A stretch of DNA of 29,450 nt, taken from contig JBAXFW010000001.1 of NCBI GenBank assembly GCA_037139635.1, positions 1 to 29,450 on the forward strand, in the 5' to 3' direction. The notes under the pieces are model-generated. The model worked only from the letters and a program-made list of their open reading frames with translations. It did no database searches and was not told where the DNA came from. Source of the DNA: a bacterium (lineage in GTDB: Bacteria; Patescibacteriota; Minisyncoccia; Phycocordibacterales; UBA9973). The position numbers were made by a program, and so were the translations under genes. Shown here one piece after another: positions 1 through 29,450 of this stretch. Numbering within the stretch: position 1 is the stretch's first letter; each line of letters begins with the position of its first letter.

Positions 1-185
1 GTGATGATTTTAGTTGTCCAGCTGGTACTTCAGGAAAATCGCCAAATTGTACTTGCGATAATAATGCCATTAATCCTATTGCTTGTACTATGTGTTCAAA
101 TGGGGCAACTAACCCCCCAGCCTGTGATGATTTTAGTTGTCCAGCTGGTACTTCAGGAAAATCGCCAAATTGTACTTGTGATAAT
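1..185 (+). repeat. 62-bp direct repeat, two copies (1-62 and 124-185), period 123 nt = 41 codons
   Basis: The copies match at 61/62 nt; the single difference is synonymous (TGC vs TGT, Cys). Confidence 0.97.
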
Positions 186-332
186 GGCGCGGATAATCCA
201 CCGACTTGTAATGTAAACCCCGACCCTGATACTTGTTTTAATAAAGTACAAGACAAGAATGAAAAAGGAATAGACTGTGGAGGAGTTTGTGCAAAATCTT
301 GCAAGAAAGTTCCAAAGTTTATTGAAAGATAG
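3..332 (+). CDS. C-terminal 109 aa of a Cys-rich repeat protein (5' end outside window), probably surface or secreted
   Basis: Frame 3 is open from base 3 to TAG at 330-332: DDFSCPAGTSGKSPNCTCDNNAINPIACTMCSNGATNPPACDDFSCPAGTSGKSPNCTCDNGADNPPTC...TCFNKVQDKNEKGIDCGGVCAKSCKKVPKFIER. It has 14 Cys. The track ORF 90..332 is only its internal-ATG portion. Confidence 0.85.
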   Translation, partial: DDFSCPAGTSGKSPNCTCDNNAINPIACTMCSNGATNPPACDDFSCPAGTSGKSPNCTCDNGADNPPTCNVNPDPDTCFNKVQDKNEKGIDCGGVCAKSCKKVPKFIER

Positions 333-336
333 AATT

Positions 337-378
337 AATTACGAATTACGAATTACGAATTCTAAATTTTAAATACCA
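337..378 (+). repeat. Phased heptamer tract: AATTACG x3, then AATTCTA, AATTTTA, AATACCA
   Basis: Read directly: exact AATTACG at 337, 344 and 351; three further AAT-starting heptamers in the same 7-nt phase. Confidence 0.85.
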
Positions 379-408
379 AAAATTCCCCAGTTGGGGAATT
401 TTTGGTAT
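373..408. terminator. Perfect 17-bp inverted repeat; possible bidirectional terminator or operator
   Basis: ATACCAAAAATTCCCCA (373-389) / GT / TGGGGAATTTTTGGTAT (392-408). CCCC/GGGG core flanked by A5 and T5 tracts, just downstream of the Cys-rich gene. Confidence 0.6.
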
Positions 409-411
409 AAT
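403..411 (+). promoter_or_regulatory. Extended -10 promoter (TGgTATAAT) for pilB, probably leaderless
   Basis: TG at 403-404, TATAAT at 406-411, then 6 nt to ATG at 418. Confidence 0.7.
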
Positions 412-417
412 AGATAT

Positions 418-2181
418 ATGCAAATTGACGAAGATCAATTAAAAAAATTTATTTTAGAATCAAAACTTGTCTCTCGGTCAGATCTAGATGAGGCTCTAGT
501 AAAAGCAACTGAAAAAAAACAAAAGTTTGGTGACATATTACTTTCTGACGGAAAAATTTCCGAAATTGATTTGCGAAGAACTGAAGCTTTTGTCTTAGGA
601 ATTCCGTATGTAAATTTAGCGAACCAAAAAATAGATATTGGAGTATTATCTCTTATTCCAGAACCAATTGCTCGAAACCATAATATTATTGCTTATAAAA
701 AAAGTGATTTAGGGCTGGAAGTTGCAATGCTTGATGTCAGTGATATTCCAGCGACTGATTTTATTAAAAAAAGATCTGGTTTAAAAATCTTACCTCGCCT
801 GACGGACACATCTTCTATCCGATCTGCCCTCGTACAATATAGAAAAAGTTTGCAAGCAGAATTTGATAATATTATTCAGAAAGAAAATTCTTCAATTAAA
901 ACTATTTCAAAAGAAGAAGGGAATACTGCTGGTGGAGAAAAATCTGAAGAAGAATTGAAGGAAATGGCTGAGGATTTACCAGTAGTTAAAATTGTTGACT
1001 CACTTATTTTCCATGCAATTTTACAAAATGCTTCTGATGTACATATCGAACCAGGAGAGTTAGAGTTAATCGTTCGTTACCGTATCGATGGCATATTACA
1101 CGATGCAATGATTTTGGATAAAAATGCGGCACCAGGGATAACGGCTCGTATTAAAGTGCTTTCAAATTTAAAACTAGATGAAAAAAGATTACCGCAAGAT
1201 GGAAGATTTAAAATAGATCAAAATGGAGAAAAAATTTCTTTCCGTGTTTCTACTTTGCCGACATATTTTGGAGAAAAAACAGTTATCCGAATCTTGAAAG
1301 AAAATTCACACGGGCTTTCACTTGAGTCTAGTGGTTTTCATGGAGAAGGACTAGAAAGAATTCATGATTCTTTAAAACAAAAAATCGGCATGGTGCTAGC
1401 TACTGGGCCCACCGGTTCTGGAAAAACTACGACACTATATACAATGCTTGATATTTTAAACCGTCCCGAAGTAAACATTTCTACCATCGAAGATCCTATC
1501 GAATATCAAATGCCTAGAGTAAACCAAACACAAGTGCGTCCTGAAATCGGAATGACTTTTGCTAATGGCCTTCGAACTTTATTACGACAAGACCCAGATA
1601 TTATAATGGTTGGAGAGATTCGAGATAAAGAGACAGCGGGTCTTGCTGTTAACGCTGCTCTAACCGGACATTTAGTATTATCTACAGTTCACACTAACTC
1701 TGCCGCTGGAGCGATACCTCGATTGATTGATATGGGAGTGGAACCATTTCTTTTGGTTTCAACTGTTAAGACAATTATTGCACAGCGTTTGGTTCGTAGA
1801 CTTGTTTCAAATAAAGATAAATATTTTTTGTCGAATGCAGAATTAAAGAATTTAGAAAAATTAATTGACCTCGATCGAGTGATTTTACAACTTAAAAATG
1901 AAAACATAATTGGCCCTAACGACACTTGGGGAGAAGTTCCTTTTTTCAAAGCGAAAAAAGGCGATGACTCATCAGATGGGTATTCTGGAAGAGTTGGAAT
2001 TCATGAAGTTTTGAAAGTGACTGGGACAATTAAGGAATTGATAATTAAAGGCAGTCCTCAAGATGAGATAGAAGTACAAGCAAAAAAAGAAGGAATGGCG
2101 ACAATGCTGGAAGATGGAATTTTAAAAGCAGTACAAGGTTTTACTTCGCTCGAAGAAGTTTTGCGTGTTGTTTCGGAATAA
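418..2181 (+). CDS. pilB: Type IV pilus assembly ATPase (PilB/GspE family)
   Basis: N-terminal MshEN-like/N1D region, ASDVHIEP, RYRIDG, RLPQDGR, Walker A GPTGSGKTT, Asp box TIEDPIE, LRQDPDIIMVGEIRD, His box STVHTN. Start moved from TTG 391 to ATG 418 because 391-417 is the inverted repeat and promoter. Confidence 0.95.
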   Translation: MQIDEDQLKKFILESKLVSRSDLDEALVKATEKKQKFGDILLSDGKISEIDLRRTEAFVLGIPYVNLANQKIDIGVLSLIPEPIARNHNIIAYKKSDLGLEVAMLDVSDIPATDFIKKRSGLKILPRLTDTSSIRSALVQYRKSLQAEFDNIIQKENSSIKTISKEEGNTAGGEKSEEELKEMAEDLPVVKIVDSLIFHAILQNASDVHIEPGELELIVRYRIDGILHDAMILDKNAAPGITARIKVLSNLKLDEKRLPQDGRFKIDQNGEKISFRVSTLPTYFGEKTVIRILKENSHGLSLESSGFHGEGLERIHDSLKQKIGMVLATGPTGSGKTTTLYTMLDILNRPEVNISTIEDPIEYQMPRVNQTQVRPEIGMTFANGLRTLLRQDPDIIMVGEIRDKETAGLAVNAALTGHLVLSTVHTNSAAGAIPRLIDMGVEPFLLVSTVKTIIAQRLVRRLVSNKDKYFLSNAELKNLEKLIDLDRVILQLKNENIIGPNDTWGEVPFFKAKKGDDSSDGYSGRVGIHEVLKVTGTIKELIIKGSPQDEIEVQAKKEGMATMLEDGILKAVQGFTSLEEVLRVVSE

Positions 2182-2204
2182 TTTGAAAAACACTATAAAG
2201 AATA

Positions 2205-3422
2205 ATGAATTTTTCATATAAAGCAAAAACAAAAGAAGGACAAATCGTTGAAGCGACAGCAGATGCTAGTGATAAATTTTCGCTTGCTCGAGAGCTTAAG
2301 TCTCGCGGTTATGTTGTTTTATATATAAAAGAAGAAAAAAGTAATTCTTTTAATCTTGATGATATGGTTCAAAACTTTTTCAGTAAAGTTAAAACCCAAG
2401 AATTAATAATTTTTACAAAAAATTTAAGTGGCATGTTAAAAGCAGGATTATCTTTATCTCGAGCAATTTTAGTTTTACAAAAACAAACAAAAAATAAAAA
2501 ATTTAATAATATTTTAATTTCTTTAAATAACGAGATAAATGCAGGAGGAACATTATCTTCTGGGCTTGCTAAATTTCCAAACATTTTTTCAAAACTTTTT
2601 GTCTCAATGGTTCGAGCTGGAGAAGAATCTGGAAATATGGCAGGAGCTTTGTCTGAGGTAGGTGCGAACATTGAAAAAGCAAACTCATTAACAAAAAAAA
2701 TAAAAGGAGCACTGATTTATCCAGGAGTTATTTTGTCGGCCATGCTTGTGATTGGTATTTTAATGTTTGCTTTTGTTGTACCAACTTTAGCGAAAACTTT
2801 TCAAGACACTGGAGCCGAGCTTCCTGGTTCAACAAAGTTTATAATAGCTCTTGGTACTTTTTTTTCTCAATATTTAATTTTGTCTCTTATCTCAGTAGTT
2901 CTTATGTTTGCAGGAATATTTTATCTTTTCCGAGCTCAATTTATGTCAAAGTATATTGATTATGTAGTTTTGAAACTTCCTGCCGTGGGAGATATGGTAA
3001 GACAATTAAATACAGCTCGTACTGCAAGGTCTTTATCTTCTTTGCTTTTTTCTGGAGTTCCAATAATTCGTGCGATAGAAATAACAGAGGATGTGGTACA
3101 AAACATTTATTATAAAAAGGTTTTGGAAGAAGCAAAAGATGCAATTCAAAAAGGTTCTCCGCTTTCAGAAGTTTTTAAAGCGAATTCAAATTATTACCCA
3201 GTGATGATGTCGGAGATGGTTCAAGTGGGAGAGGAGACTGGTAAATTATCAGATATGTTACTTCAAATTGCTTTGTTTTACGAAGAAGAGATTGAAGCAA
3301 AAACTAAAAATCTTTCGACAATAATCGAACCAGTATTGATGGTATTTATTGGACTGGCCGTAGGATTTTTTGCAGTATCAATGATTTCCCCAATGTATAA
3401 AGTTATGGATGGTATTAAATAA
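2205..3422 (+). CDS. pilC: Type IV pilus inner-membrane platform protein (PilC/GspF family)
   Basis: Two GspF-type repeats (MLKAGLSL...MVRAGEESGNM; LFSGVPI...MVQVGEETGKL), KIKGALIYP, IEPVLMV, three hydrophobic segments; follows pilB. Confidence 0.95.
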   Translation: MNFSYKAKTKEGQIVEATADASDKFSLARELKSRGYVVLYIKEEKSNSFNLDDMVQNFFSKVKTQELIIFTKNLSGMLKAGLSLSRAILVLQKQTKNKKFNNILISLNNEINAGGTLSSGLAKFPNIFSKLFVSMVRAGEESGNMAGALSEVGANIEKANSLTKKIKGALIYPGVILSAMLVIGILMFAFVVPTLAKTFQDTGAELPGSTKFIIALGTFFSQYLILSLISVVLMFAGIFYLFRAQFMSKYIDYVVLKLPAVGDMVRQLNTARTARSLSSLLFSGVPIIRAIEITEDVVQNIYYKKVLEEAKDAIQKGSPLSEVFKANSNYYPVMMSEMVQVGEETGKLSDMLLQIALFYEEEIEAKTKNLSTIIEPVLMVFIGLAVGFFAVSMISPMYKVMDGIK

Positions 3423-3424
3423 TT

Positions 3425-3892
3425 ATGAAATTTTTTTTAAAAAAGGGTTTTACTTTAATAGAAGCAATTATCGTCATAGCAATTATTGGAATTATGGCGA
3501 CAGTGGCTTTTCCTCAACTTACAAAAATTAAAAATTTACAAATTATAAAAAGTTCAAGTGAAGACATTGCTTCCGCCCTAAATAAAGCACGTTCTGAAAC
3601 CTTAGCTTCCTTGAATTCGCTGCAGTATGGCGTGCATTTTGAGGCAAGTAGAATTATAATTTTTAGTGGAAATACTTACATAGCAAATGCTGCTTCTAAT
3701 GAAATAATAAGTATTCCTAGTTCTGCTAATATATCCACTATTTCACTTACAGACGGGGCTACGGAACTTTATTTTAATAGGTTGAGCGGCAATGCAAGTA
3801 AAATAGGGAATATTGTTGTTTCGATTAAATCTAATGCAAGTTTGGCAAAGACGATAACGATATCTGCTACGGGAATAGTAAGTATAAATTAA
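3425..3892 (+). CDS. Type IV minor pilin, FimT/GspH-like
   Basis: Class III signal KKG|FTLIE followed by a hydrophobic helix; LNKARSETL helix; C-terminal ITISATG strand. Confidence 0.85.
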   Translation: MKFFLKKGFTLIEAIIVIAIIGIMATVAFPQLTKIKNLQIIKSSSEDIASALNKARSETLASLNSLQYGVHFEASRIIIFSGNTYIANAASNEIISIPSSANISTISLTDGATELYFNRLSGNASKIGNIVVSIKSNASLAKTITISATGIVSIN

Positions 3893-3893
3893 A

Positions 3894-4379
3894 ATGAAAA
3901 ATTTTAATAAAAAAAATAAAAAAGGATTTATGATGGTTGAAATAATAATTGCAGTTTCTATTATGTTAGTTGTTTCAATCGCCACTTTGTCTGTTGTGCA
4001 AAAAGGATTAAAAATTTCAGGACAATCACTACATTCTACTCAGGCTGCTTTTTTGTTGGAAGAGGGAGGTGAGATAGTTCGTATTTTAAGAGACGGGGCT
4101 TGGAGTAATCTTTCTGGGCTTTCTCTTTCTACAAATTATTATCCTACTTTTTCTGGAAGTACTTGGACGCTTTCTCAGACACCCAACCAAGTTGATTCAT
4201 TCACAAGGACGGTCACATTTTCAAGAGTAGCGAGAGATGTATCCACTGGAGATATTGTTTCTAGTGGCGGTGTGACTGATGATGGAACGCTTTTGGTTAA
4301 CGTTGTTGTTTCGTGGCAAGAAGGTGAACAAAATCTTTCAAAGAATTTATCTTTTTATATTTCAAATATTTTCCAATGA
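3894..4379 (+). CDS. Type IV minor pilin, PilV-like
   Basis: KKG|FMMVE prepilin motif with Glu at +5, hydrophobic helix, QAAFLLEEGGE, C-terminal VNVVVSW. Confidence 0.8.
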   Translation: MKNFNKKNKKGFMMVEIIIAVSIMLVVSIATLSVVQKGLKISGQSLHSTQAAFLLEEGGEIVRILRDGAWSNLSGLSLSTNYYPTFSGSTWTLSQTPNQVDSFTRTVTFSRVARDVSTGDIVSSGGVTDDGTLLVNVVVSWQEGEQNLSKNLSFYISNIFQ

Positions 4380-5377
4380 TAAAAAAAGTAAAAAAATTAA
4401 ATAGAGGGTATTCATTAGTTGAAATGATTTTTTATATATCACTTTTTGCTATTCTTTCGCTAGTCATCTTTAATTTAATGATGACGATGACAAAATCTTT
4501 TAAACAAATATCAATAAAGAGAGAGATTACACAAAGTGGAGAAATAATGGAAAGAATCTCTAGAGAAATTAGAGGAGCAAAAAAAATAAATGCAGTAGCA
4601 GATGTAAATGGTGATTTAAAATTGGATAGTACTGATGATGCAGGTGCTTCAAAATCAATCGAATTTCTTTTGCAAAATAATAATCTTCAAATCATAGAAG
4701 GACAAGTGACACCGCTTGCTGTGGGAGATAATTTTCAAGGAGGGAAAATAGCATATATTTTAAAAGCAGGAGATCCTGGGTACGTTGCGGATGGAGTAAC
4801 TCGTGGTTTTATTTCTGCTTTGAGTAACCAGAGTGCCGGAGGATCGTGGTGGGGTAGTACTGGAGCTTGTGCTAATACAAACATAAATGGAGCTGATGGT
4901 ACGGCTCTTGGAACTGGACTTCAGAATACTATCGATATGGCAAATGCTGGATGCTTGAATATTATTCAAAAAGTTTACGGCGTAAATATTAATGGTTACA
5001 GTGATTGGTACATACCATCAAAAGACGAATTACATAAGTTGTTTATAAATTTAGGTATTACCAGCAAGCTCTGGTCTTCATCAGAGATTAGTGCAAATAA
5101 TGCGTATATTGAAGGTATTACGTATGGATTACCAACTTCAGATACATTCCAAAAAAGTAATGGCGTGCCAGATGTACATGCTATTAGAAATTTTACAAAT
5201 AATTCTTCCATTTATTTAAATAGTCCAAGTATAAAAGTCATGAGTATCCATTTTGATCAGATTAATACTACAAAAGGACAAGCGATAAAAGTTACTTTAA
5301 CTGTTCGGTCAAAACATGATACTAGTAATAGAGATTATATTTATTACAATACCATTGTGTTGAGGGGAGATTATTAA
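4376..5377 (+). CDS. Type IV minor pilin, PilW-like, with an internal DUF1566/Lcl-type (C-type-lectin-fold) domain
   Basis: NRG|YSLVE prepilin motif and MERISREIRGA helix. Internal ~4712-5194 segment has GDNFQGGKIAYIL, SDWYIPSKDEL, WSSSE and VHAIRNF motifs. ATGA overlap with the upstream pilin. Confidence 0.8.
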   Translation: MIKKVKKLNRGYSLVEMIFYISLFAILSLVIFNLMMTMTKSFKQISIKREITQSGEIMERISREIRGAKKINAVADVNGDLKLDSTDDAGASKSIEFLLQNNNLQIIEGQVTPLAVGDNFQGGKIAYILKAGDPGYVADGVTRGFISALSNQSAGGSWWGSTGACANTNINGADGTALGTGLQNTIDMANAGCLNIIQKVYGVNINGYSDWYIPSKDELHKLFINLGITSKLWSSSEISANNAYIEGITYGLPTSDTFQKSNGVPDVHAIRNFTNNSSIYLNSPSIKVMSIHFDQINTTKGQAIKVTLTVRSKHDTSNRDYIYYNTIVLRGDY

Positions 5378-5391
5378 AAAATAAAACAAAA

Positions 5392-7161
5392 ATGAAAGAT
5401 TTTAAAAAAATTAAAAAAAATTCTGGTGCGGCTATGCTTATCGCTGTTATTTTTTTGATTTTTATTTCTCTTGCTATTGTTGGGGGAATTGCTGTCCCTT
5501 CGGTTCGGGAATATAAAATTACTAGTGAAAGTATTAATTCTAAAAAATCATACTTTTTAGCTGAATCAGGAATTGAGGATGCTTTTTATAGAATTGTTAC
5601 CAATAAACCAATTTCAAATTCTGAAACCATAAATCTCGATTCTAACTCAACAACAACTACTATTACTACAAATGGGAATCGGAGAGAAATAGTTTCACTT
5701 GGAGATGTTTTAAATTATGAAAGGAAAGTAGACTTAGCACTTACTGCGGGTTCTGGAGTTTCTTTTAATTATGGTATCCAAGTTGGACAAGGAGGAATAG
5801 ATTTACAGGGAAGTGCTGGAATCAATGGAAATGTTTATGCTAATGGCCCTATAACAGGTAGTACCTCTTCTTTTATTACAGGAACAGCAATTTCAGCCAA
5901 TAGCCCAGCATTAAATGCTGACCAGTCAAATGGCGCTGGTGCTCCAGAGTACAATGTAATTTTTGGAAACGCGAATGCAACTCAAGATATTGCCCAAAGT
6001 TTTAAATTATATACTTCAAGTCCTCTAAATAAAGTTCAATTATATGTAAAAAAAATCAGTACGCCGAGCGACATAGTCGTTAAGGTTGTGAATGATGTAA
6101 ATGGTAGTCCAGGAAATACCGTATATGCAAGTGGCACTCTCACTTCAACTTCTTCTTATGGTTGGGTAGATGTTTATTTTACAACTAATCCTTTGTTGAA
6201 TACTAATACTACTTATTGGTTGGTTGTTGATGCTAGTACTTCTAGTTCAAAATATTTTACAATTGGTGCCTCAAATGTAGGATATGATAATGGGATTGGT
6301 AAAATTGGACAACAGGGAGGTGTCTGGAGTAGTACGACTCCCGCAGGACTAGATTATTTTTTCAAAATTTATTTGGGAGGAGTTTACGGTTTAATCCAGG
6401 GTAGTTCTCTGAGTCAGTGGAATCAATTGAGTATCGGCACAGGAGGCACAGGCAGTGCGCAAGCCCACACAGTAAATTATACTGAAGCAACAGGTCTTAT
6501 ATATTGTCAGAGCGGTGTTGGTAATAATAAATCTTGTACAGCACAAGCAGATCCAGCATATATTCCGTATCCAATTTCTGATGACAATATTACTAAATGG
6601 AAAAAAGATGCAGAACTCGGAAGTACTTACACGGGGAATTATAATACACCTGGCTATGGCTCATCTTCTATGGGCCCAAAAATGATAACGGGTGATTTAA
6701 TTGTTAGTGGAAGCCATACTTTGAATGTTACTGGTACTATCTATGTGAAAGGCAATGTCACTGTTTCCGGCTCAGCAAAAATTGTTCTTGATGATAGTTA
6801 TGGAAATAATAGCGGAATTATCGTTTCTGACGGGTGGCTCAATCTTGAGGGTAGTGGTCAATTGAATGGAGATGGACAAACAGGTAGTTATATTTTATTT
6901 ACTACTACTAGCAATTGTGATAAATCTTTTTGTGCCCATAACGCTATAGATATTTCAGGCTCGGCTGGTTCAGTAGTTTTGAATGCACAAAATGGAACGA
7001 TTTATTTTACGGGTAGCGCTAGTGCTAAAGAAGCAGTAGGATACAAAATGGTTTTAGATGGTTCTACAAAAGTGAGCTATGAGTCAGGTCTTGCAAATTT
7101 AAATTTTTCTAGTGGTCCTACGGGAGGATGGGAAGTTGGAAGTTGGAAGGAAACTGAATAA
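5392..7161 (+). CDS. Large PilX/GspK-like minor pilin or tip adhesin with beta-rich C-terminal domains
   Basis: NSG|AAMLI with no Glu at +5 (PilX/GspK trait), hydrophobic helix, SYFLAESGIEDAFYRI, then long G/S/T/N-rich repeats (xxGSA) and two Cys pairs. Confidence 0.75.
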   Translation: MKDFKKIKKNSGAAMLIAVIFLIFISLAIVGGIAVPSVREYKITSESINSKKSYFLAESGIEDAFYRIVTNKPISNSETINLDSNSTTTTITTNGNRREIVSLGDVLNYERKVDLALTAGSGVSFNYGIQVGQGGIDLQGSAGINGNVYANGPITGSTSSFITGTAISANSPALNADQSNGAGAPEYNVIFGNANATQDIAQSFKLYTSSPLNKVQLYVKKISTPSDIVVKVVNDVNGSPGNTVYASGTLTSTSSYGWVDVYFTTNPLLNTNTTYWLVVDASTSSSKYFTIGASNVGYDNGIGKIGQQGGVWSSTTPAGLDYFFKIYLGGVYGLIQGSSLSQWNQLSIGTGGTGSAQAHTVNYTEATGLIYCQSGVGNNKSCTAQADPAYIPYPISDDNITKWKKDAELGSTYTGNYNTPGYGSSSMGPKMITGDLIVSGSHTLNVTGTIYVKGNVTVSGSAKIVLDDSYGNNSGIIVSDGWLNLEGSGQLNGDGQTGSYILFTTTSNCDKSFCAHNAIDISGSAGSVVLNAQNGTIYFTGSASAKEAVGYKMVLDGSTKVSYESGLANLNFSSGPTGGWEVGSWKETE

Positions 7162-7169
7162 TAATTACT

Positions 7170-7199
7170 TTGCTAAAGTCTGGTCTTGGGTGATACAAT
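7170..7199 (+). promoter_or_regulatory. Sigma70-type promoter for tpiA, probably leaderless
   Basis: TTGCTA (7170-7175), 18 nt, TGaTACAAT (hexamer 7194-7199), then 6 nt to ATG at 7206. Confidence 0.7.
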
Positions 7200-7205
7200 A
7201 AGTGT

Positions 7206-7991
7206 ATGTCTAAAAAAACAGCTAAGAAATTAGTTATTGCGAACTGGAAAATGAATCCGGTCTTAGAAAAGGATGCTGAAAAATTGTTTAAGAGTGTAGT
7301 AAAAGGAGTGCATGCTTTAAAAAATACCGAAGTGGTAGTATGTCCGCCTTTTATATATTTTGATAAATTAAAAAAAGTATCTAAAAAAATAAATCTTGGA
7401 GCGCAAGATGCTTTTTTTGGTGACAGAGGTCCATTTACTGGAGAAGTTTCAGGTGAGATGCTAGAAAATATTGGCATTAAATATGTAATTTTAGGGCATT
7501 CAGAAAGAAGAGCCTTGGGTGAAGAAAATCTTTTAATAAATAAAAAACTAAAAGGAGTGTTGTCATCAGGGCTTATTCCGATTCTTTGTGTTGGCGATGA
7601 AGAAAGGGATGTGAACCATGAATATTTTAATTTTATTAAAACTCAAATCGAAGAAGGATTAAATGGTATTAATAAAGATTTACTTTCGAAAGTAGTTATT
7701 GCGTATGAGCCGATTTGGGCACTTTCTACTACTCTGGGCAGAAAGGATGCGACTCCGGCTGATTCATATGAGATGAATATTTTTATTAAAAAAATTATTT
7801 CAGATAAATTTGGCGTAAAAACAGAAATGCCTAGGATCCTTTATGGTGGCTCAGTAAGTGAAAAAAATATTTTAGACTTTATTATAAATGGTGGCATAGA
7901 CGGAGTGCTTGTGGGTGGCGCGTCGCTCGACTCAAAAAAGTTTTTAGAAATTATTAAAATTGTTGAAACACAAAAGAATGAAATCAATTAA
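7206..7991 (+). CDS. tpiA: Triosephosphate isomerase
   Basis: ANWK, LGHSERR, AYEP, LYGGSV and LVGGASL motifs. Confidence 0.96.
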   Translation: MSKKTAKKLVIANWKMNPVLEKDAEKLFKSVVKGVHALKNTEVVVCPPFIYFDKLKKVSKKINLGAQDAFFGDRGPFTGEVSGEMLENIGIKYVILGHSERRALGEENLLINKKLKGVLSSGLIPILCVGDEERDVNHEYFNFIKTQIEEGLNGINKDLLSKVVIAYEPIWALSTTLGRKDATPADSYEMNIFIKKIISDKFGVKTEMPRILYGGSVSEKNILDFIINGGIDGVLVGGASLDSKKFLEIIKIVETQKNEIN

Positions 7992-9114
7992 ATCAATAAA
8001 AAGTACCAAGGGGAAAATAATACTTTTACGTGCAGGTTTTGATGTACCTATAGAGAACGGGAAAGTTGTTGATTCAAATAGAATAGAGGCATTATTGCCC
8101 ACTATTAAATATCTAATAAAAAAAGGTCCTTTAGTTATTATGTCTCACCAAGGGAGGCCAAAGGGTAAAAGGGATATGAATTTTACTCAAAAACCAATTG
8201 TTCCTGTTTTGGAAAAGTTGCTTAAAATTAAAGTTAAATTTGCTGATTCTTGCATAGGAGACGAAACAGAAAAAATAGTTAAAAATTTAAAAAAAGGAGA
8301 AGTACTTTTACTTGAAAATTTACGATTTGAAGCAGGAGAAGAGGGCAATGATCCTATTTTTGCAAAAAAATTGGCTAGCCTTGGAGATATTTATGTAGAT
8401 GATGCATTTCCGAATGCTCACAGAAAACATGCTTCAATAGTCGGAGTACCAAAATATTTACCAAAATTTGCCGGTTTTCAATTTTTAGAAGAGGTGAAAT
8501 ATTTATCACTTGTTTCTAAAAAAACAAAACACCCATTTTTGTTGATTTTAGGCGGCGTGAAGTTTGAGACTAGGCTACCTATTATAAAGCGTTATTTAAA
8601 AATCGCTGACAATATTTTTATTGGTGGAGCACTTGCGAACCAAGTTTTTAAGGAAGAGGGATTTGAGACTGGAATTTCACTTGTTGAAGAAAAAAATTAC
8701 AACTTACCAAAACTAATTAAAAATAAAAAAATAATTTTACCAACTGATGTTTTGGTGTTAGGTGGGACGAAGACAAGAGTGACGTCTCCAACTGGAGTAG
8801 AAAAAAATGAAAACATTATAGATATGGGAATAGAATCTATAAAGGAATTAGAGGAAAAAATTAAAAAAGCAAAAATGATTTTATGGAATGGTCCACTTGG
8901 TAAATCAAGTACAAAACTTGATATTGCTACTGGAAAAATAATTCATGCAATTGCTAAAACAAAAGCCATTTCCATTATCGGTGGGGGAGATACGGGCGAA
9001 GTGGTTGCTAAAATGAAAATGGAAAAAAAGTTTACTTTTGTTTCTACTGGTGGTGGAGCCACCCTCGACTTTTTAGCAAATGGCACCTTACCAGGCATTA
9101 AAGCACTCGAGTAA
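7978..9114 (+). CDS. pgk: Phosphoglycerate kinase
   Basis: SHQGRP, LENLRF, DAFPNAHR, WNGPLG, GGGDT and STGGGATL motifs. ATG at 7978 (14-nt overlap with tpiA) preferred over TTG 7960. Confidence 0.95.
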   Translation: MKSIKSIKSTKGKIILLRAGFDVPIENGKVVDSNRIEALLPTIKYLIKKGPLVIMSHQGRPKGKRDMNFTQKPIVPVLEKLLKIKVKFADSCIGDETEKIVKNLKKGEVLLLENLRFEAGEEGNDPIFAKKLASLGDIYVDDAFPNAHRKHASIVGVPKYLPKFAGFQFLEEVKYLSLVSKKTKHPFLLILGGVKFETRLPIIKRYLKIADNIFIGGALANQVFKEEGFETGISLVEEKNYNLPKLIKNKKIILPTDVLVLGGTKTRVTSPTGVEKNENIIDMGIESIKELEEKIKKAKMILWNGPLGKSSTKLDIATGKIIHAIAKTKAISIIGGGDTGEVVAKMKMEKKFTFVSTGGGATLDFLANGTLPGIKALE

Positions 9115-9490
9115 TTTTTTCTATTAGCACTTTTGCCTGGCCATCTTTGTATGTTTTGGTTGGAAGGTTTGGGAAATGCTCAGTAAAATATCTTGGGAAA
9201 ATATGAATATGAAAATGTGGTACTTCATTGCCTACGACAGATTCTTGGACATAATCACAAGGAAGACCGTTTTTTAATGCTAGCATCATTTTTTTAGTAA
9301 GCTTAAATATTTCTGATATTGTGTCATCGTCAGCTTCTTGCATCCATACTACATGTTTTTTGGGTATTATTAGCAGATGTCCATCAGAAACTGGTTTAAT
9401 ATCTAAAAAAACAAGAAATTTTTCATCTTCATAAATTTTGTCACAAGGAATTTCACCTTTTACTATTTTACAAAATATACAATTATCCAT
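9098..9490 (-). CDS. Histidine triad (HIT) nucleotide hydrolase, HinT-like
   Basis: MDNCIFCKI start, GHLLIIPKKH, triad VPHFHIHIFPR. Its 3' end overlaps the pgk 3' end by 17 nt. Confidence 0.93.
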   Translation of the reverse strand: MDNCIFCKIVKGEIPCDKIYEDEKFLVFLDIKPVSDGHLLIIPKKHVVWMQEADDDTISEIFKLTKKMMLALKNGLPCDYVQESVVGNEVPHFHIHIFPRYFTEHFPNLPTKTYKDGQAKVLIEKITRVL

Positions 9491-9518
9491 GGGTACATTA
9501 TATGATACAATCTTTGAT
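9491..9518. promoter_or_regulatory. Back-to-back -10 elements for the divergent HIT and recJ genes
   Basis: Minus-strand TATAAT (plus ATTATA 9497-9502) lies 6 nt from the HIT ATG. Plus-strand TGaTACAAT (9503-9511) lies 7 nt from the recJ ATG at 9519. Confidence 0.65.
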
Positions 9519-11270
9519 ATGCAAAATTATTCAGAATTACTTCAAATATTACTCAAAAATAGAGGAATAGAGGAAGAAGAAGAAATAACTAAATTTTTAA
9601 ATCCAAATTTTGAGAAAGATCTTCATGATCCATTTTTGATGCGTGACATGGAGAGGGCTTGTGTGCGAATTTTTGCAGCCATAGAGGCAAATGAAAAAAT
9701 AGTGATTTATGCTGACTACGATGCGGATGGAATTCCGGGCGCGGTAATTTTGAGTAGTTTGTTTAAAAAAATTGGGTATCAAAATTTTGAGGTTTATCTT
9801 CCACAAAGGAATAGTGAAGGGTATGGATTAAATATGTCCGCTATTGAGGAATTTCGAGATAAGAATATAAAGCTTTTAATTACTATTGATCTTGGTATTA
9901 CGGCTATCGCTGAGGTCGCGCAAGCAGAAGTGGATGGCATTGATGTGATCATTACAGACCACCATTTACCACATGAAACTTTGCCACGTGCTTATGCAAT
10001 TTTGAATCCAAAAGTAGACAATTACCCAGAGAAAATGTTATGTGGAGCAGGGGTAGTTTTTAAGTTGATTCAAGGTTTTATTAAAAAATACGGAGAATAT
10101 TTTGATAGCCAAAAGACAGGTCAAAATTTTTTGTCTGCGGAACTCGCTTTGCTCAAACAGTCCTCGACGGCAAAATCTTCACCTGCTCTTTTGGCTGGTT
10201 GGGAAAAATGGATGCTCGACATGGCCGGCCTTGCTACTCTTTCTGATATGGTTCCCTTATTAGGGGAGAATCGAGCAATAGCATATTTTGGAATAAAAGT
10301 TTTAAGAAAATCAAAGCGTCCTGGATTACAAAAATTACTTGCAAAAATAAATGTTGATCAAAGATATTTATCAGAAGATGATATCGCTTTTATGGTAGTG
10401 CCTAAATTGAATGCTGCTTCTCGTATGGATGATCCAATGCGAGCATTTGAATTACTTGCGACAAATGATGTCGTTGAGGCCGGTGTGCTCGCAAATCATT
10501 TAACAAAAATAAATGATGAAAGAAAATTAATTGTCGCAGGAATTATGCGCGAAGTAAAAAAGAAATTTGAAGCGAGAGAAACGAAAGAGGTGATCGTAGT
10601 CGGGAATCCTTTATGGCGTGTTGGGGTACTCGGGTTGGTGGCAGGAAAATTGATGGATGAGTATGGTAAACCAGTGTTTGTCTGGGGTAAAGATGAAAAT
10701 GATATTATTAAAGGTTCTTGTCGCTCTCCCGGGTCAGTATCTATCGTAGAGTTGATGACAAAAAACAAGGATTCATTTTTGGAATATGGTGGACACGAAT
10801 TGGCTGGAGGTTTTACAGTACATCCCGATAGAATTCATTTCTTAGAAGAAATTCTTTCAAATTCTTTTCATGATGTAAAACGAGTGGTTGAAAATATAGG
10901 AGAGGTGGAAGGAGATTTCACTTGTGATCTTGGTTATGTAAATATGAAAAATTGGAAAGAAATTGAAAAAATGGCACCATTTGGAATTGGCAACCCTAAA
11001 CCAACATTTAAATTTAAAAATATTAAAATTGAAAAAATTAAAAAGTTTGGTAAAAATGGTTCAGGCGAGCATTTGGAAATTACTTTTAGTGATGTTGGTA
11101 AAAATAAAGCCGTGGCTATTTCATTTTTTTCTGGACACGATTCTTTCAATGTACCAATTTCTGAGGGTTTAAACATAGACCTATTGGCAACTTTGGATCT
11201 GTCGAGATTTAGAGGCAGGGAAGAACTTCGTTTGAGAATAATAGAAATATCAAGTACAATAAATATATGA
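9519..11270 (+). CDS. recJ: Single-stranded-DNA-specific exonuclease RecJ (DHH family)
   Basis: IYADYDADG, ITIDLG, ITDHH, DMVPL, LNAASRM, KGSCRS, YGGHELAGG, APFGIGNPKP and a C-terminal OB fold. Start at 9519 rather than 9438, which would overlap the HIT gene head-to-head. Confidence 0.95.
   Translation: MQNYSELLQILLKNRGIEEEEEITKFLNPNFEKDLHDPFLMRDMERACVRIFAAIEANEKIVIYADYDADGIPGAVILSSLFKKIGYQNFEVYLPQRNSEGYGLNMSAIEEFRDKNIKLLITIDLGITAIAEVAQAEVDGIDVIITDHHLPHETLPRAYAILNPKVDNYPEKMLCGAGVVFKLIQGFIKKYGEYFDSQKTGQNFLSAELALLKQSSTAKSSPALLAGWEKWMLDMAGLATLSDMVPLLGENRAIAYFGIKVLRKSKRPGLQKLLAKINVDQRYLSEDDIAFMVVPKLNAASRMDDPMRAFELLATNDVVEAGVLANHLTKINDERKLIVAGIMREVKKKFEARETKEVIVVGNPLWRVGVLGLVAGKLMDEYGKPVFVWGKDENDIIKGSCRSPGSVSIVELMTKNKDSFLEYGGHELAGGFTVHPDRIHFLEEILSNSFHDVKRVVENIGEVEGDFTCDLGYVNMKNWKEIEKMAPFGIGNPKPTFKFKNIKIEKIKKFGKNGSGEHLEITFSDVGKNKAVAISFFSGHDSFNVPISEGLNIDLLATLDLSRFRGREELRLRIIEISSTINI
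10107..10196. repeat. 90-bp imperfect palindrome inserted in frame in recJ
   Basis: Terminal AGCCAAAAG/CTTTTGGCT; inner CAGGT/ACCTG, AAAATTTT/AAAATCTT, TTGTC/GACGG. Exactly 30 codons. Confidence 0.75.
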
Positions 11271-12016
11271 AAAAAGATGAAATCATAATTTATACTGACG
11301 GATCGTCTCTTGGAAATCCTGGCCCTGGTGGTTGGGGAAGTGTCGTTTTGTTCCCAGAAAATAAGGTTGTTGAATTGGGTGGTAGAGAAAAAGAGTCAAC
11401 CAATAATCGCATGGAAATGATGGCAAGTATCATGGCTTTGAAAGAAGTTGAAAAAAGAAAGATAAAAGCTAAAACTATTAAAATTCATACTGATTCATCA
11501 TATTTACTAAATGGTATTACTATGTGGGTACATGCTTGGGTAAAAAATAATTGGAAAACAAAAACGGGAGAAGATGTTCTCAATAAGGATTTATGGGAAA
11601 TGCTATATAAGGTAAATTCAAATTTGTCTCATAAGTATGAAATCGAATGGGTAAAAGTATCCGGACATTCTGGTGTTCATTTAAATGAAAGGTGTGATGT
11701 CATAGCGACGAGTTTCTCTGCCAACAATACTACTATTCTTTTTACGGGAAGTTTTGAAGATTATGAAAAACTTTTTGGCCAAATTGATTTTGAAGAGACG
11801 GCCGTGAGAGCAGGGAAAAAAACTTCTAAAAATAAAAATACTAAAACAGCCTACTCGTATGTTTCGGCAGTAGGTGTAAAAGTACATGCTGATAAGACAT
11901 GGGCAGAGTGTGAAAAAAGAGTTAAAGGTAAATCGGGCGCTAAATATAAAAAAGTTTTTTCAAAAGAGGAAGAGCAAGAGTTGGTGGCAGAATGGACATT
12001 AAAATCTTTATTTTAA
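11267..12016 (+). CDS. rnhA: Ribonuclease HI with a C-terminal hybrid-binding (caulimovirus viroplasmin-like) domain
   Basis: YTDGS, GNPGPGGWG, TNNRMEM, HTDSSY, WVKNNWKT, NKDLW, GHSG..NERCD (all four acidic catalytic residues present). C-terminal TWAECEKRVKGKSGAKYKK. Confidence 0.93.
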   Translation: MKKDEIIIYTDGSSLGNPGPGGWGSVVLFPENKVVELGGREKESTNNRMEMMASIMALKEVEKRKIKAKTIKIHTDSSYLLNGITMWVHAWVKNNWKTKTGEDVLNKDLWEMLYKVNSNLSHKYEIEWVKVSGHSGVHLNERCDVIATSFSANNTTILFTGSFEDYEKLFGQIDFEETAVRAGKKTSKNKNTKTAYSYVSAVGVKVHADKTWAECEKRVKGKSGAKYKKVFSKEEEQELVAEWTLKSLF

Positions 12017-12021
12017 AAAAT

Positions 12022-12639
12022 ATGCTTGAAAAAATAAACAATATAAAACGGAGAACACTTGATGATACGTTAAATTCTTTTGAAAATCTGGATATAAAAA
12101 TAGAATTGGCAACTCCGGAAGATTGGCAAGATTGTAAAAAACTAAGGTTAGAAGCACTAAATAGTGAAGATGCTTATATGCTAGGAGATACTTCTCAGCA
12201 AATTAAAGTTGAAGAAGCAAAAACTGAAGAGCAATGGAGAAAAGAGCTTTCAAGTAATGACATGTTTACTGTTTTATCTAAAAATAATCTTACACCTGTT
12301 GGTATAGGTCGTGCTGAACAATATAAAAAGGGGATTTGGATTTTATATAATGGTTATCTCGAAAAAGAGTTTCAAGGTAAAGGTATTGGTAGAAAAAATT
12401 TTGCTATGCGCTTAAAGATAGTGAAAGAGCGTGGTGGAATAAAGGTAACGACAGGGATAAAGCGCAATAATGATCGATCGATGAGTGTGGCTAAATATTT
12501 TAACTTTAAAGTACTGGATGCATTATCTGCAAGTTTTTTAGCAAAAAAAATTATTTTACCTACTTGGAAAGTTATGGAATGTGATTTGAATGATCCAGAG
12601 GTTATTAAAAAAATTAATGAAGTTTTAAATGAAGGATAA
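12022..12639 (+). CDS. GNAT-family N-acetyltransferase
   Basis: YLEKEFQGKGIG acetyl-CoA motif A and N..SMSVAKYFNF. ATG at 12022, just after the rnhA stop, preferred over 11992. Confidence 0.75.
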   Translation: MLEKINNIKRRTLDDTLNSFENLDIKIELATPEDWQDCKKLRLEALNSEDAYMLGDTSQQIKVEEAKTEEQWRKELSSNDMFTVLSKNNLTPVGIGRAEQYKKGIWILYNGYLEKEFQGKGIGRKNFAMRLKIVKERGGIKVTTGIKRNNDRSMSVAKYFNFKVLDALSASFLAKKIILPTWKVMECDLNDPEVIKKINEVLNEG

Positions 12640-14146
12640 AATTTTTTTCTTAGTTTGTGGAGGTTTTATTGCAGGAATATTTTTGCGTTCATTTTTTTCT
12701 ATTAATATTTATGTTGCTATTTTACTCTCCGTTATATCTTTAGGGATTATTTTATTTTATAAATTAGCCTCACCAGGGCATTCTAAAACGGCGGGATCTA
12801 AAAATAAGTGGGGTATAGCGGCTGGAATATTTATTCTGGTTTTTTCTTTTGGTATTTTACGATTTGATTTTTCTGAAAATAATGTGAACATGCCTCAGGA
12901 TTTATGGTCTCAGAAAACAACGTCTGAAAATCAGAGTGTCAGCTTGTCTGGCATGATCGATGAGAGTCCTATAATAAAAGAAAACAATCAAAAATTAACA
13001 GTAAGAATTGAAGATAGTAGTGATTTCAAAATTTTACTTACGACTGATTTTAGTTATGAATATAAGTATGGTGATATTATTAATTTTTACGGCAAAATAG
13101 AAAAACCAGAAAATTTTATAACAAATACAGGAAAAGAATTTGATTATATAAATTATTTAAAAAAAGATGGAATATTTTATGTGATGAATTTTCCCAAAAT
13201 AGAGATTAGCACGAGGGGAAATGGAAATAAAATAAAAAGTATCTTGTTTAATGTAAAGGATAAATTTTTAGAAAAAATAAACGAGAGTATTAAGAGTCCC
13301 GAAAATCTTTTAATGGGTGGACTTATTTTGGGAGAAAAATCAGCTTTTAATCAAGAACTAAATCAAAATTTTATAAATACTGGTACGATCCATATCGTTG
13401 CACTTTCAGGTTACAATGTCACAATTGTGGCAGAGTGGATCATGAAAGTTTTTACCTTTTTACCTAAAAATATAGGTATTGGAATTGGAATTTTTACAAT
13501 CTTACTTTTTATAATAATGACGGGAGCAAGTTCTACTGCAATTCGCGCAGGCGTGATGGCGATACTAGCTCTTATTGCTCGAGCAACTGGTAGAGATTAT
13601 GATATTTTGAGAGCGATGATTTTGGCGGGAGTATTGATGCTATTACTCAACCCATATGTTTTAGCTTTCGACGTTTCATTTCAGCTTTCATTTTTAGCAA
13701 CATTTGCAGTTGTTTTTATTTCTCCACGAGTAGAAAAATATTTTACTTGGATAACTGATAAATTTAAATTAAGGGATATTGTGACAGTTACTTTTGCTAC
13801 TTATCTTTTTGTTTTACCATTTATTCTTTATAAAATGGGGAATTTGTCACTCGTAGCGTTGCCTGCCAATTTTTTAATTTTGCCATTTATACCATTTACA
13901 ATGTTGCTTGGTTTTATCACTGGTGGACTTGGACTTATTTGGTATGTATTTGCAGCTCCAGTTGGATTTTTATCTTATTTATTTTTACATTACGAATTGG
14001 GAATTATAAACTTTCTAGGAAATCTTCCATTTGCTTCTTTTGCAATTCCAAATTTTCCATTGGTTATAACAATAGCTATTTATATATACGTTATTTATAA
14101 ACTTTTTGGAAAAAATATTAAAAAGTTTTTTATAGAAGAATATTAA
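12629..14146 (+). CDS. comEC: ComEC/Rec2 DNA-uptake channel (OB/DUF4131-like plus Competence domain), without the beta-lactamase domain
   Basis: NPENF/FDY motif region, GGLILG, GTIHIVALSGYNV, TGASSTAIRAG, NPYVL..DVSFQLSF, NLSLVALPAN; many transmembrane segments. Confidence 0.93.
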   Translation: MKDKIFFLVCGGFIAGIFLRSFFSINIYVAILLSVISLGIILFYKLASPGHSKTAGSKNKWGIAAGIFILVFSFGILRFDFSENNVNMPQDLWSQKTTSENQSVSLSGMIDESPIIKENNQKLTVRIEDSSDFKILLTTDFSYEYKYGDIINFYGKIEKPENFITNTGKEFDYINYLKKDGIFYVMNFPKIEISTRGNGNKIKSILFNVKDKFLEKINESIKSPENLLMGGLILGEKSAFNQELNQNFINTGTIHIVALSGYNVTIVAEWIMKVFTFLPKNIGIGIGIFTILLFIIMTGASSTAIRAGVMAILALIARATGRDYDILRAMILAGVLMLLLNPYVLAFDVSFQLSFLATFAVVFISPRVEKYFTWITDKFKLRDIVTVTFATYLFVLPFILYKMGNLSLVALPANFLILPFIPFTMLLGFITGGLGLIWYVFAAPVGFLSYLFLHYELGIINFLGNLPFASFAIPNFPLVITIAIYIYVIYKLFGKNIKKFFIEEY

Positions 14147-14244
14147 AAAATTTGAAAAAATCAAAAATTTTTGAGCCTTCGCCCTCTGAAAAGATAGGAA
14201 AAGGGACTCACGACTCTTAAAATTTTTATTTTTCCAAATTTTTT
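14145..14244. repeat. ~100-bp imperfect palindrome across the convergent comEC/sod ends; likely bidirectional terminator
   Basis: Left arm AAAAAATTTGAAAAAATCAAAAATTTTTGAG (14145-14175) pairs with 14214-14244 with few mismatches; inner CCCT/AGGG. Confidence 0.65.
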
Positions 14245-14813
14245 TCGACTATTTGCCAATTCAAATTATTAAAAAAAGCATCAATATAATTTTTCTTTTC
14301 TGATGTTGGGTAGTCATAAACAAATGCATGTTCCCACATATCAAGAGCGATTATTGGGGAAGTGGAGACGAGATGCCCAACATGTTGTTCATCAACCCAA
14401 TGGTTAATTAGTTTTCCACTTTCTTTGTCATATGAGAGCATGGCCCAACCTATACCACGAGTCAATGCTAGTGTTTTAAATTTTGTAAGCCATGCGTCAA
14501 ACGAGCCAAAGTCTTCAATTAAAGCCTGCTCAAGTGCTCCACCAGCGGTGATTGCATTTGCGCCATCAGCTAAAGAACTGAAATAGTATTCATGGTTGCG
14601 CATGCCTCCAAATTCAAAAGCAAATCTTCTTTGTAATTCACTGATAATATAAGCATTTGTCGTGTCGCTGGTATCTAGACTTCCGATTTTTTCCAATATT
14701 AAATTGGTGTGCTTTACGTAGCCTGCGTAAAGCTTTAAGTGTTCGTCTATGTTTTTTGTAGATATTCCTTTTAGTTCACCGATATTGAAAGTTTTTAATT
14801 TATAGTTTTCCAT
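14226..14813 (-). CDS. sod: Fe/Mn superoxide dismutase
   Basis: Metal ligands in EHLKLY, GGMRNHEYYF and DMWEHAF; GIGWAML. Confidence 0.92.
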   Translation of the reverse strand: MENYKLKTFNIGELKGISTKNIDEHLKLYAGYVKHTNLILEKIGSLDTSDTTNAYIISELQRRFAFEFGGMRNHEYYFSSLADGANAITAGGALEQALIEDFGSFDAWLTKFKTLALTRGIGWAMLSYDKESGKLINHWVDEQHVGHLVSTSPIIALDMWEHAFVYDYPTSEKKNYIDAFFNNLNWQIVEKNLEK

Positions 14814-14853
14814 GTAATTTGGTTAATTTATTAATATGTTAATATTATAACAG

Positions 14854-15723
14854 ATGTCTGAAGAATACATGAAGAAAAACTGGTTACCATTTTTCTTTTT
14901 TGGGCTACTGTTTTTAGCTTCATTTCTTTTTTATTTTGATTGGCAAAATTCTCACAAAAATTTTACTTTTGCAATGCTTGATATTGGGCAAGGAGATGCT
15001 TTATTTATCGAATCACCAACTGGAACCAAGGTGTTGATTGATGGTGGATCACCTAAAAAAATTCTTAGTGCTCTTACACAAGTATTATCTCCATTTGATC
15101 GAAAAATAGATGCAATTATTATTACCAATCCAGACGAAGATCATATCGGAGGATTGTTGGACGTTTTAAAATCATATAAAGTTGGTGAGGTTTTTGAATC
15201 AGGTACTTGGAGTGATTCAAAAATATATCAAACGATAGAAAATGAAATTAAGAATAAAAATATTCCTGATATTTTAGCGAAAAAAGGTATGCGTCTTGAT
15301 TTAGGTGGTGGGGCAGTGATAGATATATTATTTCCAGATAGAGATGTCACAAGTTGGGAGACAAATACTGGCTCAGTCGTAGCAAAGCTTTCTTATCAAG
15401 GAAAGTCATTTATGTTGACGGGGGACGCTCCATTTGAAACTGAAAAATTAATTTTGGCTGATAATCCTAGTTTACTTTTAAAAAGTGATGTTCTCAAGGT
15501 GGGGCACCACGGTTCGAGAAGTTCTTCTTCGGAAGAATTTTTGAAAGCCGTTGGGCCATCAATGGCATTGATTTCAGTTGGGAAAGATAATAAATATGGG
15601 CACCCAACAGAAGATACTTTAAGCAGGCTTTCAGCGGTCGGAGCTCAGATTTTCCGCACAGATTTGCTTGGTACAATAATTATAAAATGTGATAAGATTG
15701 GAGTATGCAAGATAAACAAATAG
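14854..15723 (+). CDS. ComEC-type metallo-beta-lactamase-fold protein (stand-alone C-terminal ComEC domain)
   Basis: N-terminal membrane anchor, LDIGQGDA, LIDGG, TNPDEDHIGG, NTGSVV, LTGD, LKVGHHGS, SVGKDNKYGHP, FRTD. Alternative start at ATG 14869. Confidence 0.9.
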   Translation: MSEEYMKKNWLPFFFFGLLFLASFLFYFDWQNSHKNFTFAMLDIGQGDALFIESPTGTKVLIDGGSPKKILSALTQVLSPFDRKIDAIIITNPDEDHIGGLLDVLKSYKVGEVFESGTWSDSKIYQTIENEIKNKNIPDILAKKGMRLDLGGGAVIDILFPDRDVTSWETNTGSVVAKLSYQGKSFMLTGDAPFETEKLILADNPSLLLKSDVLKVGHHGSRSSSSEEFLKAVGPSMALISVGKDNKYGHPTEDTLSRLSAVGAQIFRTDLLGTIIIKCDKIGVCKINK

Positions 15724-16925
15724 AAAAATTAATAAAATTAGAAGAAAAAAGACAAAAAAGTGTTATAAATCTTATCGCTTCTGAGAACTATGTTTCAAAC
15801 GATGTCCTAAAAGCAGTTGGCTCAAAACTTACCAATAAATACGCAGAAGGATATCCAGGACGAAGATATTATGGTGGCAATGAAATCATTGATAAAGTTG
15901 AAACTCTTTGCATGGAGCGTGCTTTGAAAGTTTTTAAATTAAAAAAAGAAGATTGGCATGTAAATGTGCAACTTCTCTCAGGTAGTCCTGCCAATTTTGC
16001 TTTGTATTCTGCACTTGTTCCTATCGGTGGCAAAATTATGGGAATGAAATTAACTTCAGGAGGGCACTTAACTCATGGCCATCCACTTTCGATGACCGGA
16101 AAACTTTGGAAGCCATTACAATTTGAACTTGATTCTGAAACTGAAGTTATAGATTATGAAGCTCTTAAAAAATTAGCTATCGCTGAAAAACCAGATATTA
16201 TTGTTTGTGGTTTTACGGCTTATCCAAGAGTTGTTGATTTTAAAAAGTTTCGAGAAATTGCTGACGCTGTGGTTTATCCTGACGGACGGAAGGGAGCGAT
16301 TCTTCATGCTGATATTTCACACTTTGCAGGATTGATTGCGGGGGGAGCATATCCATCTCCCTTTTTATATGCAGACTCAGTGATGACAACAACCCATAAA
16401 TCTCTTCGGGGCCCACGACAAGCAATTTTGTATGTTAAAAAAGATGACCCTTCGACCCCACTCGGGGCAAGGCGTGATTTTGATAAAAAATTAGATAAGA
16501 TGGTTATCCCAGGACTCTTTGGTGGACCACATGAAAACAATATTGCCGGTGTGGCCGTTGCTTTACAAGAAGCAATGAAGCCAGAATTTAAAAAGTATGC
16601 GCGTCAAATTATCAAGAACGCAAAAGTACTAGCCAAAGAATTACAAAAACTTGGCTGGCATATTATTTCAGGAGGTACTGATTCTCATTTAATCTTGATG
16701 GACACTTGGATGGAAGGAAAAGGAATATCTGGTAAAGAGGCAAGTATCAAATTAGAGAAGGCTGGAATTATTGTAAATATGAATACAATTCCAGGAGATA
16801 CAAGAAGTGTCATGGATCCATCTGGAGTTCGTCTTGGTACTTGTGCTGAAACCACCAGAGGAAAAAAAGAAAAAGATATGATTAAAATTGCAGTTAAGAT
16901 GGATAAAATTTTAAGAAGTAAATAA
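15705..16925 (+). CDS. glyA: Serine hydroxymethyltransferase
   Basis: LIASEN, NKYAEGYPGRRYYGG, SGSPAN, GGHLTHG, PLP-lysine motif TTTHKSLRGPR, GGTDSHL, SGVRLGT. Confidence 0.97.
   Translation: MQDKQIEKLIKLEEKRQKSVINLIASENYVSNDVLKAVGSKLTNKYAEGYPGRRYYGGNEIIDKVETLCMERALKVFKLKKEDWHVNVQLLSGSPANFALYSALVPIGGKIMGMKLTSGGHLTHGHPLSMTGKLWKPLQFELDSETEVIDYEALKKLAIAEKPDIIVCGFTAYPRVVDFKKFREIADAVVYPDGRKGAILHADISHFAGLIAGGAYPSPFLYADSVMTTTHKSLRGPRQAILYVKKDDPSTPLGARRDFDKKLDKMVIPGLFGGPHENNIAGVAVALQEAMKPEFKKYARQIIKNAKVLAKELQKLGWHIISGGTDSHLILMDTWMEGKGISGKEASIKLEKAGIIVNMNTIPGDTRSVMDPSGVRLGTCAETTRGKKEKDMIKIAVKMDKILRSK
16272..16294 (-). repeat. Degenerate short repeat element, reverse orientation, inside glyA
   Basis: Reverse complement CCCTTCCGTCCGTCAGGATAAAC resembles the 16448 and 23963 copies (CTTC...TC[A/G]GG). 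It coincides with an extra VYPDGRK peptide. Confidence 0.5.
16448..16471 (+). repeat. Short repeat element inside glyA
   Basis: CCCTTCGACCCCACTCGGGGCAAG (24 nt) encodes PSTPLGAR; closely matches 23963-23985. Confidence 0.7.
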
Positions 16926-16926
16926 T

Positions 16927-17355
16927 ATGACAGATCTTAGTAAAGACATCCAAGCTTGTGTCGGGGTAATGATTTTTAAAGACGGGAAAGTTTTATTGGG
17001 TAAAAGATGTGGTAAGCATGCCCCTGGTGAATATTCTTTCCCTGGTGGAAGAATTGAATACATGGAGAGTTTTTTAGATGCTGTAAAGAGGGAGACGCTA
17101 GAAGAGGCAGGAGTTAAAATAAAAAATATTAAATTTTTAAATGTCGCAAATATAAATAGGTATTCATATCGTCATGACATATCTACTCATTTTACAGCAG
17201 ATTGGGAAAGTGGTGAGCCTCAAGAGTTCCCCGAAGAGAGAATTAAAGAATGGAATTGGTATAGCTTAGATAATTTACCATCACCAATTTTTTATCCAAC
17301 ACAAATTGTTGTCGATTCTTATAAATCAGGAATAAATTTTTATGATAAAGAATAA
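16927..17355 (+). CDS. NUDIX hydrolase (MutT/NUDT15-like)
   Basis: GKVLLGKR and Nudix box GGRIEYMESFLDAVKRETLEEAGV. Confidence 0.9.
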   Translation: MTDLSKDIQACVGVMIFKDGKVLLGKRCGKHAPGEYSFPGGRIEYMESFLDAVKRETLEEAGVKIKNIKFLNVANINRYSYRHDISTHFTADWESGEPQEFPEERIKEWNWYSLDNLPSPIFYPTQIVVDSYKSGINFYDKE

Positions 17356-18049
17356 AAAATATAAAGGAAAATTAATTGTTATAGATGGGACAGATGGAAG
17401 TGGTAAGGCGACACAAGTGGCTTATTTGACTGAGCATTTAAAAAAAGATGGACATAAAGTTAAGGTTGTGGATTTCCCAGAATACTATAAAAATTTCTTC
17501 GGTAAATTTATTGGGCATTGTCTTTCTGAACAATATTATAATTTTCTTGGTGTTCATCCAAAAATTGCTTCATCGTTATATGCTGCTGACAGATGGGAAT
17601 CAAGTAAAGAGATGCGAGAGTGGCTGAAAAAAGGATATATCGTCATTGCAAACAGATATGTCTCAGCTAATCAGATTCACCAAGGGGGGAAAATTTCTAG
17701 TGCAAAAAAAAGAGCAGATTTTATTAAATGGCTAGACGAGATGGAGTATAGAGTTTATGGAATTCCAAGACCGGATATAACTTTGTATTTAAGTTTGCCC
17801 TTGAATATTGTTTTTGACCTTATAAAAGAACGAAATAGTAGTAAAATGAAAAGAGCCTATTTGAAAAATAAGAAAGACATATCTGAATCCGATCTTGATT
17901 ATCAAAAAAATTCTATTAAAAGTGCAATTTGGTTAGTAAAAAATGTTTCTAATTTTATAAAAATTGAATGTTCAGAAAAAGGAAAAATATTAACACGAGA
18001 ACAAGTGCATGATATGGTTTATAAAGAAGTTAAAAAAATATTTAAATGA
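17342..18049 (+). CDS. tmk: Thymidylate kinase
   Basis: P-loop IDGTDGSGKATQ, DFPEY, YAADR, ANRYVSAN, PRPDITLYL. Confidence 0.9.
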   Translation: MIKNKKYKGKLIVIDGTDGSGKATQVAYLTEHLKKDGHKVKVVDFPEYYKNFFGKFIGHCLSEQYYNFLGVHPKIASSLYAADRWESSKEMREWLKKGYIVIANRYVSANQIHQGGKISSAKKRADFIKWLDEMEYRVYGIPRPDITLYLSLPLNIVFDLIKERNSSKMKRAYLKNKKDISESDLDYQKNSIKSAIWLVKNVSNFIKIECSEKGKILTREQVHDMVYKEVKKIFK

Positions 18050-18519
18050 TAATTCCGATTGTAAATGAACAAGATGAAATAATAGGTTATAAAGATAGAA
18101 AGAATAGAAATATTGATGACATTGTTCGTGCAACTTGTCTTTGGGTTTCAGATAAAAATGATAATATTCTTTTAGCACAAAGAGCTTTTAGTAAAGAGCA
18201 TGATCCGGGGTTATGGGGACCATCAGCCGGAGGTACTGTTGAAGAAGGTGAAACATATGAATTAAATATTTTAAAAGAAGCTGAAGAGGAAATTGGTTTG
18301 ATAGGTTTTGATTTTATTAAAGGACCAAAAATTCGTGTTCCTTGGGGATTTGTTTGTATTTTTAATATAGTTGTAAATAATGATTTTGATTTTATTAAAC
18401 AAAATAATGAGGTAGAGCAAATAAAATGGTTTTCTAAAGAAGAACTATATTTTTTATTGAAAGAAAAACCAGAAATTTTTATTAAAAATTTTAAATTAAT
18501 GTATGAAAGTAAATATTAA
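18046..18519 (+). CDS. NUDIX hydrolase (IDI/YfcD-like)
   Basis: IPIVNEQDEIIG, ILLAQRA..K..DPGLW, Nudix box GGTVEEGETYELNILKEAEEEIGL. Confidence 0.88.
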   Translation: MIIPIVNEQDEIIGYKDRKNRNIDDIVRATCLWVSDKNDNILLAQRAFSKEHDPGLWGPSAGGTVEEGETYELNILKEAEEEIGLIGFDFIKGPKIRVPWGFVCIFNIVVNNDFDFIKQNNEVEQIKWFSKEELYFLLKEKPEIFIKNFKLMYESKY

Positions 18520-18937
18520 AAGAATTGAAAAAGATTTACCATTGCCAGAATACCAAACATCTGGAGCTGTGGCTTTTGATTTATATTCGCGTGTTGATGC
18601 AGTTATAAAACCAAAAACACTAGAAAGATTACCCACAAATGTTATTATTGAAATTCCGACAGGTTATATGTTGGAGATTAAAGATCGCTCAAGTACACTA
18701 AAGCGTAAAGGTTTGCTCGTCAGTACTGGTTTTATAGACAATGATTTTCATGGAGAATCTGATGAAATACTTTTACAAGTTTACAACATGACTGAAAATG
18801 ATGTAAAAGTAGATAAAGGGGAAAGACTTGGACAAGGTGCCTTTATTAAGGTTGAAACGGCGGTGTGGGAAGAAGTTGAAATAATGAAAGAAAATGGTCG
18901 TGGAGGTTTTGGTACAACAGGTGAAAGTGTCATATAA
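18503..18937 (+). CDS. dut: Trimeric dUTP diphosphatase
   Basis: Five dUTPase motifs: AVAFDL, DRSS, GFIDNDFHG, RLGQG, GRGGFGTTG. Confidence 0.95.
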   Translation: MKVNIKRIEKDLPLPEYQTSGAVAFDLYSRVDAVIKPKTLERLPTNVIIEIPTGYMLEIKDRSSTLKRKGLLVSTGFIDNDFHGESDEILLQVYNMTENDVKVDKGERLGQGAFIKVETAVWEEVEIMKENGRGGFGTTGESVI

Positions 18938-18948
18938 TAAGAATATAC

Positions 18949-20655
18949 ATGAAAGAGCAAATAGAAAAACAAATAAAAGAAGTGTTGAAAAATCTTGGAA
19001 TAAATGAAGAGATTAATTTTTCTGTTGAACACCCAGAGAGTTTTGTGAATGGAGATTATTCGACAAATGTAGCGATGGTATGTGCTAAAAAGATTGGTAA
19101 AAATCCAAGAGAATTAGCAGAAAATATAAAACTAGAATTGGAAAAGAATATTCTAAAAGAAATTTCTAAAGTGGAAGTGGCTGGTGCTGGGTTTATAAAT
19201 TTCTATTTATCACGAGAATTTTTTACTGAGAGTGTAAAACAAATTTTAGAAAAAAAAGAGAACTGGGGGAAGAATGAAATTCTTAATGGTAAAAAAGTAA
19301 TGGTTGAATATACTCAACCAAATCCTTTTAAGCCTTTTCATATTGGACACCTTATGAGTAATGCGATAGGGGAATCGATATCTCGAGTCGTGGAATTTTC
19401 TGGAGCAAAGACTATTCGGGCAAACTATCAAGGAGATGTGGGCCCGCATGTAGCAAAAGCAATATATGGGCTAAAAAAATTTGGAATGCCAGATAGTAGT
19501 TTAATTGTTTCTGCCCAGGCGCAATACATAGGTGAATGTTATTCAAAGGGAAGCAATTTATATGATACAGATGAAAATGCTAAAAAAGAAATAGATGAAA
19601 TAAATAAAAAAATCTATGACAAGAGTGATGAAGAAATAAATAAAATATATGACTGGGGAAGGAAAGTGACACTGGATGCATTTGAAGAGATATATAAATT
19701 ACTTGGTACAAAATTTGATTATTATTTTTTTGAAAGCGAGATGGCAGTAATCGGAGAGAAAATAGTAAAAGAAAATGTTCCAAAGATTTTCGAAGAGTCT
19801 GATGGAGCTATCATTTTCCATGGAGAAAAATATGACCCTAAATTGCATACACGAGTTTTTGTAAACTCAAAAGGTTTGCCTACTTATGAAACAAAAGAGA
19901 TTGGCCTTACTTTGACTAAGTTTGAAAAAGAAAATCCAGATATATCTATCGTCACGACAGCGATAGAGCAAGCAGAATATATGAAAGTAGTCCAGAAAGC
20001 TATTTCGCTTATGCATCCCGACTTAGAAAGTAGAATGAAACATATAACTCATGGAATGATGCGTTTAGCTACGGGGAAAATGTCATCCCGAAAAGGGAAT
20101 GTAATCACGGGAGAATCACTTTTGCGAGATTCTATGGATGTTGTTTTGGAAAAAATCACAGAGCGTGATTTTTCTGATATAGAAAAAAGGGAAATTTCTG
20201 AAATTGTCGGTGTTGCAGCATTGAAGTATTCAATTTTAAAATCATCTCTTGGTAGTGATATTGTTTATGATTTTGAAAAATCAATTTCTTTTGAAGGAGA
20301 TTCTGGCCCATATTTACAGTACACAGCAGTACGCGCAAATTCAATCTTGGAGAAGTCAAAAGTTTTTAATCAAAAAAATGGTAATGATATTCCTGTGGAA
20401 ATCACAAATTTGGAAAAAATACTTTATCAATTTTCCGAAGTTATTGAACTTTCATATCAAAAATTGGAGCCACACCACATTGCTACTTATCTCACTTTAC
20501 TTGCGAGTGCATTTAATACTTTTTATGCCAATACAAAAATACTAAGTGATGAAAATAAATATATGGTTTATCATTTAGAATTAGTGAACGCTTTTTACCA
20601 AACCATGAAGAATGGTCTTTATTTGCTAGGCATCGAAACACCAAAGAGAATGTAA
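18949..20655 (+). CDS. argS: Arginine--tRNA ligase
   Basis: GDYSTNVAM, AGAGFINF, EYTQPNP..PFHIGH, KMSSRKG, FEGDSGPYLQY and DALR-type C-terminal domain. Confidence 0.97.
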   Translation: MKEQIEKQIKEVLKNLGINEEINFSVEHPESFVNGDYSTNVAMVCAKKIGKNPRELAENIKLELEKNILKEISKVEVAGAGFINFYLSREFFTESVKQILEKKENWGKNEILNGKKVMVEYTQPNPFKPFHIGHLMSNAIGESISRVVEFSGAKTIRANYQGDVGPHVAKAIYGLKKFGMPDSSLIVSAQAQYIGECYSKGSNLYDTDENAKKEIDEINKKIYDKSDEEINKIYDWGRKVTLDAFEEIYKLLGTKFDYYFFESEMAVIGEKIVKENVPKIFEESDGAIIFHGEKYDPKLHTRVFVNSKGLPTYETKEIGLTLTKFEKENPDISIVTTAIEQAEYMKVVQKAISLMHPDLESRMKHITHGMMRLATGKMSSRKGNVITGESLLRDSMDVVLEKITERDFSDIEKREISEIVGVAALKYSILKSSLGSDIVYDFEKSISFEGDSGPYLQYTAVRANSILEKSKVFNQKNGNDIPVEITNLEKILYQFSEVIELSYQKLEPHHIATYLTLLASAFNTFYANTKILSDENKYMVYHLELVNAFYQTMKNGLYLLGIETPKRM

Positions 20656-20671
20656 ATTTATATTAATTAAT

Positions 20672-22420
20672 ATGAAAAACAAAACACCAAATTTTGATAA
20701 AGCAATAGGTGAAATTTTAGAGCACTTAATTCCACACAAAAGAGTTTGCACGTGGAAGGACAAGAATCCTCACTGCGAAGGAGATTTTGATATTGAAGAA
20801 GGAGACATAAATTTTTTGAAAATATTTAAGGTGCCACCACCTAATTTTTGTCCTACGTGCAGAAGAATGAGAAGACTAACGAATATGAATTTTTCAAGGC
20901 TTTTCAAGCGTAAATGTGACGTACCAGGGCATGATGAAATGATGATATCAGTTCTCCCTGAAGAATGTCCTTTCCCAGTATATGATTATAAATATTTTAT
21001 TGATGATAATTTTGATGCTTTTTCTTTTGGTATTAATTACAAAGATACAGATAATCCAATAAAAAGCCTACTTTCATTTCGAAAAAAGTTTCCAATGCCT
21101 TCATTTTTAAATCGTGATCCATCATCTATCAATAGTGAATATTCAAACGGAGGTAGAAATTTAAAAAATGGGTATTATGTTTTTGCTTGTTACGAAACAG
21201 AGAATGCTTGGTATTGTGCTCAGCTTCACAAGACTCGTAATATTATGGATTCTTTAGTCATCACTGACTCAGAGTTTGTATATAAATCTGTTTTTTCTAA
21301 TCATCTTTATAAAGTATTCTTTGCATATTTTTCAATAAATTGTACTGATAGTATGTTTTTATTTGATTGTCGTAATTGCACTAATTGTTTTGGTTGTGTA
21401 AATCTACGTAATGCAAAATATTGTGTTTACAATAAACAATTTTCAAAAGAAGAATATGAGATTTTTATGTCAGAAGTTTATCCGTTAACAGCTACAAAAA
21501 TCTCTTCTTTTGAAGAAAAATTTTGGCAATTAGTTAAAACTCTTCCGATGAATGGTACTAGGAATGTCGCATCAGTTGATGTTTTTGGTGTGAATATAAA
21601 AAATTCAAAAAACTTGCTTGATGTGATAGATGCAAATAATTCTGAAAATGTTCGTCATTCTGATGGAGTTGTTTTACATAAAGATTCTATGGACATTTTA
21701 TTTTCAGGTGGTTCTTCGAGTGTGATATATATGTCTACTAACATAGGTTCTCATTCGACTCGAGTTAAATTTTCGACTTCATCGAAGTTTTGCGCAGATT
21801 GCGAGTTTGTTTTTAATTCGAAAAATTTAAATAATTGTTTTATGTGTTTTGGCTTACAAAATAAATCTTATTGTGTGTTTAATAAACAATATTCTCCCGA
21901 GGAGTATTTTAAAATTGTAGATAATATTAAGACAAAAATGCTTGGTAGGGGAGAATATGGTGACGGACTTGGTTTAGAATTTTCTGCTCAAGCATATAAT
22001 TTTTCTATCGCTCACTTTGCTTATCCACTTAATACTAAAGAGATAAATATGCTTGGCGGATATGAGGCGAAAGAGCCTGAGACAAATGTTGGTAATATCG
22101 AAATTATAAAGTATGCTGATTTACCTCAAAATATTGACGAAACACCTTTAGATATTTTAGAGAAAGCAATTTTATGTGAAAAAAGTAATAGACCTTTTAG
22201 AATTACTGCTTCTGAGCTCCAGTTTTATAAAGCAATGAAATTACCTCTTCCAAACATACATCCATTGTTAAGAATTGAAAAGATTTTAAAGCTTGTTAAG
22301 ACTGGGAAAAAATACAAAGCGACTTGTGTGAAGTGTGGGGAAAAAATAGAAACAGTTTTTGATCCAGAAGATAAATATATTTTTTATTGCGAAAAATGTT
22401 ATCAGCAGGAAATATATTAG
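20672..22420 (+). CDS. Cys-rich zinc-ribbon/repeat protein of unknown function (family I associate with CPR genomes)
   Basis: N-terminal C..C knuckles (CPTCRRMRR), two copies of NCFxCxxLxNxxYCVxNKQxSxEEY, LCEKSNRPFRI, C-terminal CVKC...YCEKCY. Confidence 0.8.
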   Translation: MKNKTPNFDKAIGEILEHLIPHKRVCTWKDKNPHCEGDFDIEEGDINFLKIFKVPPPNFCPTCRRMRRLTNMNFSRLFKRKCDVPGHDEMMISVLPEECPFPVYDYKYFIDDNFDAFSFGINYKDTDNPIKSLLSFRKKFPMPSFLNRDPSSINSEYSNGGRNLKNGYYVFACYETENAWYCAQLHKTRNIMDSLVITDSEFVYKSVFSNHLYKVFFAYFSINCTDSMFLFDCRNCTNCFGCVNLRNAKYCVYNKQFSKEEYEIFMSEVYPLTATKISSFEEKFWQLVKTLPMNGTRNVASVDVFGVNIKNSKNLLDVIDANNSENVRHSDGVVLHKDSMDILFSGGSSSVIYMSTNIGSHSTRVKFSTSSKFCADCEFVFNSKNLNNCFMCFGLQNKSYCVFNKQYSPEEYFKIVDNIKTKMLGRGEYGDGLGLEFSAQAYNFSIAHFAYPLNTKEINMLGGYEAKEPETNVGNIEIIKYADLPQNIDETPLDILEKAILCEKSNRPFRITASELQFYKAMKLPLPNIHPLLRIEKILKLVKTGKKYKATCVKCGEKIETVFDPEDKYIFYCEKCYQQEIY

Positions 22421-22443
22421 TTTATTTGCCTATTTTAGAATAT

Positions 22444-22480
22444 AAATAAAATGCCTCGCTCAAAAAATTGAGCAAGGCAT
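22444..22480 (-). terminator. Intrinsic terminator oriented for a minus-strand transcript
   Basis: 13-bp stem ATGCCTCGCTCAA/TTGAGCAAGGCAT with one mismatch, preceded on + by AAATAAA (a U-rich tail on -); no T-tract follows on +. Confidence 0.6.
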
Positions 22481-22585
22481 GGAAGTACGACCTTGGCAGA
22501 TTGTGTTGAGTGAAGTCGATGAGACTCTCACTGAGAGCACCGTTTACCCCAAGGAAGTTGAACTACAGTCATAAAGAACAATTCA
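22444..22585 (-). ncRNA. Candidate ~140-nt small RNA divergent from the ileS T-box
   Basis: Predicted promoter TTGCAA-17-TAGCAT, predicted terminator, GC-rich core (44/90 G+C over 22481-22570) that can fold into a long rod. No family recognised. Confidence 0.35.
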
Positions 22586-22590
22586 TTTAG

Positions 22591-22641
22591 ATGCTACACC
22601 TAATTGATTTTTCTTGCAAATTACGTATTTACTGTTATTAT
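22591..22641. promoter_or_regulatory. Promoter of the ileS T-box leader, possibly bidirectional
   Basis: Palindromic TTGCAA at 22614-22619. Plus strand: 16 nt to TGtTATTAT (hexamer 22636-22641), then 6 nt to the base of stem I. Minus strand: 17 nt to TAGCAT (plus ATGCTA 22591-22596). Confidence 0.55.
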
Positions 22642-22647
22642 TTAGAA

Positions 22648-22831
22648 GTACGAAGAAGGAGACATCACTCCTGAGTACGGGGAAGAAATGTTTTGCGCGA
22701 TTCCGCCTTCGTTAACACTACGGCGAGACAAAGTAGAACCCCATAAATGAGAAGCAAGCAAGGTGGTACCACGAGAGAAACTCGTCCTTGTATAGCAATT
22801 ATTTTAATTGTTGTACGCGGACGAGTTTTTT
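22648..22831 (+). promoter_or_regulatory. Ile-specific T-box riboswitch upstream of ileS
   Basis: Stem I GUAC-GAAGAA-GGAG-[ACAUCA]-CUCC-UGA-GUAC with an AUC (Ile) specifier at 22664-22666. Stem II GGGGAAGAA...GUAGAACCCC. Antiterminator AAGG-UGGUACC-ACGAG-[AGAAA]-CUCGU-CCUU. Confidence 0.92.
22778..22831 (+). terminator. T-box attenuator terminator
   Basis: AAACTCGTCC (22778-22787) pairs with GGACGAGTTT (22819-22828) and extends through a long inner stem; T6 at 22826-22831. Mutually exclusive with the antiterminator. Confidence 0.88.
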
Positions 22832-22862
22832 ATTTAATTATTATTAATTTAAATTATAAAAT

Positions 22863-25800
22863 ATGGAAAAATCAAGTAATGCACTAAGGGAAGAGGAGAC
22901 TTTAAAATTCTGGAAAGAGAATAATATTTTTCAGAAATCTTTAGATAAAGAAGCACCACGAGGTAAATATGTTTTTTATGATGGTCCTCCTTTTGCTACG
23001 GGGACTCCTCACTATGGGCATATACTTGGTAGCACTGCAAAAGATGTCATCGGACGATATCAAACGATGCGAGGGTTTACGGTGCCGAGACGTTGGGGTT
23101 GGGATTGTCACGGATTGCCGATTGAAAATATTGTTGAAAAAGATTTAGGAATCTCTGGTAAAAAGGCAATTGAAGAATTGGGTATTGATAAATTTGTGGA
23201 ACACGCTCGAAGTAAGGTATTGACCTATGTCGCTGTTTGGGAAAAGACTATTGATCGTATTGGGCGATGGGTTGATTTTAGTAATTCATATAAGACGATG
23301 GATAATACTTTCATTGAAAGTGTTTGGTGGGCGCTTGGTGAATTAAATAAAAAAGGATTGCTTTACGAAGGAGTAAGAGTACTCGCATATTGTCCTCGTT
23401 GCGAGACGCCAATAGCAAACTCTGAAATTGCTATGGATAATAGTTATAAAGATATAACCGATATTTCTGTTTATGTAAAATTTAAGATATTGTCCTCGCC
23501 TGATATGTACCTTCTTGCCTGGACTACGACTCCGTGGACATTGCCAGGGAATACTGCAATTGCAATAAATAAAGACATAATTTATGTAAAAGCAAAAGTA
23601 GGAAACGATATTCTTATTTTAGCAAAAGAAACTGTCGCCAATGTTTTGAAGGATAAAGAATTTAGTATTCTTGGAGAAATAAAAGGTTCTGAATTTATTG
23701 GTCTTTCATATGAGCCGGTATTTAATTATTACAAAAATATTGATATGCCAAATAAAGAAAATATTTGGAAAGTTTGGCATGCAGATTTTGTGACTCTTGA
23801 TAAAGGTACAGGTATTGCTCATGAAGCACCCGCTTTCGGTGAAGAAGATATGGGACTTGCAAAAGAGCACAATATTCCATTTATAAGACACGTCGAACCA
23901 AATGGAACGTTTTCAAAAGAAGTTACAGATTTTGTTGGAATTAAAGTAAAACCAAAAGATGACTCTTCGGGTACCTCAGGGCAAGTCGGCCAATCGACTG
24001 ATGTTTTGATAATTAAATATTTAGCAGGAACCGGAAGTTTATTTGCGAAAGAAAAAATAATTCACTCATATCCTCATTGTTATCGTTGTGAGACTCCACT
24101 TTTGTATTATGCACTACCATCTTGGTTTGTGAATATACAAAAAGTTAAAAGTGATATGTTGAAAAATGCAGAAACCATGAATTGGGTTCCTGCGCATTTA
24201 AAAGATGGGCGTTTTCGAAATACTATGGAGGCTGCTCCTGATTGGACTATTTCACGAAATCGCTATTGGGCAAGCCCACTTCCTTTTTGGAAATCAGAAT
24301 CTGGAAAAATAATGTTTGTAAATTCTATTGATGACTTAAAAGCTAAAACTAAAAAATCAGGTAATAAGTATTTTGTCATGCGACACGGTGGGGCAGAAAG
24401 TAACATCAAAGGAATTATAAGTTCAAAGGTTGAAGACGTAGACCACTTAACTGAAGAGGGCAAACAACAAGTTTTAGCTTCCGCTTTAGAATTAAAAGAT
24501 AAAAAAATTGATTTAATTATTTATTCAGATTTCATGCGAACGAAAGAAACTTCTCAAATTGTGAAAAAAGAATTAAATATCCAAGACGAGAATTATTTTT
24601 CAGATGAGCGTTTGTGGGAATTGGGAGCCGGAGTTTTTGATGGTAAGACTTGGAGAGAATATTTAGACATAAGAGAGAAAGAAGATAGATATTATTACAA
24701 ACCTGAGGGAGGAGAGTCGCACCATGATGTTAAATTGAGAATTGCAGAATTTCTATATGATTTAGAAAATAAATATAAAGGCAAAAATATTCTCATTATT
24801 ACCCATGAATTACCAGCACGGATGTTTTTGGTTGGCACAAAAGGTATTGATGATACTGAGACAATACTTGAACTAGAAAATAAAATAAAGAATTTCAACA
24901 ATGCAGAAGTAGCAGAAGTACCATTTGTTCCTTTACCTCACAACCGTGACCATAACCTTGATTTACATAGACCATATATTGATGATATAACTCTTGTCGA
25001 TGAGCTAGGAGAGGAGTATAAAAGAGTTCCTGAAGTTATTGATTGTTGGTTTGAGTCAGGTTCTATGCCTTTTGCGCAAGATCATTTTCCATTTGAAAAT
25101 CCAAATTGGCAGAAAGAAAATTTTCCTGCAGGATTTGTTGCAGAATATATTGCTCAGACACGTACTTGGTTTTATTACACCCATGTTATTTCTTCGACCT
25201 TATTTAATGAGGCGCCATTCAAAAATGTCGTCACGACTGGAACGATACTTGCTGAGGACGGACAGAAAATGTCAAAGTCTAAAAATAATTTTCCAGATCC
25301 ATGGATTTTATTTGATAAATACGGAGTAGATGCACTTAGATTTTATTTGATGTCGTGTCCAGTAATGAAAGGGGAAGATATTAATTTCTTAGAAAAAGCA
25401 GTACAAGATATTGCCAACAAAATAGTTGGAAGATTGAGTAATGTTTTAGCTTTTTATGAGCTTTACCGAGAAAGAGAATTAGAAACAGAAGAATGTAAAA
25501 ATCCCAGTAATGTTTTGGATCAATGGATCCTTTCTCGCCTAAATGAATTGGTAGTAGAAGTTACTAGTGGCATGGAAGCTTATGATATGGCTCAAGCTAC
25601 TCGACCATTTGAATTATTTATCGAGGATCTTTCTACTTGGTATTTGCGTCGTTCAAGAGATGCTATTAAAGAAGGAAATAAAGAAACTAAAAAAGTTTTA
25701 TGGCATGTGCTGAAAACCATAGCTGTGTTGTTGGCGCCTCTCACTCCTTTTGTCTCAGAAAGTATTTGGCAAAAATTAAAAAAAGAAAACGAAGCAGAAA

Positions 25801-26324
25801 GTGTCCATTTGGTGAATTGGCCGGAAGCAGGAGAAATAGATGAAGTTGTAATAGAAAATATGGTAGAAGTGAGAAGAATTGTTTCTCTGGGATTAGAAGC
25901 TAGACAGAAAGCTAGTATCAAGGTTCGTCAGCCTCTTGGACAATTGCGAATAAAAAATTACGAATTAGGAATTGAGTACGGAGAATTAATAAAAGATGAA
26001 TTGAATGTAAAAGAGGTAATTGAAGATAGAAATATTGAAGAAGTAGTTTTACTTAATACAAATATTACTGAAGATCTAAAAAAGGAAGGGGACTATCGTG
26101 AGCTCGTAAGAGCAATTCAAGATATTCGTAAAAAAGAGGGACTCACTCCAAGTGATGTCATAACGCTATCACTTGAGACAAACGAAGAAGGGAAAAAACT
26201 TGTACAAAAATTCGAAAATGAAATAAAGAAAACCGTCTTGGCTTCTATGATAAAATTTGAAGTTATTTCAGAGGAAGAAATAAAAATCAATGATTTGGTA
26301 TTTAAAATATCAGTTCAAAAATAA
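22863..26324 (+). CDS. ileS: Isoleucine--tRNA ligase, type 2, with an inserted histidine-phosphatase domain
   Basis: FYDGPPFATGTPHYGH, GWDCHGLP, WTTTPWTLP, GTGIAH (editing), WTISRNRYWASP, AEYIAQTRTWFY, KMSKS, WYLRRSR and IleRS2-type C-terminus EGDYRELVRAIQDIRK. Insert RHG...THE at ~24364-24925. Confidence 0.97.
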   Translation: MEKSSNALREEETLKFWKENNIFQKSLDKEAPRGKYVFYDGPPFATGTPHYGHILGSTAKDVIGRYQTMRGFTVPRRWGWDCHGLPIENIVEKDLGISGKKAIEELGIDKFVEHARSKVLTYVAVWEKTIDRIGRWVDFSNSYKTMDNTFIESVWWALGELNKKGLLYEGVRVLAYCPRCETPIANSEIAMDNSYKDITDISVYVKFKILSSPDMYLLAWTTTPWTLPGNTAIAINKDIIYVKAKVGNDILILAKETVANVLKDKEFSILGEIKGSEFIGLSYEPVFNYYKNIDMPNKENIWKVWHADFVTLDKGTGIAHEAPAFGEEDMGLAKEHNIPFIRHVEPNGTFSKEVTDFVGIKVKPKDDSSGTSGQVGQSTDVLIIKYLAGTGSLFAKEKIIHSYPHCYRCETPLLYYALPSWFVNIQKVKSDMLKNAETMNWVPAHLKDGRFRNTMEAAPDWTISRNRYWASPLPFWKSESGKIMFVNSIDDLKAKTKKSGNKYFVMRHGGAESNIKGIISSKVEDVDHLTEEGKQQVLASALELKDKKIDLIIYSDFMRTKETSQIVKKELNIQDENYFSDERLWELGAGVFDGKTWREYLDIREKEDRYYYKPEGGESHHDVKLRIAEFLYDLENKYKGKNILIITHELPARMFLVGTKGIDDTETILELENKIKNFNNAEVAEVPFVPLPHNRDHNLDLHRPYIDDITLVDELGEEYKRVPEVIDCWFESGSMPFAQDHFPFENPNWQKENFPAGFVAEYIAQTRTWFYYTHVISSTLFNEAPFKNVVTTGTILAEDGQKMSKSKNNFPDPWILFDKYGVDALRFYLMSCPVMKGEDINFLEKAVQDIANKIVGRLSNVLAFYELYRERELETEECKNPSNVLDQWILSRLNELVVEVTSGMEAYDMAQATRPFELFIEDLSTWYLRRSRDAIKEGNKETKKVLWHVLKTIAVLLAPLTPFVSESIWQKLKKENEAESVHLVNWPEAGEIDEVVIENMVEVRRIVSLGLEARQKASIKVRQPLGQLRIKNYELGIEYGELIKDELNVKEVIEDRNIEEVVLLNTNITEDLKKEGDYRELVRAIQDIRKKEGLTPSDVITLSLETNEEGKKLVQKFENEIKKTVLASMIKFEVISEEEIKINDLVFKISVQK
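23963..23985 (+). repeat. Short repeat element inside ileS
   Basis: CTCTTCGGGTACCTCAGGGCAAG; same flanking words as the glyA copy at 16448, including the preceding GATGA. Confidence 0.7.
25942..25976 (+). repeat. Phased heptamer tract inside ileS
   Basis: AATTGCG AATAAAA AATTACG AATTAGG AATTGAG: five AAT-starting 7-mers, one identical to the unit at 337-357. Confidence 0.55.
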
Positions 26325-26334
26325 AGCTATTTTG

Positions 26335-26343
26335 TGATAAAAT
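26335..26343 (+). promoter_or_regulatory. Extended -10 (TGaTAAAAT), probably leaderless
   Basis: 6 nt upstream of ATG 26350. Confidence 0.65.
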
Positions 26344-26349
26344 AGATGT

Positions 26350-26934
26350 ATGAAAAAAGTATTTATCGTACATGGTTTCGGGGGAATACCCAATGGAGGA
26401 TGGTTACCATGGTTAATGCAGGAATTAGCAAAAAAGGGAATATATGCTTGTGTTTTGCCGATGCCAGATTCTAAAAAACCAGTTGTGCTAAGGTGGTTAG
26501 AAGAAATTTCTCATGCTGTAGATAATTCTCCCGAGGATGAAATATTTTTACTAGGGCACTCCTTGGGAGCAACAGCAGTAATGAAATACTTAGAAAGTAT
26601 TTCAGAAAATGAAAATATTTCAGGTGTTGTTTTAGTTTCTGGTTTAATTAGTCCACTAGACCCAGAAAATATAAATAGTAATTATAGGGCAATTGATTCT
26701 TTTGTTGTTCCTCAAATTGATTTGGCAAAAGTGAAAGGTAAAGTAAGTAAAATTGTCGTTTTACATAGCACGGATGATCCAGCTGTGCCATTTTCACATG
26801 CAGAGAAAATTTCTAGTGCGCTAGATTGCAAGCTCGAAAAACTAGAAAAAGGAGGGCATTTTTACATTTTATCAGAACCAATTTGTTACGAATTCCCAAA
26901 GGTGCTTGAAGTTCTAGGTTGGATCTTAGAATAA
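26350..26934 (+). CDS. RBBP9/YdeN-family alpha/beta hydrolase
   Basis: IVHGFGG, nucleophile elbow GHSLG, STDDPAVP, GGHF triad histidine. Confidence 0.9.
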   Translation: MKKVFIVHGFGGIPNGGWLPWLMQELAKKGIYACVLPMPDSKKPVVLRWLEEISHAVDNSPEDEIFLLGHSLGATAVMKYLESISENENISGVVLVSGLISPLDPENINSNYRAIDSFVVPQIDLAKVKGKVSKIVVLHSTDDPAVPFSHAEKISSALDCKLEKLEKGGHFYILSEPICYEFPKVLEVLGWILE

Positions 26935-26961
26935 GGTACTTCTCTTTAAATAGTTTTTTTG

Positions 26962-26970
26962 TGGTAAAAT
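26962..26970 (+). promoter_or_regulatory. Extended -10 (TGgTAAAAT), probably leaderless
   Basis: 6 nt upstream of ATG 26977. Confidence 0.65.
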
Positions 26971-26976
26971 ATAAAA

Positions 26977-27597
26977 ATGAAGTTAAAAAAGCTTGAACAA
27001 TCAGGGTTTATTTTTGAAACAGACAAAGGATTTCGTTTGGCTATTGATGTCGGTAATAAAACCCCCATTTCTATTTTGGAAAACATACATGTTGATGCGA
27101 TGATAGTATCCCATATACACGGCGATCATTTTTCATTGGAGCAAATTGAAAAATTGGCGCCAAAGAAGTTATACGTAAGTGATGAATGCATAAAAACTAT
27201 CAACAAGGATATTTCTCCAATTGAGCTTGTAAAAATAAAAGCTGATAGTCAAATTAAAATTGAAGATATTGATGTTTCAATTTTTGAAACGGACCATGGG
27301 CCAAATACTTCGTTCCTATTAAAAGAAAATCTTGGTTTTTTGTTTACGATAGATGGTGAAAAAATATATCACCCAGGAGACATATTTTATGAATCTGGAA
27401 TAGATGTAACAAATCTAGAAGTTGATTATGTATTATTGCCAGTCGGAACATATTACACTTTTGGGCCCAAAGAAGCATTTGATTTTGTGAAAAAATTTAA
27501 AAAAATTAAGAAAATAATTTCTATGCATTACGACAAAACACCAGAAACAAAAGAAGAATTTATAAAATTAGCGCAAGGTCATTTTGCAGTAGAATAA
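26977..27597 (+). CDS. Metallo-beta-lactamase-fold hydrolase (UlaG/L-ascorbate-utilisation-like)
   Basis: SHIHGDH, TDHG, IYHPGD, LLPVG, SMHY. Confidence 0.88.
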   Translation: MKLKKLEQSGFIFETDKGFRLAIDVGNKTPISILENIHVDAMIVSHIHGDHFSLEQIEKLAPKKLYVSDECIKTINKDISPIELVKIKADSQIKIEDIDVSIFETDHGPNTSFLLKENLGFLFTIDGEKIYHPGDIFYESGIDVTNLEVDYVLLPVGTYYTFGPKEAFDFVKKFKKIKKIISMHYDKTPETKEEFIKLAQGHFAVE

Positions 27598-27606
27598 TAT
27601 ATAAAT

Positions 27607-28173
27607 ATGGATCAATTTTTAATTGAAGCAAGAAAATTAGCTTATGGGGAGGTTGAGAAAACAGGAATGCCTATTAAATTGCACGTTGATTTAGCGACTG
27701 AAACAGCACAGAGACTTGCTAAAGAATTAGGAGCTAATATTAAAATTGTTGAAGCAGGAACATTGCTCATGGATTGTTTAATAGGACAAGCCATGAAAGA
27801 AAATCGATCTAATGAGCATGTAAATATGTCTCTTGCAAAAGCGAATGAATTACTAGACGCGTCGTCTCTTTCTCTAGATGAAAAAGAAAATATACGACAT
27901 TGTATCTTGGAACATCATGGCGTAAAGAGTTTTTACTCAATTGAGTCTGAGGTTTGTTGTAATGCTGATTGTTATAGATTTATTTCTATTAAAGGTTTTT
28001 CATATGCAATGAGGTATTTAAGAGGGATGCCATTTGAAAATTTAGTTAATTTGTTAAGTGCTAAAGCAGAAGAAAAATGGAATGCATTAAGTTTGGATGT
28101 TTCAAAAAATGAATTAAGTAATCAATATAAATTAATAATGTCACTACTGGCAACTCTATCAAGTAAGAGTTAG
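27607..28173 (+). CDS. HD-domain-like protein with a degenerate HD motif
   Basis: LHV...EAGTLLMDC (MD where HD is expected), NEHV, ILEHHG, NAD; helical pattern typical of HD/HDIG proteins. Confidence 0.6.
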   Translation: MDQFLIEARKLAYGEVEKTGMPIKLHVDLATETAQRLAKELGANIKIVEAGTLLMDCLIGQAMKENRSNEHVNMSLAKANELLDASSLSLDEKENIRHCILEHHGVKSFYSIESEVCCNADCYRFISIKGFSYAMRYLRGMPFENLVNLLSAKAEEKWNALSLDVSKNELSNQYKLIMSLLATLSSKS

Positions 28174-28185
28174 TTTTTTTAAAAA

Positions 28186-29418
28186 ATGGAAAAAATACAA
28201 AACAATACTGAGAATAAAGATAATTCGAAAAAGTTTGAAAATGTACAAGAGGAGCTTTTAGATTACCAGTTTCAATATATTGAAAAACTAGAGAAGGGAC
28301 AAATTGTAATTCCTGAAGAAGAAAAAGATGGGGATGAAGGGTACCAAAAATTTAAGAAAAATTTTAAAGATAATTTAGATAATACTTTTTCTAAATATTT
28401 ACTTGAATATACTCTTTTTTACCATAAACTAGCAGAAAATTATGAAAAAAGAATTGATAAAAAAAATCTTAAGCCACATGGCTTTGATGAGTTCGCACAA
28501 AATATCTTTAATGAAATAGGTAGCATTTATTATTCCGGTGACAAAGATTGGAAAGAAAAAATTTTAATCCTTATTAGGAATAAATTAGAAGAAATAGGCC
28601 CAGAAATAAAAGGACAAAACGATAATGAAGAAAAAGAAAATCTTGGCTTACTTCATGCAAACATAACAAATGAAAAGAAACTTGGCTCTTTTGGTGTTGG
28701 ACCCAATGATCTATGTATGAATATTCATCTTGCAGATCTTTATAAACAAAAAGAGGAAAATAATGAAATAAAAAATATACATTCATTAGATAGCTTGGCT
28801 CAAGTAGCCAATAGTATAGTTGATAAATATCCATATATTAAGGCTGTAATTGGAAAATCATGGCTTATTGATTCGGCGTATGGAAGGAGGTATGGTTTTA
28901 TAAAATACGATGAAAATAAAAATTTAAGGAATGGTGGTTTTTGGGGTCAGTTTATTGACCAGAATGGTAAAATAAAAAAAGAAGAAATAGATAAGTTTTT
29001 AGAAACAGGGAAAGCTGAGCATATTGTTGCCATGGGTTTTATTAAAGTTGAAGATTTTCTTGAAAAATATTTACCTAAAGATAGAAAAGGTGACGTAGAG
29101 TTGGCTGATTTAACAAAAGAATCTTTGGATTTTGGAAAAGATATAGATAGGATTTCAAAAGAAATAAATGAAAAGTGGGAAAGTCTTTCAGCTGATGAAA
29201 TAATTTCATTATTAAAAAGTAATGACCTTTCTAGGCCATATTTTGAATCAGAAGATGGGAAAAAATTTATAGAAATGGTAAGAGCAATGAAAAAGGCTGG
29301 GGTAAGAGATAGAAGAGATTTTGTATATGAAAATAAGAATGATATAAATGGTAAAATGGGAAAGTTTATTACAGATAATAGGAGTAAGTATGAAAAAAGA
29401 AAAGTTTTAATTAATTAA
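28186..29418 (+). CDS. Hypothetical protein, E/K-rich, soluble
   Basis: 410-codon ORF with genome-typical codon usage and no recognised family. The IGKSWLID segment weakly recalls GNAT-like C-terminal domains. Confidence 0.7.
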   Translation: MEKIQNNTENKDNSKKFENVQEELLDYQFQYIEKLEKGQIVIPEEEKDGDEGYQKFKKNFKDNLDNTFSKYLLEYTLFYHKLAENYEKRIDKKNLKPHGFDEFAQNIFNEIGSIYYSGDKDWKEKILILIRNKLEEIGPEIKGQNDNEEKENLGLLHANITNEKKLGSFGVGPNDLCMNIHLADLYKQKEENNEIKNIHSLDSLAQVANSIVDKYPYIKAVIGKSWLIDSAYGRRYGFIKYDENKNLRNGGFWGQFIDQNGKIKKEEIDKFLETGKAEHIVAMGFIKVEDFLEKYLPKDRKGDVELADLTKESLDFGKDIDRISKEINEKWESLSADEIISLLKSNDLSRPYFESEDGKKFIEMVRAMKKAGVRDRRDFVYENKNDINGKMGKFITDNRSKYEKRKVLIN

Positions 29419-29450
29419 ATGCACCACATATATCACACAGAAGGAATAAT
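29419..29450 (+). CDS. recO: Probable N-terminus of DNA repair protein RecO (runs off window)
   Basis: ATG directly after the upstream stop gives MHHIYHTEGII, which resembles the RecO first strand (xYxTEGII). Only 10 codons are visible. Confidence 0.45.
   Translation, partial: MHHIYHTEGI

What the first reader, a model, noticed from the sequence alone, without database searches (positions are those of the whole stretch)
16272..23985. One short DNA element found three times inside essential genes, in different frames and orientations
Seen: glyA GATGAC-CCTTCG-ACCCCA-CTCGGGGCAAG (16443-16471) and ileS GATGAC-TCTTCG-GGTAC-CTCAGGGCAAG (23958-23985) share both flanking words. The 3' word is read in different frames (LGAR vs SGQV). 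A decayed reverse copy at 16272-16294 gives VYPDGRK. Each falls where the protein looks longer than typical homologues. Similarity across frames and strands indicates a DNA-level element rather than a protein motif. Inference: a ~24-bp mobile or recombinogenic repeat that seeds in-frame peptides in housekeeping enzymes, by an unknown mechanism.
Basis: partly seen in the sequence, partly recalled or inferred. Interest (0 to 1): 0.7.

Follow-up and report, generated by a model that had tools for sequence, protein, structure and literature searches.

The report
Tiny 24-base repeat inserted inside genes
Two essential genes of this tiny-genome (Patescibacteria) bacterium each carry an in-frame copy of a 24-base repeat that turns up almost letter for letter in many bacterial phyla, so it looks like one of the smallest mobile DNA elements known; how it moves is unknown.

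Summary
The two forward copies are real and belong to a genuine DNA-level family. The consensus is (A/G)AC-CCTTCGAC-N2-3-G-CTCAGGGCAAG-C.

- **Copy number:** this 825-kb genome holds about 15 copies, against about 0.7 in shuffled genomes.
- **Insertions with empty sites:** the glyA copy (16449-16472) and the ileS copy (23964-23987) are clean +24-nt in-frame insertions. The closest relatives have empty sites and there is no target duplication. dnaG and miaA carry the same +24-nt gain; a UvrD-like helicase (tandem pair) and ftsK hold copies not compared with orthologues.
- **Spread:** half of 61 genomes of the genus hold the 11-base right arm. It is nearly always inside genes, in sense orientation, in all three frames, and the same loops are hit repeatedly. 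The exact 20-base core also occurs in Acidobacteriota, Chloroflexota, Cyanobacteria, Bacteroidota, Planctomycetota and others.
- **Third copy:** the "decayed reverse copy" (16272-16292) is a real, older 21-nt insertion. Its likeness to the element is not significant.
- **Shape and mobiliser:** the core is not a hairpin. It does not flank the genome's two RAYT-like transposase genes. Within the genus it co-occurs with neither Y1 transposases nor reverse transcriptases, so the mobiliser is unknown.

The closest known kinds are the cyanobacterial small dispersed repeats (SDRs) and the in-frame Rickettsia and REP elements. This scan has noted the same element before in other CPR genomes.

The parts
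15705..16925 (+). glyA (serine hydroxymethyltransferase), host gene of two insertions
   Evidence: Pfam SHMT, E 3e-147; ORF.
16449..16472 (+). Element copy 1: 24-nt in-frame insertion CCTTCGAC-CCCA-CTCGGGGCAAG-G, read PSTPLGAR
   Evidence: The site is empty in G222, G221, G247 and 10 further relatives, and holds a decayed copy in G017. Profile hit E 0.09 genome-wide. It lies in a loop between strand 240-245 and helix 259-265 of the AlphaFold2 model. It is present without gaps in contigs of about 93%-identical strains from other ponds.
16443..16448 (+). GATGAC before copy 1: ancestral K-K-D-(D) target codons, not part of the insertion
   Evidence: Relatives with empty sites read AAA AAA GAT/GAC NNN at this place.
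16272..16292 (+). Older 21-nt in-frame insertion (VYPDGRK).
   Evidence: Present in G000, G222, G221, G247 and G016 and absent from 11 other relatives. Not found by the profile; alignment p about 0.04. It is a well-ordered loop or hairpin with pLDDT 90-96.
22863..26324 (+). ileS (isoleucyl-tRNA synthetase), host gene
   Evidence: Pfam tRNA-synt_1 and Anticodon_1.
23964..23987 (+). Element copy 2: 24-nt in-frame insertion TCTTCGG-GTAC-CTCAGGGCAAG-TC, read SSGTSGQV
   Evidence: G222 reads GAA GAT | GGT CAA TCA ACA where G000 reads GAT GAC | 24 nt | GGC CAA TCG ACT. G008 and G247 are also empty. The exact 11-mer CTCAGGGCAAG occurs 7 times in the genome; the other 6 are family copies. Profile E 0.14.
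23958..23963 (+). GATGAC before copy 2: ancestral K-(D/E)-D target codons
   Evidence: AAA GAY GAY or GAA GAT is conserved in relatives with empty sites.

Best explanation
The glyA (16449-16472) and ileS (23964-23987) sequences are two copies of a cosmopolitan, non-autonomous mini-element. It is about 24 nt long. A 9-base left arm (CCCTTCGAC) and a 12-13-base right arm (GCTCAGGGCAAGC) are separated by 2-3 free bases.

**Shown.**
- It is a DNA-level family, dispersed over the genome.
- Copies appear as precise +24-nt gains at sites that are empty in close relatives, with no target-site duplication.
- They lie in surface loops of housekeeping proteins.
- Intergenic copies occur in both orientations. 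Coding copies are almost always in sense orientation and in one of three open frames: DPSTxSGQA, PFDxAQGKP, or LRLxSGQA / LRQAQGK.

**Inferred.**
- New copies are made at new sites by trans-acting machinery, regardless of orientation.
- In these gene-dense genomes most insertions land in genes. Selection then keeps only those that add a whole number of codons, hold no stop and give a small hydrophilic peptide in a tolerant loop. One antisense frame holds TGA.
- Copies then either decay toward AT (G017 glyA; G000 dnaG) or are re-seeded or exchanged between relatives.

The mobilising machinery is not identified. The genome's own Y1/RAYT-like transposases and reverse transcriptases are not supported as mobilisers.
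For: **Family in this genome.** The two-arm pattern finds 17 sites against 0-2 in shuffles. The profile finds about 14.

**Empty versus filled sites, each a net +24 nt.**
- glyA
- ileS
- dnaG and miaA

**Hosts.** SHMT, IleRS, DnaG, MiaA, a UvrD-like helicase with a tandem pair, and FtsK.

**Genus.**
- CTCAGGGCAAG occurs in 31 of 61 genomes, with 62 hits against 1 control hit.
- About 45 of 52 fetched hits carry the independent left arm.
- Nearly all lie in long ORFs in sense orientation and use three frames.

**Recurrent loops.**
- GAPDH is filled in 6 of 30 orthologues.
- dnaG is filled in G000 and G228.
- glyA is hit at a third site in G228.
- ileS is hit at other sites in G017 and G220.

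**Wider spread.**
- Order: the exact pattern occurs in 19 of 201 genomes from 19 genera, with no control hits.
- Cross-phylum: at least 120 stretches hold the exact 20-base core.

**Orientation.** Intergenic copies in G000 are 6 sense and 4 antisense relative to their neighbours. Coding copies are 7 of 7 sense.

**Structure.** Both glyA inserts fall in loops of the AlphaFold2 model.

**Not an assembly artefact.** Independent pond and lake contigs, including about 93%-identical strains, cover the glyA inserts without gaps.
Against: - No mobiliser was found.
  - The two Y1_Tnp genes are flanked by other palindromes, not by this element.
  - In the genus the element is no commoner with Y1_Tnp (25 of 31 against 23 of 30) or with reverse transcriptase (16 of 31 against 13 of 30).
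  - G254 has 5 copies and neither gene family was found there, though that genome is 91% complete.
- No presence/absence polymorphism was seen in near-identical strains, so current activity is not shown.
- The core has no hairpin (z about 0) and no target duplication, so it fits no known transposition chemistry.
- The arms are identical across phyla, and across copies at the same loop whose spacers differ. This could instead mean selection on the sequence itself, or gene conversion.
- The glyA tree is unresolved. Independent gain, precise loss and recombination therefore cannot be told apart.
Confidence: 0.8

Rival explanations
1. The 24-mer is a functional DNA or RNA motif kept by selection, for example a binding site for a conserved protein. 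Its spread reflects selection and recombination rather than selfish mobility.
For: - The arms are letter-identical across very distant phyla.
- Copies in the same GAPDH and other loops keep identical arms while their 2-3-base spacers differ.
- The G000 glyA copy is near-consensus although the homologous G017 copy has decayed.
Against: - Copy number is only 0-7 per genome, and half the genus lacks an intact right arm.
- Copies do decay: G017 glyA and G000 dnaG.
- Positions are scattered in unrelated genes and intergenic spacers, with no common placement relative to starts or stops.
- There is no stable fold and no Rfam family.
- The GAPDH and genus copies were picked by an exact right arm, so their intactness is partly ascertainment.
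Confidence: 0.12
2. The element does not transpose in this lineage. A few old insertions are passed among relatives by homologous recombination of gene segments, and copies are homogenised by gene conversion. This is the 'recombinogenic' half of the reader's idea.
For: - glyA and ileS have different nearest relatives. G017 is 82% identical in GlyA but 45% in IleRS. G008 is 79% identical in IleRS but 53% in GlyA, with synteny kept.
- The insert distributions do not follow an obvious tree.
- An earlier scan note (e1-847057) reached the same view in another genome.
Against: - Recombination cannot create copies at unrelated loci such as glyA, ileS, dnaG, miaA, the helicase, ftsK and intergenic spacers.
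- It cannot explain the same 24-mer in many phyla.
- The arms are too short (9 and 12 nt) for ordinary RecA-dependent conversion. This last point rests on established knowledge, not on a test here.
Confidence: 0.15
3. It is a peptide-level motif (DPSTxSGQA), selected for a protein function such as a modification or flexible-linker signal, and the DNA likeness is secondary.
For: - Coding copies are almost all in sense orientation, and most use the DPSTxSGQA frame.
- The older VYPDGRK insert is conserved as a peptide.
Against: - Three reading frames give unrelated peptides.
- About 10 copies in G000 are intergenic, in both orientations.
- GC-rich codons (CCT TCG ... GGG CAA) are kept in a 33% GC genome. 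The decayed G017 copy keeps part of the peptide with AT-rich codons.
Confidence: 0.03
4. It is chance resemblance between two variable loops, or an assembly or adapter artefact.
For: Within the window alone the pair is not an outlier.
Against: - Genome, genus, order and cross-phylum counts compare with zero or one control hit.
- Independent assemblies and runs hold it.
- Copies are in frame and some are decayed.
Confidence: 0.01

Closest known systems
Small dispersed repeats (SDR1-8) of Nostoc punctiforme and relatives (Elhai et al. 2008, Genome Res 18:1484; known to me from memory and from citations in PMC3116915, PMC4390886 and PMC13756078)
   Same: - The size matches: SDRs are 21-27 nt.
- Both are dispersed, near-identical copies that interrupt otherwise conserved sequence.
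- Neither encodes a protein or has an identified mobiliser.
- SDRs are associated with heptamer tandem repeats. Here 17% of cross-phylum copies lie in 7-periodic flanks against 5% of controls.
- The core is present in Nostocales genomes: Nodularia, Anabaena and Dolichospermum.
   Different: - SDRs were described only in heterocystous cyanobacteria. This 24-mer is found in at least nine phyla.
- In Patescibacteria it sits mainly in frame inside housekeeping genes.
- I could not check whether it is identical to one of SDR1-8, because the paper is not held.
Rickettsia palindromic elements (RPE; Ogata et al. 2000, from my own knowledge) and intragenic REPs (Di Nocera et al. 2013, PMC3733652)
   Same: - Both are selfish-looking short repeats found in frame inside known proteins, including replication and repair genes, and presumably tolerated in loops.
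- CGTC-type REPs also lack a dedicated transposase.
   Different: - RPE-1 is 100-150 bp and palindromic.
- Tagged REPs have 8-9-bp or 5-13-bp stems and a GTAG or CGTC tag.
- This core has no stable hairpin and no such tag.
- It is only 24 nt long and is conserved across phyla rather than being lineage-specific.
REP/REPIN elements mobilised by RAYT (Y1/HUH) transposases (Bertels & Rainey 2011, PMC3116915)
   Same: - Both are short (about 20 nt), non-coding, dispersed repeats.
- The genome holds two RAYT-like genes. One is flanked by its own REP-like palindrome.
   Different: - This element does not flank those genes.
- It is not palindromic.
- It does not form inverted doublets in this genome.
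- It does not co-occur with Y1_Tnp within the genus.

Membership tests
REP/REPIN (RAYT-mobilised) | Imperfect palindrome that folds into a stable hairpin | tested here: not met
   Consensus cores fold at -1.6 to -1.9 kcal/mol, z about 0 to +0.3 against shuffles. Only the miaA copy forms a 9-bp stem, and it needs its target's own AGCT palindrome to do so.
REP/REPIN (RAYT-mobilised) | Copies flank the cognate RAYT gene | tested here: not met
   The C5 Y1 gene is flanked by three copies of TACAAGGGTAACCCTTGTA. The C77 gene has another hairpin upstream. Neither is flanked by this element.
REP/REPIN (RAYT-mobilised) | Co-occurrence of repeat family and Y1/RAYT gene across genomes | tested here: inconclusive
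   In the order sample 16 of 19 carriers have Y1_Tnp, against 105 of 182 non-carriers. In the genus it is 25 of 31 against 23 of 30. G254 has 5 copies and no Y1 found; G003 has 11 Y1 genes and no copy.
GTAG/CGTC-tagged REP super-families (Di Nocera 2013) | Terminal GTAG or CGTC tag, an 8-9-bp (or 5-13-bp) stem, and a short loop | tested here: not met
   The sequence shows no such tag. The only stem is CCCT/AGGG, 4 bp with an 11-12-nt loop.
Rickettsia palindromic elements | In-frame insertion into conserved protein genes, with orthologues lacking it | tested here: met
   glyA, ileS, dnaG and miaA show empty sites.
Rickettsia palindromic elements | About 100-150-bp palindromic unit restricted to Rickettsia | tested here: not met
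   The unit is 24 nt, non-palindromic and present in many phyla.
Small dispersed repeats (SDR) | 21-27-nt dispersed near-identical copies interrupting conserved sequence | tested here: met
Small dispersed repeats (SDR) | Association with tandem heptamer repeats | tested here: inconclusive
   Among cross-phylum copies, 14 of 82 have 7-periodic flanks against 4.7% of controls. This was not seen around the coding copies of this genome.
Small dispersed repeats (SDR) | Sequence identity to one of SDR1-8 | not testable with these tools
   Elhai et al. 2008 is not held.
MITE | Terminal inverted repeats plus target-site duplication | tested here: not met
   No duplication is seen at glyA, ileS or dnaG. 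At miaA the flanking AGCT is already doubled in empty sites. The arms are only a loose inverted match, CCCT..GAC against GCTC..AGGG.
DNA uptake sequences (DUS/USS) | Hundreds to thousands of copies per genome, arising by substitution without length change | tested here: not met
   There are 0-7 intact copies per genome, and copies are +24-nt insertions.

The most novel reading that the evidence does not exclude
A single 24-base sequence, with fixed arms and a free 2-3-base centre, is propagated in at least nine bacterial phyla. It has no hairpin, no target duplication and no linked transposase or reverse transcriptase. This would imply a still unknown, widely shared insertion process, for example templated repair or an RNA- or protein-guided copying step. 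That process could write eight codons into essential genes, making this the smallest mobile element class and a general source of loop insertions in streamlined genomes.
Probability: 0.25. Interest if true: 0.85.

Novelty: new variant of a known kind. Interest (0 to 1): 0.66.

Why it matters
**Protein evolution.** If short fixed DNA words can be written in frame into essential enzymes, they are an unrecognised source of protein loop evolution and of alignment indels. In the smallest bacterial genomes almost any insertion must land in a gene.

**An unexplained mechanism.** The same 24-mer occurs in phyla as far apart as Cyanobacteria, Acidobacteriota and Patescibacteria. No hairpin, target duplication or linked transposase goes with it, so known transposition mechanisms do not explain it. 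Cultivable carriers such as Anabaena, Nodularia and Flavobacterium make the question testable.

**Annotation.** The element explains recurrent odd peptide strings (PSTSSGQA, PFDKLRAS, LRQAQGK) in predicted proteins. It also warns against reading such inserts as functional motifs.

Tried and rejected
- **Window-only significance.** Self-BLAST against shuffles does not single out the pair. The case rests on genome-wide data.
- **Reverse copy at 16272.** Profile search, alignment against seeds and a fuzzy search for other copies gave no support.
- **Hairpin or REP model.** Folding gives z about 0.
- **RAYT link.** Flanks of both Y1 genes and the genus co-occurrence do not support it. The weak excess in the order sample is not independent evidence.
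- **Reverse-transcriptase link.** There is no association in the genus.
- **Gain/loss mapping on a glyA codon tree.** Bootstraps of 34-74% are too low to use.
- **Read-level search for presence/absence polymorphism.** Only contigs were available. No 24-nt gap was seen at either site in four runs, and no contig listed in the output spans the ileS copy.
- **Expression.** No RNA holder was listed.
- **Rfam.** Gathering-threshold search of the window and three contigs with intergenic copies found no family.
- **Literature by peptide strings** (FDKLR, STSSGQ, LRQAQD). Nothing relevant was found.
- **Elhai et al. 2008.** It could not be read, so identity with an SDR family is open.
- **Flank context across phyla.** Some copies sit in heptamer arrays (17% against 5%) or in the loop of a flank-formed stem of 7 bp or more (7% against 1%). 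Both are minorities, so neither defines the element.


Full report
**Setting.** The window is contig C1 of an 825-kb, 117-contig, 33% GC genome. Its relatives are 0.4-1.3-Mb genomes. Public records with the same element are named Patescibacteria/CPR. Runs holding the window are lake and pond metagenomes. glyA is 15705-16925 (Pfam SHMT) and ileS is 22863-26324.

**Observation.**
- An unbiased self-comparison of the window does not single the pair out: 24 bits, while shuffles reach 32-36 bits. The window alone could not settle the matter.

**The family in this genome.**
These share a fuller consensus, CCCTTCGAC-N3-4-GCTCAGGGCAAGC.
- A loose two-arm pattern finds 17 sites against 0-2 in ten shuffled genomes.
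- CTCAGGGCAAG is among the most repeated GC-rich 11-mers of the genome.
- A profile built from 50 copies ranks the glyA and ileS sites 11th and 12th genome-wide (E 0.09 and 0.14). Both hits sit exactly on the inserted bases.

Host ORFs of the coding copies, beyond the two in the window:
- DnaG primase
- MiaA
- a UvrD-like helicase-nuclease carrying a tandem pair
- FtsK

About ten further copies are intergenic, for example upstream of pnp and atpD.

**Insertions with empty sites.**
- *glyA site 1.* G000 reads AAA AAA GAT GAC | CCTTCGACCCCACTCGGGGCAAGG | CGT GAT. Thirteen relatives, including the closest (G222, G221 and G247 at 85-87% protein identity), read AAA AAA GAY NNN AGR/CGT with nothing between. 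G017 has a 24-nt AT-shifted remnant at the same place.
- *ileS.* G222 reads GAA GAT | GGT CAA TCA ACA. G000 reads GAT GAC | TCTTCGGGTACCTCAGGGCAAGTC | GGC CAA TCG ACT. G008 and G247 are also empty.
- *dnaG and miaA.* Each shows the same net +24 nt, with 13 of 13 and 12 of 13 relatives empty. The miaA copy sits in the middle of an AGCT-AGCT palindrome.
- No case shows a target-site duplication.
- The GATGAC shared by glyA and ileS is mostly the ancestral K-D-D codons of the two targets. Across copies only the C just before CCTTCGAC is constant.

**The third site.** Bases 16272-16292 (VYPDGRK) form a real 21-nt insertion. It is shared with G222, G221, G247 and G016 and is absent from 11 other relatives. 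It diverges mostly at synonymous positions, with two conservative residue changes, so it is older and now constrained as protein. Its reverse complement resembles the element only weakly: there is no profile hit, the alignment p is about 0.04, and there is no other copy. I treat it as an insertion of unproven origin.

**Structure.** In an AlphaFold2 model of GlyA (mean pLDDT 83), both inserts lie between secondary-structure elements. Site 3 lies between helix 179-188 and strand 199-203. Site 1 lies between strand 240-245 and helix 259-265.

**Genus and order.**
- CTCAGGGCAAG occurs in 31 of 61 genomes of the genus, with 62 hits against 1 hit for the reversed control and 0-7 copies per genome.
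- Of 52 fetched hits, about 45 carry the left arm, which played no part in the selection.
- Nearly all lie in long ORFs in sense orientation. They are read as DPSTxSGQA, PFDxAQGKP, LRLxSGQA or LRQAQGK, depending on frame and on a 3- or 4-base centre.
- The same loops recur. GAPDH is filled in 6 of 30 orthologues. dnaG is filled in G000 and G228. glyA is hit at a third site in G228. ileS is hit at other sites in G017 and G220.
- In the order, the exact two-arm pattern occurs in 19 of 201 genomes from 19 genera, with no control hit.

**Orientation.** In G000 the intergenic copies are 6 sense and 4 antisense relative to neighbouring genes and GC skew. All 7 coding copies are sense. One antisense frame holds TGA, and the other two give Cys- or Leu-rich peptides. 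I infer that insertion is indifferent to orientation and that selection on the encoded peptide filters the coding copies.

**Across phyla.**
- The exact 20-base core was found in at least 120 stretches before the scan hit its limit.
- Carriers include Acidobacteriota, Chloroflexota, Cyanobacteria (Nodularia, Anabaena, Dolichospermum, Microcystis), Bacteroidota, Planctomycetota, Nitrospirota, Verrucomicrobiota, Proteobacteria and many Patescibacteria.
- Some copies lie inside 7-base tandem repeats (17% against 5% of controls). Some lie in the loop of a stem formed by their flanks (7% against 1% for stems of 7 bp or more). Both are minorities.

**Mechanism.**
- The core does not fold and matches no Rfam family.
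- The genome has two RAYT-like Y1 transposase genes. They are flanked by other palindromes.
- Y1_Tnp is somewhat commoner among carriers in the order sample: 16 of 19 against 105 of 182.
- Within the genus there is no association: 25 of 31 against 23 of 30. G254 has five copies and no Y1 found; G003 has eleven Y1 genes and no copy.
- Reverse transcriptase shows no association either: 16 of 31 against 13 of 30.
- Contigs from four other lake and pond runs cover the glyA inserts without gaps, including strains about 7% divergent. They show no form lacking an insert at either site. So the glyA insert is fixed there, and current mobility is not shown.
- The glyA tree is too poorly resolved to separate repeated gain, precise loss and recombination.
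- glyA and ileS have different nearest relatives despite conserved synteny, so gene exchange within the genus does occur.

**Comparison with known kinds.**
- It works like the in-frame Rickettsia RPEs and intragenic REPs (PMC3733652). It fails their defining palindrome, tag and size.
- By size, by lacking a coding partner and by its partial link with heptamer repeats, it is closest to the cyanobacterial small dispersed repeats. These were described as very small mobile repeated elements of 21-27 nt (Elhai et al. 2008, from memory and as cited). I could not compare sequences with them.
- I found no paper describing this 24-mer, its cross-phylum spread or its in-frame habit in Patescibacteria.
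- Earlier notes of this scan describe the same core in other CPR genomes. I reached the family, the empty sites and the cross-phylum spread independently before reading them. They gave me the Di Nocera paper as a lead.

**Verdict.** This is a new variant of a known kind, with an unknown mobiliser. Interest is moderate to high.

Noticed in passing
window 24372-24851 (IleRS residues 504-663): A histidine-phosphatase domain (Pfam His_Phos_1, E 2e-25, RHG motif) is embedded in the catalytic core of IleRS. The same insert is present in all 19 relatives whose ORF covers the region.
   Followed up: partly
window 1-62 and 124-185: A 62-nt direct repeat, 98% identical, lies at the start of the contig inside the open-ended ORF 3-332.
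   Followed up: no
G000 contig C5 12035-12795 (L080 1264-1282, 1951-1970, 2010-2030): A RAYT-like Y1 transposase gene is flanked by three copies of the perfect palindrome TACAAGGGTAACCCTTGTA. Its 11-mers occur 6-8 times in the genome, which makes it a classical REP-RAYT-like pair distinct from the element studied.
   Followed up: partly
G000 genome-wide: Another repeated palindrome, GACCCAAATTGGGTC (about 8 copies), and the repeated words TCCCGTTAGAA (10 copies) and GGTGAGCCACC (7 copies) appear in the k-mer table.
   Followed up: no
glyA and ileS of the window against relatives: The two genes keep synteny but have different nearest relatives. GlyA is 82% identical to G017 and 53% to G008. IleRS is 79% identical to G008 and 45% to G017. 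This points to allele replacement or recombination within the genus.
   Followed up: partly
G000 C5:2331 and C42:2915: Two degenerate element-like sequences (CATTCGACTTyGCTCATGrCAgG) sit inside a longer repeat of about 75 nt, upstream of two ORFs.
   Followed up: no
L076 (G001 miaA) and L058, L054 (G006, G016 dnaG): Other relatives carry different short inserts at the same miaA and dnaG loops, for example LRLRSGSST in G001 MiaA. These loops are recurrent insertion or retention sites.
   Followed up: no
G000 C9:7700-7780: The intergenic copy upstream of atpD is bracketed by a direct repeat of about 14 nt, TAATAATTTTTAAT. The second C9 copy has similar flanks. This may be a longer duplicated unit or a local duplication.
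   Followed up: no

Follow-up and report, generated by a model that had tools for sequence, protein, structure and literature searches.

Transcriptional T-boxes of Bacillota (Rfam family RF00230, with tyrS and ileS of B. subtilis as examples) present the specifier codon in an internal loop of a long stem I that carries a distal double T-loop platform; their other parts include stem III, an F-box-bearing stem IIA/B and, at the foot of helix A2, a G.U pair. Transcriptional T-boxes generally require the elbow platform of the long stem I for fast tRNA capture, and forms with an intermediate or ultrashort stem I are translational (PMC7583486). The ultrashort version occurs in the ileS T-boxes of Actinobacteria (Mycobacterium tuberculosis, M. 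smegmatis and Nocardia farcinica; 'class II' in TBDB), which mask the Shine-Dalgarno (SD) sequence and keep both stem IIA/B and stem III; the short-stem model of TBDB is applied only to Actinobacteria and to RF00230 matches with a truncated stem I (PMC7778990). Deletion of the IIA/B pseudoknot from a short-stem-I ileS T-box lowers tRNA binding about 1,200-fold, of which a plain hairpin recovers about 200-fold; an antiterminator without stem III shows no appreciable tRNA binding; steric sensing relies mainly on the G.U pair with which helix A2 begins; and in vitro, a protein fraction was required for one Bacillus T-box (PMC7583486). Natural reduction is represented by the glyQS T-boxes, which act on transcription without the IIA/B pseudoknot, have no stem II and keep the long stem I with its elbow platform as well as stem III.

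The ileS leader in the 29,450-nt stretch of patescibacterial DNA analysed here (the window) combines features of all these forms (Table 1). Judging from its sequence and its relatives, it is probably a T-box riboswitch that controls ileS by tRNA-Ile-dependent transcription attenuation. With the actinobacterial T-boxes it shares the short stem I with its K-turn and with the AUC specifier in the apical loop, the lack of the elbow platform, an S-turn stem II directly after stem I, the chemistry of the T-box bulge and the regulated gene; unlike them, it ends in a terminator and contains neither stem IIA/B nor stem III. With the Bacillota T-boxes it shares the K-turn base, the S-turn, the T-box sequence, mutually exclusive antiterminator and terminator helices, the U tract and the terminator as the default. 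Like glyQS, it is naturally reduced, without the IIA/B pseudoknot, and predicted to act on transcription, but it keeps stem II and drops the platform and stem III. Other Patescibacteria possess full forms (L073 from the same genus; L081, L084 and L074) with homologous stem I, stem II, core and terminator, in which the F-box and stem III hairpins are retained in linkers of 35-139 nt, compared with 16 nt in the window. Measured from the start of stem I through the antiterminator, the window leader is 143 nt long, the related leader L024 107 nt and the M. tuberculosis construct 166 nt.

Table 1. Features of the ileS leader and its surroundings in the window
Feature	Position	Strand	Description	Basis
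ORF between argS and the ileS leader	20672-22420	+	582 aa; C-terminal treble-clef zinc finger	sole Pfam match, weak
Spacer between this ORF and the ileS promoter	22440-22612	-	strong fold; terminator-like hairpin (22480-22451) and T run at its end	folding, -50 kcal/mol, z = -5.0
Promoter-like site	22614-22641	+	TTGCAA, 16-nt spacer, TG-extended TATTAT	consensus scan, 9/12 matches, TG present
Ultrashort stem I	22648-22678	+	31 nt	sequence reading, folding, Rfam alignment, covariation
K-turn bulge	22652-22654		GAA, 3 nt	
Tandem G.A/A.G pairs	22655-22656 with 22673-22674			
Specifier codon	22664-22666	+	AUC (Ile), then conserved purine A22667	
Stem II	22679-22742	+	64 nt; directly after stem I, no spacer	folding, alignment, covarying pairs
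S-turn of stem II	22685-22687 opposite 22732-22735		GAA opposite AGUA	
Apex of stem II	22697-22722		enlarged, branched, includes CGUUA	
Linker	22743-22758	+	16 nt, purine-rich, unstructured, contains UGAG	consensus AAAUGAGAAG-yAAr
Antiterminator	22759-22790	+		Rfam core posterior near 1.0; pairs kept, some with compensatory changes
Helix A1	22759-22763 with 22786-22790			
T-box bulge	22764-22770		UGGUACC, 7 nt	
Helix A2	22771-22775 with 22781-22785			
Intrinsic terminator	22777-22831	+	hairpin of about 25 bp (22777-22829); U6 at 22826-22831	
Segment shared by antiterminator and terminator	22777-22790		14 nt	
ileS	22863-26324	+	type-2 IleRS, 1153 aa	Pfam
His_Phos_1 insert in IleRS	24348-24872	+	aa about 496-670	Pfam, E = 2e-25

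A putative sigma-70-like promoter lies immediately 5' of stem I, and from its position the transcript would start at about 22648, where stem I begins. The initial annotation had described stem I as 31 nt long, with a K-turn-like bulge below a 6-nt apical loop that holds AUC, and sequence reading, folding and the Rfam alignment all bear this out. The stem consists of a 4-bp C-stem (GUAC/GUAC, read from the sequence), the bulge and tandem pairs of the K-turn, and a 5-bp upper helix (A-U plus GGAG/CUCC) that closes the loop ACAUCA. At the sequence level, the GA motif of the K-turn is present at the base of stem I and is kept in relatives with a simple-hairpin stem I. The stem I pairs covary in an alignment of 14 leaders and again in one of 78 (see below). 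Among the aligned leaders of the genus, the specifier and the purine 3' of it are invariant and the first two bases of the loop vary. Some leaders of the genus contain an extra hairpin in stem I, on its 3' side or just 5' of the specifier; the 3'-side hairpin turns stem I into a three-way junction in which the G.A pairs of the K-turn are replaced by Watson-Crick pairs. The long stem I with the AG bulge and the distal loop that form the tRNA-elbow platform is absent from the window leader, and the RF00230 alignment passes over 75 model positions in the distal part of stem I.

Stem II rises from a 4-bp base (GGGG/CCCC) through the S-turn, which is flanked by covarying pairs, to an 8-bp upper helix. 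The internal loop that had been noted initially as AAGAA/GAA is real, but it is more than a plain loop, being the S-turn known from canonical stem II. The apex was rightly described as enlarged and as containing CGUUA, a pentamer that we reject as the F-box: it sits in a part of stem II that varies among relatives, off the conserved position, and in those relatives that have a true F-box hairpin, the hairpin is located 3' of stem II. Within the genus, stem II is 24 to 64 nt long, with the apex accounting for most of the variation; most relatives fall between 24 and 49 nt, compared with 64 nt in the window.

The linker that follows is short and contains UGAG, as first reported, although it comprises 16 nt rather than 17. 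The window leader truly lacks the stem III hairpin as well as the stem IIA/B pseudoknot and its F-box, as the initial annotation had proposed, whereas some relatives from the same genus keep them; no fold corresponding to a hidden stem III or pseudoknot was found within the 16 nt. Comparison with L073 indicates that the linker takes the place of stem IIA/B, the purine string 5' of stem III, stem III itself and the AA 3' of it, and that the purines flanking stem III are retained.

In the antiterminator, the first four bases of the bulge, UGGU, are complementary to the 3' ACCA of the tRNA. The 5' arm of the terminator is the 3' half of the antiterminator, so that the two structures are mutually exclusive. 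Folding gives -7.8 kcal/mol for the antiterminator and -30.1 kcal/mol for the terminator; with a difference of about 22 kcal/mol, termination would be the default state, as in classical transcriptional T-boxes. The whole leader has a minimum free energy of -61.9 kcal/mol (z = -5.4), and none of 200 shuffled sequences folds as well. The terminator ends 31 nt before the ATG of ileS, as originally stated, and overlaps no start codon or SD sequence. Across 31 leaders of the genus, 6 of its 21 pairs show compensatory changes, and all 31 have 5-8 U directly 3' of the hairpin. Some leaders of the genus carry large insertions atop helix A2. In all genus leaders, the A2 pair beside the bulge (22771 with 22785; alignment columns 410 and 466) consists of A and U; among 78 CPR leaders, A-U accounts for 45 cases, G-C for 25 and G.U for 8.

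A search of the whole window with Rfam at the gathering threshold yields no match. In E-value mode, the comparison with the Rfam T-box model by Infernal that had been suggested at the outset aligns RF00230 with the leader end to end at 44.9 bits (E = 9e-9), below the gathering score of 93, with near-certain posterior probability for the T-box core and for the K-turn at the foot of stem I. Several other sub-threshold Rfam matches at 22400-22900 (SQ2397, Spot_42, lactis-plasmid, L10_leader and rliI) were dismissed, being due to terminator hairpins. [quoted passage not shown] It is the only T-box-like match in the genome (825 kb in 117 contigs). With RF00230 scores of 33-75 bits, thirteen other CPR T-boxes also stay under the 93-bit cut-off and would therefore be missed as well.

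To what extent the leader is conserved was assessed with blastn, which found matches in 16 of 36 genomes of the same genus; 14 leaders, all upstream of ileS, were aligned. The proposed pairs hold in 88.7% of the cells of this alignment, and 10 pairs changed on both sides. A covariance model built from it (R1) matches 73 of 151 genomes of the genus (71 of 149 when the unpublished genomes G084 and G155, on which no other claim rests, are excluded), and beyond the genus, 22/151 genomes of the order, 10/151 of the class and 29/151 of the phylum. In the genus, the R1 leaders precede ileS in all 43 cases inspected. Covariation, for which the initial annotation had proposed to collect CPR ileS leaders, is strong: in 78 model-aligned leaders, 92.7% of the cells pair and 23 of 24 pairs show double-sided changes, although fitting this alignment to the R1 model somewhat favours the structure. 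None of 500 shuffles reaches the real value, and the slid control does not come close either.

Across the phylum, the specifier tracks the gene, with AUC found before class I aminoacyl-tRNA synthetases, and GAC or AAC before class II synthetases of the Asp/Asn type. GUC and GGC specifiers are also seen, so that the set covers Ile, Asp, Asn, Val and Gly, before aminoacyl-tRNA synthetase genes. The fourth position of the bulge is U in all AUC leaders, and C occurs only with other specifiers. Three genomes of the genus contain a second leader with an ultrashort stem I, in which the specifier is GAC (Asp), the bulge is UGGC and the F-box hairpin is retained (L184, positions 505-650 of contig C4 in G015; L185, 529-704 of C14 in G157; L186, 1549-1748 of C3 in G081); the genome of the window has the ileS copy only. 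In one family (f224), four GC-rich ileS T-boxes with an ultrashort stem I (L094, L096, L097 and L098) lack a U tract, begin their coding sequence 18 nt past the T-box and are probably translational versions within the phylum. Among the papers covered by a full-text search, none combines T-boxes with CPR, Patescibacteria, Parcubacteria or Saccharibacteria. The combination was initially called new; it appears so with respect to this literature, but the design is widespread in Patescibacteria rather than unique to the window.

The segment between stem II and helix A1 was compared in every R1 match, including 31 leaders of the genus. An unstructured linker of 16-17 nt, as in the window, is present in 24 of the 31; four keep the F-box hairpin (stem IIA/B) and have no stem III (L042, L043, L046 and L049), two keep the stem III hairpin without IIA/B (L047 and L048), and one, L073, carries both. 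In L073, the order is IIA/B, AAUGAGAAG, stem III, UAAAAAG and A1, and in the minimal forms it is AAAUGAGAAG-yAAr-A1; the hairpins are gone and the purines flanking stem III remain. These purines correspond to the published RRRxG...AA string (PMC7583486). Outside the genus, most leaders have both elements, in linkers of 35-139 nt, but the minimal linker turns up again in further families (as in L054, L065, L066 and L095). Since at least one of IIA/B and stem III persists in some relatives from the same genus, the window form is apparently a reduced derivative. In a tree of the N-terminal half of IleRS, the four linker states are scattered, and well-supported branches force at least four changes for the minimal state. 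The rooting of this tree is unreliable (the outgroup rows are long-branched and one, L076, is a mis-called ORF), so that the direction of change is inferred and not given by the tree; repeated loss is the simpler reading because re-invention of a homologous F-box hairpin is unlikely. Thus, lineages of a single genus appear to have shed these elements repeatedly.

The gene downstream of the leader encodes an IleRS with the Pfam domains tRNA-synt_1 (E = 1e-124), Anticodon_1 and DUF5915. Between the two halves of its catalytic domain, this protein also contains an inserted histidine-phosphatase domain (phosphoglycerate-mutase-like) in which the RHG motif and the later His are intact. The insert occupies the equivalent site in the IleRS of other Paceibacteria (L104-L116), and in two other CPR records (L117 and L120), a histidine-phosphatase domain is located at the N-terminus of IleRS. 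Upstream, the 582-aa ORF looks like a lineage-specific insertion because argS directly precedes the ileS leader in L008, L009, L010 and L016. The minus strand of the adjoining spacer contains no ORF of 60 aa or more, no Rfam match and no match in 80 other genomes of the genus; it could be a small RNA.

The initial annotation had matched UGGU to the end of tRNA-Ile, and the genome indeed encodes a tRNA-Ile(GAU) with the discriminator A73 and no encoded CCA, so that AUC is predicted to pair with the anticodon and UGGU with ACCA. A second tRNA-Ile, with the anticodon UAU, is encoded at 3615-3689 of contig C76, and only one CAU tRNA is present among the 30 tRNAs detected. The initial remark that the genome has no SD sites to sequester agrees with a crude count, based on crudely called ORF starts, in which the SD core occurs upstream of 5% of 435 long ORFs, compared with 11% at a control position; genome-wide, there is no SD signal. 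A sequestrator would therefore have nothing to hide, and a terminator output fits such a genome. The long ORFs also show a signal resembling an extended -10 element (TGnTAnAAT) at -15 to -7 from the ATG, and its location 7-15 nt 5' of the start codons suggests that many mRNAs are leaderless. The sequencing runs listed as containing this DNA are all lake and freshwater DNA metagenomes, with no RNA run among them.

The predicted mechanism comprises tRNA binding, discrimination of charging and a co-transcriptional decision, with the kinetics to match. Transcription would begin at about 22648, and the K-turn stem I would offer AUC to the anticodon of tRNA-Ile(GAU), with stem II, positioned by the K-turn, bracing the codon-anticodon helix through its S-turn, by analogy with the structures of the Nocardia and Mycobacterium ileS T-boxes. 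The 3' ACCA of an uncharged tRNA would then pair with the UGGU of the bulge, the retained purine string (GAGAAG...AA) would help to lock the weak antiterminator, and RNA polymerase would read through into ileS. When no uncharged tRNA is at hand, the more stable terminator would form and transcription would stop at the U tract.

Several observations speak against attenuation of this kind. Three parts that are called necessary (PMC7583486), namely the elbow platform, IIA/B pseudoknot and stem III, are all missing; the A2 pair next to the bulge is A-U instead of G.U; the Rfam score is below the threshold; and no L7Ae-family K-turn-binding protein was found in the genome. Slow growth, slow transcription or an extra factor are possibilities that might account for fast tRNA capture without the platform and for stem I-stem II docking without the pseudoknot hub. 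The absence of three experimentally necessary elements, together with the large excess of terminator over antiterminator stability, could also mean that the leader is a decayed T-box with no response to tRNA, a constitutive or otherwise regulated attenuator that damps ileS. This seems unlikely. In the 31 leaders of the genus, little or no change is seen in AUC and the purine after it, in the S-turn, in the purine string or in the 7-nt bulge, whereas neighbouring bases of loops and stems vary with compensation, a pattern that is hard to explain without selection for reading both ends of the tRNA; besides, a constitutive terminator in front of an essential, single-copy synthetase gene would be costly.

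A working T-box could alternatively have the missing elements replaced, either by a protein cofactor or by the enlarged apex of stem II. The unusual size of stem II in the window is compatible with this possibility, as are the partial rescue of the pseudoknot deletion by a plain hairpin and the protein fraction needed by the Bacillus T-box (PMC7583486). However, most relatives with the minimal linker have a small apex (stem II of L024 is only 29 nt long), the G032 leader (L007) has a similarly enlarged apex and nevertheless contains both IIA/B and stem III, and the genome encodes no detectable L7Ae-family protein; such replacement is unlikely. That the 3' hairpin acts on translation or mRNA stability instead of termination, as would follow from all ultrashort-stem-I T-boxes studied so far being translational (PMC7583486, PMC7778990) and from the GC-rich leaders of f224, is hardly tenable for a hairpin that is followed by U6 in the window and by a U tract in every one of the 31 relatives, and that leaves the start codon uncovered in a genome with no SD usage.

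With respect to tRNA-dependent attenuation as the preferred reading, it is about an even question whether the leader is a natural minimal T-box, in which an anticodon hairpin, an S-turn helix, a single-stranded purine string and a bulged antiterminator suffice for a charge-dependent decision. In that case, some cellular contexts would allow a T-box to do without its elbow platform, its IIA/B pseudoknot and its stem III hairpin. Reviews link the ultrashort stem I with translational control; in the window, it is paired with a terminator. A single genus provides a graded natural series on a constant background of stem I, stem II and terminator, in which a leader carries both elements, just one of them (IIA/B or stem III) or none, so that the necessity of each part of the T-box is directly testable with natural sequences. 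For engineered tRNA sensors, the leader also offers a natural scaffold of very small size. It is a real, conserved, reduced T-box and a natural test of which parts are required. Because annotation in the style of Rfam or TBDB misses the T-boxes of this whole phylum, regulation that depends on tRNA charging is under-counted in these bacteria, which are reduced and likely symbiotic.
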